From NCBI GenBank assembly GCA_944384385.1, contig CALWTG010000001.1, positions 1 to 46,145 of the forward strand: DNA of 46,145 nucleotides, read 5' to 3'. Position numbers and translations under genes: made by a program. Position 1 is the first letter of the stretch; each line of letters begins with the position of its first letter. The notes beneath the pieces were generated by a model that saw nothing but the letters and a program-made list of their open reading frames with translations, searched no databases and was not told the origin of the DNA. The DNA is from an uncultured Clostridia bacterium. Its GTDB lineage: Bacteria > Bacillota > Clostridia > Christensenellales > UBA1242. Of the stretch, positions 1 through 46,145 are shown piece after piece.

Positions 1-459
1 AATTTGTCACTAAATAGTGCTGACGGCCGGCTATTTATTGCAGTTACAATGCTTGCATATATGACGGGAGTTGCCATTGCCTATCTTCTTGGCTTAAAGT
101 TTGGAAGCAAAGCAGTCAAATGGTGCGCAGGAAGTGACGAGGACTATCAAAAATGGGTCAAAGTCTTTAACACGAAAGGCAAGTGGTATTATGCACTGAC
201 CGTACTGTTGCCAGTGTTCCCAGATGATATACTATGTATCGTCGCTGGGAGCGTAAAAATGAACTTTGGCCTTTTTATGATTGTCAACTTTGTATGTAGA
301 TTTATTGGACTAATTGTCATGATTTATTCACTTGGCCTTGCTCAAAGTCTAAATGACGGCGGTTTTCCTTGGACAGTGCTTGGCTGGGGAATTGCACTTG
401 TTTTGAATATTGTCGCACTTATAATTTTAGGAGTAAAAATTCATAAAAAACATTCATAA
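1..459 (+). CDS. TVP38/TMEM64 (SNARE_assoc, DedA-related) family membrane protein, 5'-truncated by window edge
   Basis: The frame is open to position 1, so the TTG at 4 is not a real start. Multi-TM profile. The segment LLPVFPDDILCIVAGSVKMNF resembles the conserved P-x-x-P-[GD]...AG core of this family. Confidence 0.6.
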   Translation, partial: NLSLNSADGRLFIAVTMLAYMTGVAIAYLLGLKFGSKAVKWCAGSDEDYQKWVKVFNTKGKWYYALTVLLPVFPDDILCIVAGSVKMNFGLFMIVNFVCRFIGLIVMIYSLGLAQSLNDGGFPWTVLGWGIALVLNIVALIILGVKIHKKHS

Positions 460-515
460 AAATCAATGTTTGACTACTGAATTATTGTGTTATACTAATG
501 ATGTTTGGAGAACTT

Positions 516-3500
516 ATGAAAAAGCTTTTTTTATTTATCATACCACTTGTTCTATGCACCTTTCTTGCAAGTGCTAAAATTTTGCCAAGCGTGTATGCTC
601 AATCTCCTGCCACTTCACAAATAACTTATTTTGCTTTTGGTGACTCAATAAGCGAAGGCACAGTGCTAGAAGAAAATAACTCTTCACACAACACCGAAAA
701 CCGCTTTACAAATGTTTTGACTAGCAACATGGAAAAACTTGTCAGCAGTGTGGACTATCAAAACTATGCAATAGCAGGTCACAAACTTGAAGATTTTGTA
801 AATGTCTATAACAGTACCGAAAATCTTGATACTGCATCTATTGTCACACTTGATATTGGACCAAACAACATATTGGGACCTGCAACTGATACACTTTTGG
901 CACAAGCAAGCAACATAGGTTCTTTCATGAATATGTCAAATGAAGAAATTGTTAACTATTTAATGCAAGAAGTTGATGCAGCAATGTCAGAAGGAGCACA
1001 GTATTTTGCAGATAATTTTGAACAAGACTTTTTGGACTTTTTGTCAAAGCTCGACGACAACGCAAATGTCTATGTTATGAACATATATAACCCATACAAA
1101 GAACTATCGCTTCGTTTCAAAATTGATTTTGACCTTGGAAGCTATTTGCAAGTTCATAAAGATATAACACTTCCTTTTGGAGATAAGACAAACGAATATT
1201 TAAATGAAAATGAAATTTGTATAAACAGCACAATTGAAAAGGCAATTCAAAGCATAAACAAAAATCCACAAGTGACACAAAATGTAACACTTGTTGATGT
1301 CAAAGGTGCTTTTGAAAATTATTATATAGCTAACGGAATTGACGAATATCGTTCACTTATATTGACAAAAGATGAGGCAATAAATAGTCAAGACGTTCCA
1401 CTTACTGTTGCTTCAATAGCTAATATAACATATTTAATTGACCCACACCCAACAGACAAAGGTCATGCACTTATCGCACAAACATTTTGGGGCGAAATGA
1501 GTGGGGCATGCACACCAGAAAATTTTGAAATAACACATAACGATGAAGCACTTTCTCAAAATGCAGAACTAACGTACCTTTATGGCGAAAATTTGAATTT
1601 GACTTCAACAACTCCACTAATTTGGAAGTTTGGCTCTATTGTTCAAAGTGGTACAACTTTTAATATACCATTTTCTAGTTTACAGCCAAGCACTCAAAAT
1701 GTTTTGAAAGTATACACCTTAAATGGTGACACGGCATCTTCTGTTTACTACACATACAACTTAACTTCAATAATTGATGCAAGTGTCGAAGTTGCAAGTA
1801 TAAACAAAACATTTGTTGATTTTAACGATTATTATTGTTACACAATGTCGGCAAATTTTGAAAATACCAACAACATACCTGATGACCTATTCAGTATTGT
1901 TTGGACTGTTGATGGCGAAGTGCAAAGTTTATCGGCAAAACAAATTACATACACACCAAGTCGCACAGGGGCAATAGATGTTAGCGTGTCATTGCTCTAT
2001 GACGGGCAAGAAGTTGCACAGGGCGCGACAACTTTTGTTGCAGAGAAAAACCAAACTACGATTTCTGCAATTTCACATAAACAACTATCTCAGCCAAAAC
2101 CAAACCAATATCCAAGCTATGAACTTACTGCAACAGTGGTAAATTCAGATAATTTAGAGTTAGCGGTTGTTTGGTACTCGGGTGGCCAAAAAATTGACGG
2201 AGAAGAAACAATTTCGTACACACCAACACAAGATGATGTAAATTTGTATGCAATTTTAGAGTATGAAGGCGAAGAAATTGCTTCGTCAAGATGTGATTAC
2301 TCATTTGTTGCAAACAAAAGTGCAAACATATTAGTTTCTCAAATAACATACACCGAGGAAAAAACACCTAGCGAGTACTCAACCTACACATTCACGGCGA
2401 AGGTAGAAAATCAAGACAACTTTGATGTTATAGTCGCTTGGTATGTAAATAATCAAAAGTTAAGTGAAGACGAGGTGTTATCTTACACACCAGAGCAAGA
2501 AAATGTCAATATATATGCCATTTTGATGTATAAGGGCCAAGAAGTTGATGAAAGCAAATGCGAGCTTACGCTTTCTGCAAAAAAGTCAAGTGATGTTACT
2601 GTTCAAAATATTGATATAGTTGAAGATAAATTTCCAGGCGATTATTCCACATACACATTGACGGCGACAGTAGAAAATCAAGACGACTTTGATGTTACTA
2701 TCGTTTGGACAAAAGGTGATGACACTTTGGGGACAGGTGAAACTATTTTCTATAAGCCAACAACATCAGACGAGCAGACTATTGTTGCCTATATTGAGTA
2801 CAATAACCAGCCACTACCAAACTCACGCTTTGAAAAAACATTTGTTGCAAATCAAAGCGAAACGGCGTATGTTTCAGATGTCTTGGTCACAGAGCATAAA
2901 AAACCAGGGCAATATTCAGATTACACATTTTTAGCAAATGTTCAAAATGATGAAGGTTTTGATGTTGATATTGTTTGGCAGGTTGGACAAACATTGCTCA
3001 GTTCAAAACAATTGTCAACAACATACACTCCACAAAATGACGAAAGCGCAATCTTAACCGCATATCTAACATACAAAGACAAAAAAATACAAAACAGTGA
3101 TTTTTCTACCACATTGACTTTCAAGAAGAGTAATGTAGCCAAAGTATCAAAAATCACAAAAGAAGAAATTTTGAATGGACCAAATGAGTTCAATTCGCTA
3201 TTGTTCACGGCGCAAGTTGACAACAAAGATGGTTTTGATGTCTCTGTTGTGTGGACAATGGACGGTGAAGTTGTCGGGCAGGGCGAAACATTTGAATACA
3301 ATCCAAACCAAACAGGCACAAAAAACATACAGGCATACTTAGTGTTTGAAGGACAAAAAGTTAAAAATAGTGAAAAAGAATTGTCTTTTGCTACTTTTAA
3401 AAATGAAATCTCAATACAAGAAATAGAGGTTGAAGAAATTAAAAGTGGAATAAATCAAAATTATTCATACACATTTACTGCAATAGTTAATAACCCATAT

Positions 3501-3779
3501 AATTTAATAAACTATGAAATAAGGTGGTATGTTGACGGCGAACTTTTGGGAAGTGGAAACACAATTGAATTTACTCCAACTTCACTAAAAGAAAAAAATG
3601 TTTCAGCACAATTGTTTTTAAATGGTCAAACATCGCAAGAGTTAGTTGCCAATTATTCGCTCAAACCGCAAAAAGACAATTCGCTCACAATACTAATTAT
3701 TGTAGGAGTTTTTGTGGTAGTTATTGGCACAGCTGTTGCTGTTGTGTTTATTAGAAAGTATAAAAGAAGTATGTATTAA
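516..3779 (+). CDS. Cell-surface SGNH/GDSL-type esterase with seven tandem ~90-aa repeats and a C-terminal TM anchor
   Basis: Signal-like N-terminus MKKLFLFIIPLVLCTFLASA. GDSL block I FAFGDSISEG, GPNN (block III-like) and IDPHPTDKGH (block V-like). A repeat array follows, then the TM segment LTILIIVGVFVVVIGTAVAVVFI plus KYKRS. Start moved from the track's 498 to MKK at 516. Confidence 0.75.
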   Translation: MKKLFLFIIPLVLCTFLASAKILPSVYAQSPATSQITYFAFGDSISEGTVLEENNSSHNTENRFTNVLTSNMEKLVSSVDYQNYAIAGHKLEDFVNVYNSTENLDTASIVTLDIGPNNILGPATDTLLAQASNIGSFMNMSNEEIVNYLMQEVDAAMSEGAQYFADNFEQDFLDFLSKLDDNANVYVMNIYNPYKELSLRFKIDFDLGSYLQVHKDITLPFGDKTNEYLNENEICINSTIEKAIQSINKNPQVTQNVTLVDVKGAFENYYIANGIDEYRSLILTKDEAINSQDVPLTVASIANITYLIDPHPTDKGHALIAQTFWGEMSGACTPENFEITHNDEALSQNAELTYLYGENLNLTSTTPLIWKFGSIVQSGTTFNIPFSSLQPSTQNVLKVYTLNGDTASSVYYTYNLTSIIDASVEVASINKTFVDFNDYYCYTMSANFENTNNIPDDLFSIVWTVDGEVQSLSAKQITYTPSRTGAIDVSVSLLYDGQEVAQGATTFVAEKNQTTISAISHKQLSQPKPNQYPSYELTATVVNSDNLELAVVWYSGGQKIDGEETISYTPTQDDVNLYAILEYEGEEIASSRCDYSFVANKSANILVSQITYTEEKTPSEYSTYTFTAKVENQDNFDVIVAWYVNNQKLSEDEVLSYTPEQENVNIYAILMYKGQEVDESKCELTLSAKKSSDVTVQNIDIVEDKFPGDYSTYTLTATVENQDDFDVTIVWTKGDDTLGTGETIFYKPTTSDEQTIVAYIEYNNQPLPNSRFEKTFVANQSETAYVSDVLVTEHKKPGQYSDYTFLANVQNDEGFDVDIVWQVGQTLLSSKQLSTTYTPQNDESAILTAYLTYKDKKIQNSDFSTTLTFKKSNVAKVSKITKEEILNGPNEFNSLLFTAQVDNKDGFDVSVVWTMDGEVVGQGETFEYNPNQTGTKNIQAYLVFEGQKVKNSEKELSFATFKNEISIQEIEVEEIKSGINQNYSYTFTAIVNNPYNLINYEIRWYVDGELLGSGNTIEFTPTSLKEKNVSAQLFLNGQTSQELVANYSLKPQKDNSLTILIIVGVFVVVIGTAVAVVFIRKYKRSMY
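1779..3680 (+). repeat. Seven tandem in-frame coding repeats (267-282 nt each) inside the SGNH esterase gene
   Basis: Unit starts read from the translation at 1779, 2061, 2328, 2595, 2865, 3138 and 3408. Shared signature: Y-[ST]-Y-T-[FL]-T-A-x-V-x-N-x-D-x-F-D-V-x-[IV]-x-W ... Y-x-P ... [IV]-x-A-Y-[LI]-x-[YF]. Confidence 0.8.
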
Positions 3780-3787
3780 ATTTAAAA

Positions 3788-3816
3788 AATGCCCCAAGCA
3801 TGGAGCATTTTTTCTT
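3788..3816. terminator. Bidirectional intrinsic terminator between convergent genes
   Basis: aaaaAATGCCCCAagcaTGGAGCATTtttt: a 9-bp stem with one mismatch, flanked by A-run and T-run. Confidence 0.6.
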
Positions 3817-3846
3817 AAACATAAGTGTTATTTTTGTGTCAGTAAA

Positions 3847-4482
3847 TTATTGTATTGTTTCAAAAATAATGTCGATATTGTTTAAAAGGCTGAATTGTTG
3901 GTCAAATTGTTGTAACTCAAATGTGATAGTTAAATAAAGCACCCCATTTTGTGGTATGACAATTTGTTCAATATCAACTGTGCTAAGGTTTGAGCCCGAC
4001 ATAAGATTTAGTGGAGCGTCGGCAAGCTCTTCTGAGCTTTGGGCTTGCTTATAGGAAGTTGTAAATCTTTGGTCAATGTCATAAGCAATGTTTTGAAATT
4101 CAACACCAAGAGCGTTGACATCATTTAAGTTAGTTATGGTAAAAGTGAATGAAATCACTGTTTGCTCTGATGTGAAATTTGTTTCTCCAAGTGCCCACCT
4201 CCAGTCTCCGCTTGTCTGTATCAACTCTTCATCATCATACGCTCCGGTGTGGCTTCTGTTTAACTCCAAATTGACTTCGTCATTATATCCTTCTGCAAGT
4301 TTAGGGCCTTCATATTTTGCGTTTATTCTAACAAACACATTTTCGTCACCGTTATCAAAAGATACGGTGTTTGAAACGCCAGAGTAGTTTGTCACAATAG
4401 AATACACTCCAAAAGTTAAAAGTGCTAAACTCAAAACAAGCATAAGTATCACAAGAGATAATCTTATATATCTTGACTTCAT
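3847..4482 (-). CDS. Hypothetical secreted or membrane-anchored protein
   Basis: 211-aa ORF with an N-terminal signal anchor (LSLVILMLVLSLALLTFGVYS). The rest looks beta-rich. No motif recognised. Confidence 0.5.
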   Translation of the reverse strand: MKSRYIRLSLVILMLVLSLALLTFGVYSIVTNYSGVSNTVSFDNGDENVFVRINAKYEGPKLAEGYNDEVNLELNRSHTGAYDDEELIQTSGDWRWALGETNFTSEQTVISFTFTITNLNDVNALGVEFQNIAYDIDQRFTTSYKQAQSSEELADAPLNLMSGSNLSTVDIEQIVIPQNGVLYLTITFELQQFDQQFSLLNNIDIIFETIQ

Positions 4483-4633
4483 AACAAGCTCCTTTAATTG
4501 ATTTTAGTATAAACCAAACCACAAAAAAAACAAAACATTTTTATCATATTAACAAAAATACAAAAAACAGTTGCAAAGAAAAGTTTTGTGTGTTAAAATA
4601 CCACAGACTAGTTAATAACGAAAGGAGAAACAA

Positions 4634-4897
4634 ATGCCAAACATCAAATCAGCTATAAAAAGAGTCAATGTAAACAAGAAAAAGAATTTAGAAAACAAGT
4701 CAATTAAATCTCAAATAAACACTTCAGTTAAAAAGTTTGAAGATGCAGTAAATGCAAAAGATGTTGAAAGCGCAACAAAGCTTTATGCTGAGGCAGTTTC
4801 TGTAATTGATAGTGCAGCAAGCAAAAATGTTATCCACAAAAACACTGCATCAAGAAAAAAATCAAGATTGGCTAAAAAAATTGACGCTATAAGATAA
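4634..4897 (+). CDS. rpsT: 30S ribosomal protein S20
   Basis: MPNIKSAIKRV... N-terminus and a basic 87-aa protein typical of bS20. RBS GGAGAAA lies 5 nt upstream. Confidence 0.95.
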   Translation: MPNIKSAIKRVNVNKKKNLENKSIKSQINTSVKKFEDAVNAKDVESATKLYAEAVSVIDSAASKNVIHKNTASRKKSRLAKKIDAIR

Positions 4898-4921
4898 TTT
4901 TAGTATAGACAAATAAAATTT

Positions 4922-4947
4922 ACGGCATATTTTGTGCCGTATTTTTT
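4922..4947 (+). terminator. rpsT intrinsic terminator
   Basis: ACGGCAtattttgTGCCGT followed by attttttg. Confidence 0.7.
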
Positions 4948-5026
4948 GTGTTTCGCAATATATCGGTATAGACAAATCAAAAAGTGTATGTTATCATATA
5001 TATTATCATACATTAGGGAGAGTACT

Positions 5027-6847
5027 ATGCCAACATCAAAATATCACAGGTTTTACAAATTTAAAAACGGAGCAACACTTATTTACTTTAAGCACAATGT
5101 AAACAACACCACAAGAGTTACAGGTGGGTTTATAAGTGGCTCACAAAAAGATATTATTCCAGGCACTGCTCACTATTTGGAGCATATGATGGCCAATATA
5201 AAGGGGCAAGAAGATGTCTTAAGGAGAAGTGGCATTGAATTTAATGCTTTCACCGGTGCAAGTTATGTTTGTTTAGATTTTGATATTCCGAACAGAAATC
5301 TTGATTTAGGTTTTGATATTTTTAGTCGAATGACATTTAATAAAAATTTTAATGAACAAGACTTTGAAAATGAGCGCAAAGCCATACTTCAAGAAGAAAA
5401 ATTAAATGGGAACAGAGACATAAGTTTAACTGATTACTTTAATCAGACTTATCGCGAGGAAAAAATCACTGGAACCGAAGAAGATATAAAAAAGATTAAA
5501 ATTCAAGATCTCTTAGATTATCAAAATCAAAATTTTGTTTCTGAAAATTATGTTATTTGTGTAACAAGCTCTCTTGATTTCGACACAGTTAAACAAAAAG
5601 TTGAAGATAGCATAGTATCAAAGCTTCCAAGTGATATAAGCAAGAAAAACACTCCTCATAAAGATGAAAGAAAATTGCCAACTAGTTATTTCATCTACAA
5701 ACCAATAAATGACTTAAAAACAATAAGCCTCACCTTTGCAATTGTTGATAATATGTCTTTTGAAAGCATAAATGTTCATGACTATATAGATGACTTTATC
5801 TTCAATGATTCTTTTTCTGGACTTATGTTAAAAAAATTCAGAACAGAGAAAGGAATTGTATACAGCGCCTACATGAACAACCAGTGTGGCCTAAATAACG
5901 ATGTTTACAAAGTTTTCACAATTACAACATCAAAAGAGCATGTCAATGAAGTGATAAAGACACTCGCTGAAGTTCTTGAGCTTGCACGAAAAGGAATGTC
6001 AGAAAAGGAATATGCTGATTACATCTCAAAACTAAAAACAATAGAATCTGATAGAAGAGTTCAACAAAAATTCTTGGATTCAACTACAATTTTGCAAAGG
6101 TACATAGATGGCGAAAAACTATGGTTTAATAATCCTGTTCATAAAGCCGTCAAATTGACTAGGGAACAAATAAACAATTATTTAAATAGAACATTTAAAA
6201 ATAAGCCTATTTATTTCCAACTTGTTGGTGATTTTGATTTAAATAAGGTGTATACTCCAACAGAAATACAAGAAATGACAAAATCTAAGTGTTTTGACTT
6301 TATTCAAGAAAAAGATTCAACTGACACTTATTATTACTCCACAAAAACCGGAGAAGAGCTTGACTCAAAAGAGATGGAGAAAAGCCAAGAACACAGAGGC
6401 TCTCTTCATATAGTAGAAGATGAAGGAGAGGTAAGTATATTTGACTCTCTCGCACTCGCAATGCTCCCACTTAGCATAGAGAGCAAACTTGCAATTATTG
6501 AAAAACTAGCAAAATTATCAGGAATAGATGACCTTGAGCTTATATTAAAAGAACGCAGCAAAAAAAGACATCTCGTTGAGATGTTTGCTAAAAAGTTAAA
6601 TATTAGTTTAGATTTGGAAAATGGAACTATTCAAGTATTAGACAACAACAACTATACTCCTAACGAAATAATACAAAGACTTAGGAATGAGTCATTAAAA
6701 AAACGTCTTAAACTAATTGAAGAATATGCTAAGAAACAAGGAGTCAATTTAAGCTTCAATATTTCGGGAGATGATAGTAGTCAAGAGGAGCAAGAACAAT
6801 CAAACGACCAAGAAGAGTCAAACAATCAAGAAGAGATACAAAAATAA
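5027..6847 (+). CDS. M16 (pitrilysin) family zinc peptidase with a ~190-aa C-terminal extension
   Basis: Inverted zinc motif H-Y-L-E-H (HxxEH) with a downstream FENERKAILQEE glutamate block. RBS GGGAGAG precedes the ATG at 5027. The track start at 4934 would read through the rpsT terminator. Confidence 0.75.
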   Translation: MPTSKYHRFYKFKNGATLIYFKHNVNNTTRVTGGFISGSQKDIIPGTAHYLEHMMANIKGQEDVLRRSGIEFNAFTGASYVCLDFDIPNRNLDLGFDIFSRMTFNKNFNEQDFENERKAILQEEKLNGNRDISLTDYFNQTYREEKITGTEEDIKKIKIQDLLDYQNQNFVSENYVICVTSSLDFDTVKQKVEDSIVSKLPSDISKKNTPHKDERKLPTSYFIYKPINDLKTISLTFAIVDNMSFESINVHDYIDDFIFNDSFSGLMLKKFRTEKGIVYSAYMNNQCGLNNDVYKVFTITTSKEHVNEVIKTLAEVLELARKGMSEKEYADYISKLKTIESDRRVQQKFLDSTTILQRYIDGEKLWFNNPVHKAVKLTREQINNYLNRTFKNKPIYFQLVGDFDLNKVYTPTEIQEMTKSKCFDFIQEKDSTDTYYYSTKTGEELDSKEMEKSQEHRGSLHIVEDEGEVSIFDSLALAMLPLSIESKLAIIEKLAKLSGIDDLELILKERSKKRHLVEMFAKKLNISLDLENGTIQVLDNNNYTPNEIIQRLRNESLKKRLKLIEEYAKKQGVNLSFNISGDDSSQEEQEQSNDQEESNNQEEIQK

Positions 6848-6871
6848 ACCACAAAATGTGGTTTATTTTTT
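6846..6871. terminator. Bidirectional terminator between convergent genes
   Basis: AAACCACAaaaTGTGGTTT followed by atttttt. Confidence 0.6.
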
Positions 6872-7198
6872 GTTTTGAATATTCAATCTTTTAATTAGCA
6901 CAACGTGTTTAAAATCACGCTTGATTTGTTCGTTTGTAGGGAAGAATGGGAAAGACGCTTTTTCGTTTCTTGTCTTTATCACAAATTTTTTGACATGTTC
7001 TTTAAGGTCTTGCTCGCACTGTGCAATTTCTTCATGCACAATATCTTTCATAACAATTCCGGGAACAAAACCGTGAATTTTGCCGTTTTCACGAGTAAAA
7101 ACAAGAGGAATACTGATTTTTGAATCATCTTGCTTGTTTTCTGGTGCTTTTTCTTCTTTTTGTTCAAATGCAAAATAGTTATGTTTAACAAATGCCAT
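6863..7198 (-). CDS. Hypothetical protein, possibly with a HicB-like/UPF0150-type fold
   Basis: Start placed at MAFVKH (7198), preceded by GAGGG. The pattern IPLVFTRENGKIHGFVPGI + helix (HEEIAQCEQDLKEHVKKFV) + PFFPTNEQI loosely resembles HicB-type antitoxin N-domains. No hicA partner is adjacent. Confidence 0.35.
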   Translation of the reverse strand: MAFVKHNYFAFEQKEEKAPENKQDDSKISIPLVFTRENGKIHGFVPGIVMKDIVHEEIAQCEQDLKEHVKKFVIKTRNEKASFPFFPTNEQIKRDFKHVVLIKRLNIQNKK

Positions 7199-7243
7199 AA
7201 TAACCCTCAATTGCAAAAAGTATATCACACAAAAAATTTAAAA

Positions 7244-7537
7244 TCAATTATTATCTTCCAAAATCGCCTCATCTTCACCACTTTTTCGCTTTTTTCGTTG
7301 AAATAAAATCACTTTTCCTTTATTTTTCAACATATTAAATAAAATAATAAGGCAGGCAACCCCTATCGCAATATACACAAGCCTTGAAAAAATTGATGCC
7401 TGAGTACCGAAAAATCCTGCAACAAAATCATATTGCAAAAGTCCAATGCTCAGCCAGTTTAGTCCACCCAAAATCAAAGCAATAAATGATATAATAACCA
7501 TATAAATATTTTGTGAATATTTTTTAGTTGTATTCAT
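7244..7537 (-). CDS. DUF378 family small membrane protein
   Basis: ILGGLNWLSIGLLQYDFVAGFFG...FSRLVYIAIGVA matches the DUF378 signature (GG-[LI]-NW...FDLVA..FG...SR.VY). The start (7537 versus 7501) is uncertain because no clear SD is present. Confidence 0.8.
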   Translation of the reverse strand: MNTTKKYSQNIYMVIISFIALILGGLNWLSIGLLQYDFVAGFFGTQASIFSRLVYIAIGVACLIILFNMLKNKGKVILFQRKKRKSGEDEAILEDNN

Positions 7538-7567
7538 ATTATTTATAATAATAATATTAAAAAAATG

Positions 7568-7596
7568 TTGACAAATTTGTGCTATGTTGATACAAT
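7568..7596 (+). promoter_or_regulatory. Sigma-A type promoter for greA
   Basis: TTGACA (7568-7573), a 17-nt spacer, then TACAAT (7591-7596). Confidence 0.55.
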
Positions 7597-7618
7597 ACCA
7601 CATGCTTATTTAAAGGCA

Positions 7619-7643
7619 AGTGGCATAGCCACTGCGTTTTTTT
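7619..7643 (+). promoter_or_regulatory. Terminator-like hairpin plus T7 run in the greA leader (possible attenuator)
   Basis: AGTGGCataGCCACT followed by gcgttttttt. It lies between the predicted promoter and the greA RBS AGGAGG. Confidence 0.35.
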
Positions 7644-7663
7644 AATTATTTAGGAGGCTAATT

Positions 7664-8128
7664 ATGGAGCAAGTATATTTAACAAAAGAAGGGAAAAAAC
7701 AGCTTGAAGAAAAGCTTGATTATTATAAAACAGTGAAAAGACCAGAAGTGATAAAAAGAATTGGTCTTGCTCGTGAGTTTGGAGATTTAAGCGAAAATGC
7801 AGAGTATGATGCAGCAAAAGAAGAGCAAGCTCGCATTGAAAGTGAAATAAGTGATATGGAGCAAAAGCTTCATGACTGCATTGTCATAACAAAAGTTGAC
7901 ACTTCAAAAGTTTCTGTCGGTTGCAGTGTTGAGCTTTTGAACAACACACTTGGTCAAACAGTGACATACAAAATTGTTGGCTCAACAGAGAGCAATCCAC
8001 TTCAAGGGCTTATTTCAAATGAGTCACCAGTTGGCAAGGCAGTGCTTGGCAAAAAAGTTGGTGAAGATGTTGTTGTCACAACTCCAAACGGAGACATTCA
8101 CTTCACAATCAAAAAAATATTTGCATAA
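7664..8128 (+). CDS. greA: Transcription elongation factor GreA
   Basis: N-terminal coiled coil with the acidic tip motif (REFGDLSENAEYDAAKEEQ) and a typical C-terminal globular domain. RBS AGGAGG. Confidence 0.95.
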   Translation: MEQVYLTKEGKKQLEEKLDYYKTVKRPEVIKRIGLAREFGDLSENAEYDAAKEEQARIESEISDMEQKLHDCIVITKVDTSKVSVGCSVELLNNTLGQTVTYKIVGSTESNPLQGLISNESPVGKAVLGKKVGEDVVVTTPNGDIHFTIKKIFA

Positions 8129-8149
8129 AACATATTAAAAAAAATGTTG

Positions 8150-8182
8150 AATATTGCGTAAATTTTACGCAATATTTTTTTG
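8150..8182 (+). terminator. greA intrinsic terminator
   Basis: AATATTGCGTAAattTTACGCAATATT (12-bp stem) followed by a T-run. Confidence 0.75.
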
Positions 8183-8273
8183 TTTTATATATCGACAAAA
8201 ATACATTATAAAACCAAAATTATTTCTTACCTTTTTTCAAACTTTGCATTTATGCTTGAATGCGAGGTGAGAA

Positions 8274-10556
8274 ATGAGCAAACAAAAATTATTTTATTCA
8301 TTTTGTAAATACACATTATTTTTTGGACTTTTTTATTTACTTTCGCGGGCACAACTAAACAATGTTATAAGTCCGTTTTCTTTTGGAATGTTTTTCGCGC
8401 TTGTGTGGTGCAATCAAAACATTTTAATTCTTTCACCGCTTTACATAGGGGCGTCATATCTTTCGACTTTTTCGCTGTTTGACCTTTACTCAGCACTTGC
8501 TACTTGTTTTGTGATGATAATAATTTATGGAATACACTTAAAACTTGGCAAGCGAATACTGCCACAACTGATGATTTTGTATGTGCTTTTGTGTCAGGCA
8601 GTCAGCGTGTTTTTGGATATATACAGCGGAGTCTCCCCCGTTGTTGTGTTTGTCGAACTTGTGTTTGGGCTACTTTATACCTTTGTGCTTATGAAACTAT
8701 TTGAAAGTGTTCTTTCAATTGGTTTTGTCAAAAAGTTTACACTAACAAAGGCTATTTGCTTTGGTGTGTTTTTGCTTTCAATATCGTGTGCTCTTAGAAG
8801 TGTTGAAATATATGGCTTTGACTTTGCTAAACTTTTCATTTTAATATCTGCAATTTTTTCTAGTCTAATATTGCCAATAACAGAAGGGGGCTTCATTGTA
8901 ACACTTTTAAGTCTTGGCACACTACTTTATGACAATAATCCCTATCTTGTCGCTCCAATGCTTTTAACATACATAGTGTTGTCTTGTTTTCGAGGCAAGC
9001 ACAGAATTTTCTCAGTACTTGGTATGCTTGTGGTTGAGTGTATGAATGTGTATTATTTCAATTTTTATTACTCAACATCACTTGTCGTGTTTTTGCCGTG
9101 CTTAATCACCGCAGTTTTCACTATGGTCATACCGAAAAAGTATTACCAAAAACTCAGCGAGCAATATAACGCAAGCTTTGCATCAAGAAGTTTGGAAAGC
9201 GTTATCAATCGCACGCAAAACGCCATTCATTCACGACTTTTAAAACTATCGCAAGTTTTTTATGAAATGGACAAGGTTTTTCGAAGTATGGTGAAGGGCA
9301 GGGCGGGCGAAGACGAACTCAAAGCGCTTATGCTAACCGAACTTAAAGGCAAACTGTGTGTAGATTGTCCAGAAAAAAACAGATGTCACAAACTTTACGG
9401 TGATGAAACGGAAAAAACTCTTTGTATGCTCATTGACAAAGCGTTTACAAATGGCAGGGTGACACTCATCGACATACCAACGACTCTAACGGGAAGATGT
9501 TTCAAAGTCAATCAACTCGTGTATGTGATAAACGACCTTATCTCACAATACAAAAGCTATGCAACTCTTGTTGGCAACATCGACGCCTCAAAAGTGCTGA
9601 TAAGCGAACAGCTCTATGGCGTCAGTGATGTTTTGCATCGTCTCGCAGATGAAACCAAAAAGACAGTTGATTTTGATGACGGAATGGAGAAGAAAATAAG
9701 CGACGAGCTTTTATATAATGACATTGTTTGCAGTGATGTGATTGTTTATCACAAAAACGAAAATGTGGTTTCTTGCACCTTGGAAGTCAAAAAAGAAGAC
9801 ACCTTAAAAAGCAAAATACCAAGCATAGTTTCAAAAATAACCAAAAGCAAGATGATTGTTGAGAGTGACCAGACAAGTCCGCACGCAGGCTGGCAAATTT
9901 TAACACTCAAAAATGCACCAAAATATGACATCATATTCGGTACAAGTGCTTGCACAAAGTCGTCATCAACAAAAAGTGGTGACACCTATTCACTAATAAG
10001 AATAGAAGACGGCAAAATTTTGATGGCACTTTGTGACGGTATGGGCAGTGGAGAAAAAGCGCAAAGGACAAGCACCACAGCCATTTCGCTTGTTGAAAAC
10101 TTTTACAAGGCAGGATTTCAAAGCGACATAATTCTCTCGTGCGTAAATAAGTTTTTATCACTTGGTGGTGAAGACACATTTTCTTGCCTTGATATGAGCA
10201 TAATTGACTTAAATAACGGAAGTGTAGACTTCGTCAAACTGGGTGCAACACTTGGTTTTATCAAGCACGGCGATACAACGACAACTGTCGAGTGTGAAAG
10301 TTTGCCTCTTGGCATAATCTCCACACTTTCACCAACAATAAAGTCCACCATAGTTAGTGCAGGAGATATGATTGTGCTAGCAACCGATGGCGTCGCAGAT
10401 AGCTTTGCGTCAGATGAAGAATATACCGATTTTGTCAACAACACAAAAACACTCAACCCACAAGAGCTAGCCGATGCCATTATGGACAAGGCACTTGAAA
10501 ACAATCACGGAGTGGCGGTGGATGATATGACGATTCTCGTCGCCAAACTATTTTAA
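8274..10556 (+). CDS. spoIIE: Stage II sporulation protein E (membrane PP2C phosphatase)
   Basis: About 10 N-terminal TM segments, a central regulatory region and a C-terminal PP2C domain (ALCDGMGSGEKAQRTS ... LATDGV ... DDMTILV). RBS GAGGTGA. Confidence 0.9.
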   Translation: MSKQKLFYSFCKYTLFFGLFYLLSRAQLNNVISPFSFGMFFALVWCNQNILILSPLYIGASYLSTFSLFDLYSALATCFVMIIIYGIHLKLGKRILPQLMILYVLLCQAVSVFLDIYSGVSPVVVFVELVFGLLYTFVLMKLFESVLSIGFVKKFTLTKAICFGVFLLSISCALRSVEIYGFDFAKLFILISAIFSSLILPITEGGFIVTLLSLGTLLYDNNPYLVAPMLLTYIVLSCFRGKHRIFSVLGMLVVECMNVYYFNFYYSTSLVVFLPCLITAVFTMVIPKKYYQKLSEQYNASFASRSLESVINRTQNAIHSRLLKLSQVFYEMDKVFRSMVKGRAGEDELKALMLTELKGKLCVDCPEKNRCHKLYGDETEKTLCMLIDKAFTNGRVTLIDIPTTLTGRCFKVNQLVYVINDLISQYKSYATLVGNIDASKVLISEQLYGVSDVLHRLADETKKTVDFDDGMEKKISDELLYNDIVCSDVIVYHKNENVVSCTLEVKKEDTLKSKIPSIVSKITKSKMIVESDQTSPHAGWQILTLKNAPKYDIIFGTSACTKSSSTKSGDTYSLIRIEDGKILMALCDGMGSGEKAQRTSTTAISLVENFYKAGFQSDIILSCVNKFLSLGGEDTFSCLDMSIIDLNNGSVDFVKLGATLGFIKHGDTTTTVECESLPLGIISTLSPTIKSTIVSAGDMIVLATDGVADSFASDEEYTDFVNNTKTLNPQELADAIMDKALENNHGVAVDDMTILVAKLF

Positions 10557-10811
10557 AACAAATTTGGGAAAAACACTTTGCACAATGCCCCTTGCGTACA
10601 ATCGAGTGCAAAGCACACTCATGTACGCTCGTGACATTCTGCTTTGTGTTTTTCTCCAACTTTGTTTTAAAATGAGCTTAAATTCGCCGAGCCTAGCATC
10701 CACCTCGCAATTTTGCGTTTTATTGGTGTTTCTGCTTTGTGTTTTGATTGTTATCATATGAGTAAACAATTTTTAGTTTGAAAAGTGCGCAAAATATGTT
10801 ATAATTTTAAT

Positions 10812-11549
10812 ATGCAAAATATATATGATAATGAGCATTTTTTCGCTGAGTATGAAAATATGCGTGGTAAAGAAATCAATGCAAACAATTTGATTGAAAA
10901 GCCGATATTTTTTTCAATGCTTCCATCACTTTCTGGGAAAAGAGTTTTGGATATTGGTTGTGGGAGTGGTGACTTTTGTAGATTTGCAATGTCTAGCGGT
11001 GCAAGTTTTGTTATGGGCGTGGACTGCTCAAAAAATATGCTGAGCGTAGCCAAAAGTTATGACGATGGCATAACATATCTTAATTTGTCTATGGAAAATT
11101 TGAGCAAGCTAGATGACAAATTTGATGTTATAACAAGTTCACTTGCATTTCACTATGTTGAAGATTTTGATAAACTTATAGGGGATATTGCAAACTTACT
11201 CAAAGATGGTGGCGAACTTATATTCTCGCAAGAACACCCAGTTGCAACTGCGTTCAAATCACCAAAGGGCGGTGAGATTGACAAAAAAATTGATATCAAA
11301 GGCAAAAGATATTACCTTTTGAGCGACTACAATAACATAGGCAAGCGCATAGTTAAGTGGAATGATAGTGGCGTTATTAAATATCACAGAAATTTCAGTT
11401 GTATTATCAACACACTAATTCGCCATGGTTTTGTAATCACGAGCGTTATGGAAAGCTATGCGGATGAAGAAGCAATAAAAAAAGAACCAAAGTACGCATA
11501 CCAGAATGACAGACCTTACTTTTTGTTCATAAGCGCAAAGAAGCTATAA
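10812..11549 (+). CDS. Class I SAM-dependent methyltransferase
   Basis: Motif I VLDIGCGSGDF and post-I VMGVDCS. Start ambiguous: ATG at 10812 or GTG at 10785. Confidence 0.8.
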   Translation: MQNIYDNEHFFAEYENMRGKEINANNLIEKPIFFSMLPSLSGKRVLDIGCGSGDFCRFAMSSGASFVMGVDCSKNMLSVAKSYDDGITYLNLSMENLSKLDDKFDVITSSLAFHYVEDFDKLIGDIANLLKDGGELIFSQEHPVATAFKSPKGGEIDKKIDIKGKRYYLLSDYNNIGKRIVKWNDSGVIKYHRNFSCIINTLIRHGFVITSVMESYADEEAIKKEPKYAYQNDRPYFLFISAKKL

Positions 11550-11551
11550 TT

Positions 11552-11578
11552 AAAAATGCACTTTCATGTGCATTTTTT
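11552..11578 (+). terminator. Intrinsic terminator after the methyltransferase gene
   Basis: aaaaATGCACtttcatGTGCATttttt. Confidence 0.7.
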
Positions 11579-11583
11579 CATGC

Positions 11584-11612
11584 TTGCCAATAACTACTAA
11601 ATATGTTATACT
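11584..11612 (+). promoter_or_regulatory. Sigma-A type promoter for the ABC-F gene
   Basis: TTGCCA, a 17-nt spacer, then TATACT. Confidence 0.5.
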
Positions 11613-11654
11613 TTCATAGTTTGTTAAAAAAATTTTTTTATTTAAGGAGAAAAA

Positions 11655-13232
11655 ATGCTACAAGTAAGCAATGTTACGTTGCAATTTGGTGGCAGGGTGC
11701 TTTTTAAAGATGTCAATTTAAAATTCACAAAAGGCAACTGCTATGGAATTATTGGTGCAAATGGTGCGGGCAAGTCAACTTTTTTGAAAATACTCACAGG
11801 GGAACTTGAACCAAACAAGGGCGAGGTCATACGCGACGAAAAAGAGCGTATGAGTGTTCTTATGCAAAACCAAAACGCCTACGATGACCACACAGTGCTT
11901 GAAACTGTGCTACTTGGTCACAAAAGACTTATGGAGATTGCAAAGCAAAAAGAAGAACTTTACTCAAAGCCAGACTTTTCTGAGGCTGACGGTATGCTCG
12001 CCGGAGAACTTGAAACTGAGTACGCCGAACTTGGTGGCTGGGAAGCAGACAGTGAGGCAAAAACATTACTTAAGAGCATAGGCATAAGTGAAGATTGTTT
12101 TGATAAAAAGATGAGCGAAATGGATTCAAAACAAAAAGTCAAAGTGCTTCTTGCACAGGCATTGTTTTTGAACCCCGACATACTGATTTTGGACGAGCCA
12201 ACAAATAACCTTGACTTTAAGACAACAAGGTGGCTTGAAGATTATCTTTTGAATTTTGAAAACACTGTCATCATAGTGTCACACAACCGTCACTTTTTAA
12301 ACAAAGTTTGCACGCATATATGCGACGTAGACTATGGTCAAATAAATATGATGCTTGGAAACTACGACTTTTGGTATGAAACAAATCAACTTCTTCAAAA
12401 GCAGGCAAAAGACCAAAACAAAAAGGCTGAACAGCGAGCAAAAGAACTCAAAGACTTTATTGCAAGATTTAGTGCAAACGCTTCAAAGGCAAAGCAAGCA
12501 ACAAGCAGAAAAAAAGAGCTAGAAAAACTCACTATTGACGACTTCAAAATTTCATCAAGACGCTATCCATATATTGATTTTCGCTATGAACAAGAGATAG
12601 GAAAAGAGATTTTGATTGTCAAAAACCTAACAAAAAAAGGATTTTTTGAAAACCTAAGTTTTTCAGTCCGACGTGAAGACAAAATTGTGTTCTTGGCAAA
12701 TAACAGTCTTGCAATAACAAAACTATTTGAAATACTTATGGGCAAAGAGCAGGCAGATAGTGGAACAGTCAACTGGGGTAAAACAATCAAGGTAACATAT
12801 TTACCTCAGGACAATCGAGAGTACTTTGAAGGCAAGAGCGAGAATTTGATAGATTGGCTAAGACAATACTCAAAAGAACAAAACGAAACATATATTCGTA
12901 GTTGGCTAGGAAGAATGCTGTTCTCAGGCGAAGAAGCATTAAAGCCTGTCAGCGTGCTTTCTGGTGGTGAAAAAGTTAGATGTATGTTCGCAAAGATGAT
13001 GCTTGAAGGTGGAAACTTTATCATTATGGACGAGCCAACAAACCACTTAGACCTTGAATCAATAACTGCATTAAACAAGGGTATGATAAACTTCAAGGGT
13101 TGTATGCTATTCACAACGCACGACCAAGAAATTGTTGAAACTGTTGCAAATAGGGTGATAGACATAGTTGACGAGCACACAATTCGGGATAAGATGGGGA
13201 CTTATGAAGAATATATGAATTCAATGTCATAA
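11655..13232 (+). CDS. ABC-F family ATPase (YbiT-like, no TM domain) with one degenerate nucleotide site
   Basis: Two NBDs joined by a K/Q-rich linker (QKQAKDQNKKAEQRAKELKDFI). NBD1 has Walker A GANGAGKST. NBD2 has signature LSGGEKVR and Walker B IIMDEPTNHLD. The NBD1 signature is MDSKQKVK and the NBD2 Walker A is LANNSLAIT. Confidence 0.85.
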   Translation: MLQVSNVTLQFGGRVLFKDVNLKFTKGNCYGIIGANGAGKSTFLKILTGELEPNKGEVIRDEKERMSVLMQNQNAYDDHTVLETVLLGHKRLMEIAKQKEELYSKPDFSEADGMLAGELETEYAELGGWEADSEAKTLLKSIGISEDCFDKKMSEMDSKQKVKVLLAQALFLNPDILILDEPTNNLDFKTTRWLEDYLLNFENTVIIVSHNRHFLNKVCTHICDVDYGQINMMLGNYDFWYETNQLLQKQAKDQNKKAEQRAKELKDFIARFSANASKAKQATSRKKELEKLTIDDFKISSRRYPYIDFRYEQEIGKEILIVKNLTKKGFFENLSFSVRREDKIVFLANNSLAITKLFEILMGKEQADSGTVNWGKTIKVTYLPQDNREYFEGKSENLIDWLRQYSKEQNETYIRSWLGRMLFSGEEALKPVSVLSGGEKVRCMFAKMMLEGGNFIIMDEPTNHLDLESITALNKGMINFKGCMLFTTHDQEIVETVANRVIDIVDEHTIRDKMGTYEEYMNSMS

Positions 13233-13253
13233 CATATTAAAAAGTAATTTACC

Positions 13254-13287
13254 AAAAAACTACCTTTTTTAGTAAGGTAGCTTTTTT
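13254..13287. terminator. Bidirectional terminator between the ABC-F and XRE genes
   Basis: aaaaaaCTACCTTttttagtAAGGTAGctttttt. Confidence 0.65.
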
Positions 13288-13480
13288 ATTCAATCAAATC
13301 TTCAAATGTTATATTCAAAACTTTTAATATCTTAACAATATTAGAAAGGGTTGGCTCAATTTTGCCACACTCCCATTCGCTCACCCTTTGTTGAGTGGTG
13401 CCAAGTTTTTTTGCAAACTCGCCTTGGCTAAGGTTGTTTAACATTCTTAACTGTTTAAGATTTTTTGAAAAATTATTCAT
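13286..13480 (-). CDS. XRE/Cro-type helix-turn-helix transcriptional regulator (64 aa)
   Basis: LSQGEFAKKLGTTQQRVSEWECGKIEPTLSNIVKILKVL is a canonical HTH_3 pattern (Q...G.s...is..E.G...P). Confidence 0.85.
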   Translation of the reverse strand: MNNFSKNLKQLRMLNNLSQGEFAKKLGTTQQRVSEWECGKIEPTLSNIVKILKVLNITFEDLIE

Positions 13481-13492
13481 AACTAAATTTTT

Positions 13493-13570
13493 ACACTAAA
13501 TTTAATGTATATACTTGACCTACACTAAGAATAGTGTTGCAAATTTTATGTGATACACTAAAAATAGTGC
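13493..13570. promoter_or_regulatory. Three palindromic operator-like sites upstream of the XRE gene
   Basis: ACACTAaattTAATGT (13493-13508), ACACTAagaaTAGTGT (13522-13537, perfect) and ACACTAaaaaTAGTGC (13555-13570). Start-to-start spacing is 29 and 33 bp. Confidence 0.55.
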
Positions 13571-13639
13571 ATCAAAGTTCTCGACTTGAAATTTGGAATT
13601 CTAAAATATCAGTAATAAAATATTTTGGCAATTTTAAAT

Positions 13640-13675
13640 AAAAAAATCTGACACGACTTGTGCCAGATTTTTTTA
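13640..13675. terminator. Bidirectional terminator downstream of the DUF2188 gene
   Basis: aaaaaaATCTGaCACgacttGTGcCAGATttttttt. Confidence 0.6.
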
Positions 13676-13702
13676 ATAACTGTCAAAAACATTTAATAGT
13701 TG

Positions 13703-14377
13703 TTATTTGTTTGCGTTTTCACGCTTTTGGAATTTGCCGTCTTTTTTCTTGACGCTGATGTTGAGTTCTTGGGTTTCTGCAAGTTTTTCTGCAACTTCCA
13801 TTGCTTCTTTTTTGGTCTTGCATCTCTTTGATGCTCGAACTGCACCCGTCTTTTTAACAACCCAATCTTTATGCTCTTTGTCATATGTTACCATATATTT
13901 TTGAGCTGGCTTTTTGTCTTCCATTTCTTCCTCACTTGTTGTTTGTTCAGGTTCTTTGACCTCTTCTTGCTTTTCAGCAGTTGGCTCTTCTACCTTTGCT
14001 TCTTCAGCTGGTTCTTCAGCTTTTGCTTCTTCGGCTACTTCCTCGGTCTTTGTTTCTTCAACAGGCTCCTCAGATTTTTCTGTTTCCTCGGCTGGTTTTT
14101 CTGCCGTTTCAGCTTCGGTCGCAGCTTCTTCTTTTTCAACTTTTTTTGATTTTCTTGCCTTCTTTGGCTTTTCTTGTTTTGGCTGTTCTTCTGTCTCTGT
14201 TTGTTCTTCTTTTGTTTCCTGGGCAGGTTTTTCATCAGCTTTCGCATCTACTGATGCGTCGGTTGTTTCGTCTTGCTTGTCCTCTGGTTTATCTCTAAAC
14301 ACAAAAAGCACGACAATAGCAACGATGATGAGAATAACACAGACAAAAAGTGGCCAATATTCTTTTAAAAACTCCAT
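13703..14377 (-). CDS. Membrane-anchored protein with an acidic low-complexity linker and a C-terminal DUF2188 domain
   Basis: N-terminal TM (WPLFVCVILIIVAIVVLFVF) and a ~130-aa E/K/A/P/T-rich linker. The C-terminus YMVTYDKEHKDWVVKKTGAVRASKRCKTKKEAMEVAEKLAETQELNISVKKKDGKFQ fits the DUF2188 pattern (W.V...G..ras....tK.eAi..A..lA......l.ih..dG.i). Confidence 0.7.
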   Translation of the reverse strand: MEFLKEYWPLFVCVILIIVAIVVLFVFRDKPEDKQDETTDASVDAKADEKPAQETKEEQTETEEQPKQEKPKKARKSKKVEKEEAATEAETAEKPAEETEKSEEPVEETKTEEVAEEAKAEEPAEEAKVEEPTAEKQEEVKEPEQTTSEEEMEDKKPAQKYMVTYDKEHKDWVVKKTGAVRASKRCKTKKEAMEVAEKLAETQELNISVKKKDGKFQKRENANK

Positions 14378-14527
14378 ATTTTCTCCTTTTTTAAATACTA
14401 ATAATATTGTACACTACGAATCGACATTTTTCAATAAAATTTTCAACTTTTTTTTATTTTTTTACAGTTGCTTGAAAAGTATACTAATTTATGTTATATT
14501 ATACAAAAACTAAAATGGAGAACTAAC

Positions 14528-15343
14528 ATGAAAGAATCAAAAAAAGTAGCATTTTTATATGACTTTGACTTAACGCTTTCGCCACGCAATATGCAGGAAT
14601 TTTCTTTTCAGGACTTGATTGAAACAACAAAAGAACAGTGGTGGGCAGATGTCAATGAGTTTGGTAAAAGGCACAATATGGACGGTTCACTTGCAATGAT
14701 GTATAAACTCATAACCGTCACTCGTGAAAAAAATATAACATTAAAAAGGCAAGATATTGTGGACCTAGGCAAAGATATTGAGTTTTTTGAAGGGGTTGAA
14801 ACATTTTTTGACAGAATGACAAATTACGCAAAATCTTTGGGGCTTGAACTTAAACATTATATTGTTTCAAGCGGTCTAAAAGAAATAATCGAAGGCACAA
14901 AGATTGCACACAACTTTGAGCGTATTTTTGCATCAGAGTTTGCTTATGATGAAAATGACATGCCATTTTGGCCATCACAGGCAGTGAACTACACCACAAA
15001 AACTCAGTATATTTACCGTGTTAGAAAAAATTCAGTTGATGACCTTTGGAATGCAAAGGGCGTAAATGAATATGTTGAGAGCAAAGACGACCTTGTCCCA
15101 TATTCAAACTTTGTGTATTTTGGTGATGGTGAAACAGATATACCTTGCATGAGAACTGTAAGCAAAAAGGGTGGCAAGTCAATTTGCGTATATGCACCAA
15201 ACAAGGCAAAATATGCAGAGTGTCGAAAATTGTATTTGGAGCATCGCTCCGACTATCTTGCAGAAGCAGATTATCGTGAGGGCAGTGAACTTGACAAAAT
15301 TTGTAAAGAAATACTAGATAAAATCGCATCATATATTATTTAG
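14528..15343 (+). CDS. HAD superfamily hydrolase-like protein
   Basis: Motif I FLYDFDLTLSP (DxD) and motif IV-like YFGDGETDIPCM. RBS aatGGAG precedes the ATG at 14528. The track start at 14468 lacks an RBS. Confidence 0.65.
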   Translation: MKESKKVAFLYDFDLTLSPRNMQEFSFQDLIETTKEQWWADVNEFGKRHNMDGSLAMMYKLITVTREKNITLKRQDIVDLGKDIEFFEGVETFFDRMTNYAKSLGLELKHYIVSSGLKEIIEGTKIAHNFERIFASEFAYDENDMPFWPSQAVNYTTKTQYIYRVRKNSVDDLWNAKGVNEYVESKDDLVPYSNFVYFGDGETDIPCMRTVSKKGGKSICVYAPNKAKYAECRKLYLEHRSDYLAEADYREGSELDKICKEILDKIASYII

Positions 15344-15370
15344 CGTTATTGTGATAAATAACGCTATTTT
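15342..15370 (+). terminator. Intrinsic terminator after the HAD gene
   Basis: AGCGTTATTgtgataAATAACGCT followed by atttt. Confidence 0.6.
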
Positions 15371-15454
15371 GCTTATAATTTTATTATGGTAAAAAAGTTG
15401 CATTTTTTTTTGCAATTATGATAATATTATGTGTAACGCTACTAGGAGGGAAAC

Positions 15455-17689
15455 TTGAATAGTAAGAAAAAAAGTAATTTTAATTTTATATATATATTTA
15501 TAATACTTGTTATTTGTGTTTTGGCATTTTTTATGTTTACAAACATAGGTCCAAACATAGAGCAAACTCAGCCATCAAGTGTTATTGAAATGATAGAAGA
15601 TGGCAAAGTGTCAGAGCTTTATTTCTATAACGGTAAAGGTCGTGTACTTTTGACAGTTGAAAACAGTCAGTTCAAAAAAGATGAGGAGCGTGCAAACTTC
15701 CCAGATATTGCCGACTATTCTTTTGAATACACATCGACATCACTTGAACTTATTTTGACTGCTGTTGACACATACAACTCTCAGGCCGACTTGCCAGCAG
15801 AACAAAAAATTGCGTGGGAAAATCCACCTGTTAGATCTAGTTGGATTGAAACACTTATGCCAATACTTTATATTTTGCTTGCTTGTGTTGCAGTGTTTAT
15901 GATTTTCAGAATGTTCACAAAGAGCAATAACAGTGCTATGCAGTTTGGCAGAAATAAAGCACGCATAACAAGCGATGTCAAAGTTAGATTTTCAGACATC
16001 GCAGGCGCTGACGAAGAAAAAGAAGAGCTTCAAGAAATTGTTGAATTTTTGAAGCATCCACAAAAATTCACAGAGCTTGGAGCAAGAATACCAAAAGGCG
16101 TACTACTCGTTGGTAATCCAGGAACTGGTAAGACACTCCTTGCCCGTGCGGTTGCAGGCGAAAGCAATGTTCCATTCTTGTCAATAAGTGGTAGTGACTT
16201 CGTAGAAATGTTTGTCGGCGTTGGCGCAAGTAGAGTGAGAGATTTATTTGACCAAGCAAAAAAGGTTCAACCTTGTATTGTGTTCATTGACGAGATTGAT
16301 GCCGTTGGTCGTCAGCGTGGAGCTGGACTTGGCGGTGGCAACGACGAGCGTGAGCAAACACTCAATCAACTTTTGGTTGAAATGGACGGGTTTGAGGCAA
16401 ATGAAGGAATAATCGTTTTGGCAGCTACAAACCGTGCAGATGTTTTGGATCCTGCACTACTTCGTCCGGGCAGATTTGATAGACAAATTTATGTCCATGT
16501 TCCAGATGTCAAGGGCAGAGAGGGAATAATTAGAATACATGCAAGAAACAAACCAATCTCTGACGATGTTGACTTTGTGACACTTGCAAGAATAACAAGT
16601 GGTTTCACAGGTGCAGACATAGAGAATATGTTAAACGAAGCGGCAATAATTGCAGCAAGAAATCATAGACCAAAAATAATTATGCAGGACATAACCGAGG
16701 GCATAAATAAAGTCATCATGGGACCACAAAAGAAAAGTATGCTCATGACTGACAAAGACAAACTCATCACCGCATACCACGAAAGTGGGCACGCAATTGT
16801 TGGAAAACTTATGGAGCACTGTGAAGATGTGCAAGAAGTTTCAATAATACCACGCGGAATGGCTGCAGGCTACACAATGTCAAGACCAGATACTGATGAC
16901 AATCATATGGGCAAACTAAAACTCAATGACGAAATTGCAATGATGATGGGTGGAAGACTTAGTGAAGAGTTGTTTATGGACGACATTTCAACAGGCGCTT
17001 CAAACGACATCAAGCGTGCAACCGAAGTTGCGAGAAAGATGGTTACACTTTGGGGTATGAGCGACAAGTTTGGTTTTATGAGTTTTGGCAGTGAAGAAGA
17101 AATTTTTGTGGGAAGAGATTACCAAAGCAAAAATGATTACAGTGAAACAGTTGCAGCTCAAATTGATGAAGAGGTGAAGAAAATTCTCGACTATAACTAC
17201 TCACGAGCAAAGAAACTATTGCAAGAAAATAAAAAGTATGTCAAAGAGATGGCAGAGCTACTTCTTGCAAAAGACACAATATATAAAGAAGAAGTTGATA
17301 TGATTCTTGCCGGTAAATCAAAAGAAGAGATAATGGCATACATGGACGAGCAAGAAAAAATCAGGCGTGAGCAAGAACAAAAAGCTAGAATTGAAGGCGA
17401 GATTGACAAAAAGATGAAAGAAATTGACCAAAAGGTCAAAACTGCTGAGATGTATCTCAAAGAGGGAATAATTACTCAAAAAGATTATGAGCTTATTCTC
17501 AAAGAGAGAGAAAACGCACTCAAAAAACTTGACGAGTCAAAACAATCGACTTCGTCTGATGACAAGACGGAAAAGCAGGCTGAAGAAAAAGAGCAAAATG
17601 CAAAACAAAAAGAGACAGGGGAAACTAAAAAAGTAGATAGTGAAAGCGCAGAAGAAAAAAAGGAGAAAGACGATGACAAAAAAGAATAG
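15455..17689 (+). CDS. ftsH: ATP-dependent zinc metalloprotease FtsH with a long K/E-rich C-terminal tail
   Basis: TTG start after AGGAGGG. Two TM segments, AAA+ Walker A GNPGTGKT, Walker B IVFIDEID, and zinc site HESGHA. The last ~130 aa are coiled-coil-like and K/E-rich. Confidence 0.95.
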
Positions 17690-18239
17690 ATGGTGGCTTA
17701 TGGCCGTATATATCATTTTAGCAGTGCTTGTGGTATTGGTTGTTGCGTCTTGCTTCATACCAGTCAGCAAAAAGCCTGACATTGATGACCCACTAACATA
17801 CGAACTTCGTGTTGATGGAGTTGCTGAGACATTTTTAGCAGATAAGGAAAATAGTTCAGAGCGCTACAACGAAGTAAACAAAGAGTTCAACGATAGTTTC
17901 AGCGAAAGCTTTTTGGTATCACTTTTCTCTGGACGAATTGGATACACAAATAGCATAAGGTCAACATCAAGACCTTCAACATCGGGCTATACACTTTATC
18001 TTTATTATAACAGTGACAACGCACCAACTTTTACTTACAACAATACAACATATTACTATGACGAAATTCGTTTAACAATTTCAGAAGATAAAGGTATGAC
18101 ATCTCAGGAATTTTATTATGTTTGCAGTCCAGAGTTAAATAACTTCACAACAAACACAAATAGCACAAGATACTTCTTGCAAACATTTATTGCAAACTTT
18201 GACGGACTTTATGACTATTTAACCGAAGCACAGGCATAA
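17673..18239 (+). CDS. Hypothetical membrane-anchored protein
   Basis: ATG at 17673 is preceded by AGGAG and overlaps the ftsH 3' end by 17 nt. N-terminal TM WWLMAVYIILAVLVVLVVASCFI. No motif recognised. Confidence 0.55.
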   Translation: MTKKNRWWLMAVYIILAVLVVLVVASCFIPVSKKPDIDDPLTYELRVDGVAETFLADKENSSERYNEVNKEFNDSFSESFLVSLFSGRIGYTNSIRSTSRPSTSGYTLYLYYNSDNAPTFTYNNTTYYYDEIRLTISEDKGMTSQEFYYVCSPELNNFTTNTNSTRYFLQTFIANFDGLYDYLTEAQA

Positions 18240-18269
18240 AATATACACTGACATACAAAACGAACTTAT

Positions 18270-18300
18270 AAAAAAAACACGCAAATTTGCGTGTTTTTTA
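18270..18300. terminator. Bidirectional terminator between convergent genes
   Basis: aaaaaaACACGCAAATTTGCGTGTtttttt. Confidence 0.75.
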
Positions 18301-18966
18301 TTTTGTGCGTTCTTTTTTCTTTTTTCGTCCCTTAATTCCGAATATAATTGCAAGTATTGTTGCGCAGGTTATAAGCGTTGATATTGCCACAATCACTGAC
18401 CAATTTATGCCCGGAACGCGTAGATTTGATGTTTCAACATAGAATCTAACGATGTTATTATTTGAATCATAAAAGGCAATGTATGTGAAGTCTTTGTTTT
18501 TGTCATAGCCGTCAAGCACTTGAACGGGTGTGCCTTTTTTGAGAACTATATTTTCTTCAATGTATTTTTTTGTGTTCACATCATATGAATAAGTCTTTGT
18601 GTCATCATTTTTTATTGTTGCATTGTCGTCAAGCGTCTTTAAAGGTGAGGTTATTGTGCTATCAAGTGTTTGCGCTCTAAGGACATAGCCAACATCATTT
18701 TCACTTGCATTTGGTGCTATGCCATAGATGTAAACTCTATAAAACATATCACTATTTTGCTCCGAAGTGTTGTCAAGTGTGAGTTTTGTGCCAGTGTCAA
18801 CTTTCTCTACAAGTATTTCACTTTTTATGTCTGCTTCGCTATAAATTGCCGTTGGAACAAGTACTGTCACGCTTGCAATTTCATCGGCAAAAGTGGTGGC
18901 AAGTGGTGAAGAAATACCCAAACAAAGTGCAAAGCACAAAAATACTGTTAATATAAATTTTTTCAT
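18298..18966 (-). CDS. Hypothetical secreted protein with a C-terminal TM anchor (possibly SH3b-like modules)
   Basis: Signal peptide MKKFILTVFLCFALCLGISSPLATTFA. C-terminal TM WSVIVAISTLITCATILAIIFGI plus a basic tail. Segments such as LKKGTPVQVLDGYDKNKDFTYIAF look SH3b-like. Confidence 0.5.
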   Translation of the reverse strand: MKKFILTVFLCFALCLGISSPLATTFADEIASVTVLVPTAIYSEADIKSEILVEKVDTGTKLTLDNTSEQNSDMFYRVYIYGIAPNASENDVGYVLRAQTLDSTITSPLKTLDDNATIKNDDTKTYSYDVNTKKYIEENIVLKKGTPVQVLDGYDKNKDFTYIAFYDSNNNIVRFYVETSNLRVPGINWSVIVAISTLITCATILAIIFGIKGRKKKKERTK

Positions 18967-19008
18967 ATCAAATATTTTAACCTATTATGTAACTTTTTGC
19001 AAGGTTAT

Positions 19009-19037
19009 TTGACGAAAGTATTATGAAATGTTAAAAT
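19009..19037 (+). promoter_or_regulatory. Sigma-A type promoter for prfB
   Basis: TTGACG, a 17-nt spacer, then TAAAAT. Confidence 0.5.
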
Positions 19038-19057
19038 CTATTTTGTTAGGAGTTATT

Positions 19058-20159
19058 ATGATAATCATTCAAAATGTCAAAGAAGAGCAAGAAAAAAACA
19101 AACAAAATTTGCAAATAATAAAGGAGTGTCTTTGACATTCCAAAATTACAAAGTCAACAAAGCGAACTGGAAAAAGAGCAGCAAGACCCAAGTATTTTTT
19201 CTGACCAAGCAAAGAGTAAAAGGGTTGGACAGCAACTCAAAAACATTTCGACAAAACTTGAAAATGTTGTCCATCTAGAAAAACAGCTCGGCGAAATTGA
19301 CACAATAATTGAACTTTTGGAACTTGAAGATGATGAGAGTTTGGAAAAAGATTTGCAGGCTAGACTTGAAAATGTTAAAACCGAACTTGAAGATTTTAAA
19401 ATTGAAACGCTACTTAGTGGCAAGTATGACGAACTCAATGCTATTGTCACTTTGCACTCAGGAGCGGGCGGAACAGAGGCGCAGGACTGGACGCAAATGC
19501 TTTTTCGTATGTACTCAATGTACGCAGAAAAGCGTGGATATGATGTCAGCGTGCTTGACGAACTCCCAGGCGATGAGGCGGGAATTAAGAGCATAACATT
19601 TTTGGTGAGTGGCGAAAATGCCTATGGATATTTAAAGTGCGAAAAAGGTGTGCATAGGCTTGTAAGAATTTCACCTTTTGATGCGGGAGCAAGGCGTCAC
19701 ACAAGTTTTGCAAGTGTCGAAGTTATGCCAGAGATTGAAAGTTCGCCAGAAATTGAAATTAAGCCCGAAGATTTGAAAGTTGACACATATAGGTCAAGTG
19801 GCGCAGGTGGTCAGCACATAAACAAGACAGAAAGCGCAATAAGAATAACACACATTCCAACAGGTATTGTTGTTAGTTGCCAAACAGAGCGAAGCCAAAT
19901 TCAAAACCGTGAAACGGCGATGAAAATGCTATATAGTAAACTTGCTGAGAAAAAAGAAGAAGAGGAAATGGCTAAACTTTCGCAAATTAAAGGCGAGATT
20001 AAAAAAATTGAGTGGGGAAGCCAAATACGAAGTTATGTATTTTGTCCTTACACACTTGTCAAAGATCACAGGACAGGTTATGAAACATCCAACATTGAAG
20101 ATGTCATGAACGGAAACATTCAACCTTTTATCAACGACTATTTAATTAAAAGTAATTAA
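19058..20159 (+). CDS. prfB: Peptide chain release factor 2, made by a programmed +1 frameshift (19058..19132 joined to 19134..20159)
   Basis: Frame 0 reads MIIIQNVKEEQEKNKQNLQIIKECL and then an in-frame TGA. The +1 frame continues DIPKLQSQQSELEKEQQDPSIF... through the SPF (RISPFD) and GGQ (SGAGGQHINKTESA) motifs. The track shows only the last 280 aa. Confidence 0.9.
19121..19136 (+). promoter_or_regulatory. prfB +1 frameshift site (SD-like AGGAG + CTT TGA C)
   Basis: aAGGAGtgtCTTTGAC: an internal SD-like element sits 3 nt before the slippery CTT-TGA-C, as in the canonical RF2 autoregulatory site. Confidence 0.85.
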
Positions 20160-20169
20160 GGTGTTTAAT

Positions 20170-21222
20170 ATGCAAATTTCAGAAGATATATTTAATAAGT
20201 TAAAAGATAAAAAAAGCGTAAAAATACTTGCCATTGAGTCAAGTTGTGACGAAACAAGTGTCGCAGTGGTTGAAAATGGAAGAAATGTGCTTTCAAATGT
20301 AATTGCATCGCAAATAGACATTCACACACGATTTGGTGGAGTTGTGCCAGAGATTGCATCGAGAAATCACATAACGGCGATATCCAATGTCACAAGGCAG
20401 GCACTAAAAGACGCAAACTGCACACTTGACGACATTGATGCAATAGCCGTCACCTATGGCGCAGGACTACTTGGTGCACTACTAGTTGGAATAAGTTTTG
20501 CAAAAGGTCTTGCGTATATGTCGCATAAACCACTAATTGCAGTCAGCCACATCAAAGGTCACATTGCAGCAAACTATGTTTCACATATTGACTTAAAGCC
20601 ACCTTTTGTTTGTCTACTCGTCAGTGGTGGACACACTGCAATTTTGGACGTGACAGATTACACACATACAAAACTTTTAGGCACGACAATAGACGATGCA
20701 GTTGGCGAAGCTTTTGATAAAGTCGCAAGAGTTATTGGACTTGGCTATCCAGGTGGTCCAAAGATAGATAAAATGGCAAAACTTGGCAAAAATAACATTG
20801 AGTTTAGACACAAATACACTCTTGAAAACTCTCTCAATTTCAGTTTTAGTGGTATAAAGACGGCGGTTATAAACTATGTCCACAAACTTGAACAAAAAGG
20901 CGAGAAGTTGCCCGTAGAAGATATTGCAACAAGTTTTCAAGAAGTGGTTACAGATGAGCTTGCAGGAAAAGCAATAAAGGCAACAAAGAGTTTAAAGAGA
21001 AAGACGCTAGTAATAGCTGGTGGCGTTGGAGCAAATTCAAGACTTCAAGAAAAGCTAAGCAAAATGTGTGAAAGTGAAGGAATAAAACTATATTTCCCAA
21101 GTCTAAAACTTTGCACAGACAACGGAGCGATGATTGGCTCATATGCCTACTATCAACTTTTAGATGACAAACAAATAGCAGACCTTGACCTTACGGCAAA
21201 GTCAGTTGTACCACTAAATTAG
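20170..21222 (+). CDS. tsaD: tRNA N6-adenosine threonylcarbamoyltransferase TsaD
   Basis: ILAIESSCDETSVAVV, the HIKGHI His motif and the GGVGANSRL C-terminal block. AAGGTG RBS precedes the ATG at 20170. Confidence 0.9.
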   Translation: MQISEDIFNKLKDKKSVKILAIESSCDETSVAVVENGRNVLSNVIASQIDIHTRFGGVVPEIASRNHITAISNVTRQALKDANCTLDDIDAIAVTYGAGLLGALLVGISFAKGLAYMSHKPLIAVSHIKGHIAANYVSHIDLKPPFVCLLVSGGHTAILDVTDYTHTKLLGTTIDDAVGEAFDKVARVIGLGYPGGPKIDKMAKLGKNNIEFRHKYTLENSLNFSFSGIKTAVINYVHKLEQKGEKLPVEDIATSFQEVVTDELAGKAIKATKSLKRKTLVIAGGVGANSRLQEKLSKMCESEGIKLYFPSLKLCTDNGAMIGSYAYYQLLDDKQIADLDLTAKSVVPLN

Positions 21223-21231
21223 GAGGGTGAA

Positions 21232-22431
21232 ATGAACATATTTAAAAAAATATATTGCAGGACATATCAACTTGTGATGAGAATAGCGATGCCTTTTTTG
21301 CCATATCGTCAACCAAAAATTTTGACAAATTACGCTTCGCTTGCTCAAACTTTGAAAAGTTTGAATTTAGACAGCGTTTTATGCGTTGCCGATAAGACAA
21401 TAGTTTCACTCGGACTTACGGCAGAACTTGAAGATGAACTAAAAAAAGAAAAAATAAAGTACACAATTTACGACAAAACTGTGCCAAACCCAACAACAGA
21501 CAATGTTCTCGAAGCGCTTGAAGTTTACACAAAAAATTCATGTAACGCCATTGTCGCTATTGGTGGAGGCTCAGTGATGGACTGCGCAAAAGCAGTTGGA
21601 GCAAAAGTTGCAAGACCAAACAAAGAATTAAACAAAATGGCAGGCGTTTTGAAGGTTAGGAAAAAGACGCCAACAATTTTCGCAATTCCAACCACTGCGG
21701 GCACAGGAAGTGAAACCACTATTGCAAGTGTTATAACCGACAGCCAGACAAGACACAAGTATGCAATAAATGATTTTGTTTTGATTCCTTCATATGCAAT
21801 TTTGGACGCAAACTTAACGCTTGGTCTTCCTCCAAAAGTTACGGCTACGACAGGTATGGATGCACTCACTCATGCAGTTGAGGCATATATTGGCAAAAGC
21901 ACAACAAAAAAGACACGAGGCTATGCACTTAGTGCAATGAAACTAATATTTGACAATTTGCTAGTTGTATACAGTGACGGCAAAAATCTTGAAGCAAGAA
22001 AAAATATGCTCAAAGCGTCATATCTTGCTGGACTTGCTTTCACTCAGTCATATGTTGGATATGTTCATGCAGTTGCACATTCGCTTGGCGGGAAATATAA
22101 TGTTGCTCATGGTGAAGCAAATGCAATTTTACTCCCAGTTGTTTTGAAAAGATACGGTAGCAAAATATACAAAAAACTTCAAAAAATATGCTTAAATCTC
22201 AATTTTTGCGACACGACACTATCAAGACAGGAGTGCGCTGAGCTTTTCATTAAAAAGATTGAAGATTTGAACAAGAGCATGAATATAGATACTGCTATTC
22301 CACAAATTGTGCTTGAAGATGTGCCTTCTCTTGCAAAAACTGCCGACAAAGAAGCTAACCCACTTTATCCCGTTCCTGTGCTTTTTGATGCAAGACAACT
22401 ACAAATCATATATTATGAAGTAATGAAATAA
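21232..22431 (+). CDS. Iron-containing (group III) alcohol dehydrogenase
   Basis: GGGSVMDCAKAV NAD(P)-binding block. The His-rich metal site is in HAVEAY...HAVAHSLGGKYNVAHGEANA. RBS AGGAGGG. Confidence 0.85.
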   Translation: MNIFKKIYCRTYQLVMRIAMPFLPYRQPKILTNYASLAQTLKSLNLDSVLCVADKTIVSLGLTAELEDELKKEKIKYTIYDKTVPNPTTDNVLEALEVYTKNSCNAIVAIGGGSVMDCAKAVGAKVARPNKELNKMAGVLKVRKKTPTIFAIPTTAGTGSETTIASVITDSQTRHKYAINDFVLIPSYAILDANLTLGLPPKVTATTGMDALTHAVEAYIGKSTTKKTRGYALSAMKLIFDNLLVVYSDGKNLEARKNMLKASYLAGLAFTQSYVGYVHAVAHSLGGKYNVAHGEANAILLPVVLKRYGSKIYKKLQKICLNLNFCDTTLSRQECAELFIKKIEDLNKSMNIDTAIPQIVLEDVPSLAKTADKEANPLYPVPVLFDARQLQIIYYEVMK

Positions 22432-22457
22432 AACAAAATTACAAATGAGGAGAAATT

Positions 22458-23168
22458 ATGAAAAAAGCATTTTTTATTGTTAATATGTTGCTTTTAGCTG
22501 TTCTTTTGGCTCTTGATGTCGTGTATATCGTTGAGAAGACATTGCTAATAAAAGCAATAACAAGTTCGGTTTTTGTCATTATTGGCATAATAAATACAGT
22601 TTTTGCCATAAAGAGCAAAGCAAATCTTAAATTTCCTATTGTTATGCTGATTGGACTTGTGCTTGCAATGCTTGGGGACATATTGCTTGGAATTGACTTT
22701 ATAGTCGGCGCTGGACTTTTTGCTGGTGGGCATGTGCTTTTCTTTATTTCATATTGCATGCTCTCAAAATTTACACTAAAAGACCTTATCTATGGCGTAG
22801 TAATATTTGTGCCATCAGTACTTTTCATGGTGCTTGCACCGATGTTTGAATACGGCGGGGCACTTATGGAAGTTGTATGCGTAGTGTATGCACTTATCAT
22901 ATCTTTTATGGTTGGCAAATCAATTTCGCTTTTGGTTTCACAAAAAGATATGCTATCACTTTTGATACTGATTGGTAGTGTGATGTTCTTCTTAAGTGAC
23001 TTTATGCTCCTATTGGTCAGATTTGGTGGCGTTGCTGTCGCTGATATATTGTGCTTAGTGCTTTATTATCCAGCAGAATTTTTGCTTGCATTTTCAATAT
23101 TTGTCCACTCATTAAAAAGTGCGAGTGATGTCGATGTAAAAGATGGTGAAAAAGTAGGTGAGCAATGA
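22458..23168 (+). CDS. YhhN (lysoplasmalogenase-like, TMEM86) family membrane protein
   Basis: About 8 TM segments with MLGDILL and FFLSDFML blocks typical of YhhN. Confidence 0.7.
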   Translation: MKKAFFIVNMLLLAVLLALDVVYIVEKTLLIKAITSSVFVIIGIINTVFAIKSKANLKFPIVMLIGLVLAMLGDILLGIDFIVGAGLFAGGHVLFFISYCMLSKFTLKDLIYGVVIFVPSVLFMVLAPMFEYGGALMEVVCVVYALIISFMVGKSISLLVSQKDMLSLLILIGSVMFFLSDFMLLLVRFGGVAVADILCLVLYYPAEFLLAFSIFVHSLKSASDVDVKDGEKVGEQ

Positions 23169-23782
23169 AAATAGTTTTGGCTTCAAACAATAAAAACAAA
23201 ATAAAAGAATTCAAGCAAATACTTGACGATTTTGAATTTTTGACGCTAAATGACATAGGTTTTCTTGATGATATAGAAGAAACAGGCACAACATTTTTTG
23301 AAAATGCAAAAATAAAAGCGCAAACTGTTCAAAATTATTTACATGGCAAAAAGTTATCTTTGCCAGTGCTTAGTGACGACAGTGGGCTTTGTGTCAATTC
23401 ATTAAATGGCGAACCAGGGGTTTATAGTGCGAGATATAGCGGTGAACATGGTAACAATGAAAACAATAGGCAAAAATTATTAAAAAGTCTTCAAGGCAAA
23501 GAAGACAGGAGTGCGTATTTTGAATGTGTTTTGGTGCTTATGTATCCAAACGGCGAAATAATATCAGCACAGGGCAAAACTAGCGGGCATATCACAACAG
23601 AGTACCATGGTTCAACAGAATTTTGTTATGATTGCATTTTTTACTCAGATGACTTAAAAAAGACTTTTGGTGAAGCGAGCATTGAAGAGAAAAACAGTGT
23701 TTCGCATAGGTCAAGGGCAATTAAAAATCTTCTTAGTGCCATAAATGAAGAAAAAAGCAAGGGTAAGGTTAAAACATTTTGA
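23165..23782 (+). CDS. rdgB: RdgB/HAM1 family non-canonical purine NTP pyrophosphatase
   Basis: KIVLASNNKNKIKEF..., ETGTTFFENAKIKA, DDSGLCV, GEPGVYSARY and SHR near the C-terminus. Overlaps the upstream gene by 4 nt. Confidence 0.9.
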   Translation: MKIVLASNNKNKIKEFKQILDDFEFLTLNDIGFLDDIEETGTTFFENAKIKAQTVQNYLHGKKLSLPVLSDDSGLCVNSLNGEPGVYSARYSGEHGNNENNRQKLLKSLQGKEDRSAYFECVLVLMYPNGEIISAQGKTSGHITTEYHGSTEFCYDCIFYSDDLKKTFGEASIEEKNSVSHRSRAIKNLLSAINEEKSKGKVKTF

Positions 23783-23795
23783 AACTAGCAGAATA
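23777..23795 (+). repeat. Left copy of a perfect 19-bp inverted repeat
   Basis: TTTTGAAACTAGCAGAATA overlaps the rdgB stop codon. Its exact reverse complement lies at 26203-26221. Confidence 0.9.
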
Positions 23796-23808
23796 AACAA
23801 GAAAAAAG

Positions 23809-23839
23809 GAGTTTTACTTTTAAAGTAAAACTCTTTTTT
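23809..23839. terminator. Bidirectional terminator shared by rdgB and the ABC operon
   Basis: aaaaaagGAGTTTTACTTTtAAAGTAAAACTCtttttt (12-bp stem). Confidence 0.75.
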
Positions 23840-23940
23840 ATAATTAGTTTCAAAAATTATAGACAGATTAAATACTTTTGAAACAGATAAAAATTTGATA
23901 AGTAGTGTATAAAGTGTTTGAATTTTAAGATTACTGAGTT

Positions 23941-24843
23941 TTAGTTTTTTTTCTTAAATTTATTTATAAACAAGAAAACTCCAAGCAATACAATTGTTGA
24001 AATGCTTATCACCAAAATCAGTGCAAGTGTTGAAACATCATGGCCGAAAAACGACATTTTCACATCAAACCCGCTGGCAACACCATTTATCATTCCTTGT
24101 GGCAAAGTTTCTCTCATCCTATTTAAAACACTGTTTAAAAACCCTTGTCTGAACAAAACGGTTGCGTAAGTGCCTGGCAAAAGAGAAACAAAGTATTGCA
24201 TACCTTGCCCCATTGTGCTAATCGGCATATATGCACCACAAATAAATCCGTATAAGGCAGAAACAAGAGTGCAAACCCCACTTACTACTCCTTGGGAATG
24301 GGTGAAGGTCCAAATTATATTTGCTAAAATTGTACCAAAAAGCGAGGTTATAATAATCCCAAAAACAATTAATAAAATATCAACAAAAGTGATATAAAAT
24401 CCAACACAGGCAAGATAAATTAGCCCGACTATGAGTAAAACAAAAGTAATTATAAATGTAGAAAATAAATTTGCTAACACATAACTTAATTGAAGTGTAC
24501 TTTTTTTAACTGGCGATACCATAAGGTCTATGTTTGCTCTATTTATTTTATCAATAACCATCATTCCTGAACAAAATGCAACAGTTATACAAGAAGTTGC
24601 AAGAACGGATGAAAACAGCCACCCACCAGTGAAGGCATCAATTAGGCTTTGGTCCAAATCAAAACCTTGGATTATTGAAAGAATGCTGTCTTCATAAGTT
24701 GATTTTAAAAAAGCTATAAAGAGAACAAGTAAAATAAGTGGGGTTATAAGTGAAACCCAAAAGGTCATTTTGTCTTTGAAGTATAATTTTATATTTCGTA
24801 AAGTCAAATACCTCATCTTTCTTAGTTCTGACTGTTTATTCAT
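23941..24843 (-). CDS. ABC-2 type exporter permease
   Basis: 300 aa and about 6 TM segments. Overlaps the ATPase gene by 4 nt. The architecture matches ABC-2/DrrB-like permeases. Confidence 0.8.
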   Translation of the reverse strand: MNKQSELRKMRYLTLRNIKLYFKDKMTFWVSLITPLILLVLFIAFLKSTYEDSILSIIQGFDLDQSLIDAFTGGWLFSSVLATSCITVAFCSGMMVIDKINRANIDLMVSPVKKSTLQLSYVLANLFSTFIITFVLLIVGLIYLACVGFYITFVDILLIVFGIIITSLFGTILANIIWTFTHSQGVVSGVCTLVSALYGFICGAYMPISTMGQGMQYFVSLLPGTYATVLFRQGFLNSVLNRMRETLPQGMINGVASGFDVKMSFFGHDVSTLALILVISISTIVLLGVFLFINKFKKKN

Positions 24844-25754
24844 ATATTCTCCTTCAATTCTTTTCCTGTGATAGATAAAAAGACATCATCCATTGAACCT
24901 TTTACAATTTCAATATCTTTAAATAGGTTGTTGTGCTTCACTAGAAAATTTTTCGCTTCATCTGTGCTTTTAAACAGTATTTCTAAGCAATTCTTTTCTT
25001 TTTTATATGGTATTTTTGCCTTATCTAAAATCTCAAAAATACTGTTGTCGTATTTATATGCTTTAATGTAATCGTTGGCGTACTTATTCTTTAAAGTTAA
25101 AGGAGAACCTTCGGCAACAATTTTTCCACCATCAATAATAACAACATTATCGGCGATACTTGCTTCTTCCATATAATGAGTGGTTAATAGCACTGTCAAA
25201 TTTGTTGTTTTTCTTAATTCGTTAATCGTATCCCAAACAAGTTTTCTTGTCTTTGGGTCAAGCCCAGTTGTTGGTTCATCAAGTATTAAAATATTGGGCT
25301 TATGTAAAAGTGCTCTCACAATATCCACTTTTCGTTTTTGACCACCCCTTAACTTATCAAGTTGTTTTTTTAAGATTTGTCCGAGGTCAAGTTTATCTAT
25401 GAAATATTTTAAATTATTTTCAAATTCTTTTTTGTCCATACCATAAAGCATTGCTCTATATCTTAAATTGTCATACACAGATAGTTTTTTATCAAGTACA
25501 GATGTTTGAAAAACAATTCCAATACTTGGTAAAATTTTAGAAATTTCATCCACTGAAAAATTATTAACAAAACAGTCGCCACTATCACGCTTTAACACGC
25601 CAACAAGAATATTGATAGTTGTGCTTTTCCCTGCTCCATTTAACCCTAAAAAAGCAAACAACTCACCCTCTTCGACAGAAAATGTAATATCATCAACTGC
25701 TTTTGTGTCGCCAAAAAATTTCTTTAGATTCCTTATCTCAATAATATGACTCAT
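24840..25754 (-). CDS. ABC transporter ATP-binding protein (DrrA/CcmA-like)
   Basis: Walker A GLNGAGKSTT, signature variant LRGGQKRKV, Walker B ILILDEPTTGLD. Confidence 0.9.
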   Translation of the reverse strand: MSHIIEIRNLKKFFGDTKAVDDITFSVEEGELFAFLGLNGAGKSTTINILVGVLKRDSGDCFVNNFSVDEISKILPSIGIVFQTSVLDKKLSVYDNLRYRAMLYGMDKKEFENNLKYFIDKLDLGQILKKQLDKLRGGQKRKVDIVRALLHKPNILILDEPTTGLDPKTRKLVWDTINELRKTTNLTVLLTTHYMEEASIADNVVIIDGGKIVAEGSPLTLKNKYANDYIKAYKYDNSIFEILDKAKIPYKKEKNCLEILFKSTDEAKNFLVKHNNLFKDIEIVKGSMDDVFLSITGKELKENI

Positions 25755-25819
25755 AAAAATCCTTTAATTTTTTGATTTTCAATTTAAAATTATTGTATCA
25801 TAAAACTTTATGTATTGTC

Positions 25820-25852
25820 TATCGTATGGTGAAAACATAAATCTATACGATA
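25820..25852. promoter_or_regulatory. Inverted repeat upstream of the ABC operon (possible operator)
   Basis: TATCGTAT-N17-ATACGATA lies 66-98 nt upstream of the ATPase start codon. Confidence 0.3.
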
Positions 25853-25953
25853 ATAAAAGTGTGTATTGAAATAAAAAAGAATATAAATTGACTATGTTGT
25901 TAGAGAAATTTAAAAAATCATAAAAGATACTTTAATATAATTTGGCTGTTAGA

Positions 25954-26008
25954 CGTGTGCTTGTCTTGATACAAGTGTCGTCGCTTCGCTCCGACAGACA
26001 AGCACGCG
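25954..26008. other. Long GC-rich hairpin in the ABC operon upstream region
   Basis: CGTGTGCTTGTCT ... AGACAAGCACGCG: about a 13-bp stem (one G-U pair) enclosing 29 nt that contain an inner GTCG/CGAC pairing. Confidence 0.5.
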
Positions 26009-26159
26009 CAAATAATCTATTTTCTAGTGTAAACGAATGTTCTTTGTTGTCAAGGTTAAAGTGCATGTCAAAAGATTTGTAGATGTTGTGTTTCTCACGA
26101 CAACCTATGACAACGACAGAAGTATTCGTTTTTTTTGCAATTAAGAGAGTTAGGTGTAA

Positions 26160-26200
26160 AAAGAGAAACATAGACGATTTTTTGGTCTATGTTTCTCTTT
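26160..26200 (-). terminator. Intrinsic terminator of the DUF362 gene
   Basis: AAAGAGAAACATAGAC-N9-GTCTATGTTTCTCTTT: a perfect 16-bp stem. The T-rich 3' side is on the minus strand. Confidence 0.75.
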
Positions 26201-26202
26201 AA

Positions 26203-26221
26203 TATTCTGCTAGTTTCAAAA
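26203..26221 (-). repeat. Right copy of the perfect 19-bp inverted repeat
   Basis: TATTCTGCTAGTTTCAAAA is the exact reverse complement of 23777-23795. It lies between the DUF362 stop codon and its terminator. Confidence 0.9.
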
Positions 26222-26250
26222 GTAAGTGACTAAAACCTTGTTTTTTATAT

Positions 26251-27138
26251 TTAATCAATGTCAATAATTTCGTATTTTCGATTGCCAAGTCCAAGTTCGC
26301 TTGCTCTCTCAACAATTCTTATTGCATGTTTTTCGTGCATACGGTTTACGAGTGATGTTTTTCCGCTGTCAGTTGAGTTTATTATTTGGTCATAGCAACA
26401 CTGGTCAAGTGCGACAGGGTCAAGCGAAGCAAAAATTCCAATATCTTTCATCTCTGGCTCGTGTGGGTTACTGTCACAGTCACAGTCAATTGAAATTCTG
26501 TTTGCAACATTTATATATGCCATATTTTGAGGTGTGAAGTGGTCAATGACACCTTCACAAGCTTCTGCCATACTCTCCAAAAAGGCATCTTGATTTTGAA
26601 CATATTCCCAACATTTATCGGGGTCTGTCGTGTTTCCCCATGAGTGTATCCATGCCTTGCCATTTCTTGATGCAACGCCAATGCTCATATTTTTCAATGC
26701 ACCGCCAAAGCCTGCCATTGCGTGACCTTTAAAGTGCGATAGCATAAGCATACTGTCATATCTTGTAATGTGGCTTCCTACATAGTTTTTGTCTTTTAGG
26801 TGAGTGCTATTTTTTACATCTAATGCAATTTCGCCATCTTCGTCCATAAGGTCGCAAGGTGCAATGTCATAAAAGCCATGGTCTTTAAATGTTTGCCAGT
26901 GGTCAGCAGTTTCAAAACGCTTGCCGCGATATGCCGTTCTGCACTCAACAATTGTGCCATTAAGTTTGTCAACAAGGGGTTTTATTAAGCTTGGATTTAA
27001 AAAGTTGTGTCCACCTGGTTCGCCAGTTGATATTTTAACTGCAACATTGCCTTTTAGGTTTGCGCCAAGTGCTTGATAAATTTTGATTAAGCCATCACTT
27101 GAAATATCTTTTGTGAAATATACCTTGGATTTTTGCAT
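26251..27138 (-). CDS. DUF362 domain protein (COG2768-type uncharacterised Fe-S protein)
   Basis: MQKSKVYFT... N-terminus and SHFKGHAMAGFGGALKNMSIG block, plus a Cys cluster (ISIDCDCD, CCYD). AAGGAGA RBS sits 7 nt before the ATG at 27138. Confidence 0.75.
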   Translation of the reverse strand: MQKSKVYFTKDISSDGLIKIYQALGANLKGNVAVKISTGEPGGHNFLNPSLIKPLVDKLNGTIVECRTAYRGKRFETADHWQTFKDHGFYDIAPCDLMDEDGEIALDVKNSTHLKDKNYVGSHITRYDSMLMLSHFKGHAMAGFGGALKNMSIGVASRNGKAWIHSWGNTTDPDKCWEYVQNQDAFLESMAEACEGVIDHFTPQNMAYINVANRISIDCDCDSNPHEPEMKDIGIFASLDPVALDQCCYDQIINSTDSGKTSLVNRMHEKHAIRIVERASELGLGNRKYEIIDID

Positions 27139-27529
27139 GTTCATTCTCCTTTTAATCAAAACAATATCATTATTTTTATTTTTTGTAAAATACTTTAAAT
27201 GTTTTGTTTGACAACAATAAAAACCATAAAAATATGGGGATGTCTATTCATCAAAAATACAATCTGACACTTTCAAGCTGACAGTTTATATTGAGAATGC
27301 TTTGACACTTGCGTTTTTAAAAGTGACTATGCACAAAAAATAGTTGAGTATATGTTCAATTGTTATGGCAATAGTCTTGAATTCTTGTGGCCGAAGTTTT
27401 CTAACAACGCCATAGCAGACGAAGCGACAACAAAAAGAAGCATGCGATAATTGAAATGTGAATTGAACAAACATTCAACTATATTTAAAGCTGACAACAC
27501 AAAAGTAGATGTCTTTATTGATGCGAATT

Positions 27530-28447
27530 TTAATTTGGCAAAGAAATAGAAATTTTGTCAATAAGTGGAGTTGTGACTGGCGTGCTAAGGTCAGTTGAAA
27601 GATATTTTTTGTTGTCATCGGCAAAAACCGTGGCGACATTTTTGTAACCTGAAAGAACACACCCCAAAAAGTTTGCTCCGCCGGAAATCCCACAAGGGAT
27701 ACCCATTTTATTGAGTTTTTGAGCCATTGCTATGGCGTCTTCATCTGTTATCGGAATTATTTTTTCAACTAATTCTTTGTCATAAAGTGCGGGGATAAGG
27801 CCGTCGGACAGTCCTTGAATTTTATGTTCACCTTTACTGTAACCAAGCGTTAGCAGTGAAGAAGAAGCTGGGTCAATGGCAATTATATGAACGCCGTATT
27901 TTTTTAGATATCCGCCTGCACCTGAAAGTGTTCCACCTGTGCCAACTCCACTGACAAAAGCGTCAGGAGTTATTTCTTTTAATATTTCTTTGCCTATATT
28001 CTCTTGTGCCAGTCTGTTGTTGATATTTTCAAACTGTTTGACATACTTTGCACCTGTTTTTTGGGCGTATTTTTTTGCACTTTCAAAACAATCGTCAAAG
28101 TTGTCACACAAAATAAGGTTTGCACCATATAATTTTATTAGTTTTTTTCGTTCTTCGCTCATTGTCTTTGGCATAAAAATCGTGACTTTAATTCCAAGAA
28201 GGGCGCCAATACTTGCAAGGCTTATGCCCATATTTCCGCTTGTGACCTCAACAATCTCATCGCCCGAATGTACGCCTATGTTTTTAATCATTGAAATGGC
28301 AGCACGGTCCTTTACCGAGCCAGAGAAGTTATACCACTCACACTTTGCATAGACATTTACAATATTTTCATTGTATTTAACATCTAATTTTAATAGTGGA
28401 GTATTGCCAATAAACTTACTAATTTTATCAAATTTATCCATATTCAA
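27530..28447 (-). CDS. cysK: Cysteine synthase (O-acetylserine sulfhydrylase), PLP-dependent
   Basis: IGNTPLLKL, the PLP-lysine block NFSGSVKDRAA, TSGNMG and GVGTGGTLSG. Confidence 0.9.
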   Translation of the reverse strand: MNMDKFDKISKFIGNTPLLKLDVKYNENIVNVYAKCEWYNFSGSVKDRAAISMIKNIGVHSGDEIVEVTSGNMGISLASIGALLGIKVTIFMPKTMSEERKKLIKLYGANLILCDNFDDCFESAKKYAQKTGAKYVKQFENINNRLAQENIGKEILKEITPDAFVSGVGTGGTLSGAGGYLKKYGVHIIAIDPASSSLLTLGYSKGEHKIQGLSDGLIPALYDKELVEKIIPITDEDAIAMAQKLNKMGIPCGISGGANFLGCVLSGYKNVATVFADDNKKYLSTDLSTPVTTPLIDKISISLPN

Positions 28448-28546
28448 ATTATGTTATGCAATTTTTTTTAATTTTGTCAAATAATTGCAATTACTTGAAA
28501 TAATATTGTGTTTGTAATATAATAAAAACAAAATGGAGGAATAATA

Positions 28547-29026
28547 ATGGAAATTATGCAATGCTTAAAGCCAAGAGAATCATGGCGTGAAATAGACAAA
28601 AATATGTACAAATTATACGGTCTTGAAAATAACACTCAGGCAAAGGTAGCTGTGGCTTTTGCACTTAGTAAGTCTATGGAGCCTGAAAAGACATTGACCA
28701 TATATGACTATGGCAAACAAAAATCACTTTATGGCGACCTTGACGCAGAATATAAAGAGCTTCAACTGGACATCTCGAAACAAGAAGAGTACGGTGCTTT
28801 TCCTGAGCATTGGGAGAAGGGCAACAACATCTTTTACAGTGTGCTCCGGCTTGTCAAGTCTCCAAGTATTCGTATGGTTGATATATTTTTTGATTGTGAT
28901 GGCAAAACTTATTGTGCACACACATACATTGACAAAAATATTAAAGATTTGACTTTAAAAAGTGTTGCAAAAAACAATGCAGACATAGGATATTTATTAA
29001 ATGAAATTGAACGTATTAAAGCATAA
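28547..29026 (+). CDS. Hypothetical protein
   Basis: 159-aa ORF with a strong RBS (GGAGGAATAATAATG). No motif recognised. The 3' end overlaps the queH frame. Confidence 0.5.
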   Translation: MEIMQCLKPRESWREIDKNMYKLYGLENNTQAKVAVAFALSKSMEPEKTLTIYDYGKQKSLYGDLDAEYKELQLDISKQEEYGAFPEHWEKGNNIFYSVLRLVKSPSIRMVDIFFDCDGKTYCAHTYIDKNIKDLTLKSVAKNNADIGYLLNEIERIKA

Positions 29027-29039
29027 CTATGATATTTTG

Positions 29040-29612
29040 ATGCAAAAACAAATTGAAGATTTGAAATTTCGACCTAAAATTCTGCTTCACAGTTGTTGTG
29101 GACCATGTTCATCGACTTGCATTGAAAGACTAAAACAAAACTTTGATGTGACTGTTTTTTATTATAACCCCAATATATACCCACAAAATGAGTTTACAAA
29201 GCGCCTTGAAAATCAAAAAAAGGTTACGGCATATTTTGGCGATGTTGAAATAATTTCTCCTACCTATTTGGAAGACGAATATTTGCAAGAAATTAAAGGT
29301 CTTGAAGGCGAGAAAGAAGGCGGGAAAAGGTGCGAAAAGTGCTTTTATTTAAGACTGAAAAAGACTGCACAGTATGCAAAAGATAATGGCTACGATTTTT
29401 TTGGAACAACGCTAACTGTTAGTTCACACAAAGATGAGCAAAAAATTAATGCGATTGGCGAAGAGATATCTAGTCAGATAGGTATAAAATTTTTGTATTC
29501 TGACTTCAAAAAGCATGACGGATACAAGCGCAGCATTGAACTTTCAAAACAGCTGGGGCTATATAGACAAAATTATTGTGGTTGTAGGTTTTCAATAAGG
29601 AGAGACGTTTGA
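29040..29612 (+). CDS. queH: Epoxyqueuosine reductase QueH (DUF208)
   Basis: LLHSCCGPCSS, YYNPNIYP, CEKCFYLRL and NYCGC Cys motifs typical of QueH. Start ambiguous (29001 or 29040). Confidence 0.85.
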   Translation: MQKQIEDLKFRPKILLHSCCGPCSSTCIERLKQNFDVTVFYYNPNIYPQNEFTKRLENQKKVTAYFGDVEIISPTYLEDEYLQEIKGLEGEKEGGKRCEKCFYLRLKKTAQYAKDNGYDFFGTTLTVSSHKDEQKINAIGEEISSQIGIKFLYSDFKKHDGYKRSIELSKQLGLYRQNYCGCRFSIRRDV

Positions 29613-30337
29613 AATACGCAAAATATATAAAACCTAAAAAACAAAGAGATTGGATAGGAACGATATCATCAATAGTGCTACTTATTGCCTTTTTGGTGCT
29701 TGCTTTTTTTGTTGTGGTTATGTTTTATTGCAATGTTGCACTTGGCTACTATCCAATAATGGGCACTAGTATGAGCCCGCTCATTAACGCAAGTGGGCAA
29801 AACACAGACTATGTTTACGCAACATACGATGTGTCCGACATAACATATGGTGATGTTATAATTTTTCATCATCCTGACACAAACGAAGCATCTGGGTATA
29901 AGCAAGTAATAAAGCGCGTCATTGCACTTGGTGGCGACAATATTATGATAAAAGATACAGGCAGATCAGTGCCTAACAGCACGCAAGATTATTATGCACT
30001 TTATATTCAGTATGACGGCGAAGGTGCTTTTGTTGAAGTCGATGAAAATTATGTTGTTGATAAAACATCATACATTGAAATTTATAATGAATTTTACACG
30101 ATAGAAAATAGTAGCAAACTGTTTTTATACGACGGCTATGGCAACAGGTATCTTCACGTAGAAGAAGGGCAAATATTTTACGCCGGAGATAATAGAACAA
30201 ACTCAAATGACTGCTTTGACTATGGTGCACAAGATGCATCAAACATAGTCGCAGAAGTGAAATATATCATTTACGGTGGAACAAACAGGGTTTGGCAAGT
30301 TGTCATGCAGATGCTAGGAATATATAAATGGAACTAG
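29609..30337 (+). CDS. lepB: Signal peptidase I (S26 family)
   Basis: N-terminal TM. Ser box GTSMSPLI, Lys box VIKRVIALGGD, box E GDNRTNSNDC. TTG start 6 nt after GGAG. Confidence 0.85.
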   Translation: MKYAKYIKPKKQRDWIGTISSIVLLIAFLVLAFFVVVMFYCNVALGYYPIMGTSMSPLINASGQNTDYVYATYDVSDITYGDVIIFHHPDTNEASGYKQVIKRVIALGGDNIMIKDTGRSVPNSTQDYYALYIQYDGEGAFVEVDENYVVDKTSYIEIYNEFYTIENSSKLFLYDGYGNRYLHVEEGQIFYAGDNRTNSNDCFDYGAQDASNIVAEVKYIIYGGTNRVWQVVMQMLGIYKWN

Positions 30338-31398
30338 AAAAAATTGAATTACAAAATTTTCGCAACTATAAAAATGCGACAATAACTTTTGATGATGGCC
30401 TCAATGTCATATGTGGTCAAAATGCTCAGGGCAAGACCAACCTTTTGGAAGCCATCTATTTTTGTGTTGTTGGCAAAAGTTTTCGGGCATCTCGTGAAAA
30501 AGAAGTCATCAATATGCAAAAAGATATTGCGAAAATTAAAGTATATATCAAGAAAAATGTTGGTAAAAGCATAATTGAAATGTTATTTTCAAAAAAAGAG
30601 AAAAAAACAGTTAAAATTGACGGCATACCAATCAAGCGTATAAGCCAGCTTCTTGGCGAATTCAACGGAGTTTTCTTTTCGCCAGACGAACTCAAGCTCA
30701 TAAAAGACAGTCCGGAAGATAGGCGACGATTTATGGACATAGATTTGTCGCAGACAACAAAGCAATATATCTATCTTTTGTCGCGATATAATGAAGTGCT
30801 TGCAAGCAGGAATAAACAATTAAAACAAAATCTAAAACTTGCAGATATGAAAAATATACTCAGTATTTGGGACGACCAGCTGGCAACTTATGCACAAAAA
30901 ATTAAGCGTTATAGGCAAAATTTTGTTTTGAACTTGGCGCCATATGCACAAAAAGCGCACGCATATATAACCGATGGCAAGGAACAACTTGGCGTGGAGT
31001 ATGTTTCAATAGCTGAGAACACAAAAGAAGAAATCATAAAAAAACTTGAACAAAGCATTGAAAAAGATTTGGCACTTGGCTACACCACATACGGCGTTCA
31101 TCGCGACGACATAAAGGTGACAGTTAACGGCATAGATGTGAGAACATACGGTTCGCAAGGTCAACAGCGTACTTGTGCATTGTCACTTAAACTTGCCGAA
31201 CTTAACATCATTGAAGACATAACTCACACTCGTCCAGTGCTTTTACTTGACGATGTTTTGAGCGAGCTTGACGAATCAAGGAAAAAGCGTCTTTTAGATT
31301 TTGTAAAAGGCACTCAAACTTTTATCACTTGCACCGAGTTTGATTATCCAGATATAAAGTGCAAGAAGATAATAATTCAAAATGGAGACGTTAAGTAG
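30328..31398 (+). CDS. recF: DNA replication and repair protein RecF
   Basis: LQNFRNYKNATITF...GQNAQGKTNLLEAIYF (Walker A), signature GSQGQQRT, Walker B LLLDDVLSELD. Confidence 0.92.
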   Translation: MELEKIELQNFRNYKNATITFDDGLNVICGQNAQGKTNLLEAIYFCVVGKSFRASREKEVINMQKDIAKIKVYIKKNVGKSIIEMLFSKKEKKTVKIDGIPIKRISQLLGEFNGVFFSPDELKLIKDSPEDRRRFMDIDLSQTTKQYIYLLSRYNEVLASRNKQLKQNLKLADMKNILSIWDDQLATYAQKIKRYRQNFVLNLAPYAQKAHAYITDGKEQLGVEYVSIAENTKEEIIKKLEQSIEKDLALGYTTYGVHRDDIKVTVNGIDVRTYGSQGQQRTCALSLKLAELNIIEDITHTRPVLLLDDVLSELDESRKKRLLDFVKGTQTFITCTEFDYPDIKCKKIIIQNGDVK

Positions 31399-31442
31399 AC
31401 TGCCGAAAAACTGCGTGATACTTTGTTGAGCAAATAAAATAA

Positions 31443-31490
31443 GGCTGACCAAAAACAAGAAAAAATTTGTTTTTAGTCAGTCTTATTATT
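31443..31490. terminator. Bidirectional terminator between recF and the acyltransferase gene
   Basis: GGCTGACCAAAAACAA-N8-TTGTTTTTAGTCAGTC: a 16-bp stem with 2 mismatches. Confidence 0.55.
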
Positions 31491-32319
31491 TTGTGTGTAA
31501 TTTTTCAAACTCTTCTTTTGTCACATAGTGATAATACTCATAACTATTGTATTTATCTAACATATCTTGCATGGCCTTTTGCGAACGGTCACGAAGGTCG
31601 TCATTTCTTTCACGAATGCCAAGCGTTAAATGAGGGTAAAGTGGGTCGAAAATATACACGCTTATTTTTGGGCGCTTTTTGACAATGCGTCTTAAACCTT
31701 TTGTCTTTCTAAAAACGATGATGTAAGGAATAACTGGAACATTGTTTTTTGATGCGAAGTGGAATGCACCACTTTTGAAAGGTCGAAGTTTATTGTAGTA
31801 TGGCCACATACTGCCCTCAGGGAAGACATGAACGAACCTATTTTTTTTAAGGTATGTTGTTATTTGCCTATAAAAATTTATGTGTGCCTTTGGTGTGTCG
31901 GGAAGTGGCATGACGCCGAATGCTGACATAAGTTTTCCAACATATGGCACATCAAAATTTTCTTTTCTTGAAACGATGTGTGAACGGCGAAAACGCTTGA
32001 CGAAAGCCGTGGCAATCATAAAGTCAACATAGTGAACATGATTTGAAACTGTTATTGCTCCGCCTTTTACATTTTTTAGTTTTTTCTTGCCATAAACTTT
32101 AATTCCTAGCCCAATTTTCCCATACAAAAAAAATATTGGACGAGCTATGAAATGATAAAAAATAAATTGGAATACGCGATAAAACCAGTTTTTTTGATAT
32201 TTATAATTTTCATCAACAACAAGCTTGTTGTGTTTTTTTGTTATGTTCTCAACAACAATGCCGTCTGGAGAAGATGGCATTATGACTAACTTTTCTTTTG
32301 TAAAAATATTTTTTTGCAT
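31486..32319 (-). CDS. Lysophospholipid (1-acyl-sn-glycerol-3-phosphate) acyltransferase family protein
   Basis: H-x4-D block VSNHVHYVDF and the FPEGS block of the PlsC/LPLAT family. Confidence 0.8.
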   Translation of the reverse strand: MQKNIFTKEKLVIMPSSPDGIVVENITKKHNKLVVDENYKYQKNWFYRVFQFIFYHFIARPIFFLYGKIGLGIKVYGKKKLKNVKGGAITVSNHVHYVDFMIATAFVKRFRRSHIVSRKENFDVPYVGKLMSAFGVMPLPDTPKAHINFYRQITTYLKKNRFVHVFPEGSMWPYYNKLRPFKSGAFHFASKNNVPVIPYIIVFRKTKGLRRIVKKRPKISVYIFDPLYPHLTLGIRERNDDLRDRSQKAMQDMLDKYNSYEYYHYVTKEEFEKLHTK

Positions 32320-32426
32320 TGTAATTTTAGTATACCAAATTTTGCAACATTGTCAAACACTAGATTATATAAATGTTTGACTTATTAGGGCATATATATT
32401 AAAATATATATATTCAAGGAGAAACT

Positions 32427-33551
32427 ATGGGTTTGTTTAATTTTATTAAGAGACAATTACTTGAAGTCATTGAGTGGAAAGATAGTTCAAAAGATACCAT
32501 TGTGTATCGCTTTCCATTGACTGACCGTGAAGAAATCATGACTTCATCAACTTTGGTCGTTCGTGAGAGCCAAGTTGCAATATTTGTACATAAAGGTCAA
32601 GTTGCCGATGTCTTTACGCCAGGCACCTACAAACTTTCAACAGAGAACATACCATTTTTGACAAAGATTTTGTCTCTTCCAACAGGATTTGAGTCGCCAA
32701 TAAAGGCAGAAGTTTATTTTGTCAACACAAAGCAATTTGTTGGTCAAAAGTGGGGCACGCAAAATCCAATAATGATGCGCGACAGTGAGTTTGGAACAAT
32801 AAGACTCCGAGGCTTTGGAGTGTATTCTTTCAAAGTTAGTGATGCAAAACTTTTTATGCAAGAAGTTTTTGGAACAAATGAAGTTTACAAAGTTGAAGAT
32901 GTTGCATTGCAAATAAAGCCAATGCTAATTCAAGCAGTTACTGACGCAATCGCTGAAAGTAAAATTTCTGCCATTGACCTTGCTGCCAATTACAGAGAGT
33001 TTTCAAGCGAAATCCTTAAAATGAGTGAGCCAGAATTTTCAAAATATGGACTAAAACTATGCAGTGTTGTCATTGAAAATCTTTCACTTCCAGAAGATGT
33101 TGAGAAGGCACTTGACGAAAGAACAAAACTTGGAGTGCTTGAAGACAAAATGGGCACATACACCCAGTACCAAGCCGCTCAGGCAATTCGTGATGCAGCA
33201 CAAAACGAAAGTGGCGGAAATCTTGCGGGACTTGGCGTTGGGCTTGGTGCAGGCACGACAATAGGCGGGGTTTTTGCAAACAACATAACAACAGAAAATA
33301 AGCCAAAAGTCAAAACTGTTGTTTGTGAAAAGTGCGGGGCAAAGATGCGTGAAGGTGCAAAGTTTTGCCCAGAGTGTGGTGCAGCACAAGGCGCAGTTTG
33401 TCCAAAGTGTGGCAAACCAGTTTCGAAAAATGCAAAATTTTGCCCAGAGTGCGGCGAAAATTTGAAAAAAGAAATAGTTTGTAAAAAGTGCGGAGCAAAA
33501 ATAAAGAAAACTGCAAAATTCTGCCCAGAGTGTGGAACAAAAGTGGAATAG
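32427..33551 (+). CDS. SPFH/band-7 family protein (COG4260, YdjI-like) with three C-terminal zinc ribbons
   Basis: MGLFNFIKRQLLEVIEWKD...IVYRFP N-terminus typical of COG4260. The C-terminus (nt 33324-33536) has 3 copies of C-x2-C-G-x7-8-AKFCPECG. Promoter-like TTGACT-17-TAAAAT lies upstream. Confidence 0.8.
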   Translation: MGLFNFIKRQLLEVIEWKDSSKDTIVYRFPLTDREEIMTSSTLVVRESQVAIFVHKGQVADVFTPGTYKLSTENIPFLTKILSLPTGFESPIKAEVYFVNTKQFVGQKWGTQNPIMMRDSEFGTIRLRGFGVYSFKVSDAKLFMQEVFGTNEVYKVEDVALQIKPMLIQAVTDAIAESKISAIDLAANYREFSSEILKMSEPEFSKYGLKLCSVVIENLSLPEDVEKALDERTKLGVLEDKMGTYTQYQAAQAIRDAAQNESGGNLAGLGVGLGAGTTIGGVFANNITTENKPKVKTVVCEKCGAKMREGAKFCPECGAAQGAVCPKCGKPVSKNAKFCPECGENLKKEIVCKKCGAKIKKTAKFCPECGTKVE

Positions 33552-33557
33552 GTCATT

Positions 33558-34628
33558 ATGCAGTTTGAAACAGTAATCAAATCAACACAAGATAAATGTG
33601 CTTCTTGTGGTGGACATCTATATTTCTCGCCCGAGGACCAAGCGCTTAAATGTAAGTCTTGTGGCGGACTTGAAAAAATCGAGTTCAATCACGACAATCA
33701 AAAGCATAGATATGAGATAAACGCCGAAAAGGGCGAAGAGCACAAAAAATATGCACAAGAAAACAAAGTTTTTAAGTGTGCATCGTGCGGAGCAAATGTG
33801 GTTTTAAACAGACTTGATGTTGCGACTAAGTGCCCTTATTGTGACAGTAGCACTATGATTTCAGAAGATGTGGATATTGGGCTTAGACCAGACTCAATCA
33901 TTCCTTTTAAGTTCGGCACAAAAAAAGCGACAGAACTTTATAAAGCTGGATTAAAAAAGAAGTGGTTTTTGCCAAATGTTTTCAAAAAAAGTCCACCTAT
34001 GGACGAAGTTAAAGGTGTGTATGTTCCATGTTTTAGCTTTGACGCACACTCGCACACAGATTATTATGGTAGACTTGCAGTAAATCACACAAAGACTACG
34101 AGAGATGGTCACACAAAGACATACACAACATACTACAACATTGCAGGACAAAGAGATTTTGACCATCATGACATCTTGGTCGAAACAAGTGCACACATCG
34201 ATCAAATTGTATTTAACGGCATAAAGCCATACAATCTTAAAGAACTCGTGGTGTATGACGATGCCTTCATCAGAGGTTACAGTTTGGAGCACTATGACCA
34301 AGCGCTTGAAAACTGCAAAAAAGTTGCAAACGCAATGATGGAGAAAACCATCGAAAGCCAAATTTTGTCGTCTTATTCATATTCTTATGTTCAAAGTTAT
34401 GACCAAAACATCAAGTTTAGTGATGAAAAATATTCATATTACATAGTGCCAACATACAGTGTAAAATACAAATACAAAGGCAAAAACTATTTGACATATA
34501 TGAACGGGCAAACGGGCAAGGTCGGTGGCGGACTTCCAAGGTCGGCAGTAAAAATCACATTTTTTGTGCTGTTTATACTACTAGTTGTTGTTGGTATAAT
34601 TGCACTGATTTATATTTTCGGGGAATAG
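33558..34628 (+). CDS. Zinc-ribbon membrane protein (YdjG-like architecture)
   Basis: Two CxxC...CxxC ribbons (CASCGG..CKSCGG; CASCGA..CPYCDS), a central domain, the motif VPTYSVKYKYKGKNYLTYMNGQTGKV, and a C-terminal TM ITFFVLFILLVVVGIIALIYIF. Confidence 0.6.
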   Translation: MQFETVIKSTQDKCASCGGHLYFSPEDQALKCKSCGGLEKIEFNHDNQKHRYEINAEKGEEHKKYAQENKVFKCASCGANVVLNRLDVATKCPYCDSSTMISEDVDIGLRPDSIIPFKFGTKKATELYKAGLKKKWFLPNVFKKSPPMDEVKGVYVPCFSFDAHSHTDYYGRLAVNHTKTTRDGHTKTYTTYYNIAGQRDFDHHDILVETSAHIDQIVFNGIKPYNLKELVVYDDAFIRGYSLEHYDQALENCKKVANAMMEKTIESQILSSYSYSYVQSYDQNIKFSDEKYSYYIVPTYSVKYKYKGKNYLTYMNGQTGKVGGGLPRSAVKITFFVLFILLVVVGIIALIYIFGE

Positions 34629-34636
34629 GAGAATTT

Positions 34637-35941
34637 ATGATACAGCCAAAGACATTATCTGGATTTATGGAGCTTTTACCTAATCAACAGATACAATTCA
34701 ATCATTTTATTGATATAATACGAAAAACATACGAAAGGTATGGTTTTTTACCAATAGACACTCCTGTTTTGGAATCAAGCGAAGTGCTTCTTGCAAAGGC
34801 GGGTGGGGAAACTGAAAAGCAGATATACAGATTTTCAAAAGGTGACAACGACATTGCCATGCGCTTTGACTTGACTGTACCACTTGCGAAGTATGTTGCC
34901 AAAAACTTGAATGAGCTAAACTTCCCTTTCCAAAGATACCAAATAGGCAAAGTTTATCGTGGAGAGCGTCCACAAAAGGGCAGGTTTAGAGAATTTTATC
35001 AGTGCGATATTGATGTCATTGGTAGGGGTACGCTTGACATAAAGTATGACGCTCTTGTTCCAAGTGTTGTTGCAAGCATATTCAAAGAGATGAACATAGG
35101 CGACTTTTGTATCAAAGTCAACAACAGAAAAGTGCTCTCTGGATATTTGCAGTCACTAGGTCTTGAAGATATTGCACAAGATGTGCAAAGACTTGTGGAC
35201 AAGTACAAAAAGATAGGAAAAGATGTGTTTGTGTTATCACTGAAAGATTTGAATATAGATGACATAAACATTGATAAAATATGTGCATTTTTGACACTTG
35301 ATGGCACAAAAAGCGAAAAAATTACAAAGCTCAAACAACTTGGAATAACAAACCAAACTTTTTGCGATGGCGTGAGTGAACTTGAAACGGTGATTAACAC
35401 AATGGCAGGCTTTGGCGTTGACGACAACTGCTATGACATTGACTTAACAATTGTTCGTGGACTTGACTACTATACAAGCACAGTTTACGAAACAGTACTT
35501 ATTGGCCATGAAGATTTGGGCAGTGTGTGTGGCGGTGGAAGATATGATAATCTTGCATCATATTACACACATGAGACGCTCCCTGGTGTTGGTATGTCGA
35601 TTGGGCTAACAAGACTTTACTCACAGCTTGTTGAGGCAGGCATTATTGACGGTGGCAAGGGCGCAGTATCAAAGGCAATTATTTTGCCAATGGGCGACAC
35701 GCTTTCACACTGTCTTGAACTTGCAAAAGTGCTAAGAGAAAATGACCTAAATTGTGAAGTATATCTTCAAGATGTAAAGTTTAAGCACAAAATTTCTTAT
35801 GCAGGGAAATCGGGCATTAAATATGCTATTTTAGTTGGCGAAGATGAAGTGAAAAGTGGAGAATATGCCGTTAAAGACCTTGAAAGTGGAACACAGACAA
35901 GTCTTTCACAAAGCCAGCTTATTCAACTTTTACAAAAGTGA
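34637..35941 (+). CDS. hisS: Histidine--tRNA ligase
   Basis: Class II motifs: LSGFMELLP, FQRYQIGKVYRGERPQKGRFREFYQCD, GGGRYDNL. The start is only 8 nt after the upstream stop codon. Confidence 0.93.
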   Translation: MIQPKTLSGFMELLPNQQIQFNHFIDIIRKTYERYGFLPIDTPVLESSEVLLAKAGGETEKQIYRFSKGDNDIAMRFDLTVPLAKYVAKNLNELNFPFQRYQIGKVYRGERPQKGRFREFYQCDIDVIGRGTLDIKYDALVPSVVASIFKEMNIGDFCIKVNNRKVLSGYLQSLGLEDIAQDVQRLVDKYKKIGKDVFVLSLKDLNIDDINIDKICAFLTLDGTKSEKITKLKQLGITNQTFCDGVSELETVINTMAGFGVDDNCYDIDLTIVRGLDYYTSTVYETVLIGHEDLGSVCGGGRYDNLASYYTHETLPGVGMSIGLTRLYSQLVEAGIIDGGKGAVSKAIILPMGDTLSHCLELAKVLRENDLNCEVYLQDVKFKHKISYAGKSGIKYAILVGEDEVKSGEYAVKDLESGTQTSLSQSQLIQLLQK

Positions 35942-35970
35942 TTGACAAAACTTTGCGTATATATTATATT
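35942..35970 (+). promoter_or_regulatory. Sigma-A type promoter immediately upstream of tRNA-His
   Basis: TTGACA (35942-35947), a 17-nt spacer, then TATATT (35965-35970). It overlaps the hairpin GCGTATATA-N7-TATATACGC (35955-35979). Confidence 0.5.
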
Positions 35971-35986
35971 TATATACGCGTGTCAT

Positions 35987-36064
35987 GGTGGATATAGCGT
36001 AGTTGGCTAACGCGCCAGATTGTGGCTCTGGAGACCATGGGTTCAAGTCCCATTATTCACCCCA
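35987..36064 (+). tRNA. tRNA-His (anticodon GTG) with encoded G-1 and CCA
   Basis: Cloverleaf folded by hand: G-1, acceptor GTGGATA/TATTCAC, D stem GCGT/ACGC, anticodon stem CCAGA/TCTGG with loop TTGTGGC, T stem ATGGG/CCCAT with loop TTCAAGT, discriminator C, then CCA. Confidence 0.92.
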
Positions 36065-36071
36065 TATATTG

Positions 36072-36099
36072 TCCGTCCTAGGTATGGGCGGATTTTTTT
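36072..36099 (+). terminator. Intrinsic terminator after tRNA-His
   Basis: TCCGTCCtaggtatGGGCGGA followed by ttttttt. Confidence 0.75.
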
Positions 36100-36155
36100 A
36101 ATATTGACCACAATAAGTTTATATGATAAAATAAAGTCATATATAAGGAGTTTTT

Positions 36156-36791
36156 ATGATATATCCGAATGCGGATAATTTAAAAAATGCAAAAAGTAGG
36201 GCAACAACCAATGAAAAACTATTAAATTCTTTTAAACCTGAATACAAAGAGTTATTTAAAAAATTAGGCGAATTAAAAGCGCGTTGTAAATACGGCATTG
36301 GAAAAACTGACATTACAAGCCAAGAACTTGAATTTTATAAGTCCAAAAAGACAAAAGAAATTGACCTTAGATGCCTACATTTTGGTGCTGGACTGACGGT
36401 TGAACTTAAAGACAATAAAATATATAGAGTTGTTGACAAATTCAATTTGATAAATGAAATTGAAGGGGCTTCAATGTCATCAAGCACCGCTATAAAAAGC
36501 AAATTGCCAGTTTCCGTTATTAACAACAAAAAAATAAAAGAAGTATGCCGTTTGTTAAGGGAAAGGAAAACCGGCAACAACAATGAAGGAGAAAACTTAT
36601 TGAATTTGATGCCTTATGTCAAAGAAGATGTTACCATAAAACGCATATGTTTGCCATGTGCTGTTAGTATTGATTTGTTAGACGACTCAAAGTGCAAAGT
36701 GAATGACCTTTACGGGGCAATAGACCTATACAACAATGAATATGTCAAGTGCCTAGAAGTAAACAAAGATTTATTTGATAGAGAGCAATAA
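36156..36791 (+). CDS. Hypothetical protein
   Basis: 211-aa ORF with RBS AAGGAG 8 nt upstream. Soluble and K/N-rich. No motif recognised. Confidence 0.5.
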   Translation: MIYPNADNLKNAKSRATTNEKLLNSFKPEYKELFKKLGELKARCKYGIGKTDITSQELEFYKSKKTKEIDLRCLHFGAGLTVELKDNKIYRVVDKFNLINEIEGASMSSSTAIKSKLPVSVINNKKIKEVCRLLRERKTGNNNEGENLLNLMPYVKEDVTIKRICLPCAVSIDLLDDSKCKVNDLYGAIDLYNNEYVKCLEVNKDLFDREQ

Positions 36792-36806
36792 CGATATGTT
36801 TAAATT

Positions 36807-36835
36807 AAAATCACTTTTAGCCAAGTGATTTTTTA
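36807..36835 (+). terminator. Intrinsic terminator
   Basis: aaAATCACTTttagccAAGTGATTtttt. Confidence 0.65.
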
Positions 36836-36892
36836 TTTATTATTGAAATTTGGTTTTTATTATGTTATTCTAAAAAAGATTTTGGAGTTATT

Positions 36893-37456
36893 ATGGAAAA
36901 AATAGAAATGTATAACACAATGTCGATATACAAGCAAAAGCTTCATGAAATAGACGAAAAAATAATCGAAAATGAAAAAGCTGAAAACCAAGTAAAAAAA
37001 GAAATGCTTGATATTGCTAGAAAAGGAATAAGTTTAAGAAAACCAAAGTACATATTCCATTTTTTTGTTTCATTGGCACTACTTGGATTGGCTTTTATAA
37101 GTTTGCCTGTGCTCATCGGTTCAATGGTGGCACTGGTTGCGAACAATGCCATCTACATTGTCAATGAAAAAAGGTATAACAGTAAAAAGCAAAAAATATT
37201 TGAAGAAATGGGCTCAATTTCTTCTAGGTATGTATTGGTATTTTTAAAAAAGCAAGACCTTGATAATGAGAAAAAATTTGTTATAGAAAATATTAAACTT
37301 TTTGAAGATTTTGTATTTGGGAACAAAGTTCCAACAAGTCAGCAAGAAGAAGAAATGCGCGTCAGTAAGTCGCTAGCTGAACAATACATCTTGGCTGATG
37401 AAAACAATAATGTTGATTCATTCGAATCACTGTTTAACGCCGGTATGGAGCTGTAA
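36893..37456 (+). CDS. Hypothetical membrane protein (coiled-coil N-terminus, about 2 TM)
   Basis: 187-aa ORF with RBS tGGAGtt. Hydrophobic hairpin FHFFVSLALLGLAFISLPVLIGSMVALVANNAIYIV. No motif recognised. Confidence 0.5.
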   Translation: MEKIEMYNTMSIYKQKLHEIDEKIIENEKAENQVKKEMLDIARKGISLRKPKYIFHFFVSLALLGLAFISLPVLIGSMVALVANNAIYIVNEKRYNSKKQKIFEEMGSISSRYVLVFLKKQDLDNEKKFVIENIKLFEDFVFGNKVPTSQQEEEMRVSKSLAEQYILADENNNVDSFESLFNAGMEL

Positions 37457-37513
37457 AAAAATCACCACAACATGGTGTTTTTTTGTTTCAACTTTTTTCA
37501 AAAAATGCTTTAA

Positions 37514-39529
<2,016 letters not shown>

Positions 39530-39538
39530 AGGTGAATT

Positions 39539-42085
39539 ATGGAAGAAAAAAAACAATTACATGAGTTATTTAAAAATACAAAAGTTCGTCAAGTTGAAGC
39601 AACTGATGAATTAAAAAAATCTTTCATCTCGTATGCAATGGCTGTCAATGTTTCTCGTGCTATACCAGATGTGAGAGATGGTTTAAAGCCGGTTCATAGG
39701 CGTATTTTGTACTCCATGGGCGAACTTGGCAATTTCAGCGATAAGCCATACAAAAAGTGCGCAAGAATTGTCGGTGAAGTTATGGGTAAATATCATCCAC
39801 ATGGTGACAGTTCTGTCTATGATGCGCTTGTTAGACTTGCTCAAGACTTTTCAATAAGATATCCTCTCATTGACGGCCACGGAAACTTTGGTTCTGTCGA
39901 CGGTGATAGCCCAGCAGCTATGCGTTACACAGAAGCAAGACTTAGCAAAATTGCTGAGTATATGCTTGAAGATATAGATAAAGAAACTGTTGACTTTTAT
40001 CCAAACTTTGATGACACACTTATGCAACCACGCGTGCTACCTGCAAAATTTCCAAACCTTTTAGTAAATGGTGCGGACGGTATTGCCGTTGGTATGGCAA
40101 CAAACATTCCACCACACAATTTGACAGAAGTCATAAATGGCGTTCAGGCACTTATCAAAAATCCTGATATCACCATTGATGAACTTATGGACTACATTCC
40201 AGCGCCAGATTTCCCAACAGGCGGAATAATCATGGGCAGAAATGCAGTTCGACTTGCCTACACAACAGGCCGTGGTGGCATAGTTGTTCGTGGTAAGGCA
40301 GAGATTGAAGAAACACCAAGCGGAAGATATAGAATCGTCATAACCGAGCTTCCATACGGTGTCAATAAAGCACGCTTTATCATGCAAATGGCAGATATGG
40401 TCAAGAATAAAAAACTTGAAGGCATATCAGACATAAAAGAAGAGTCAGACCGTGACGGACTTAGGGTTGTTGTTGATATCAAAAAAGACTCCAATGCCCA
40501 AGTCGTTTTAAATACTCTTTACAAAAAGACAATGCTTCAACAAAGCGAAGGCATAATCATGCTTGCACTTGTTGACGGCGAACCAAAAGTTTTGAACTTA
40601 AAGCAAATACTTTACTATTATCTTGAACATCAAAAAGATGTGCTCATAAGAAAGACAAAGTTTGACCTCAAAAAAGCTGAAGAGCGTATGCACATTGTCA
40701 GGGGCTTAAAGATTGCTCTTGCGAATATTGACGAAGTTATTAAGATAATAAAAGAAGCAGATGATAAAGAAGACGCCAAGACAAAACTTACAACAAACTT
40801 TGAACTTGACGACATTCAAGCAAATGCAATTCTTGATATGAAACTTAGCAAGCTTACAAGTTTGGAAGTTGAAAAACTCAACGAAGAATATGCGGAGCTT
40901 GAAAACTTGATAAATGAATTGAATTCAATTCTCCAAAGCGAACAAAAAGTGCTCTCAATCATATATGACAATTTGGAAGCAATAAAAAATCAGTTTGGTG
41001 ATGCAAGAAAGACAGAGCTCAGCCACGATTCAAGTGACATAAACATAGCAGACCTTATCAAAAAAGAAGATGTTGTTGTGTCAATGACAAACCTTGGGTA
41101 CATCAAGCGTATGAGCATGAGCGAATATAAAGCACAAAAGCGTGGTGGTGTTGGTGTCAGTGCACACAAGACAAAAGAAGAAGATTTTGTAAAAGACATA
41201 TTCATAGTTAACACTCATGACGACCTTATGTTCTTTACAAACTTCGGAAAAGTTTACACCATAAAGGCGTATGAGATACCAGAAGCACAGCGTCAAGCAA
41301 AGGGTAGGGCAATGATAAACCTTCTCCCACTTGCAACTGACGAAAAGGTAAGCACAATTATCCCACTTTCAGAAGACACAACTGGCAACTTGATAATTGC
41401 AACTAAAAATGGACTTATCAAAAAGACAAAACTTATTGAGTTTGCAAATATCAGAAAAAACGGTAAAATTGCAATAACCTTGGACGAGGGTGATGAAGTT
41501 GTCGATGTCAAGACATCATCTGGTGACGATGAAGTTCTTGTTGCGTCATCGTCAGGCAAGTGTTGCCGTTTCAGTGAACAAAAAGTTCGTGCAATGGGCA
41601 GACTTGCAAGGGGCGTCAAGTCAATCAGTCTTGACAGTGGTGAACATGTCGTTTCAATGACAGTTATCAAAAAAGGCGAAAGCGACGCTCAAATAATCAC
41701 AATTTCAGAATATGGATATGGCAAACGCAATAAAGCATCAGATTTCAGACTCACATCTCGTGGTGCAAAAGGCGTACGTGCCGGCACATTTAATGAAAAG
41801 ACAGGTAAACTTGTATGCTTAAAACAAGTTCACATTGACGATGACCTTATGATTATTGCCGACAACGGCGTCATCATCAGAACGCCAGTTAAAGACATCA
41901 GCTTGCTTTCTCGTGGAACTCAGGGCGTCAAAATAATGAAACTTAAAAATGACGCAAAAGTTGTTTGTTTGACAACAAGCGAACATGAAGAAGAGGAAGA
42001 CGACGCTACTATTGATGAAGTCATTGAGCAAAATATCAAAAATAACGACGAAAATTCTGAAAAAAACAGTGAAAATGAGCAATAA
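39539..42085 (+). CDS. gyrA: DNA gyrase subunit A
   Basis: AMRYTEARL active-site Tyr block, QRDR-like HPHGDSSVYDALVRLAQ, and C-terminal beta-pinwheel repeats with an acidic tail. Confidence 0.95.
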   Translation: MEEKKQLHELFKNTKVRQVEATDELKKSFISYAMAVNVSRAIPDVRDGLKPVHRRILYSMGELGNFSDKPYKKCARIVGEVMGKYHPHGDSSVYDALVRLAQDFSIRYPLIDGHGNFGSVDGDSPAAMRYTEARLSKIAEYMLEDIDKETVDFYPNFDDTLMQPRVLPAKFPNLLVNGADGIAVGMATNIPPHNLTEVINGVQALIKNPDITIDELMDYIPAPDFPTGGIIMGRNAVRLAYTTGRGGIVVRGKAEIEETPSGRYRIVITELPYGVNKARFIMQMADMVKNKKLEGISDIKEESDRDGLRVVVDIKKDSNAQVVLNTLYKKTMLQQSEGIIMLALVDGEPKVLNLKQILYYYLEHQKDVLIRKTKFDLKKAEERMHIVRGLKIALANIDEVIKIIKEADDKEDAKTKLTTNFELDDIQANAILDMKLSKLTSLEVEKLNEEYAELENLINELNSILQSEQKVLSIIYDNLEAIKNQFGDARKTELSHDSSDINIADLIKKEDVVVSMTNLGYIKRMSMSEYKAQKRGGVGVSAHKTKEEDFVKDIFIVNTHDDLMFFTNFGKVYTIKAYEIPEAQRQAKGRAMINLLPLATDEKVSTIIPLSEDTTGNLIIATKNGLIKKTKLIEFANIRKNGKIAITLDEGDEVVDVKTSSGDDEVLVASSSGKCCRFSEQKVRAMGRLARGVKSISLDSGEHVVSMTVIKKGESDAQIITISEYGYGKRNKASDFRLTSRGAKGVRAGTFNEKTGKLVCLKQVHIDDDLMIIADNGVIIRTPVKDISLLSRGTQGVKIMKLKNDAKVVCLTTSEHEEEEDDATIDEVIEQNIKNNDENSEKNSENEQ

Positions 42086-42150
42086 ATTCACAAAATTTTA
42101 ATAATTTTTTGTATTTAGTTTAAAATAAAAGTGAGAAAGGAGAAAAAACT

Positions 42151-42399
42151 ATGAAAAAAAATTATGATATGATACTCATAGCACTCGCAGGTATTGGTGC
42201 ACTTGCTAGCCTTGTCGTGCTCATAATTTGCGTTAATGCACTCATCTCATATGGTGCAACAAGTTTGCGTATTTGGGGTATTGTTGGAACAGTTATTGCG
42301 TTTGTAGTATGTATGGCGCTTATTGGTATGCTTGTGTACTATTACCGCCAGCATCAAATGACCGCAAAAGACGGAGAAAAAAGCGTTTTAGATGAATAA
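42151..42399 (+). CDS. Small 2-TM membrane protein (82 aa)
   Basis: RBS AAGGAGAA. Two hydrophobic helices. No terminator separates it from gyrA. Confidence 0.5.
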   Translation: MKKNYDMILIALAGIGALASLVVLIICVNALISYGATSLRIWGIVGTVIAFVVCMALIGMLVYYYRQHQMTAKDGEKSVLDE

Positions 42400-42625
42400 A
42401 GCGATGTATCCACTTCTCATCTTTACTTGTGCCTTTTGCATGGTGCTTAGCATAGTGATGATTGTGCTGTCTGCACTTGGCATACTGGTATCAAGTGATG
42501 AGATGGTGACTAGCATAGTACTTTTTTCAATTTTGTTTTTTGTGTCTATGGTTGCGCTGGGATTAATAATTACAATCAAACACTCGACGACAAACACAAC
42601 TAAATACAAAAATGATGACAAATAA
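42392..42625 (+). CDS. Small 2-TM membrane protein (77 aa)
   Basis: Overlaps the preceding ORF by 8 nt. Two hydrophobic helices and a polar tail. Confidence 0.45.
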   Translation: MNKAMYPLLIFTCAFCMVLSIVMIVLSALGILVSSDEMVTSIVLFSILFFVSMVALGLIITIKHSTTNTTKYKNDDK

Positions 42626-42661
42626 AAAATCTCGCCTAAAATTAAATTGGGCGAGATTTTT
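42624..42661. terminator. Bidirectional terminator shared by convergent operons
   Basis: aaaaaATCTCGCC-N12-GGCGAGATttttt. Confidence 0.75.
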
Positions 42662-42664
42662 CAA

Positions 42665-42760
42665 TTAAATAAAAAACTTAAACATTATAACTAAAATAAA
42701 AAAATTAATAATAAGCAGAATGACATTTGCAGTCAGTAATGGTGTTTTATGTTGTTTCAT
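42665..42760 (-). CDS. Candidate 31-aa hydrophobic micropeptide (below the ORF-track cutoff)
   Basis: My minus-strand translation is MKQHKTPLLTANVILLIINFFILVIMFKFFI*. Its ATG overlaps the TGA of the upstream 384-aa gene (ATGA). GGAGGAAG lies immediately 5' of the ATG on that strand. It ends 4 nt before the terminator. Confidence 0.45.
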   Translation of the reverse strand: MKQHKTPLLTANVILLIINFFILVIMFKFFI

Positions 42761-43911
42761 TCTTCCTCCTTTTTGTTAAGTGCATTGCATAAAGACTGTG
42801 CTATTTGGCATTTGTAGTTAATTGATTCAGTAGTATATTGCTTTATTAAATATTTGCATATTGTTTTATCAATATAGTCAATTACATATCCTAAAATCAT
42901 TATAACCGTGATTGCTATAAATAATTTGACAAGTGTCGATATTGATAAGCCAGCAATAGTTAAAGTAATAAAAAGAATGTTTAAAATTACACTAAAAATT
43001 GTAAAAGGTACATATATAAATAAATGTCTATTATTAAAACAATTGGTAATTTTTTGTATTTTTTCATCAATAATAACATCCAAAATTAAATTTTCAATAT
43101 TATTTGCAATACAGTAAATTGTATAATTTTTTCCTTTATATTTGAAATCTAGGCTATAAATTGGTACTTTATATGTCTCTACATTGCTAATACTGCCACT
43201 TCCATTATGTATATCTAAATCTTTATAACTATTGATTTTAATATATTGTTTATAATTTTTTGCAGAATTTTGTATATTCTCAGTTAGAAGAGAGTCAAGT
43301 TCCTTATTGCTCGGAACGGGGTAGTCTTCACTTGATTCCTTAAAATCACAATTTGAGAATTTGAGAACTTGTTTTTTTATTTCATTTTTTATATAACTAT
43401 TTAAATTTGCATTTTGCACACATATAGATTTATCAAATACTTTAAAATTTCCAGAGTAAGGTTTTTCCGCAGTTTCTGTAACATATCTATCCACCCAATG
43501 TGTTTTATATTTTTTTGAACGATTATCATAATAGGTTTCTGCTACATTTCTTTTTTGTCTCGTCTCAACAAGCAATGTTAGCGAATAGGATATTTCAATA
43601 TTGCAATCTATTGTCGATATGTATGTATAACTAAACTTTGGTGCTTCAAATTTTGCATCAAAAATATCTTTTGGTATCTCTTTTTTTGTTGCTAAAAACA
43701 TAAACGCTTTTTTCAAAAAAAGGTTAGAGTTTAATTCGTCATCTATTTTATAACAATTTGAATTATATACTTTTTTATGGTTTGTATTAAAATTTATTTC
43801 CGTATTCCCAAGTAGAAATTTTGTTCCACAATGTTGGCATGTTGCCACATTATCTTTAATTTTTATATTATTAGACCCACAATTTGAACAGTTAAGTTCT
43901 TCTTTCTTCAA
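42757..43911 (-). CDS. Zinc-ribbon / C-terminal 2-TM protein, paralog of the 33558-34628 product
   Basis: N-terminal C-x2-C-x13-C-x2-C ribbon (CSNCG...CQHCG). The motif VPIYSLDFKYKGKNYTIY matches VPTYSVKYKYKGKNYLTY in the other protein. Two C-terminal TM helices. TTG start 8 nt after GGAG, overlapping the upstream stop (TTGA). Confidence 0.7.
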   Translation of the reverse strand: MKKEELNCSNCGSNNIKIKDNVATCQHCGTKFLLGNTEINFNTNHKKVYNSNCYKIDDELNSNLFLKKAFMFLATKKEIPKDIFDAKFEAPKFSYTYISTIDCNIEISYSLTLLVETRQKRNVAETYYDNRSKKYKTHWVDRYVTETAEKPYSGNFKVFDKSICVQNANLNSYIKNEIKKQVLKFSNCDFKESSEDYPVPSNKELDSLLTENIQNSAKNYKQYIKINSYKDLDIHNGSGSISNVETYKVPIYSLDFKYKGKNYTIYCIANNIENLILDVIIDEKIQKITNCFNNRHLFIYVPFTIFSVILNILFITLTIAGLSISTLVKLFIAITVIMILGYVIDYIDKTICKYLIKQYTTESINYKCQIAQSLCNALNKKEEE

Positions 43912-44462
43912 TTTATTTTCTCCTTATGTAACAAAGAATTTAGAATATGATTTATTCGGTTTTCAAATAAATATTTGTTTAAATTTTTTCTTTCTGTACA
44001 ACCCCTTGTTAAAAAAAAATCTCCATTTAAATTGAATGAAATTTGGAATTTACTATCTTGCTTCGTTATATCTTTTTTTGTATGGATATTATCTACAAAT
44101 TCTTGCATTTCATTGTTTGTAAAAGCAAGCATAATGTTTTTCCATTTGAAATTTGTTAGTTGTTCATCTGTGGGAAGTGGGCAAATTCCACATAAAATAT
44201 ACCAATCAGCATTCTTATTCACTGAAAATCTATTAAAAAACATATTAGCATAATAAACTTCTTTTGTTTTGTCTAAGTAAGTTCTTGAAGATTTGACTTG
44301 GAAAGTTAACATATTTTGATGTTCTGCATAACTATATAACAATAAATCAATACCTTTTTCTTGACGAGATAAAGGAATGAAAACAGAACAATCTTTAAAT
44401 TTTTCTTTTAGTTCTTCGGCTACAGTCCATTCGTTAAATTGTAAAGTAAATATTGGATTCAT
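43908..44462 (-). CDS. PD-(D/E)xK nuclease-fold candidate (Mrr/DUF4365/NERD-like core), 184 aa
   Basis: The order and spacing E16-E17 ... G-I-D39-L-L-L-Y ... F-Q55-V-K57-S-S fit the E...D...(E/Q)xK restriction-endonuclease-like core. RBS AGAGG. The assignment is motif-level only. Confidence 0.55.
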   Translation of the reverse strand: MNPIFTLQFNEWTVAEELKEKFKDCSVFIPLSRQEKGIDLLLYSYAEHQNMLTFQVKSSRTYLDKTKEVYYANMFFNRFSVNKNADWYILCGICPLPTDEQLTNFKWKNIMLAFTNNEMQEFVDNIHTKKDITKQDSKFQISFNLNGDFFLTRGCTERKNLNKYLFENRINHILNSLLHKEKIN

Positions 44463-44487
44463 AAAGTAATACCTCTATGGCAATAAT

Positions 44488-44535
44488 ACATCATAAAGTG
44501 ATGTAAGTCAAGTTATTTACATCACTAAGTGATAT
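44488..44535. promoter_or_regulatory. Two palindromic operator-like sites in the divergent promoter region
   Basis: ACATCAtaaagTGATGT (44488-44504) and ACATCACtaaGTGATAT (44519-44535), 31 bp centre to centre. The second abuts the XRE ATG. Confidence 0.55.
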
Positions 44536-44544
44536 AAAATAGTT

Positions 44545-44754
44545 ATGGATATTTCAAAATCAGTAGGAAAAGTTATAAAGCAAGCACGAAAAGATAAAGG
44601 CTTGACACAAAGAGAGATGGCAAGCAAATTTAGAATGACGCAACAACAATATAGTAGATTTGAAAATGGTATTTTTGAATTGAATTATAGCCAAATTATA
44701 TTGATATGTAAATATTTAGACATTACTCCGAATGACCTTTTTGATTTTGAATAG
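44545..44754 (+). CDS. XRE/Cro-type helix-turn-helix regulator (69 aa)
   Basis: LTQREMASKFRMTQQQYSRFENGIFELNYSQIILICKYL is a canonical HTH_3 pattern. No SD is present. A TATAAA box ends 6 nt before the ATG, so the mRNA may be leaderless. Confidence 0.85.
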   Translation: MDISKSVGKVIKQARKDKGLTQREMASKFRMTQQQYSRFENGIFELNYSQIILICKYLDITPNDLFDFE

Positions 44755-44773
44755 CAAAAAGGGAAGTTTGTAA

Positions 44774-45271
44774 TATTTTTCACATCATATCAATCTCATC
44801 AAATTTTATGTCATCCAAAAAATCTTTTATTCGCATTCCAAGACCTTTACTGTAGAGTTCAAACTTGATGTTTCTGTTTTGGAAGATGGAGATTTCACAA
44901 GTTGGGTTTTAGGTCTAAACAGACTTGATGGTGAAACTTATGTTCATACAGAAGAAGTTCGTGTTGGTATTGCAAAAAAAGGTGATACATATTATATGAA
45001 TGAACTTATTGGCATTAATTATGATGATACACTAGGTTATAATGCAGTAGTTGATGGCGGACATACTGTTGAACTCAATGAAGGCAAAGTTCAAGTTGCC
45101 ATTTCACCTGAATGGGCAGATGATGTTGTAGACTATGAAATTGATGTTAATGGAGAAAAGGTTACAAACCAAAAAGCAGCAGTTGGAGTAGTTGGTTTTA
45201 GATACCTTTGGAATGTAGTTGCTAACGTTGAGGGTGTTGTAATCAGCGACCTTGAGTTTGTAGAAAAATAG
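44774..45271 (+). pseudogene. 5'-truncated remnant of a larger gene (C-terminal beta-rich domain)
   Basis: The frame is open from the stop at 44771 with no ATG or RBS. The track's TTG at 44879 is arbitrary. Protein-like sequence (KTFTVEFKLDVSVLEDGDFTSWVL...) continues upstream of that TTG. Its own terminator follows. Confidence 0.4.
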
Positions 45272-45288
45272 TGTTATTTTTCAAAAAA

Positions 45289-45315
45289 ATCTCGTCTTGT
45301 TAGACGAGATTTTTT
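45289..45315. terminator. Bidirectional terminator
   Basis: aaaaaaATCTCGTCttgttaGACGAGATtttttt. Confidence 0.75.
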
Positions 45316-45320
45316 ACATT

Positions 45321-46034
45321 TTATATTTCGTAAGATAATAAATCTTCTTGAGAGATAATATTTTGTTCATTATATTGATAGTTATCCAAATCATCATGAA
45401 AAGTATAGAATAAAGAAGCAACATCTGTTGCAAAATTGACATACCATCGCGCGTCAGCAAAAAAGTCAATATCTGCATCTTTTGTGCTTGAACGCTCAAT
45501 GCCCAAAGTGTAACAAACATTATGTATGTACCATTCACTTTCAAGCATTCTTATGCTTCTTTTTATTTCAATGTCATTATTTTTTGCAAAGTCCTGGACT
45601 TGATTCAAAACATACATTCTCTCGTCAAAATCATATCTATATGAATCTGCAATATTGACATGGTCGCTATAAAAAGTAAGGACGGTGTTTTTACCAGTTT
45701 GAGTTGCAAAAGAAATCGAGTCAATATATTTGCTAGGCACAGTAGTAACGGGCTTCACTGCGTCGGCTTTAAGCGTAATGGAAGACAAAAGCATAACAGC
45801 CAGCAAGCTTTTTAATTTTCTGCGAGGGACGATGTCATTGCCTTTGCTTTTATCTTTTGAAGTATAATCTCTATGAAATTGCTCAAACTTTTTTGCCGTT
45901 TTTTTGTCAACTTTTGTAAAGTCGATTTTCTTTAATATGTCAGAATAAAGCTTTTCGACTTTTTTATACAAATTTATGTTTATTGTTTTTTCCACTTCAC
46001 ACAACCTTTTATCTATAATGAGTTTAACCAACAT
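45321..46034 (-). CDS. Hypothetical single-pass membrane protein
   Basis: 237-aa ORF with a ~75-aa basic N-terminal part, a TM/signal-anchor LKSLLAVMLLSSITLKA, and a C-terminal extracytoplasmic domain. No motif recognised. Confidence 0.5.
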   Translation of the reverse strand: MLVKLIIDKRLCEVEKTININLYKKVEKLYSDILKKIDFTKVDKKTAKKFEQFHRDYTSKDKSKGNDIVPRRKLKSLLAVMLLSSITLKADAVKPVTTVPSKYIDSISFATQTGKNTVLTFYSDHVNIADSYRYDFDERMYVLNQVQDFAKNNDIEIKRSIRMLESEWYIHNVCYTLGIERSSTKDADIDFFADARWYVNFATDVASLFYTFHDDLDNYQYNEQNIISQEDLLSYEI

Positions 46035-46145
46035 GGCACGCTATGTCAATATGCAATTTATTTTAAAGGCTTAAAATCATTTACATTTTTTTTTGTTTGT
46101 GATATTATCTTGTTGTTGTATATACTGCTATAAAATCTTGTAGAT

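Follow-up and report, generated by a model that had tools for sequence, protein, structure and literature searches.

A horizontally exchanged, putatively XRE-regulated cassette beside gyrA in a Clostridia bacterium combines genes for a predicted PD-(D/E)xK-type nuclease and a YdjG-like membrane protein

In Bacillus subtilis, YdjG is a membrane anchor in a PspA/SPFH envelope-stress module (PMC11237479), and YdjG acts together with YdjH to bring the soluble protein YdjI and PspA to the membrane (PMC8581546). Nucleases of the GmrSD and PvuRts1I types function without partners (PMC4619093, PMC4437046). A remote relative of YdjG-type proteins and a predicted restriction-type nuclease are encoded side by side in a cassette of ∼2.2 kb that adjoins gyrA in a 46,145-nucleotide stretch of DNA (the window) from an uncultured Clostridia bacterium. 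Because relatives of its 384-aa membrane protein adjoin other restriction nucleases, the cassette is a plausible anti-phage module, and positions 42626-44848 are interpreted here, with middling confidence, as a horizontally exchanged, XRE-repressed operon that most likely serves in defense against phages or other mobile elements. Searches of the literature turned up no description of a defense system that combines a nuclease with a zinc-ribbon membrane protein. The 184-, 384-, and 31-aa proteins had no match in PADLOC-DB 2.0.0, whose models include Shedu, Kiwa, Zorya, Gabija, the PD-T4/PD-Lambda sets, and the PDC candidates, in agreement with an earlier note on this DNA, in which the gene combination was matched to no named system.

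The four open reading frames, two start/stop overlaps, palindromic operators, and terminator that the earlier note had described are all present in the sequence (Table 1). The genes for the 184- and 384-aa proteins overlap at 43908-43911 (ATTGA) and those for the 384- and 31-aa proteins at 42757-42760 (ATGA), and the AAGGAG-type ribosome-binding sites of the downstream genes sit within the preceding genes. The terminator hairpin has a predicted energy of -18.7 kcal/mol (z = -5.9). All three of the larger open reading frames have conserved homologs. The computed G+C content of the cassette is 25.6%, compared to 35.7% for the remaining window and 38.9% for gyrA, which bears out the low G+C content previously counted by hand. 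No methyltransferase gene was found within the cassette or nearby, and no defense genes were seen flanking it in the window. The translation of the second-XRE remnant, KGLGMRIKDFLDDIKFDEIDMM followed by the stop, matches the C terminus of the HTH protein of contigs L005 and L006. The adjoining flank was correctly recognized earlier as a truncated gene; its product corresponds to the last 140 residues of a lipoprotein (225 aa) whose gene is whole in the related contig L005.

Table 1. Features of the cassette and its outer edge, in window coordinates
Feature	Position	Strand	Remark
Bidirectional intrinsic terminator	42626-42665		Hairpin with flanking A and T runs
31-aa ORF	42665-42760	-	Single-pass membrane micropeptide
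384-aa ORF	42757-43911	-	TTG start
184-aa ORF	43908-44462	-	Predicted PD-(D/E)xK-type nuclease
Operon promoter	44483-44511	-	TTGACT / 17-nt spacer / TATTAT by consensus scan; operator 1 in spacer
Operator 1	44487-44506		Palindrome TACATCA-N5-TGATGTA; between -35 and -10 boxes
Operator 2	44518-44537		One mismatch; overlaps start region of XRE gene
69-aa XRE/Cro-type HTH regulator	44545-44754	+	Divergent from operon; Pfam HTH_3
Second-XRE remnant	44780-44848	-	Last 22 codons; intact in L005 (64 aa) and L006 (78 aa)
5'-truncated lipoprotein gene	44849-45271	+	Flank, outside cassette

The cassette was transferred recently between lineages. The window and L005 represent two lineages in which the cassette is 98.97% identical while the flanks are 72 to 89% identical, and this difference is stronger evidence than G+C content for the foreign origin that had been suggested from base composition. 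The left edge of the exchanged block is sharp, at 42626, right after the stop codon of an upstream 77-aa open reading frame. Rightward, high identity to L005 continues up to 44848, the junction of a deletion by which 533 bp of L005 are missing from the window, and identity is back to 87.7% in the lipoprotein flank. A position among core genes, without an integrase, was seen at gyrA here and in the dcw cluster in L055 and L059. For gene-cassette biology, the locus is of interest as a 2.2-kb unit between core genes that has no integrase and is 99% identical where its flanks have diverged by 11 to 28%. Transposon-like ends were considered and dropped, as the direct and inverted terminal repeats at 42626 or 44848 were AT-rich chance matches and nothing convincing was found at either edge. 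An origin from a phage or plasmid was also set aside: in tblastn searches of 50,697 phage and 72,556 plasmid records, neither the 184- and 384-aa proteins nor P0153, a mainstream member of the 384 family, had a match, and a scan of IMG/VR was empty. A metagenome scan that used close relatives as queries yielded only two loci.

The unannotated family of the 184-aa protein comprises 163 or more clusters of homologs, each of ∼180 to 187 aa and without a Pfam domain. In 43 homologs E11, G37-I38-D39, Q55, K57, S59, R60, and T152-R153-G154 are invariant, and E11, D39, Q55, and K57 form a putative active site. The N-terminal acidic residue is, by conservation, E11 rather than the E16/E17 proposed in the earlier note, and the middle position of the motif is the invariant Q55, not D or E. 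Some restriction enzymes, such as HinP1I, tolerate a glutamine at the second acidic position. The top Foldseek matches in the PDB to an AF2 model of the protein (pLDDT, 89.7) were EcoRV, Hjc, and the SPARDA DUF4365 nuclease, all of which are PD-(D/E)xK proteins; the EcoRV match had an E value of 7.5e-4, and the probability was 0.94, but the similarity of the model to these nucleases is weak in geometry (TM ∼0.3). The score against DUF4365 (PF14280) was 15.1 bits, below the Pfam cut-off of 24.3, and the protein fell below threshold for every Pfam nuclease family, while among the 43 family members 4 matched DUF4365 (best, 3e-4) and 2 matched Mrr_cat. The PD-(D/E)xK-type motif that had been read from the single sequence is conserved, and these best folds and sub-threshold matches agree with it. 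A sequence search of the PDB with the 184-aa protein gave no match, and no SRA, DUF262, or other modification-reader domain was detected in it. Homologs are distributed patchily across Clostridia, Spirochaetales, Bacteroidales, and Akkermansia, and often adjoin integrases or a CRISPR-Cas9 locus; no methyltransferase cluster was found around them. In the closest homolog (L001), a small tail-anchored membrane protein is encoded next downstream.

The architecture described in the earlier note for the 384-aa protein, a ribbon, a central domain, and two transmembrane helices, is as claimed. An N-terminal zinc ribbon (CxxC-x13-CxxC, in which C8, C11, C25, and C28 are nearly invariant across the family) is followed by a beta-rich cytoplasmic domain at residues ∼60-270; two transmembrane helices then form a hairpin (∼295-349), and the C-terminal part is an amphipathic helix. 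The protein is not the novel orphan that it had seemed to be. A word-index search gave a single match, of 99%, but exhaustive phmmer found 117 matching representatives, and the relationship extends remotely to YdjG-type proteins, which have the same plan of ribbon, uncharacterized central domain, and transmembrane segment (PMC11237479). The kinship to YdjG was judged through the family of window ORF 33558-34628: profiles of the two families aligned in hhalign with a probability of 99.3% (E = 3.4e-20) over 255 columns, with only 19% identity over the aligned columns. The YdjG-like character of ORF 33558-34628 is seen in its architecture and in its Band_7_1+ZnR neighbor, and the ORF is part of the window's own YdjI/YdjG-like pair (32427-34628), in which the YdjG-like gene adjoins an SPFH/Band-7 gene. 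Judged from this alignment, the 384-aa protein is a remote paralog of the window's YdjG-like protein. A Band-7 or PspA neighbor was absent in all 11 contexts of the 384 family that were sampled.

Pfam, NCBIfam, and PADLOC searches with the 384-aa protein gave zinc ribbons and no other family, as did sequence searches against the PDB, where zinc ribbons alone were matched. Its AF2 model (pLDDT, 93.3) had no significant fold match in the PDB with Foldseek. Very long predicted beta-hairpins had raised the idea of a pore-forming protein, and this idea was dropped because kinship to the cytoplasmic YdjG-type domain is a better explanation and the hits to secretin, aerolysin, and lysenin were insignificant (best E = 0.02; TM ∼0.1). 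An HTH domain is fused N-terminally in 2 of 109 family members; PADLOC models run on these 109 gave HTH hits in the 2 fused members, weak PDC-S64 hits in 3, and nothing else.

The micropeptide, which had been listed from a 31-aa reading frame, is real. It has a basic N terminus followed by ∼20 hydrophobic residues, and its gene is preceded by an AGGAGG ribosome-binding site. Comparable open reading frames of 33 and 28 aa follow the distant 384 homologs in L055/57/59 and L064, and a fused third transmembrane helix ends at least 13 of the 109 representatives, with an additional ectodomain in 5 representatives of the family. The micropeptide thus recurs in position and type, and it corresponds to a split-off third transmembrane helix of the 384-aa family.

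The two operators are spaced 31 bp apart, both within the 82-bp divergent region, and the 69-aa regulator matched Pfam HTH_3 (8.5e-14), PADLOC HTH_VI (2e-10), and PADLOC Control_protein (4e-5). The same -35/operator/-10 arrangement was found in the divergent cassettes L055, L058, L059, L060, and L070. The design recurs with differing operator sequences and consists of a divergent XRE gene, an operator in a TTGAC[AT]/TATAAT promoter, and a second operator upstream. The closest 184 homolog (L001) likewise has an operator of the window type in its promoter. A tightly repressed promoter containing an operator, the lack of a methyltransferase, and a small, mobile, low-G+C unit located among core genes without an integrase would also be expected of an addiction or toxin-antitoxin-like cassette, in which the nuclease or the membrane protein would be toxic, the other product or the XRE protein would neutralize it, and postsegregational killing would maintain the unit. 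The 69-aa protein does have weak matches to antitoxin-type HTH models of the MqsA, HipB, and PezA families. However, the XRE gene is divergent, on the opposite strand, whereas antitoxins of type II systems are cotranscribed; the type IV families found as partners spare the unmodified host and require no antitoxin; and the second XRE gene has been mostly lost in the window strain while the operon was retained. An addiction cassette seems quite unlikely.

Gene neighborhoods of the 384 family were compared in 11 contexts, a non-random sample. The closest relatives stood in an operon with a nuclease in 5 of 5 sampled contexts, the query cassette excluded. The nucleases are a PDDEXK_4 nuclease resembling PADLOC PDC-S26 (L055-57 and L059), a PDDEXK_4 nuclease in a second context (L058), a PvuRts1I-SRA protein (L052-54; PADLOC mREase_II, 2e-48), a GmrSD_N-HNH protein (L060), and GmrSD (L064), each beside a 384-type gene. 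The genes in these contexts overlap or stand close together, and 4 of the 5 share the XRE/operator promoter design of the cassette. The recurring set is a 384-type protein, a small membrane protein, an XRE regulator, and a swappable nuclease. Three informative contexts of more distant members had no adjacent nuclease: one member (P0241; L066-69) stands solo amid housekeeping genes, a second has a Big_2 protein encoded after it (L065), and for the third the readable upstream side holds no nuclease (L061). The exact 184/384/micropeptide/XRE set, which had been put forward as a unit, does not recur outside the lineage. A 184 homolog was located in 45 genomes, and in no case was a 384-family gene near it (0/45), so that a conserved pairing of the two was rejected; the pairing is lineage specific.

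It is conceivable, though rather unlikely, that the repressed promoter serves two modules that are independent of each other. The XRE protein, the YdjG-like protein, and the small membrane partner would then make up a unit of their own, such as a membrane module for envelope stress, superinfection exclusion, or abortive infection, and the nucleases would be stand-alone restriction enzymes that merely travel with it, physically and functionally uncoupled. Since GmrSD and PvuRts1I-type enzymes work alone (PMC4619093, PMC4437046), adjacency could reflect cotransfer instead of a joint mechanism. Small divergent XRE genes are the more general neighbor of the 384 family (6 of the 11 distinct contexts, in addition to the two fused HTH domains), the distant members have no nuclease, and the 45 genomes have a 184 homolog without a 384-type gene, all of which are consistent with independence. 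Against it, the genes of five different nuclease pairings are translationally coupled or very closely spaced, with the nuclease 5' of the membrane gene in most of them. A further argument against it is the small tail-anchored membrane protein that also follows the closest 184 homolog. The solitary position of P0241 agrees as well with a view of the two proteins as housekeeping paralogs, namely, a second YdjG-type envelope-stress scaffold and a repair- or resolvase-type enzyme in accidental adjacency, for which kinship to the YdjG-like family and the Hjc resolvase among the fold matches can be cited. That view is very improbable given a G+C content 10 points under that of the genome, 99% identity of the cassette where the flanks differ by 11 to 28%, the patchy distribution and integrase association of the 184 homologs, and the repeated association with GmrSD and PvuRts1I-type enzymes.

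In the favored reading, the 69-aa repressor would bind both palindromes, and an operator within the spacer of a near-consensus promoter would keep the operon tightly shut. The 184-aa enzyme would be a Mg2+-dependent DNA endonuclease of the PD-(D/E)xK superfamily that works without a partner methyltransferase. The 384-aa protein and the 31-aa helix might form a membrane platform, on the cytoplasmic side, that tethers, positions, or gates the nuclease there, by analogy with the recruitment of partners by YdjG-type proteins, and the site of action could be the point at which foreign DNA enters or an envelope disturbed by infection. The nuclease would be the exchangeable effector, and the membrane protein, its small membrane partner, and the XRE regulator the conserved chassis. 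If protection against phages is real, this would be an undescribed system of two to three genes, with both protein families lacking Pfam, NCBIfam, and PADLOC annotation, and it would give a first clue to what a family of stand-alone nucleases in gut Clostridia, Spirochaetes, and others does. The 384-type partner is of greater interest, as a relative of the anchor of the PspA/flotillin-like envelope-stress complex, and its recurrence beside restriction nucleases, of type IV and of other kinds, suggests a membrane platform as the place from which some of these enzymes act. A bolder and distinctly tentative proposal is that one branch of the YdjG family now serves as the conserved chassis of a new class of modular, membrane-coupled restriction systems. 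The zinc-ribbon platform, with its single-pass partner helix or ectodomain, would sense the disturbance of the envelope or membrane that accompanies phage entry and would license or position interchangeable nucleases; membrane-stress sensing would then be tied directly to DNA restriction. The interchangeable nucleases in this proposal are the 184-aa family, PDDEXK_4, PvuRts1I-SRA, and GmrSD.

Comparison with described systems places the cassette near several of them. Like the 384-aa protein, YdjG of the B. subtilis pspA-ydjGHI operon has an N-terminal zinc ribbon, an uncharacterized beta-rich cytoplasmic domain, and a C-terminal anchor, and the adjacently encoded membrane protein YdjH has its counterpart in the 31-aa or larger single-pass proteins of the cassettes. 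However, YdjG has two ribbons and one transmembrane helix, compared to one ribbon and two or three helices, and its operon includes Band-7/PspA, whereas the cassette has neither, is mobile, low in G+C content, and XRE controlled, and carries a nuclease. The 184-aa protein resembles stand-alone and type IV PD-(D/E)xK nucleases (Mrr/DUF4365-type, PvuRts1I, and the EcoRV-like core) in its small size, E...D...(Q)xK motif, and mobile genomic distribution, and, as in type IV restriction, it is a predicted nuclease without a cognate methyltransferase; it differs in the glutamine at the second acidic position and in having no recognizable reader domain. C protein-regulated restriction-modification systems share the small HTH_3 regulator and two palindromic operators at the promoter of the nuclease gene, but there the regulator is upstream and cotranscribed, whereas here it is divergent and no methyltransferase is present. 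The position of the operator within the promoter spacer suggests plain repression rather than the activation/repression switch of C proteins. Zorya type II (ZorAB plus ZorE) and Kiwa (KwaAB) follow the same grammar, a membrane component and a DNA-targeting effector in one operon. The cassette has no homology to either that PADLOC detects and no MotAB-like motor protein, and its membrane protein is mostly cytoplasmic. By analogy, the exchangeable effectors around a conserved membrane chassis in Zorya and Kiwa may have their parallel in the swappable nucleases that accompany the 384-type proteins.

The four genes described in the earlier note, a 69-aa XRE regulator and a divergent operon for a 184-aa PD-(D/E)xK-type protein (designated 184), a 384-aa zinc-ribbon membrane protein (384), and a 31-aa micropeptide, were recovered in the ORF list and the sequence, together with both stop/start overlaps. 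The stop of 184 overlaps the start of 384 as ATTGA, with AAGGAG eight bases 5', and the stop of 384 overlaps the micropeptide start as ATGA, with AGGAGG upstream. The two proposed operators in the 82-bp divergent region were both found; they read TACATCA-N5-TGATGTA at a spacing of 31 bp, and copy 1 occupies the spacer of the operon-directed promoter (-35 TTGACT, -10 TATTAT). The suggested bidirectional terminator corresponds to a hairpin (-18.7 kcal/mol; z = -5.9) with A and T runs on both sides, so that termination is possible from both directions. The G+C content of the cassette was low, as had been claimed from single lines (25.6%, compared to 35.7% in the rest of the window and 38.9% in gyrA).

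Positions of the features discussed (window positions unless a contig is named)
Feature	Position	Strand	Basis
Cassette	42626-44848		
Terminator hairpin	42626-42665		
31-aa ORF (micropeptide)	42665-42760	-	ORF list and sequence
384-aa ORF (TTG start codon)	42757-43911	-	ORF list and sequence
184-aa ORF	43908-44462	-	ORF list and sequence
Palindrome, copy 1	44487-44506		
Palindrome, copy 2	44518-44537		
69-aa ORF (XRE regulator)	44545-44754	+	ORF list and sequence
Last 22 codons of second XRE gene	44780-44848	-	
Two small genes (82 and 77 aa)	42151-42625	+	
14-bp-stem terminator	45284-45315		
237-aa ORF	45321-46034		
Band_7_1 SPFH gene	32427-33551	+	
356-aa ORF	33558-34628	+	
Locus of the closest 184 homologue, contig L001	1600-2511		
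184 homologue + DUF6508 (L010, L012, L016, L020, L023, L027, L029, L032, L034, L035, L039, L048)	about 6550-7010		
Cassette in contig L055	3608-6358		
Cassette in contig L059	3587-6337		

Comparison with the related contig L005 indicated recent transfer. The cassette was 98.97% identical (23 mismatches in 2,223 nt), versus 72 to 89% on the gyrB/gyrA side. The jump in identity at 42626 was abrupt and came right behind the stop codon of the 77-aa ORF upstream; beyond 44848 identity fell back to 87.7%. No terminal repeats were found at the cassette ends. By these alignments the cassette is a discrete, recently moved unit and so does not look like core genome downstream of gyrA, the outcome that the earlier note had listed as refuting its own reading; that it is a housekeeping paralog pair is highly improbable. 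Because members of the clusters formed at ≥90% identity (22 for 184 and 17 for 384) lie on contigs whose lengths match between the two clusters, the pair appears to be stable within the lineage.

In L005 and a further contig, L006, the 69-aa XRE gene is accompanied by a second one (64 and 78 aa, respectively). Relative to L005, the window carries a 533-bp deletion, with its junction at 44848, that removed most of this second gene along with the initial 84 codons of the gene for a 225-aa lipoprotein (intact in L005). This deletion accounts for the 5'-truncated flanking gene seen previously. The window strain thus has a cassette with one regulator where L005 and L006 have two. Each of the two overlapping small genes between gyrA and the cassette is predicted to encode two transmembrane helices, and this interval was the most diverged stretch of the comparison with L005 (72 to 74% identity). 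A strong terminator separates the truncated lipoprotein gene from the convergent 237-aa ORF, which had no family match.

The 184 family comprises at least 163 homologous clusters, nearly all of 178 to 189 aa, with no Pfam domain and with "hypothetical protein" as the only name shown by the source. In an alignment of 43 sequences, E11, G37-I38-D39, Q55, K57, S59, R60, N84-A85, and T152-R153-G154 were invariant. Thus, D39 and Q55-V-K57 had been correctly assigned to the motif, and the conserved upstream acidic residue is E11 rather than E16/E17. The sole Pfam match of 184 was DUF4365, below threshold (15.1 bits; cutoff, 24.3), and only a few of the 43 members matched DUF4365 (four) or Mrr_cat (two). 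Searches of PADLOC, NCBIfam, and PHROGs returned nothing meaningful, and no PDB sequence matched the family profile. An alignment-based AlphaFold2 model (pLDDT, 89.7; pTM, 0.86) was compared to the PDB with Foldseek, and the best 40 matches were all PD-(D/E)xK nucleases, albeit with low TM-scores (about 0.3); they included EcoRV (E = 7.5e-4; probability, 0.94), Hjc resolvase, and the SPARDA nuclease subunit. In our reading, 184 belongs to the restriction-endonuclease-like superfamily as a divergent member whose motif takes the QxK form, and we infer nuclease activity. The 184 genes of the window and L005 differ at 13 codons (9 nonsynonymous and 4 synonymous; window positions 43949 to 44312), all within about residues 51 to 171, the C-terminal half. 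These differences, small in number, might be a sign that a recognition region is under diversifying selection.

When one genome per species was scanned, a 184 homologue was present at 45 loci, in Lachnospiraceae, Oscillospiraceae, Clostridium, Erysipelotrichaceae, Phascolarctobacterium, Spirochaetales, Bacteroidales, and Akkermansia-labelled MAGs, a patchy distribution. None of the 45 holds a 384-family gene, and the co-occurrence of the 184, 384, micropeptide, and XRE genes that the earlier note had looked to was thus not seen at these loci. A tyrosine integrase lies just 5' of the homologue in about 10 loci; serine recombinase, HNH, and excisionase-like genes also occur nearby, and one homologue adjoins a type II CRISPR-Cas9 locus. 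Directly 3' of the homologue in 12 of the 45 loci is a DUF6508 protein (∼140 to 160 aa), which may represent another conserved gene pair, sited at the margin of integrated elements. The closest homologue (L001; 61% identity) is followed after 10 nt by an 81-aa coiled-coil, tail-anchored membrane protein in the place of the 384-type gene. Between the TTGACA and TATAAT elements of the homologue's promoter lies an operator of the window type, ACATCA-N5-TGATGT, and no XRE gene is adjacent.

A fast homology search with 384 returned a single match, a 99% twin, suggesting an orphan, a view overturned by exhaustive phmmer, which yielded 117 representatives at E ≤ 1e-3, most of them full-length (330 to 540 aa). 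The four cysteines of the ribbon are nearly invariant, as are F65, P80, and W149, and no Pfam, NCBIfam, or PADLOC models beyond zinc-ribbon models matched the family. The AlphaFold2 model built from 109 sequences (pLDDT, 93.3) agrees with the architecture read from the sequence, an N-terminal ribbon and two C-terminal transmembrane helices. The ribbon (residues 1 to 33) is followed by a helix, very long beta-strands (92 to 129, 134 to 165, and 229 to 258), and long helices (283 to 319 and 324 to 377) whose hydrophobic portions (about 295 to 349) form a membrane hairpin. No solved structure matched significantly. In the viral predicted-structure library BFVD, the only two significant matches were proteins of giant viruses, Yasminevirus (E = 9.5e-7) and Edafosvirus (E = 4.4e-5), both with the annotation "DnaJ-like subfamily C member 3", which suggests that the modeled fold is also present in Klosneuvirus-like viruses.

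The 384-family HMM also matched a 356-aa protein of the window, composed of two zinc ribbons, a central domain, and a single transmembrane helix at the C terminus. Its central domain terminates in YYIVPTYSVKYKYKGKNY (cf. TYKVPIYSLDFKYKGKNY in 384). The 356-aa family (at least 1,088 clusters, without Pfam domain or name) matched the 384 family in profile-profile comparison with 99.3% probability (E = 3.4e-20; 255 columns). Directly 5' of the 356-aa gene is the gene for a Band_7_1 SPFH protein whose C-terminal part has three zinc ribbons. The pair is flanked by recF and hisS, and no adjacent pspA was seen. In Bacillus subtilis, YdjI (labelled YdjL in the text of the paper) consists of Band-7 and C-terminal ribbons, and YdjG combines two ribbons with an uncharacterised domain and one transmembrane segment (PMC11237479); the window pair, compared by description, fits these published domains. 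Membrane recruitment of YdjI and PspA requires YdjG and YdjH (PMC8581546). The profile match and the YdjI/YdjG-like pair suggest that 384 is a distant and mobile derivative of a YdjG-type membrane anchor, a likeness drawn via the 356-aa family.

Eleven distinct gene contexts were found for the 384 family.

Gene order in 384-family contexts (percent identity in parentheses)
Context	Genes
Window and 99% copies	XRE, divergent 184 > 384 > 31 aa
L055-57, L059 (39%)	XRE, then 364-368-aa PDDEXK_4 nuclease > 409 aa > 33 aa
L058	XRE, then 371-aa PDDEXK_4 > 416 aa
L052-54 (36%)	PvuRts1I-N+SRA enzyme (PADLOC mREase_II, 1.8e-48) > 405 aa > single-pass protein
L060 (30%)	XRE, then 438 aa > GmrSD_N-HNH
L064 (29%)	GmrSD > 413 aa > 28 aa
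L065	XRE, then 420 aa > Big_2 protein
L070	XRE, then 504 aa; contig end
L061	Divergent HD protein, then 411 aa; contig end
L063	384 aa; contig end
L066-69	384-family gene solo, housekeeping genes around

In the subclade nearest to 384, a nuclease is adjacent in all five contexts of the relatives (six of six with the query cassette). The five represent four different kinds, with type IV restriction families in three contexts; the L055-57/L059 nuclease scored 1e-5 with Pfam PDDEXK_4 and 3e-10 with PADLOC PDC-S26. The operon partners of close relatives of 384 are other restriction-type nucleases. None of the three informative contexts of more distant members has a nuclease. Type IV restriction enzymes act alone, and this, together with the distant members lacking nucleases, makes it a serious, if rather unlikely, alternative that the XRE gene and the membrane protein form a self-contained module with which stand-alone nucleases hitch-hike. 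A divergent XRE gene is the more general companion (6 of the 11 contexts), and two family members have a fused HTH. Identity among the XRE proteins is only about 30%, and the operator sequences differ; a common promoter layout (TTGAC[AT], spacer palindrome, TATAAT, and another palindrome some 30 bp 5') was found in the window, L055, L058, L059, L060, and L070. The L052 cassette adjoins an integrase, an EcoRI-type methylase, and a GmrSD-HNH protein. In L055 and L059, the cassette is inserted in the dcw cell-division cluster, with ftsW on one side and murA on the other; as at the gyrA site, the surroundings are core genes and there is no integrase.

The micropeptide proposed earlier is real. Distant 384 homologues are also followed by short ORFs with a basic N terminus and one hydrophobic helix, 27 nt downstream in L055, L057, and L059 (33 aa) and with an ATGA overlap in L064 (28 aa). 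At least 13 of 109 family representatives have a third transmembrane helix as their last 20 to 25 residues, and in five further ones this helix is followed by an ectodomain. In L053/54, L058, and L065, the product of the gene 3' of the 384 homologue has a hydrophobic transmembrane segment at its N terminus (194 to 218 aa in L053/54 and L065; 66 aa in L058). The 31-aa ORF is a split form of the family's third transmembrane helix.

The cassette is mobile and, by prediction, tightly repressible, and its products are a protein of nuclease type, a membrane-anchored relative of YdjG, and the split third helix of the latter. We infer an anti-phage or anti-plasmid module; an addiction module seems improbable. 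Because YdjG and YdjH recruit soluble partners, the membrane platform might by analogy tether or gate an exchangeable nuclease on the cytoplasmic side of the membrane. The neighbourhood evidence comes from 11 contexts, and the function is a predicted one. In line with the earlier note, which saw no match to a named system, no PADLOC model matched 184 or 384; neither family is annotated, and a literature search found no published description of the 184-type and 384-type pairing. A nuclease cassette that is under repressor control and includes a membrane component is of a familiar kind; the components themselves and the YdjG connection are unfamiliar. Although it has no homology to Zorya II or Kiwa, the cassette resembles both in pairing a membrane component with an effector.
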